The notes under the pieces: model-generated
What the model was told of the DNA's origin: nothing
What the model saw: the letters and a program-made list of their open reading frames with translations, nothing else
Databases searched by the model: none
Shown: positions 1 to 12,414 of the stretch, piece by piece
Layout of the letters: each line of letters begins with the position of its first letter
Numbering within the stretch: the stretch's first letter is position 1
DNA from: an uncultured archaeon
GTDB lineage: Archaea; Asgardarchaeota; Jordiarchaeia; Jordiarchaeales; Jordiarchaeaceae
Length of the DNA stretch: 12,414 nucleotides
Direction: 5' to 3'
Assembly (NCBI GenBank): GCA_964510585.1
Contig: CAZECW010000064.1
Span: 1-12,414, forward strand
Made by a program: the position numbers and the translations under genes

Positions 1-142
1 GTTGTGCTTTGGGGGCTTCCTGTCGGATTGTGCTTTTATCTTGCCAGCCTCTTTTCCCACTCTTCTCCCCCTCGGTTCTGCATCTTCTTCCGAGTTCATG
101 GATTGTTTCTTCCTCTGTGTTGGTAGCTATATTTGGGTGCAA
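1..142 (-). other. Possible 5' part of a gene or degenerate ORF running off the left edge (possibly a transposase remnant)
   Basis: Two minus-strand frames are open to the edge: from TTG142 (MHPNIATNTEEETIHELGRRC...) and from ATG99 (MNSEEDAE...KIKAQSDRKPPKHN). The third frame contains EEWEKRLAR*. No diagnostic motif is visible. Confidence 0.2.
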
Positions 143-155
143 GTGTCTTAATAGA

Positions 156-184
156 GTTTTTGGGCGGCTTAAACCGCCAGAAAC
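156..184. repeat. Imperfect inverted repeat / hairpin
   Basis: GTTTTT-G-GGCGG-[CTTAAA]-CCGCC-AGAAAC forms an 11-bp stem with one bulge and one G-T pair. Confidence 0.5.
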
Positions 185-406
185 ATACCAAAAACGCAAA
201 AATACTCAATTGTGCAACACAGCATATATGTAGAATTTTTTAAATAATTTCATTAGGTTTTGTTGGATTGAAGAATGTAATTGGAAAAGTGGAAAATTTA
301 ATAATTAGGGAGTCCTCTTTTACCCATGCTATTTAAAAAAGGTTCTGAAGGGCTTCGTGGGCGGTTCATGTATCTGATACTGTTTGGAAGCATTGGTGGT
401 ATTTAA

Positions 407-2584
407 ATGGTTACAAGTCTCGGAGAAATAAAGGGTATAGGAAAAAAGGTAGAAGAAAAGTTGGTGGAATACTTTGGGTCTGAGGAGGAGGCGCTCGAAG
501 CGGTTTTAAATGCTAGAATATCCGAGATTGGTGCCATTCCCGGTATCGGTCTTGGTAAAGCGTTTCAAATCGTAAAAAATGCTTACGAACATGTGGAAGG
601 TGTAACCTCCTCCCAAGTTCTGAAAACGGAGGATATCGAAAAGATTTACAACCACCTGATTGAAATAGCGCAATCCTATGCTAGAACCGCGTATGCAAGA
701 AATAAAATGATGCTTTATTGGCCGCTTCCCCCATCCAAGATAGAAAAAATAAAAGCTAACCTGGCCCGTTTCATGGACGCAAAGAAAATTGTTCAAACTA
801 TTGATAAAGAAAAAATTAGTGAGATATCAAATCTCCTTAGTGTCCTTACTCCTCTTAAAAAGGGTGTGGTGAAAAAGAAGGTAGAAGGCAGAGCTATCCT
901 GACAAAAAGTAATGAGGCTTACGAGGAAATCAGAAGACAAAAGGTTGACCGCTACTGTAATACCCTTTTATTAGAACCGGGTGAAAAGATCGCAGAGTAT
1001 GCTCAGGGATACGACCTAGTGTTATATATTGCTCATGGCGAAGACTATGATAGTTCGCTTGATTATGTCGAAAATATTTTCACAATTCCTTCTCAGTGGA
1101 CTATGAACGATTTAATCCCCGAGCTAACAATTGAGTTTTATTCAACAAACTACAAAGTAATAAACGCTACCTGCGATTTGGCGAAAATAATCAATACCCT
1201 GCCAAGTGTAAAGGCCTTAGACGAATTTAAATCGCAGCTAGACATTAAAATTTTGGAAGAGGTAAAAACCCTACTGGGACTAATAACTGAAGAGGGGCGT
1301 GTAGCTGAGGGTTACAATGCGGAACTGGACAGATACCGAGAAGCCCTAAAAAAATTTGACACCGCAGTACTAGATACACAAACTTGGCTGAACGATGAGA
1401 TAAGAAGAAGATTGTCCGAGAGCGAGGCAAAACTGGGGGGAGAACAAATAATCAGGATTCTGGAAGCCGCCAGAACAGACTCCATCGAAGCAGGAAGCTT
1501 AAGAAGCTATCTGCCAAGTGAGGTTACCGACATTATATTGGACTGCATAAGGGAGGCTGAAGATAGATTCTGTAAAATTCTAAAGCTTTCCGCCAAGGAA
1601 ATACCTTGGATAGAAGGTATATTTCCGGAAGAAATTTTACTCCCCATAGAGCTGAATCGCTCCAAAACAATTGAATTAGAAAATACTTTACGTAGACAGT
1701 ACAGCGTCAAGGAATACACAATACTAAAAGAAATCGCCGACAAACTTTCAAAACATGTGGACGCTGTCAGAAAGGCGGTACAAGCGGTTCTTGAATTTGA
1801 CTTATTCTTTGCTGTAGGGTTATTCGCTAAAGATTATGATCTTAATGCTCCGTTAATTCAAACTGAGAACATTGGAATTGGATTTGAAGGCGGACAGAAC
1901 GTATTCCTGAAGGAGATGGAATTAAAAGGAAAAGAAAAAGTTATCCCTATAAACTACGTAGTGGGCGATCCGGGCTTAAAATTTGATAACACTAATGGCG
2001 AAAGAATTGTTATGCTATCGGGGGCCAATTCCGGAGGAAAAACTATGACTATCCAACTCATAGCCCAGATTGCCATATTGGCCCAAATGGGATTCCCTGT
2101 TCCCTCTAAGAAGGCGAGTTTAAGCCTGTTTGAGGAACTTTTTTACTTTGGGAAATCCCAAGGAATGGTATCCGCAGGGGCTTTGGAACAAAATCTTAGA
2201 AGATTTGTATCAATAATAACTAACCCTGCCTCCAAACTTGCCTTATTTGATGAAGTGGAAGCCATGACCGAGTCAGGAGCAGCGGCCAAAATTATTGCCG
2301 GAATACTTGACATTATGGGTGAGAGTAAGGGGACATGTGCAGTATTCGTTAGCCACCTATCCGAAGAGATTATTAAATTAACTAAGAACAAAGTTAGGGT
2401 AGATGGAATCTCCGCAAGGGGACTCGACGAAAACATGAACCTCATTGTGGATAGAACACCCAGATTCAACTACCTCGCTAAATCAACGCCCGAATTAATC
2501 CTCCAGAGATTGTATTCCCTCTCTCAGGGCGAAGAAAAAGAGGTGTTCAAAAGCATTCTGGAAAAATTAGAAGAAGCAAAATAA
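407..2584 (+). CDS. mutS: Archaeal MutS-family ATPase (MutS5/MutS2-like) with N-terminal helix-hairpin-helix motifs
   Basis: 725 aa. Two HhH motifs (LGEIKGIGKK, IGAIPGIGLG). C-terminal MutS domain V: Walker A GANSGGKT, AQMG..VP, Walker B LFDEVE, and VSHL. No recognisable mismatch-binding domain I or Smr domain. GGTGGT RBS upstream. Confidence 0.88.
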   Translation: MVTSLGEIKGIGKKVEEKLVEYFGSEEEALEAVLNARISEIGAIPGIGLGKAFQIVKNAYEHVEGVTSSQVLKTEDIEKIYNHLIEIAQSYARTAYARNKMMLYWPLPPSKIEKIKANLARFMDAKKIVQTIDKEKISEISNLLSVLTPLKKGVVKKKVEGRAILTKSNEAYEEIRRQKVDRYCNTLLLEPGEKIAEYAQGYDLVLYIAHGEDYDSSLDYVENIFTIPSQWTMNDLIPELTIEFYSTNYKVINATCDLAKIINTLPSVKALDEFKSQLDIKILEEVKTLLGLITEEGRVAEGYNAELDRYREALKKFDTAVLDTQTWLNDEIRRRLSESEAKLGGEQIIRILEAARTDSIEAGSLRSYLPSEVTDIILDCIREAEDRFCKILKLSAKEIPWIEGIFPEEILLPIELNRSKTIELENTLRRQYSVKEYTILKEIADKLSKHVDAVRKAVQAVLEFDLFFAVGLFAKDYDLNAPLIQTENIGIGFEGGQNVFLKEMELKGKEKVIPINYVVGDPGLKFDNTNGERIVMLSGANSGGKTMTIQLIAQIAILAQMGFPVPSKKASLSLFEELFYFGKSQGMVSAGALEQNLRRFVSIITNPASKLALFDEVEAMTESGAAAKIIAGILDIMGESKGTCAVFVSHLSEEIIKLTKNKVRVDGISARGLDENMNLIVDRTPRFNYLAKSTPELILQRLYSLSQGEEKEVFKSILEKLEEAK

Positions 2585-2715
2585 ATGAAAAATTTGGAAA
2601 AATCAATACGCTCCCCTAACCCAAAAATTTTTAGATATGATAGTCTTCATCTGATTTTCATTTCAAACCAAAAATTTTCAGCGGACGTTCAATTAGCTTA
2701 GGTTTTTCTTCTCAC

Positions 2716-3528
2716 CTAATTTTGATGTCTTTCCACTTTAACTTTACTCCCCACTTTGATACCCAATTTTTTAGCTGCGTTGCCCTGATTTATTGATATC
2801 TCTAAAAAGTCGTAGCTTCCAATAACACAAACATAACTCCCAATTTTAGTGTACCCATATGCCTTTTGGAATGGGGAATTTATTCTTTTACCGTCAATCC
2901 TGATTTTAATATTGGAACCATAAGTCACACCTATCTTTTTCAAATCATTTTCGGTTATGTTAGTTATTCCATTACCAAACTGGTCTATGTGTATTATCTC
3001 ACCCCATATCACTCCTTCTTTGACCATAGCTTTTGGAATACTCCAACGAATATAATTGTTAATTTTGGGGCCCACTATTCTAGGTTCAATTCCGTTCGCT
3101 AAGTGTGCCGCTACTGGCGAAAAAATGGTCAAACCGTGGAAGGTGTGTGTTTTCTTTTCAAGCATTAAATCCTCATTTCTAATTTCATAAACACTTCTAA
3201 CCCCATCTCTATCCATAAGGAGCGAAAAGAGGCCGTTATCAGGCCCGACTGCTAAGTAATTCTCGGTTTCTAAAACTATTCCCCTTCTCTCTGTACCCAC
3301 ACCTGGATCGACTACACCCACAAAAATGGTGCCCTTAGGAAAATATGGAGCCGCTGAAGCCAGCACAAAAGCACCATGCCTAACATCGAAAAGGGGGATT
3401 TCATGACTAATATCAATAATCTTGGCCTCCGGGCATATACTCAGTATTGTGCCCTTCATGGCTGCTACTGACGACTCCTTCAAACCAAAATCTGTAAGTA
3501 ATGCTATAATCTTATGTTTGCCAAGCAT
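2716..3528 (-). CDS. SAM-dependent chlorinase/fluorinase superfamily protein (DUF62, SAM hydroxide adenosyltransferase / SAM hydrolase)
   Basis: 270 aa with LLTDFG, VVDPGVGTERR, GPDNGL, TFHG, HIDQFGN and LEISINQGNAA motifs. Confidence 0.93.
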   Translation of the reverse strand: MLGKHKIIALLTDFGLKESSVAAMKGTILSICPEAKIIDISHEIPLFDVRHGAFVLASAAPYFPKGTIFVGVVDPGVGTERRGIVLETENYLAVGPDNGLFSLLMDRDGVRSVYEIRNEDLMLEKKTHTFHGLTIFSPVAAHLANGIEPRIVGPKINNYIRWSIPKAMVKEGVIWGEIIHIDQFGNGITNITENDLKKIGVTYGSNIKIRIDGKRINSPFQKAYGYTKIGSYVCVIGSYDFLEISINQGNAAKKLGIKVGSKVKVERHQN

Positions 3529-3745
3529 AAGGCACCCTTCCCAAAATCCAAATAAACAAATTTCATAAGACTTTTTAGTTAAACCCTATTTTCTCGAAAA
3601 TTAAAAAGGGTTTCCAAACCAAGATAGTATCTTTTTTGATGATGCCCTGGTTCAGAAATATTTTCCAAATAGCTTTTTAATGAAATAATATAAAGAAGAA
3701 TGTGAAGAACCCAACAGTTTCATTATAGTAACCAGTCAAAGGGTA

Positions 3746-4312
3746 ATGGTAATGACTCGTGGACTATTCGTTGGCAGGTTTCAACCGTTCCATTTGGGCC
3801 ATTTGTATGTTGTGAAAAAACTGTTAGAAAGTGTGGATGAACTAATAATTGCGATTGGCAGTGCACAGTACAGTCACACGTTCAGGGATCCTTTTAATGC
3901 TGGTGAGAGAATCTGGATGATTAGAAGTGCGCTGGACGAGGATTTAGATCCCAGAAGGTATTATGTGATACCAGTTCCGGATGTTAACGATAACCGCGTC
4001 TGGGTAGCCCATGTGGCTTCGTATACTCCCCCATTCCAAATAGTTTTTTCGAACAATTCTCTTGTTAAAGTGTTATTCCAAGAGGCAGGGTACGATGTTC
4101 AGAGCCTACCATTATATAAAAGGGAATTGTACTGTGCTACAGAGATTCGTAAAAAAATTGTGGCCAACGAGGATTGGGAACACCTTGTCCCAGAAAAGGT
4201 GGCCAAAATCATCAAGGAGATAGGGGGAGACAGAAGACTAAGAGAAATTGTTAAAAAGGACTACAATTACCATGACACTAATAACGACCACAAATTTATT
4301 CACCAACTATAG
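3746..4312 (+). CDS. nadM: Nicotinamide-nucleotide adenylyltransferase (archaeal NMNAT)
   Basis: GRFQPFHLGH (HxGH), IGSAQYSHTFRDPFNAGER and ATEIR motifs. The start could instead be ATG 3752. Confidence 0.95.
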   Translation: MVMTRGLFVGRFQPFHLGHLYVVKKLLESVDELIIAIGSAQYSHTFRDPFNAGERIWMIRSALDEDLDPRRYYVIPVPDVNDNRVWVAHVASYTPPFQIVFSNNSLVKVLFQEAGYDVQSLPLYKRELYCATEIRKKIVANEDWEHLVPEKVAKIIKEIGGDRRLREIVKKDYNYHDTNNDHKFIHQL

Positions 4313-4324
4313 GGACGTAGAGGT

Positions 4325-4861
4325 ATGACGACAGTTGCCTCAATACTGAAAAATAACGGGCTGTACGTTGGAGCTGCTAGACAAGGAGAAAAATTGGTCG
4401 CCACAATGTTTCCAGTTAATGATGAGAAGGTGGCTAAGAAAAAATTAATTAGCACTATTCATGATAAAAACATTGAATTCAGGGATGACCCCGCCTGTTT
4501 ATCGGTTTCCCAAAAAATTTTTCAAATTCTTAGAGGAGAAAAAGTGGAGTTTAATGAACCCATAGAAATATCACATTTACCTCCTTTTCAAAAAAGAGTT
4601 TTAGAGGCAACTAAAGAGATTCCTTGGGGCACGGTAACCACATACGGTAAACTCGCAGAGAAATTAGGAAATAGAAAGGCAGCTAGGGCTGTGGGAAACG
4701 CTCTGGCGGCAAATCCCTTACCCCTGATAATTGCATGTCACAGAGTTGTTAAAAGTAACGGCGAGATTGGAGGATTTGGAGGCGGTTCCGAGCTTAAAAA
4801 GAAACTCCTCCAAAATGAGGGAATCAAATTTCAAGGCGATAGAATAGCTCTAACTCAATGA
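4325..4861 (+). CDS. ogt: Methylated-DNA--protein-cysteine methyltransferase (O6-alkylguanine alkyltransferase)
   Basis: FQKRV...IPWG.V.TYG.LA, ARAVGNALAANP and active site ACHRVV (a PCHRV variant), plus the C-terminal LL.NEG. Confidence 0.95.
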   Translation: MTTVASILKNNGLYVGAARQGEKLVATMFPVNDEKVAKKKLISTIHDKNIEFRDDPACLSVSQKIFQILRGEKVEFNEPIEISHLPPFQKRVLEATKEIPWGTVTTYGKLAEKLGNRKAARAVGNALAANPLPLIIACHRVVKSNGEIGGFGGGSELKKKLLQNEGIKFQGDRIALTQ

Positions 4862-4931
4862 GCCCCTTATTGCCTATAAGAAACCTTACCTTCACCATTC
4901 TCTGGAGGTTCAACTGAGGAAACAATGGTAA

Positions 4932-6020
4932 ATGAAAGAGGAGGTGCAAGAAATTATAGAGATAGATGGAAGCCAAGGAGAGGGCGGAGGCCAACTTCTT
5001 AGAACAGGTGTGGCCCTCTCAGCTCTGGTGAATAAACCCGTTAAAATTTACAACATCCGCGCTAAAAGGTCAGAACCCGGACTTAAAGCTCAACACGCCA
5101 CAGCAATAAATGCACTGGCCAAAATAACCCAAGCCCAAGTAACAGGGATTAAAATCGGATCAGACACCATAACTTTTACTCCCAATAGACCTCGAGGAGG
5201 CGAATTCAAATTTGATATTGGCACAGCAGGATCAATTAGCCTCGTTCTCCAAACCATAATGCCCTGCGCCGCCTTCGCCCAATCACAGACCAAACTAGAA
5301 ATCAGAGGCGGAACAGATGTAGCGTGGAGCCCACCCATAGATTATATATCCAATGTTACTCTGCCAATTCTGGAAAAAATGGGTTACCGGTCAGAAATCG
5401 TAACTGTTAGAAGAGGACACTATCCTCGGGGAGGAGGGCTGGTAAAAGCTACATTAACCCCTGTCAAGAAATTGCTTCCACTAAACTTGATGGAAAGAGG
5501 AGAAATACTTAGAATTAGAGGAATCTCGCACGCTGTAAAATTACCCCAACATGTTAGTCAAAGGCAGGCGGACTCGGCAGAAAAAAAGTTGAAGAAAGCG
5601 GGTTTTGAAAATGTAGAAATTAAGCTAGAGTGGTATGAGAAGGAGAAGGACCCACACTTGGGCTCTGGATCTGGTATCGTATTGTGGGCCGAAACCTCGT
5701 CGGGAAGCGTGATTGGTGCAGATGTGCTGGGTGAGAAGGGCAAACCGGCAGAGAAAGTAGGTGAGGAAGCGGCAGACAAACTCTTGAGAGAAATTAATAG
5801 AAACGCGCCTATAGATTCCCATATGGGTGACATGCTGATTCCATATCTTGCAGTTGCAGAAGGCGTATCCCAAATAAAAGTTTCTGAGTTAACTCTTCAC
5901 CTACTGAGCAACATTTGGGTTACTGAAAAAATCTTAAATGTTAAATTCAGTGTCACAGGTAGGGAAGGGGAATCCGGAACAATCAGTGTTAAGGGAATAA
6001 ATCTACAGAATCCAGTCTAA
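4932..6020 (+). CDS. rtcA: RNA 3'-terminal phosphate cyclase
   Basis: IDGSQGEGGGQLLRT, GTAGSI.LVLQ, GGTDV.WSP, RGHYPRGGG and TLHLLSN (adenylated His motif); 362 aa. Confidence 0.96.
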   Translation: MKEEVQEIIEIDGSQGEGGGQLLRTGVALSALVNKPVKIYNIRAKRSEPGLKAQHATAINALAKITQAQVTGIKIGSDTITFTPNRPRGGEFKFDIGTAGSISLVLQTIMPCAAFAQSQTKLEIRGGTDVAWSPPIDYISNVTLPILEKMGYRSEIVTVRRGHYPRGGGLVKATLTPVKKLLPLNLMERGEILRIRGISHAVKLPQHVSQRQADSAEKKLKKAGFENVEIKLEWYEKEKDPHLGSGSGIVLWAETSSGSVIGADVLGEKGKPAEKVGEEAADKLLREINRNAPIDSHMGDMLIPYLAVAEGVSQIKVSELTLHLLSNIWVTEKILNVKFSVTGREGESGTISVKGINLQNPV

Positions 6021-6159
6021 CCCATTTTCTCAAAGGTTATTGATTCAAAATAATATAAACTATCATGTTTAATTATGCTGTCTAGGCGCTTAGCTCAAAT
6101 TGTTCTTATCAAAATCTTATTTTTTCAATCTTTTTGCGTATTTCTTACATAATTGGTTG

Positions 6160-6546
6160 TTAATCCACTTTTACTTTGTCTAATTTATCCGATTTGCCTT
6201 TTTTGGGGATGCGAATTTCTAAAACTCCGTTGTTTCCCGAGTATTTGGCTTTAATACTGTTGACGTCGATTTTTTCGGGAAAGGTGAAGCGTCTTTTAAT
6301 GGAACCTTGAGGTCTCTCTCGGAGAAGATATCTGACTGGTCCAAAATCTGGGCTTTGGATATCTACTGAGAGATCCAGATAGTTATCTGCGGCGTTCAAG
6401 ATGATATTGTTCTTATCCGCTCCTGGCAGGTCAATGAAAACTTTGTATTCCGCCTCGGATTCTATTATATCTGCGAGAGGAAATTCTATTTCCTGCTTTT
6501 TCTCTAGAGCCTGCCGAAGCTCATTTTCCAACTTTTTTATAATCAT
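6160..6546 (-). CDS. Hsp20 / alpha-crystallin small heat shock protein
   Basis: P.ADI.E...EY.V.IDLPG.DK, RER..G...RRF.FP, A.Y.NGVLEIRIPK and a C-terminal V-x-V motif (KVKVD). Confidence 0.92.
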   Translation of the reverse strand: MIIKKLENELRQALEKKQEIEFPLADIIESEAEYKVFIDLPGADKNNIILNAADNYLDLSVDIQSPDFGPVRYLLRERPQGSIKRRFTFPEKIDVNSIKAKYSGNNGVLEIRIPKKGKSDKLDKVKVD

Positions 6547-6556
6547 GAACAGGTTT

Positions 6557-7588
6557 TCAGCGGGGGGCTCCCTTTTCGTACTTTACCCCTCCTTGGAGTT
6601 TACTGTACCTCATTACTGCCTCAATTGTTTCTTGGACTCCAATATTTTTAATTGCTACCATCCTGATTGGATTATCCAACTTCCTTTCAACTTCTTCTAG
6701 ATGCTCATTATCCATTAAATCCACCTTATTAATTGCAATGACTATTGGGAGCGTGGGGAACATGGCTTTTATTTCACTTAGCAGTTCTAATTGTGGCTCT
6801 ATGGGGTAGCCGCAGCTTAAAGTTGGGTCTATGATAAAGACGACTACGTTAGCAATGTGGCGAATAGCCGCTATGGCTTGAAGTTCTATCTTGTTTCTCT
6901 GATTCATGGGTCTATCGAGGATGCCGGGAGTATCAATTATTTGGCAACGTTGGTCGTTGTAGGAAAAATGGCCTAAAATGATCTTTTTTGTTGTAAAGGG
7001 GTATTCTGCGATTTCAGGCTTTGCTGAAGAAACGCTTCTGACAAAAGAGCTTTTTCCAGTGTTAGGATATCCCGCAACAACAATTGTAAACTCGTCAGTA
7101 CTAATTGTGGGAAGTTTTGATAGTGCTTTTGTGGCTTCTATTAAAAAATCTAGTTTTTTCCCCCTCTTCTCAATTACTGAGGAAATTCTGGCGTAAGCCT
7201 CTATTCTAGCCTTCGCCGCTGATTTAGGGCTATCCGAAAATTTTATCTCCCTAACTTTTTCTTTACCGATTTTTTTAATTACCCGGGATATTCCCTCAAG
7301 AGAGGCCAGGGCCTCTTTTAACCTACCAATACCCACAAGAACATCTGCCAGCTCATAATAAAATGGGTGAATATTATCCAAATTTGGAAAAGTTTTCACA
7401 ATACTCGTCAAGTACTTTCCGAGACTGTCTGAAATAAACTTGACACGCGCCGCTTCGCGTTTCCTCGCCTTAACAATGAAGGGGTCACGTTTAGGTACAT
7501 TTAGGGATAGACGAGAAGCCCTGTGGAAAACCACATCAAGAAGTTCCTGTGGCCTATGGATCTTCTTGATTTTTGAGAAGGGCTGCAT
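6557..7588 (-). CDS. nog1: NOG1-family GTP-binding protein (ribosome biogenesis GTPase)
   Basis: N-terminal NOG1 helical domain (FP.LDNIHPFYYEL). G1 GYPNTGKSS, G2 YPFTT, G3 DTPG.LDRP...RN.IE and G4 NKVD. Confidence 0.95.
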   Translation of the reverse strand: MQPFSKIKKIHRPQELLDVVFHRASRLSLNVPKRDPFIVKARKREAARVKFISDSLGKYLTSIVKTFPNLDNIHPFYYELADVLVGIGRLKEALASLEGISRVIKKIGKEKVREIKFSDSPKSAAKARIEAYARISSVIEKRGKKLDFLIEATKALSKLPTISTDEFTIVVAGYPNTGKSSFVRSVSSAKPEIAEYPFTTKKIILGHFSYNDQRCQIIDTPGILDRPMNQRNKIELQAIAAIRHIANVVVFIIDPTLSCGYPIEPQLELLSEIKAMFPTLPIVIAINKVDLMDNEHLEEVERKLDNPIRMVAIKNIGVQETIEAVMRYSKLQGGVKYEKGAPR

Positions 7589-7830
7589 CTTTCATATCCC
7601 TCAATAAACAAACAAAAAAAGACACTTAACTCTATCGGCAAGCAGCTAAGAGAAGATATAAAATTAATTTCCCCCTCCATGAGTTTACTATAATTTAAAT
7701 TTTTAACAAATTAAACTTTTGAACAGAAATTATTAAAAGCTGATAATTAGATTGAAATTGTAGTGTGTTAATTTTCTCACAAAAAGTTTTTATTTGCCGA
7801 ATAATTCATGGGTTTAAGGAGAGAATCAAA

Positions 7831-8430
7831 ATGTCTGGTTATCCCGAGAGTGCAACAATAGTTGGAATAGTTTGCAAAGACGGCGTTGTTCTAGCCGCAG
7901 AAAAACGTGTTACTTATGGTAGGCTTATCCTGAGTCGTACTGGTAAGAAGGTTTTCAAGATTACTGACAGAATAGGCATTGCGGTCGCAGGACTAGTGGC
8001 TGATATGCAAGTTTTATCTAAGGAACTCGAAGCAATGAGTAGAATGTACTTTATGGAGATGCGTAAACCAATAAGCGTTCGCTCCGCAGCTACACTCCTA
8101 TCAAATATACTTTACGAAAGAAAAATGGTGCCCTTCTTCAGCCAAACAATAATCGGTGGGCTTGATAATGGAGAACCAACAATTTACACCCTAGATCCAT
8201 TAGGTTCACTACTAAAGGACACCTATGCAGCAGCTGGTTCAGGTTCAGAGATAGCTCTGGGAACCCTAGAAAGACACTACAAAGAAAAAATGAGCGTGAA
8301 TGAGGGAAAAGACCTTGCAGTACGAGCAATTAGGGCCGCAGCAAAAAGAGATGTCCTTTCAGGAGAAGGAATAGACATTATGGTCATAACCGACAAGGGA
8401 ATAGAAATATCTGAGGAAAGCATCACCTAA
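7831..8430 (+). CDS. psmB: Proteasome beta subunit, predicted catalytically inactive (Thr1->Ala) beta1 type
   Basis: ATIVGIVCKDGVVLAAEKR...KKV, GSGS and RDVLSG match the Ntn beta fold. Start ATG 7831 is preceded by AAGGAG; the longer ORF call from 7765 has no homologous N-terminus. Confidence 0.94.
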   Translation: MSGYPESATIVGIVCKDGVVLAAEKRVTYGRLILSRTGKKVFKITDRIGIAVAGLVADMQVLSKELEAMSRMYFMEMRKPISVRSAATLLSNILYERKMVPFFSQTIIGGLDNGEPTIYTLDPLGSLLKDTYAAAGSGSEIALGTLERHYKEKMSVNEGKDLAVRAIRAAAKRDVLSGEGIDIMVITDKGIEISEESIT

Positions 8431-8610
8431 ATTACTCAGGCAACCCTCCTTTTTCTTAAATAATATACCTGTGGAGCTAAAAATCGAAAAGCACTAATTC
8501 TAGTGATTCTATTTCCCCTATTATAAACTAATTTCTAACCCAAAATAATCCTAGAGAACATTTCTATGGCATAGATTTATTCCTCTCGAAAAATAACTTG
8601 GAGAATCGAA

Positions 8611-9558
8611 ATGCCAGAATCAATAGAGAAAATGGCTTCCAGATCAAGCAGAGCTTTAGTTTTTGGAGTAGGCGGTGGCGGGGACATTCTGGGCACACTG
8701 CCAACAAGTGGATATTTGAATACTCTAGGAGTGGAGACAATTCTGGGGGGTGTGAGCTGGGAACGTATAGTTTTTGACCCAAAACCTGGCCCAAGATCGC
8801 TAGAGGAAATACAAAATATAGAAAAAATATCTGATAGCACCGCCTACACATGTAAAGACTCTCAAACCCGCGAAGGGGTGTACTTTCAGTGTAGCAACAT
8901 GGCTAATTTTCTTAATAAGAGGACAATAATTGTTGATGTTTCAAAAACCGCGAGGGAAATCTCAAGAGGGCTGCAGGAAACTGCGGAGAAACTTGACTTG
9001 AACCTAATAATTGGTGTAGATGTGGGAGGAGACATTCTAGCCAGCGGATCTGAGCCTGGGCTGAGGAGCCCCCTTTGTGATGGTACAATACTTGCCGCAC
9101 TCAGTTTACTGAAAATTCCAACAGCCATAGCTGTTTTTGGTTCAGGTTGTGACGGAGAACTTACACTAGATGAGCTTATTGGGAGGTACGAGCTTGTGGC
9201 CAAGAAATCTGGATATTTGGGTGCGCGAGGCATGACTCCCGATGATTTTTCAATTATGAGTAAAGCCGTAAAGTATGTTAAAACCGAAGCCAGCCTTCTC
9301 CCTCTAAAAGCTTGGAAGGGAGAGCACGGAGTTTTCAAGATTAGAGATGGTGCCCGTAGCGTAAATCTCTCAATCATCTCAACTATTAGCTTTTATTTTG
9401 ATACTAAGACTGTCTATAGTTTGAGCCCCATCGGGAAGGCTCTCAGGAATGCCAAAAATTTTCAAGATGCAAACAAAAGACTTCATAAACTCGGTCTAAC
9501 TACAGAGTACGACTTTGAGTTAAACTATCTGAAAAATGTTGACACTCTCCGCGACTAA
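8611..9558 (+). CDS. DUF1152 domain-containing protein (C-terminus altered by an inserted mini-element)
   Basis: G.GGGGD, GVDVGGD and G.G.DGEL motifs typical of DUF1152. The last codons (V/DTLRD*) lie inside the element at 9539-9817. Confidence 0.85.
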   Translation: MPESIEKMASRSSRALVFGVGGGGDILGTLPTSGYLNTLGVETILGGVSWERIVFDPKPGPRSLEEIQNIEKISDSTAYTCKDSQTREGVYFQCSNMANFLNKRTIIVDVSKTAREISRGLQETAEKLDLNLIIGVDVGGDILASGSEPGLRSPLCDGTILAALSLLKIPTAIAVFGSGCDGELTLDELIGRYELVAKKSGYLGARGMTPDDFSIMSKAVKYVKTEASLLPLKAWKGEHGVFKIRDGARSVNLSIISTISFYFDTKTVYSLSPIGKALRNAKNFQDANKRLHKLGLTTEYDFELNYLKNVDTLRD

Positions 9559-9735
9559 AGTTGCGGGGATTCTTGCTTCTGGCTCATCGGGAGCCTTAGG
9601 AAGCAATGGGTGTGCCATCACCCAGTTAGCACGCCCTTCCCTTTAGGGGAACGGCGTCTATGTTGGCACCCTCATGGGGGCTGCGTCTTGTTTAGCCTCT
9701 TAAAGCCCAAGCCAAACCTTTCAGCTACCAACAAT
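9519..9735 (-). ncRNA. Putative TnpB-type omega/reRNA (about 195-nt scaffold plus flank-derived guide)
   Basis: Consecutive stems at 9690-9717, 9666-9684, 9631-9657, 9607-9624 and 9575-9604, then the right-end hairpin at 9547-9568. Loop UGGCA (9613-9617) can pair with terminal UGUCA (9544-9540) to form a pseudoknot. The G-U pairs in the 9690-9717 stem and the pseudoknot work only on the minus strand. The 5' end is inferred from the TATA box and the 3' end assumes a ~20-nt guide. Confidence 0.65.
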
Positions 9736-9794
9736 CATCATCCTTTCCTACTTTCTTATAAGCTTTTTGGGCGATTCATCCCCGCGACTAAAGT
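9549..9794 (+). repeat. 13-bp direct repeat CCGCGACTAAAGT at 9549-9561 and 9782-9794 (cores of the right- and left-end TnpA-binding hairpins)
   Basis: The identical 13-mer is seen twice, each time centred in a hairpin with a TAAA/TTTA loop. Confidence 0.9.
9754..9770 (-). promoter_or_regulatory. Archaeal BRE + TATA promoter inside the mini-element, pointing into the RNA scaffold
   Basis: Minus strand CCAAAAAGC-TTATAA-GA: a purine-rich BRE directly followed by a TATA box (9761-9756). Predicted TSS about 9735-9730. Confidence 0.6.
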
Positions 9795-9842
9795 CGGGGG
9801 CTTTCTCGCCAAGGGTTGTAATAAAAGAACAAAGCATCCCAA

Positions 9843-10047
9843 ATGAAAATTATGCCCAACAACCCGGAAACCAAAAAAACAGTTATTAAACTCACCGAAA
9901 AAGGGGGGGTGACCGCCGAAAATACTCAAGAATAGTATAGGGTGCCGAGAAAGAAACTATTTTCCCCTGAGCGTAGAAAAAATGATAAACCAACTGGTAG
10001 CAGAAAAATCAGACTTAATGGTAAGACTAACTAACATGGGAAACTAA
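9843..10047 (+). pseudogene. Possible frameshifted remnant of a small (winged-helix-like) gene
   Basis: ATG 9843 overlaps TGA 9844-9846 (ATGA). It reads MKIMPNNPETKKTVIKLTEKGGVTAE, and continues ILKNSIG...MGN* after removing one A at 9919-9922. IKLTEKG..TAE resembles a wHTH wing/helix motif only. Confidence 0.22.
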
Positions 10048-10091
10048 AATAAAAATTGGAATGCTGCCCATGCCAAAAGGTCGTACCAGCA

Positions 10092-10694
10092 TTAATTGTT
10101 GCTCTGTGATTTTGAAGCATGTTCCCTGATAAATTCTCTTATGATGAATGTATATAAAACATTCAAAAGCGTGGCAGATAATAGTAACCAGAAAAATATT
10201 GATGTAATTTGTTCCGTGTAGAGAAAAACCCAACTTAGAATCCATCCCGTCGCAAACAAAAATATCATGATAAGGAGCATCGGACCCATAATAACCATTA
10301 GTTTTTTTCCACCACCTTTCCCCATAAGGAACTGCACAAGATTCTTCACGTCTCTGTACCTCTTGTATCCCTTAAGATCCTTTAACACCGAAACTAAGTG
10401 AATATCCCAAGCGAAAACAATGAACGACACCCAAGAAGCCACAAAAACAGCAATCAGAAACACCGTAAAAGGGGTGATTGTAGGATAGTTTGCAAAACTG
10501 TTAAAAGGTGTCAGAATATAGACAACTCTAAGTCCAACCGAATAGCAAAAACAAATAATCCAATTAGTTAATGGGATGATGAACATATTCCTAAGCGAAC
10601 AGCAGAAGAGAATAAGGGAACCAAGAAGGGGGAAAAAGGGCAAATACTTAAACCTATAGACAATTTTCACATCTTTATCGTTCCAATCAAACAT
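10092..10694 (-). CDS. Hypothetical integral membrane protein (about 4-5 TM segments)
   Basis: About 200 aa with several long hydrophobic stretches. RBS AGAGGAG is 9 nt upstream of ATG 10694 and abuts the alternative ATG 10703. Confidence 0.7.
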   Translation of the reverse strand: MFDWNDKDVKIVYRFKYLPFFPLLGSLILFCCSLRNMFIIPLTNWIICFCYSVGLRVVYILTPFNSFANYPTITPFTVFLIAVFVASWVSFIVFAWDIHLVSVLKDLKGYKRYRDVKNLVQFLMGKGGGKKLMVIMGPMLLIMIFLFATGWILSWVFLYTEQITSIFFWLLLSATLLNVLYTFIIREFIREHASKSQSNN

Positions 10695-10770
10695 ATTTTG
10701 CATCTCCTCTTAAAAGCAAGACTTTACCCAAAAAAGGGGAAAGGCTCGCCAACCTTTAAATTGCTATGCA

Positions 10771-11253
10771 TTACCCAAATGGGTTCGACACCCATACCCA
10801 ACGGAAGAAACCTAGGTTACTGTTATACCACGTGAGGAAACTGACATAGACACCTACAGTATCACCATACATGTAACAAACACCACTACTTGGACATATT
10901 TGAAGCACAATCCCATTATAATAAATAGTATGGAATGTTGTCCATGTCATAGGATCGTACCAGCAATAACCAGCCACCCAGTGAAATCTTTGGAAGAGCT
11001 GGAAACCATAACTGGGATCTCCTCTTGCATTGGCCGCGGCAGTAGTTGATATATCAACCCAAACAGATTCCAACATTCCGCCTCTAGGATATAATATTGC
11101 AGATATAATAAAGCTAGTTGCAGATATAACTGCACCAACTAGGTTAAAAGATACAAGACTAGCTGTTAGACCCATGGCGGATAGAACCATTGTTATGTCG
11201 TCCCACTCACTATACGCACCTTGTTGTACGAGGACAATAAATGCATTGTTTAG
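10771..11253 (-). pseudogene. Orphan C-terminal fragment of an unknown (membrane/secreted-like) protein, fused in frame to the DUF3368 tail as ORF 10771..11322
   Basis: Open frame with a hydrophobic segment (VLSAMGLTASLVSFNLVGAVISATSFIISAILY) and a W/Y/G-rich C-terminus. It has no own start or RBS, and the first ~23 codons of the called ORF are DUF3368-like. Confidence 0.5.
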
Positions 11254-11689
11254 GTAAAAACACATTCTTATCATTTCTGATAACAAGCGGTTGCCTTGTT
11301 CCTTCGAAATAATTTTTTCCACTCACAGCTAAAACCAGTTCACCTATCGTACCAGACACTGGAACACCGAACCTTTGAGCGTATTTTCTTGCATCTAAAT
11401 CATCTGTCAACATTCTAAATCCCCTAGTCAAGGCGATACAGGGAGGCTCTCCTCTTCCCAATGTACAAGCTAATTTGGAAAAACCTTTCTCTCCTCAGAA
11501 TTCATTTCCAAAACTTCTATTTGACCCAAATCTGAGGCTGGAAAAATTCCTCTCTTTACACCGAACCTTAACTCTTCAAACACTTCACGGGTTGTACACA
11601 GGTTAGCTACAGCTTTTTGAAGCAGATCCAACCTTTTTAATAAGTACAAAATTTGAAATAACGGTGGCGTCTGCGATCACTTTTCCCAT
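11254..11689 (-). pseudogene. DUF3368-family PIN-domain (VapC-like) toxin, frameshifted
   Basis: Joining frames gives MGKVIADATVISNFVLIK/RLDLLQKAV...TTREVFEEL.../..LGRGE..CIA...MLTDDLDARKYAQRFGVPVSGTIGEL...SG/KIISKEQGNRLLSEMIRM.FY. The frameshifts fall at homopolymers 11634-11638, 11479-11483 and 11313-11318. The gene overlaps the upstream UPF0175 gene by 13 nt. Confidence 0.85.
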
Positions 11690-11961
11690 AGTTTCGCCGC
11701 TTCTGCCTCGGCCATGATGTCCTCTTTTGACGACGCACGGATAGGCACGCACTTCTGCCTCAACTCTCTCTGAAGTTCAATTCTGGTCACTCCAAGTAGT
11801 TCGGCAGCTCTACTCAAACTTATCCTTCCATTGACATATGCCCCAATAATTATAGACCTGTAGACATTCGGGCTATTCTTGCGAATCTCGGCGAGAATTT
11901 TATCTATAGTTTCAGGTTGAATCTCACCAATCTTTCTCAGCTCATCTAAAACCCAAGTCAT
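11677..11961 (-). CDS. UPF0175-family protein (putative antitoxin partner of DUF3368)
   Basis: AYVNGRISLSRAAELLGVTRIEL..EL...VP.R motif, directly upstream of and overlapping the DUF3368 gene. ATG 11961 is preferred over TTG 11970. Confidence 0.85.
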   Translation of the reverse strand: MTWVLDELRKIGEIQPETIDKILAEIRKNSPNVYRSIIIGAYVNGRISLSRAAELLGVTRIELQRELRQKCVPIRASSKEDIMAEAEAAKLWEK

Positions 11962-12057
11962 ACGCTTCAACCCATAACTATTCTACAGTTCAATCAATTT
12001 AACCCCATCGGAATAGGAACAGTACGTAGAAAAGAACCCTTTTTAAGGCAGGGGAAA

Positions 12058-12069
12058 ATAAAGCTTTAT
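12058..12069. promoter_or_regulatory. 12-bp perfect palindrome ATAAAGCTTTAT overlapping TATA-like sequence between divergent genes
   Basis: It lies in the divergent intergenic region 11962-12177 and gives TTTATA-like boxes on both strands. Confidence 0.3.
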
Positions 12070-12177
12070 AATACGGCGGACACTAATTAAAGAACAATTC
12101 GAGAAACAAAATACTAACAAGTTTTCTCGCAAATTTGGGAATCTTACCGTTATGAATTAAAAGTTGGGGTAGTGGAA

Positions 12178-12294
12178 ATGTTTGAAAAGTTTGATGCTGT
12201 GGTAGTTGGTGCGGGTCTTGGAGGTCTCTCTGCTGCGGCTACTCTTGCCAAGGGTGGACAGAAAGTACTTCTCCTGGACTATAGATTCGGATAA
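12178..12294 (+). pseudogene. N-terminal stub of an FAD/NAD(P)-dependent oxidoreductase (phytoene-desaturase-like Rossmann start), truncated
   Basis: [34 protein letters not shown] is a complete beta-alpha-beta GxGxxG motif. It is followed by YRFG* in unrelated sequence from about 12279. Confidence 0.85.
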
Positions 12295-12414
12295 ACTGGG
12301 CTTTTTTTCTGGTTGATCCTGCTTTTTGTAGCGTTTCTTGTGGGGCTGAGGGAAAAATAATGTAGGAGAACGACACGTATAAAGGATATGAAGCCGGAGA
12401 GACTCATTCTAATA
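12279..12414 (-). mobile_element. Probable right end of an insertion sequence (C-terminus of a DDE/IS4-like transposase) running off the window
   Basis: A minus-strand frame is open from the edge (IRMSLSGFISFIRVVLLHYFSL...PVYPNL*) with its stop TAG at 12281-12279, exactly where oxidoreductase homology breaks. The family assignment is by loose resemblance only. Confidence 0.35.

What the first reader, a model, noticed from the sequence alone, without database searches (positions are those of the whole stretch)
9519..9770. Protein-free, self-promoted TnpB-type guide-RNA cassette with intact pseudoknot
Seen: inside the 279-bp element a BRE/TATA box (9770-9756, minus) precedes about 195 nt that fold into five stems plus the right-end hairpin. 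The 6-nt loop AUGGCA (9618-9613) can pair with the terminal UGUCA (9544-9540). The G-U pairs in the first stem and the pseudoknot are viable only on the minus strand, which points to the RNA strand. Established: TnpB omega/reRNAs overlap the transposon right end, close with a 3' pseudoknot, and take their guide from the flanking DNA. PATE-like derivatives that supply RNAs in trans are known in bacteria. Inference: this is an RNA-only module that has lost both proteins but kept promoter and scaffold. It would load a TnpB (or nuclease-dead TnpB derivative) encoded elsewhere with guide CAUUUUUCAGAUAGUUUAAC. An archaeal library of such stand-alone guide cassettes would be a natural programmable multi-guide system.
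Basis: partly seen in the sequence, partly recalled or inferred. Interest (0 to 1): 0.85.

Follow-up and report, generated by a model that had tools for sequence, protein, structure and literature searches.

The report
Gene-less archaeal transposon carrying TnpB guide RNA
This 279-bp stretch is one of at least 66 copies of a gene-less IS200/IS605 mini-transposon in a hot-spring archaeon that keeps the old transposase promoter and the folded guide-RNA scaffold of the TnpB nuclease, which makes it a clear archaeal example of a kind of element already described in bacteria.

Summary
Window 9539-9817 (sense = minus strand) is a 279-bp, ORF-less IS200/IS605 derivative (PATE/MITE). It sits 3' of TTAC and ends in TCAA. 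The assembly holds at least 66 copies.

It is an internal-deletion product. The left end, with the native tnpA BRE/TATA, is fused to a decayed tnpB 3' end plus the right end. A 'NWVMAHPLL' TnpB-tail remnant survives, but the frame is broken.

The last ~125 nt fold into four hairpins. The same architecture occurs at the 3' ends of full-length tnpB genes and in stand-alone elements in 35 of 151 genomes of the phylum, with strong covariation. The proposed pseudoknot (loop UGGCA with terminal UGUCA, positions -6..-2) is highly conserved. It has the same geometry as the solved ISDra2 omega-RNA pseudoknot, but covariation does not prove it statistically.

tnpA and tnpB genes of the same family are in the genome. 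No RNA data exist, so transcription and loading in trans are inferred.

Stand-alone omega RNAs and PATEs that use TnpB in trans are already published. The likeliest role is selfish homing and retention, not a host 'multi-guide system'. I class it as a new member of a known kind, of moderate interest.

First readers of this scan flagged other copies of this element in the same genome with the same reading.

The parts
9818..9821 (-). TTAC: insertion target of the element and presumed TnpB TAM
   Evidence: 28 of 29 aligned copies have TTAC immediately 5' of the left end, and the flanks are otherwise unrelated.
9773..9817 (-). Left end. AAAG guide tetranucleotide (9804-9801), bulged hairpin (9800-9780), enclosed by the outer stem TTGGCGA/TCGCC
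   Evidence: Conserved in all copies and in full-length tnpA-tnpB copies at about 90% identity.
9755..9770 (-). BRE/TATA-like promoter (CCAAAAAG CTTATAAG), inherited from tnpA
   Evidence: The same motif lies about 35 nt upstream of the tnpA ATG in full-length copies C169, C162, C49, C42, C150 and C71. Independent MITEs of a sister species retain it too. Its activity is inferred.
9735..9754 (-). Variable linker at the deletion junction. It defines a minor subfamily (this copy) and a major subfamily
   Evidence: Most variable part among copies: diversity 0.12 against 0.044 in the scaffold. Subfamily sequences are seen.
9664..9734 (-). 5' part of the scaffold (stems S1-S3 of the single-sequence fold). 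Decayed tnpB coding sequence around the RuvC-III motif
   Evidence: Folds. Homology to 'EAHRDVAGALNI' of tnpB is seen by translation. Not conserved outside this MITE family.
9627..9660 (-). Stem S4 (two-part hairpin)
   Evidence: 13 of 13 pairs show changes on both sides across 73 homologues. There are compensatory differences from the tnpB-linked copies of the same genome.
9607..9624 (-). Stem S5, with the 6-nt loop AUGGCA (9618-9613) that forms the 5' strand of the pseudoknot. Corresponds to stem 1 of the ISDra2 omega RNA
   Evidence: 4 of 6 pairs covary. The loop UGGCA is nearly invariant. The geometry is compared with PMC10097598.
9573..9606 (-). Stem S6 (outer UUGCUUC/GAAGCAA enclosing a small hairpin). 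Corresponds to stems 2 and 3 of ISDra2
   Evidence: 6 of 6 outer pairs covary. The tnpB-linked C8-type copies have UUGGAGG/CUUCCAA at the same place.
9546..9572 (-). Right end: GAAT guide tetranucleotide (9572-9569) and the RE hairpin with a UUUA loop
   Evidence: Conserved in all copies and across the phylum, with covariation in the hairpin.
9539..9545 (-). Terminal GUGUCAA. UGUCA (9544-9540, positions -6..-2) is the 3' strand of the pseudoknot, and TCAA is the TnpA cleavage site
   Evidence: The positions equal those of the ISDra2 pseudoknot.
9519..9538 (-). Flank that would serve as the guide (CAUUUUUCAGAUAGUUUAAC). It is antisense to the last codons of the DUF1152 gene
   Evidence: By position only. 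The flank is unique in the genome apart from chance 16-nt near-matches.

Best explanation
Window 9539-9817 is a non-autonomous IS200/IS605 (IS608-like) element, a PATE/MITE. It arose by internal deletion of a tnpA-tnpB insertion sequence. What remains is the left end with the tnpA promoter, joined to the last ~195 nt of tnpB plus the right end. That region encodes the TnpB guide (omega) RNA.

Shown here: the element structure, its high copy number, its origin from a tnpB 3' end, the conserved and covarying scaffold, and the presence of tnpA and tnpB of the same family in the genome.

Inferred mechanism: TnpA from the 7-10 full-length copies excises the top strand and pastes it 3' of TTAC. The inherited promoter transcribes the scaffold from about 9732 through the right end into the flank. 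TnpB made by full-length copies binds this RNA in trans. Using the flank-derived guide, it cuts the scarless TTAC+flank donor joint left after excision, so that recombination with a sister chromosome restores the element. On this reading the mini-element parasitises both proteins of its parent.
For: Copies and boundaries: 138 BLAST pieces and 29 complete copies with unique flanks, TTAC and TCAA ends. 66 MITE-type right ends have flanks. MITE k-mer depth is about 40-250 times the flank depth in three hot-spring metagenomes.

Origin: the left end plus TATA equals that of full-length tnpA-tnpB copies. The scaffold is 73% identical to tnpB 3' ends (C8, C54, C152, C45) and retains 'NWVMAHPLL' next to frameshifts and stops.

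RNA structure: four-hairpin architecture is recovered independently in five diverged members. Model R1 finds it in 35 of 151 genomes. About 10 of 30 fetched hits overlap full-length tnpB, and 13 show no tnpB nearby. Covariation is strong.

Geometry: pseudoknot, UUUA-loop hairpin and stem order match the ISDra2 omega RNA (PMC10097598).

Proteins: Y1 TnpA and TnpB genes are in the genome. The family conserves RuvC-I Asp, RuvC-III Asp and an alternative Glu.

Precedent: stand-alone omega RNAs and PATEs act in trans.
Against: There is no expression evidence of any kind. Among the 29 copies, paired positions are only marginally more conserved than unpaired ones (0.036 against 0.060, permutation p about 0.05). 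That weak difference is expected for a young neutral repeat family. No full-length tnpB with a scaffold identical to the MITE's was found. The nearest tnpB-linked scaffold is 73% identical, and that parent's tnpB is fragmented at contig ends, so an intact cognate TnpB is not proven (C81 is intact but more distant). The promoter lies directly beside the left-end structure, so its retention could be incidental. This copy's guide has a T5 run at +3..+7, a possible archaeal terminator. Its RE hairpin also has two mismatches on the sense strand.
Confidence: 0.6

Rival explanations
1. Inert relic. The element is simply a TnpA-mobilised MITE. The tnpB 3' remnant is carried along because the deletion happened to end there, and any RNA made from it has no function.
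For: The copies are about 90% identical and look like a recent burst. The signal of structural constraint among copies is weak. The TATA box abuts the left-end structure, so any functional left end would keep it. No RNA evidence exists.
Against: Independent deletion derivatives in a sister species (about 205 bp) and in other genera also keep the S4-S6 scaffold, far more than the ~45-nt hairpin plus cleavage site. Between the MITE and the tnpB-linked copies the reading frame is destroyed, yet the stems are kept through compensatory changes.
Confidence: 0.28
2. Host-level multi-guide system. The roughly 70-200 stand-alone guides have been co-opted, with an active or dead TnpB, for regulation or defence (TldR-like or CRISPR-like use).
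For: There are many guides with their own promoter. TnpB exaptations are known.
Against: The guides are just the insertion flanks and match only their own loci. Other matches are chance 16-nt near-hits, or a second repeat family and a duplicated contig. The TnpB genes sit in mobile tnpA-tnpB units and keep catalytic Asp residues and a conserved alternative Glu. There is no fixed, orthologous, immobilised locus.
Confidence: 0.05
3. The stems act as single-stranded DNA structure for transposition, or as a cis element affecting neighbouring genes (terminator or antisense RNA), and not as a guide RNA.
For: TnpA recognises DNA hairpins. Both strands fold about equally well. In this copy the RE hairpin pairs better on the plus strand.
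Against: Many conserved G.U pairs exist only on the tnpB sense strand. S4-S6 lie inside tnpB coding sequence in full-length copies, where the TnpB omega RNA is known to map. The architecture matches ISDra2 omega RNA.
Confidence: 0.07

Closest known systems
PATEs / stand-alone omega RNAs of IS200/IS605 elements (Geobacillus stearothermophilus PATE-like elements, Meers et al. 2023, PMC10055086; stand-alone omega RNAs acting in trans, cited in Altae-Tran et al. 2023, PMC10691335)
   Same: No ORF. Left and right ends shared with autonomous copies. The element retains the omega-RNA region, needs TnpA and TnpB in trans, and takes its guide from the flank.
   Different: The host is archaeal (a hot-spring member of Thermoproteota). 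Copy number is very high (at least 66 in the assembly). The tnpA promoter is fused directly to the scaffold. The cognate TnpB family has a Gly at the canonical RuvC-II Glu position. No experiment has been done.
IS608 (Helicobacter pylori) end code
   Same: The same four tetranucleotides: TTAC target, AAAG before the left hairpin, GAAT before the right hairpin, TCAA at the right end. Subterminal bulged hairpins. No target duplication.
   Different: The IS608 code is recalled from the literature and was not re-read here. This element is protein-free and archaeal, and it has an extra outer stem around the left hairpin.
ISDra2 TnpB omega RNA (cryo-EM, Nakagawa et al. 2023, PMC10097598)
   Same: Order of modules: a hairpin whose loop pairs with nucleotides -6..-2 (pseudoknot), a stem enclosing a hairpin, a terminal hairpin with a UUUA loop at about -20, then the guide.
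   Different: No sequence similarity. The stem-3 equivalent is shorter. There is an extra 5' hairpin (S4) plus about 70 nt. The TAM is TTAC instead of TTGAT.
Haloarchaeal PATEs (Haloquadratum walsbyi, Dyall-Smith et al. 2011, PMC3119063)
   Same: Archaeal, ORF-less IS200/IS605 derivatives with palindromic ends.
   Different: Those were described before TnpB guide RNAs were known. I did not check whether they retain a scaffold.

Membership tests
IS200/IS605 non-autonomous element (PATE/MITE) | Subterminal imperfect hairpins at both ends, no terminal inverted repeats | tested here: met
   The LE hairpin 9800-9780 and the RE hairpin 9569-9546 are in the same orientation and are conserved in all copies.
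IS200/IS605 non-autonomous element (PATE/MITE) | Insertion 3' of a fixed tetranucleotide, without target-site duplication | tested here: met
   TTAC precedes the left end in 28 of 29 copies. The flanks are unrelated and no duplication is present. A relative's contig reads ...9538 followed directly by GTAA.
IS200/IS605 non-autonomous element (PATE/MITE) | No protein-coding capacity | tested here: met
   All three sense frames have stops. Antisense stop-free stretches switch frame between copies through 1-nt indels.
IS200/IS605 non-autonomous element (PATE/MITE) | An autonomous relative with the same ends and a Y1 (HUH) TnpA in the genome | tested here: met
   PF01797 hits at C7, C169, C162 and C81. 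Their left ends are about 90% identical to the MITE's.
IS200/IS605 non-autonomous element (PATE/MITE) | Mobility (excision and insertion by TnpA) | not testable with these tools
   Only indirect evidence: many copies at unrelated loci.
TnpB omega (re)RNA | Encoded at the tnpB 3' end and running through the right end, on the tnpB sense strand | tested here: met
   The homologous scaffold overlaps the last codons of tnpB in C8, C81 and about 10 relatives. The MITE keeps a decayed TnpB C-terminal remnant.
TnpB omega (re)RNA | Conserved secondary structure supported by covariation | tested here: met
   S4, S5, S6 and the RE hairpin: 35 of 42 pairs show changes on both sides. 86.8% of cells are paired against 70.0% shuffled and about 41-48% when partners are slid. 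The alignment was fitted to the model, which favours the nested stems.
TnpB omega (re)RNA | Pseudoknot between the nucleotides just 5' of the guide and an upstream loop | tested here: inconclusive
   UGGCA/UGUCA pair in 97% of cells and sit at -6..-2, as in ISDra2. Only one-sided changes occur. The disruptive A.C combination occurs once, about as expected by chance. Both strands are also constrained by TnpA (TCAA) and, in full-length copies, by coding (MAHP).
TnpB omega (re)RNA | Transcribed and bound by TnpB, and directs cleavage of TAM+guide targets | not testable with these tools
   No RNA run was listed for this sequence. No biochemical data exist.
TldR-type nuclease-dead TnpB system | Loss of RuvC catalytic residues and an immobilised, host-linked locus | tested here: not met
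   The TnpB family keeps RuvC-I Asp and RuvC-III Asp plus a conserved Glu in E[RQHY][GK]TS. Gly at RuvC-II fits the published 'rearranged' class. The genes lie in mobile tnpA-tnpB units.

The most novel reading that the evidence does not exclude
The mini-element may be an RNA-level parasite evolving on its own. Its scaffold has drifted to 73% identity from every tnpB-linked scaffold in the genome, yet it keeps all stems through compensatory changes. With its captured promoter it could out-compete the parent elements' own guide RNAs for TnpB. The resulting 70-200 promoter-equipped guides would then form a standing library that the host or the element could exploit beyond homing, for example in genome rearrangement control or conflict with a second repeat family whose left end serves as one copy's guide.
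Probability: 0.1. Interest if true: 0.7.

Novelty: new member of a known kind. Interest (0 to 1): 0.35.

Why it matters
The element gives a clean, high-copy archaeal example of an omega-RNA-only transposon derivative. Its boundaries, scaffold model and TAM (TTAC) are defined, and it points to a thermophilic TnpB family of the RuvC-II-rearranged type. This could be useful for testing whether TnpB homing works in trans in archaea, and for mining compact thermostable RNA-guided nucleases. It does not change the current picture of TnpB biology.

Tried and rejected
- Rfam scan of the whole window at E up to 1: no family matched.
- Public sequencing runs: no RNA holder was listed for the locus or the element. 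The two runs labelled metatranscriptomic hold only a relative's flanks and a left-end hairpin, not the scaffold.
- Alternative closing helix GACGC/GUGUC proposed by RNAalifold: the 5' partner is present only in this genome's MITE family and is absent from all relatives. Rejected as a conserved feature.
- Partial hits to positions 10-205 of the query first looked like full-length parents. They are contig-end copies of the major MITE subfamily.
- Search for a full-length tnpB carrying a MITE-identical scaffold: none found in the assembly or in loose ends of metagenome contigs.
- Antisense open frame of up to 93 aa across the element: not conserved in frame. Rejected as coding.
- Guides matching elsewhere in the genome: only chance near-matches, one case of a second repeat family and one duplicated contig.
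- A regex search for left ends near relatives' hits was too strict to be informative.
- Test of stem conservation among the 29 copies: only marginal.

Full report
WHAT IS THERE

The window is contig C64 of a 217-contig, 3.78-Mb archaeal assembly. Its genes are archaeal housekeeping genes: NOG1 GTPase, proteasome subunit, RtcA and DUF1152. The NOG1 protein's nearest clusters are mostly Thermoproteota. The locus is held by hot-spring metagenomes.

The finding lies in a 279-bp element at 9539-9817. Its sense strand is the window's minus strand. A search of the organism's own genome returned 138 matching pieces. Twenty-nine are complete copies. Aligned with 30-nt flanks, they share the whole 279 bp at about 88-95% identity and then diverge completely. 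Many contigs end inside the element, so the true number is higher. Sixty-six MITE-type right ends have at least 20 nt of flank. In three metagenomes the element's k-mer depth is about 40-250 times that of the flanks.

On the sense strand 28 of 29 copies are preceded by TTAC, and all end in GTCAA, with no target duplication. AAAG precedes the left hairpin and GAAT precedes the right hairpin. From my recollection of the IS608 literature, and as earlier first-reader notes of this scan also said, this is the IS608 cleavage and guide code.

ORIGIN

Full-length relatives exist in the same genome. Seven contigs carry TTAC, the same left end (about 90% identical), a tnpA gene (PF01797) and the start of tnpB. 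Four contig ends carry a tnpB C-terminus followed by a right end. These are 73% identical to window 9539-9664. Contig C81 holds a complete, more distant tnpA-tnpB unit of about 1.76 kb with the same right-end terminus.

In the full-length copies it sits about 35 nt upstream of the tnpA ATG. It is therefore the native tnpA promoter, brought next to the tnpB 3' end by an internal deletion.

The 'scaffold' is decayed tnpB coding sequence. One frame still reads NWVMAHPLL, compared with NWAMAHPLEVQI* in C8 and NWVVAHPLLL in C81. Frameshifts and stops now interrupt all three sense frames. Antisense stop-free stretches of up to 93 aa change frame from copy to copy through 1-nt indels and are not coding. 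The element is indeed protein-free.

IS THE RNA STRUCTURE REAL?

Single-sequence folding is significant but does not distinguish the strands: z = -3.65 on the minus strand and -3.36 on the plus strand.

The comparative evidence is much stronger. I built a covariance model from MITE copies plus tnpB-linked right ends. It found the motif in 35 of 151 genomes sampled from the phylum. Of 30 fetched loci, about 10 overlap the 3' end of a full-length tnpB, about 7 keep only a tnpB remnant, and 13 have no tnpB nearby. Some of the last group are short TTAC-to-TCAA elements of about 216-428 bp. A sister species has its own MITEs of about 205 bp with different deletion breakpoints.

On 73 aligned homologues the four 3' hairpins are paired in 86.8% of cells. 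This compares with 70.0% after shuffling and about 41-48% when partners are slid. Thirty-five of 42 pairs show changes on both sides (38-sequence version). The four hairpins are S4 at 9660-9627, S5 at 9624-9607, S6 at 9606-9573 and the RE hairpin at 9569-9546. The alignment was fitted to the model, which favours these stems. However, five diverged members fold into the same architecture on their own.

Within the genome, the MITE and the tnpB-linked copies differ by compensatory changes. In S4, ACGCC/GGCGU becomes GUGCC/GGCAC. In S6, UUGCUUC/GAAGCAA becomes UUGGAGG/CUUCCAA. The MITE has meanwhile lost the reading frame. The structure was kept while the coding capacity was lost.

Many conserved G.U pairs exist only on the tnpB sense strand. 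Together with the tnpB orientation, this settles the strand. The 5' stems (9734-9664) are peculiar to this genome's MITE family and remain untested.

PSEUDOKNOT

The loop UGGCA (9617-9613) and the terminal UGUCA (9544-9540) are almost invariant across 73 sequences. They can pair in 97% of cells. The middle pair occurs as G.U (52), A-U (10) or G-C (6). The only disruptive combination, A.C, occurs once, which is about what independent variation predicts. Covariation therefore does not prove the pairing.

Both strands are also under other constraints. TCAA is the TnpA cleavage site. In full-length copies the loop encodes the conserved MAHP motif.

Supporting evidence comes from the solved ISDra2 TnpB-omega RNA structure (PMC10097598). 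There, nucleotides -6..-2 pair with the loop of stem 1, and stem 4 has a UUUA loop at -20..-17. Here UGUCA occupies -6..-2, the partner is the loop of S5, and the RE hairpin has UUUA at -21..-18. The module order S5, then S6 enclosing a small hairpin, then the RE hairpin, mirrors stems 1, 2/3 and 4. This mapping is my inference from the paper's text.

RNAalifold suggested an alternative terminal helix, GACGC/GUGUC. It is confined to this MITE family and is rejected as a conserved feature.

PROTEINS AVAILABLE IN TRANS

TnpA is present. TnpB of this family is present as one intact gene (C81, 424 aa) and as N- and C-terminal pieces of the closer parent at contig ends. One copy (C7) is frameshifted. 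The assembly cannot show whether an intact closest parent exists.

The family has Gly where the RuvC-II Glu normally sits. It conserves RuvC-I Asp, RuvC-III Asp and a Glu in E[RQHY][GK]TS. This fits the 'rearranged catalytic site' class, in which an alternative Glu from the next strand is proposed to compensate (PMC10691335). That assignment is an inference. It gives no reason to call the protein nuclease-dead.

Named relatives of the C81 TnpB are in Bathyarchaeia, Culexmicrobium, Terraquivivens, Methanomethylicia and other archaeal MAGs.

FUNCTION

No RNA data could be found, so transcription and use in trans are inferred.

The guides are simply the insertion flanks. Apart from chance near-matches, they occur once in the genome. 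That is what TnpB homing needs: after TnpA excision the donor joint TTAC+flank is cut and repaired from a sister copy (Meers et al., PMC10055086). [quoted passage not shown] The most economical reading is a non-autonomous element that exploits both TnpA (to move) and TnpB (to be retained). It is not a host multi-guide system.

Caveats:
- Among the 29 copies, stems are only marginally more conserved than loops (p about 0.05).
- The TATA box abuts the left-end structure, so its retention may be incidental.
- This copy's flank has T5 at +3..+7, which may terminate archaeal transcription inside the guide (general knowledge, untested).
- This copy's RE hairpin has two sense-strand mismatches.

VERDICT

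This is a new (archaeal, very high-copy, promoter-fused) member of a known kind. Other first readers of this scan noted other copies of the same element in this genome with the same reading. None of those notes had been followed up.

Noticed in passing
window 8611-9558 (+), junction at 9538/9539: The element sits inside the 3' end of the DUF1152 gene. The last 6 codons and the stop now come from the element's right end. Removing it would give a different tail, 22 codons before the stop. The Pfam domain ends before the junction. A relative's contig reads ...9538 followed directly by GTAA, which looks like an empty site.
   Followed up: partly
G000:C62:12659-12707 (right flank of another copy), also C75, C207, C90, C25, C213, C47, C193, C113: The first ~49 nt after this copy's right end belong to another repeat family. 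In C75 that repeat starts directly after a TTAC. This suggests tandem insertion of two TTAC-targeting elements. This copy's guide would then match the junctions of the other family.
   Followed up: partly
G000:C12:8956-9158 and G000:C154:2119-2321: The right flank of the C12 copy recurs at 98% identity in C154, directly after a TTAC and without the element, but with a different upstream sequence. It could be a strain variant, a duplication or a rearrangement at the element.
   Followed up: partly
L060 / L089 (G004:C141), L048, L032, L042: A sister species has its own ~205-bp ORF-less derivatives of the same IS family. Their deletion breakpoints differ, but they keep the TATA box and stems S4-S6. 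Its closest full-length tnpB appears frameshifted near the N-terminus.
   Followed up: partly
TnpB genes: G000:C81:5075-6346 (-), C8:2-325, relatives L063, L066, L075, L080, L083: The whole TnpB family has Gly in place of the canonical RuvC-II Glu (V-V-G-[DNER]-L). It also has an invariant Glu in E[RQHY][GK]TS just before the zinc finger. This fits the published rearranged-catalytic-site class.
   Followed up: partly
window 9628-9774, in metagenome runs X2 and X3: Low-depth contigs join 9628 to 9774, skipping 145 nt. This is a shorter derivative lacking the promoter and the 5' half of the scaffold.
   Followed up: no
window 9735-9754: Two subfamilies differ in the linker. The major one carries a second TATA-like box (GGTATATAAATAG) directly upstream of the scaffold. 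The window copy belongs to a minor subfamily shared with about six other copies.
   Followed up: no

What the first reader, a model, noticed from the sequence alone, without database searches (positions are those of the whole stretch)
9539..9821. Complete IS608-type end code in an archaeal 279-bp mini-transposon
Seen: target TTAC immediately outside the left end, AAAG at +14..+17 abutting the left hairpin, GAAT at -34..-31 abutting the right hairpin, and terminal TCAA. The hairpins share a 13-bp core, and there is no target duplication. Established: Helicobacter IS608 uses exactly these pairings (AAAG guide with TTAC, GAAT guide with TCAA) for TnpA (Y1 HUH) single-strand transposition. Inference: both ends look functional, so the element should be mobilisable in trans and may be multicopy.
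Basis: partly seen in the sequence, partly recalled or inferred. Interest (0 to 1): 0.7.

Follow-up and report, generated by a model that had tools for sequence, protein, structure and literature searches.

The report
Gene-less IS608-type mini-transposon in an archaeon
The flagged 279 bases are one of roughly 75-80 copies of a protein-less jumping element (an IS200/IS605 "PATE") in a hot-spring archaeal genome; it uses the same four-letter end signals as Helicobacter IS608 and carries a TnpB guide-RNA-like tail, which makes it a clean new example of a kind of element already described.

Summary
The element is 9817->9539. TTAC lies just outside the left end, AAAG abuts the left hairpin, GAAT abuts the right hairpin, and the last four bases are TCAA.

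It is far more than chance. The genome holds 29 end-to-end copies and about 94 left ends and 77 right ends. Nearly all left ends carry TTAC and AAAG, and all 77 right ends carry GAAT and TCAA. The DNA flanking different copies is unrelated.

Three other copies have precise empty sites in sister species (TTAC joined directly to the right flank, no duplication). At the window's own site the sister species show the exact right-end junction plus TTAC.

The genome encodes three Y1 HUH TnpA genes behind related left ends. Among solved structures their best match is IS608 TnpA.

Positions ~93-279 are homologous to the 3' end of tnpB plus the right end, and their stems covary, so this part is an omegaRNA scaffold.

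The element is therefore a homogeneous PATE: a new member of a known kind, of modest interest. This scan had already reached the same reading on other copies in this genome.

This particular copy has an atypical left tip and a weakened right hairpin. Beyond its TTAC, the left flank does not match the sister species.

The parts
9539..9817 (-). Whole non-autonomous IS200/IS605 element (PATE), 279 bp, left end at 9817 and right end at 9539
   Evidence: Boundaries are shared by 29 full-length copies. Precise empty sites for sister copies fix the family's boundaries. There is no conserved ORF: the median longest ATG-ORF is 27 aa.
9818..9821 (-). TTAC, the target and left cleavage site (CL), outside the element
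   Evidence: TTAC lies 13-16 nt upstream of the guide in 92 of 93 left ends. It is present at the empty orthologous site in G003 and G001.
9801..9804 (-). AAAG, left guide (GL), at the 5' foot of the left hairpin
   Evidence: AAAG in 90 of 93 left ends. Same tetranucleotide as the IS608 GL (PMC5934647).
9780..9800 (-). Left subterminal imperfect palindrome: 4 bp, one bulged base on the 3' arm, 4 bp, loop TTTA. It is enclosed by an outer TTGGCGA/TCGCC stem.
   Evidence: Read directly. DNA fold -11.5 kcal/mol, z -2.8, includes the outer stem.
9751..9768 (-). A-rich stretch plus a TATA-like box, shared with the region upstream of tnpA in the tnpA-bearing elements. It is a candidate promoter reading into the RNA part (inference).
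   Evidence: Alignment of left ends. This copy and its variant-B siblings lack the second TATATAAATA box that the majority carry at positions 78-87.
9539..9725 (-). OmegaRNA (TnpB guide-RNA) scaffold-like region, including the right end
   Evidence: Homologous to the last ~70 nt of tnpB plus the right end on contig C8 (73%) and to elements in other phyla. Three stems keep pairing through changes on both sides. The whole element folds with z -4.7.
9569..9572 (-). GAAT, right guide (GR), at the 5' foot of the right hairpin
   Evidence: Precedes the hairpin in all 77 right ends that finish in TCAA. Same as the IS608 GR.
9547..9568 (-). Right subterminal palindrome; in this copy it is weakened by an A.C mismatch next to the loop
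   Evidence: Top-strand DNA fold -3.3 kcal/mol, against -8.4 for the perfect variant and -6.7 for the majority. The same variant occurs in the copies on C65 and C19.
9539..9542 (-). TCAA, right cleavage site (CR), the last four bases of the element
   Evidence: 77 right ends finish in TCAA. The junction with the flank is exact against G003, G001 and a contig of run X14.
9519..9538 (-). The 20 nt following the right end, which would form the guide part of an omegaRNA read out of the element (inference). It is antisense to the end of the DUF1152 gene.
   Evidence: Position only. In sister species this sequence directly follows TTAC, i.e. TAM plus target of the empty site.
8611..9558 (+). DUF1152 gene. 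Its last codons and stop are supplied by the element (...NYLKN-VDTLRD*); sister species read ...NYLKN-GKSAGMG*.
   Evidence: Pfam PF06626 covers residues 16-305 of 315.

Best explanation
Window 9817->9539 (minus strand) is a protein-less derivative of an IS200/IS605-family insertion sequence of the IS608 type, i.e. a homogeneous PATE (palindrome-associated transposable element).

The element is moved in trans by the Y1 HUH transposase TnpA encoded by full-length relatives in the same genome. On single-stranded DNA, TnpA binds the two bulged subterminal hairpins. AAAG at the left hairpin foot pairs with TTAC, and GAAT at the right hairpin foot pairs with TCAA, and these pairings set the cut sites. 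The top strand leaves as a circle, the donor is resealed, and the circle inserts 3' of another TTAC without target duplication.

Element positions ~93-279 are the 3' end of a former tnpB gene plus the right end. This is the scaffold of a TnpB guide RNA (omegaRNA). If transcribed, it would read out into the flank and could direct a TnpB made elsewhere to the empty TTAC-plus-flank site.

Shown here: the anatomy, copy number, boundaries, empty sites, the presence of TnpA, and the homology and covariation of the RNA part. Inferred: the chemistry (by analogy with IS608), transcription, and use by TnpB.
For: 1. All four tetranucleotides and both hairpins are present and match the published IS608 code.
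2. Census of the genome: 29 full-length copies; 93-94 left ends, with AAAG in 90 of 93 and TTAC in 92 of 93; 77 right ends with GAAT and TCAA; unrelated flanks. About 77 left ends are of the PATE type.
3. Precise empty sites in sister species, with no duplication, for the copies at C33:43724, C72:9634 and C72:57278.
4. At the window site, G003, G001 and a contig of run X14 read ...AAAAATG|GTAA..., i.e. TTAC joined directly to the element's right flank.
5. The insertion is present in contigs of three hot-spring DNA runs from three studies.
6. Three tnpA genes (PF01797, 113-129 bits) lie behind left ends that are 90-96% identical to the PATE over about 65 nt.
7. TnpA keeps the HUH motif and the catalytic Tyr. 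Its best solved relative is IS608 TnpA, 2a6m, E 9e-32.
8. A tnpB 3' end (PF07282) followed by a related right end occurs on C8, and the related right end alone on C45, C54 and C152.
9. The right part aligns with tnpB-3'/right-end regions here and in other phyla, with compensatory changes in three stems.
10. There is no conserved ORF.
Against: - No excision circle, donor joint or empty allele was seen in the same population. Only contigs were available, and they drop rare variants.
- No full-length element whose right part is more than 90% identical to the PATE was found. The tnpB-linked right ends in this genome are only 73% identical.
- The middle of the cognate tnpB is missing from the assembly, and one copy (C7) is frameshifted. 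An intact TnpB is therefore not shown.
- This copy departs from the family norm: a 13-nt spacer instead of 14, and a weakened right hairpin.
- Beyond its TTAC, this copy's left flank does not match the sister species.
Confidence: 0.9

Rival explanations
1. The family is mobile, but this particular copy is a fixed relic that TnpA can no longer move.
For: The G->A change in the right hairpin removes the three loop-proximal pairs on the active strand: -3.3 kcal/mol, z -0.5, against -8.4 for the perfect variant. The spacer is 13 nt where 78 of 93 left ends have 14. The insertion is present in three independent hot-spring runs dated 2017-2019, with no empty allele seen.
Against: The same right-hairpin variant sits at two other loci (C65, C19), so it has spread at least twice. 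The 13-nt tip is the one used by the left ends on C150, C71 and C67, which continue into the tnpA start codon and first codons. The right hairpin next to tnpB on C8 folds no better, at -3.2 kcal/mol. Spacing is also flexible in this family, ranging from 13 to 16 nt.
Confidence: 0.3
2. The copies spread mainly by RNA-guided TnpB cutting and homologous recombination (homing or gene conversion), not by TnpA transposition.
For: The element keeps an omegaRNA-like scaffold. Copies are mosaic: the window copy combines a variant-B left part with a left tip and a right hairpin seen in other lineages.
Against: Homing can only restore an element at a site that already held it. About 75-80 different TTAC sites with unrelated flanks need de novo insertion 3' of TTAC, which is the TnpA signature. 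An intact TnpB is not shown.
Confidence: 0.05
3. The repeat is a host-domesticated small-RNA or regulatory cassette (or a REP/RAYT-like repeat) kept for the cell's benefit, not a selfish transposon.
For: High conservation between copies (most columns above 90%) and a strongly structured RNA (z -4.7).
Against: It was not found in five sister species or in 300 sampled genomes of the phylum, so it is a recent lineage-specific burst. Insertion sites are empty in relatives. The ends are transposon ends with a cognate TnpA present. REPs are single short palindromes, not 279-bp two-ended units.
Confidence: 0.04

Closest known systems
IS608 (ISHp608) of Helicobacter pylori, the IS200/IS605 family paradigm
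   Same: - Identical four-letter code: TTAC/AAAG on the left, GAAT/TCAA on the right.
- Bulged subterminal hairpins, with the guides at the 5' foot.
- Insertion 3' of TTAC without duplication.
- The cognate TnpA's best solved relative is IS608 TnpA, E 9e-32.
- tnpA and tnpB lie in the same orientation.
   Different: - No genes: 279 bp, not the full-length two-gene element.
- The host is an archaeon from hot springs.
- TTAC lies 17-20 nt from the hairpin foot (19 in IS608), and the right cut lies 7-8 nt from the foot (10 in IS608).
- The hairpin sequences are unrelated to those of IS608.
Homogeneous PATEs of Haloquadratum walsbyi (Dyall-Smith et al. 2011, PMC3119063)
   Same: - An archaeal element too short to encode a transposase.
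- Near-terminal palindromes, no inverted terminal repeats, no target duplication.
- Copies more than 90% alike.
[quoted passage not shown]
   Different: The host phylum and habitat differ and the sequence is unrelated. Here the TnpA genes are intact, and the end code can be read fully against IS608.
PATE-like, omegaRNA-bearing non-autonomous IS605 elements of Geobacillus stearothermophilus (Meers et al. 2023 preprint, PMC10055086)
   Same: Minimal elements without protein genes that share left and right ends with tnpA/tnpB elements. They are predicted to be moved in trans and often encode omegaRNAs that would need a TnpB made elsewhere.
   Different: Those elements are bacterial. Their excision and the TnpB function were tested experimentally; nothing is tested here. 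The copy number here is higher for a single family.

Membership tests
IS200/IS605 family, IS608-like (non-autonomous derivative) | Subterminal imperfect palindromes at both ends and no terminal inverted repeats | tested here: met
   Both hairpins were read directly and folded. The termini AACCC... and ...GTCAA are not inverted repeats.
IS200/IS605 family, IS608-like (non-autonomous derivative) | Insertion 3' of a specific tetranucleotide, with no target-site duplication and a precise empty site | tested here: met
   TTAC precedes 92 of 93 left ends. Three copies have precise empty sites in sister species. The window site shows TTAC joined to the right flank in G003 and G001.
IS200/IS605 family, IS608-like (non-autonomous derivative) | Four-base guide at the 5' foot of each hairpin, matched to the cleavage tetranucleotide | tested here: met
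   AAAG/TTAC and GAAT/TCAA are nearly invariant across copies and identical to IS608. The actual pairing and cleavage are not testable with these tools.
IS200/IS605 family, IS608-like (non-autonomous derivative) | A cognate Y1 HUH transposase (TnpA) available in the cell | tested here: met
   Three PF01797 genes over the cut-off lie behind related left ends. HUH and the catalytic Tyr are present, and the best PDB relative is IS608 TnpA.
IS200/IS605 family, IS608-like (non-autonomous derivative) | Strand-specific single-strand excision as a circle with abutted RE-LE | not testable with these tools
   Only contigs of public runs could be laid. No raw reads and no bench work were available.
PATE (palindrome-associated transposable element) | Too short to encode a transposase; no conserved ORF | tested here: met
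   The element is 279 bp. The median longest ATG-ORF over 29 copies is 27 aa.
PATE (palindrome-associated transposable element) | Multicopy, with full-length homology above 90% (the 'homogeneous' type) | tested here: met
   29 full-length copies with most alignment columns at or above 90% identical. The window copy itself is 88-95% identical to the others.
TnpB omegaRNA (reRNA) module | Derived from the 3' end of tnpB plus the right end, in the same orientation | tested here: met
   Element positions 154-279 align with the last ~70 nt of the C8 tnpB ORF plus its right end. Positions 100-218 align with a Bathyarchaeota locus.
TnpB omegaRNA (reRNA) module | Conserved secondary structure supported by covariation | tested here: inconclusive
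   Six pairs carry two-sided changes in a 9-sequence alignment. Further compensated pairs in the TTGCTTC/GAAGCAA stem are visible by eye in the C8 sequence. The sequences are few and related. There is no Rfam match.
TnpB omegaRNA (reRNA) module | Transcribed, and bound by an intact TnpB | not testable with these tools
   No RNA run holds the stretch. The cognate tnpB is assembled only in pieces (N-terminal parts on C7, C169 and C162; C-terminal part on C8), and C7 is frameshifted.

The most novel reading that the evidence does not exclude
The ~75-80 copies form a dispersed library of promoter-bearing guide-RNA cassettes. Each reads out into its own flank and programs a TnpB made elsewhere against its own empty TTAC site. 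In that case a gene-less element would secure its retention, and perhaps cause breaks and rearrangements, in an Asgard archaeon. Two of the five copies examined sit at synteny breaks.
Probability: 0.25. Interest if true: 0.5.

Novelty: new member of a known kind. Interest (0 to 1): 0.3.

Why it matters
The element is a very clean natural test of the IS608 end code outside bacteria. The same TTAC/AAAG and GAAT/TCAA tetranucleotides are kept, almost without exception, over some 170 ends in an archaeon that earlier notes of this scan place among the Asgard archaea. I checked that placement only through archaeal gene content and a strong actin hit.

It also explains part of the fragmentation of this assembly, since many contigs end about 136-141 nt inside a copy. 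It marks recent, species-specific transposition: the element was not found in five sister species.

For annotation, it shows that the DUF1152 gene has a transposon-supplied C-terminus and stop codon.

None of this changes the known picture of IS200/IS605 elements and PATEs.

Tried and rejected
- **Rfam**: a scan of the whole window at E <= 1 gave no family.
- **RNA evidence**: no RNA holder was listed for the stretch. The one run labelled metatranscriptomic (X14) holds a related species with the empty site, not this element. Nothing can be said about expression.
- **Empty allele in the same population**: none was seen in contigs of X1-X3. Contigs cannot show rare variants.
- **Exact look-up of the C7 TnpA in public assemblies**: not on record.
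- **Direct parent (a tnpB element with a right part more than 90% like the PATE)**:
  - not found in the genome;
  - not found in 31 metagenome contigs carrying the right end, which are all PATE copies;
  - not found in sister genomes, whose TnpAs are at most 62% identical; the closed genome G005 has none.
- **Contig-end hits starting at element position 84, 108 or 123**: I suspected these were a longer parent. They are ordinary majority-type PATEs.
- **Ectopic recombination between two PATE copies as the cause of the foreign left flank**:
  - for the window copy, the orthologous downstream DNA lies at C65:169+ behind a different repeat, not behind a PATE left end;
  - for the C72:56543 copy, the sister-species DNA beyond the junction has no match in this genome;
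  - the idea is rejected in its simple form.
- **Search of 300 genomes of the phylum**: only left-end fragments in one sister genome. Only two candidates were scored per genome.

Full report
**What is in the sequence.**
- TTAC occupies 9821..9818 and the element runs from 9817 down to 9539 (279 bp).
- After a 13-nt spacer comes AAAG (9804..9801), directly at the foot of a hairpin of 4 bp, one bulged base and 4 bp with a TTTA loop (9800..9780).
- At the other end, GAAT (9572..9569) abuts a second hairpin (9568..9547). AGTG follows, then the terminal TCAA (9542..9539).
- The two hairpins share the 13-nt core ACTTTAGTCGCGG.
CL is TTAC, GL AAAG, CR TCAA and GR GAAT (PMC5934647). TTAC lies 19 nt 5' of the left hairpin foot and TCAA 10 nt 3' of the right one (PMC3201880).

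**More than chance.**
- The window's own genome has 217 contigs and 3.78 Mb. It gives 138 blastn HSPs to the element, 28-29 of them full length at 88-95% identity.
- Many other HSPs are 136-141-nt stubs at contig ends, so the repeat breaks the assembly.
- A pattern census finds 93 left hairpins. AAAG is at the foot in 90 of them, and TTAC lies 13-16 nt upstream in 92, at 14 nt in 78.
- 77 right ends finish in TCAA, each with GAAT at the hairpin foot.
- About 77 left ends are of the gene-less type. That is roughly 75-80 copies, or about 0.6% of the genome.
- Flanks are unrelated between copies. The only extra preference is T before TTAC, in 54 of 94.
- Copies have no conserved ORF: the median longest ATG-ORF is 27 aa.

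**Empty sites.** The closest sister species (G001, G003, G004) are about 88-97% identical in the flanking DNA.
- For the copy at C33:43724 they read ...CTCTTAC|CTACTCACTC, where G000 has TTAC, 279 bp, then CTATTCACTC.
- For the copy at C72:9634 they read ...GTTACTTAC|AGAAGCTCAAC.
- For the copy at C72:57278 they read ...GAAATTTAG|AATTT.
- These sites fix the boundaries: the element starts right after TTAC, ends with TCAA, and leaves no duplication.
- At the window's own site, G003 and G001 read ...CTGAAAAATG|GTAAAAGTGC on the plus strand, and so does a contig of run X14. On the element's strand that is TTAC joined directly to the element's right flank.
- Contigs from three hot-spring DNA runs of three studies bridge from the flank into the element at this site. 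Summed contig depth over the element is tens to hundreds of times that of the flanks. This fits a high copy number but is not a count.

**Who moves it.** The genome has three genes that pass the Pfam Y1_Tnp cut-off (C7, C169, C162).
- Each lies about 90 nt behind a left end of the form TTAC, 15-nt spacer, AAAG, hairpin. These left ends are 90-96% identical to the PATE over its first ~65 nt.
- The protein keeps the HUH motif (DHLHL) and the C-terminal Tyr (KYIETQ). Among solved structures its best match is IS608 TnpA, 2a6m, E 9e-32.
- tnpB follows tnpA in the same orientation. It is in frame on C169 as far as that contig reaches, and frameshifted on C7.
- A tnpB C-terminus (zinc finger and the last RuvC motif, PF07282) on C8 runs into a right end with GAAT, a hairpin and TCAA. 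The same right end occurs on C45, C54 and C152.
- The middle of this tnpB is not in the assembly.

**What the inside is.**
- Element positions 154-279 align at 73% with the last ~70 nt of the C8 tnpB ORF plus its right end.
- Positions 100-218 align with a locus in a Bathyarchaeota MAG. The terminal ~40 nt recur in Methanomethylicaceae, Elusimicrobiota and Nealsonbacteria MAGs.
- In the alignment, the stem GGGTG/CACCC becomes GGGCT/AGCCC or GGGGC/GCCCC. GACGCC/GGCGT becomes GGTGCC/GGCAC. TTGCTTC/GAAGCAA becomes TTGGAGG/CTTCCAA in the C8 element.
- This is what a conserved RNA looks like. It is also exactly the region that gives the TnpB guide RNA (omegaRNA) in characterised elements (Meers et al. 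preprint). RNAalifold counts six pairs with two-sided changes in only nine sequences, so I rate the structure as likely, not proven.
- The stretch between the left hairpin and the RNA part keeps the A-rich/TATA-like box found upstream of tnpA.
- Most copies also have a TATATAAATA box about 15-25 nt before the RNA homology starts. The window copy and its "variant B" siblings lack that second box. The siblings are the C98 copy plus five left-end stubs.
- Promoter function is inference only.

**Peculiarities of this copy.**
1. Its left tip (13-nt spacer AACCCTTGGCGAG) differs from its variant-B siblings. It equals the tip of the left ends on C150 and C71, which continue into the tnpA start codon and first codons.
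2. Its right hairpin is a G->A derivative of a perfect 7-bp variant. The predicted top-strand DNA stability falls from -8.4 to -3.3 kcal/mol. The same variant is at two other loci, so it has spread.
3. Beyond TTAC the left flank does not match the sister species.
   - Window 9822-11253 has no high-identity match in the five sister genomes searched; only short stretches match G003 at ~75%.
   - Its first ~400 nt have an 82% paralog at the end of contig C70, and that paralog begins exactly at GTAA.
   - The DNA that follows the site in sister species lies at C65:169+, behind another repeat family.
   - A second event (nested insertion or rearrangement) therefore happened at this TTAC. I could not resolve it.
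4. The insertion replaces the last seven codons of the DUF1152 gene with six codons and a stop from the element. This lies beyond the conserved domain.

**Distribution.** No full-length copy was found in five sister species, only left-end or hairpin-sized fragments. None was found in 300 sampled genomes of the phylum, though only two candidates were scored per genome. Sister TnpAs are at most 62% identical, and the closed genome G005 has none. This is a recent, lineage-specific burst. Earlier notes of this scan call the organism a hot-spring Asgard archaeon. My own checks show the following:
- archaeal gene content in the window (proteasome, NOG1-type GTPase);
- a 456-bit actin hit;
- hot-spring runs holding the DNA.

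**Comparison with what is known.** Gene-less IS605 derivatives with near-terminal palindromes, no inverted repeats and no duplication were defined as PATEs in the archaeon Haloquadratum. [quoted passage not shown] PATE-like elements that often encode omegaRNAs and need TnpA and TnpB in trans are described for Geobacillus (PMC10055086). IS200/IS605 is the commonest IS family in archaea and is present in more than 65% of Asgard genomes (PMC13343696). The element meets every PATE and IS200/IS605 feature I could test. It is a new member of a known kind. Other agents of this scan reached the same reading on other copies of this family, and my analysis agrees with them independently.

**Verdict.** Interest is modest (0.3). 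The element is a textbook-clean example, notable for its exact IS608 code, its high copy number and its host, but it is not a new mechanism.

Noticed in passing
window 9818-10224 and G000 contig C70:13307-13771: The DNA just outside the element's TTAC is itself a two-copy repeat (82% identity). Its homology starts exactly at GTAA in both places. Window 9822-11253 has no high-identity match in the five sister genomes searched (only ~75% partial hits in G003) and carries two ORFs without Pfam hits (10092-10703 and 10771-11322, minus strand). This suggests another mobile or duplicated segment ending at the same TTAC.
   Followed up: partly
G000 contig C65:1-166 (also the ends of C46, C178, C158, C62): A different repeat family, found at five contig ends, lies next to the DNA that follows the DUF1152 gene in sister species. 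The locus has therefore been split by at least two elements.
   Followed up: partly
L034:211-1884 (-) = G000 contig C81: A 557-aa ORF in which a TnpA-like N-terminal part that has lost the HUH motif but kept the Tyr helix is fused in frame to a full TnpB. It is either a decaying element or a natural TnpA-TnpB fusion.
   Followed up: partly
L059:3186-3413 (Bathyarchaeota MAG WUQV01000054.1): An omegaRNA-like scaffold with the same right end (GAAT, hairpin, TCAA). No adjacent tnpB and no recognisable left end were found. It may be a solo right end or a stand-alone guide-RNA module.
   Followed up: partly
L058, L060, L061, L062: The exact 24-nt right-end tail (hairpin 3' arm plus AGTGTCAA) occurs in MAGs labelled Methanomethylicaceae, Elusimicrobiota and Nealsonbacteria. 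That would mean the same end across archaeal and bacterial phyla, through horizontal spread or mis-binning.
   Followed up: no
L011:771-1044 (G000 C72:56543-56816): A second PATE copy sits at a synteny break. In G003 the left flank continues into 1.5 kb that has no match in G000, and the site there reads TTGC, not TTAC.
   Followed up: partly
window 12273-12414: The last ~140 nt of the window's contig are a further repeat shared with the ends of contigs C106 and C93. This is another assembly-breaking element.
   Followed up: no
L031:1-700 (G000 contig C7): The tnpB behind the C7 tnpA is frameshifted about 95 codons in, whereas the C169 copy is in frame over the same stretch.
   Followed up: yes
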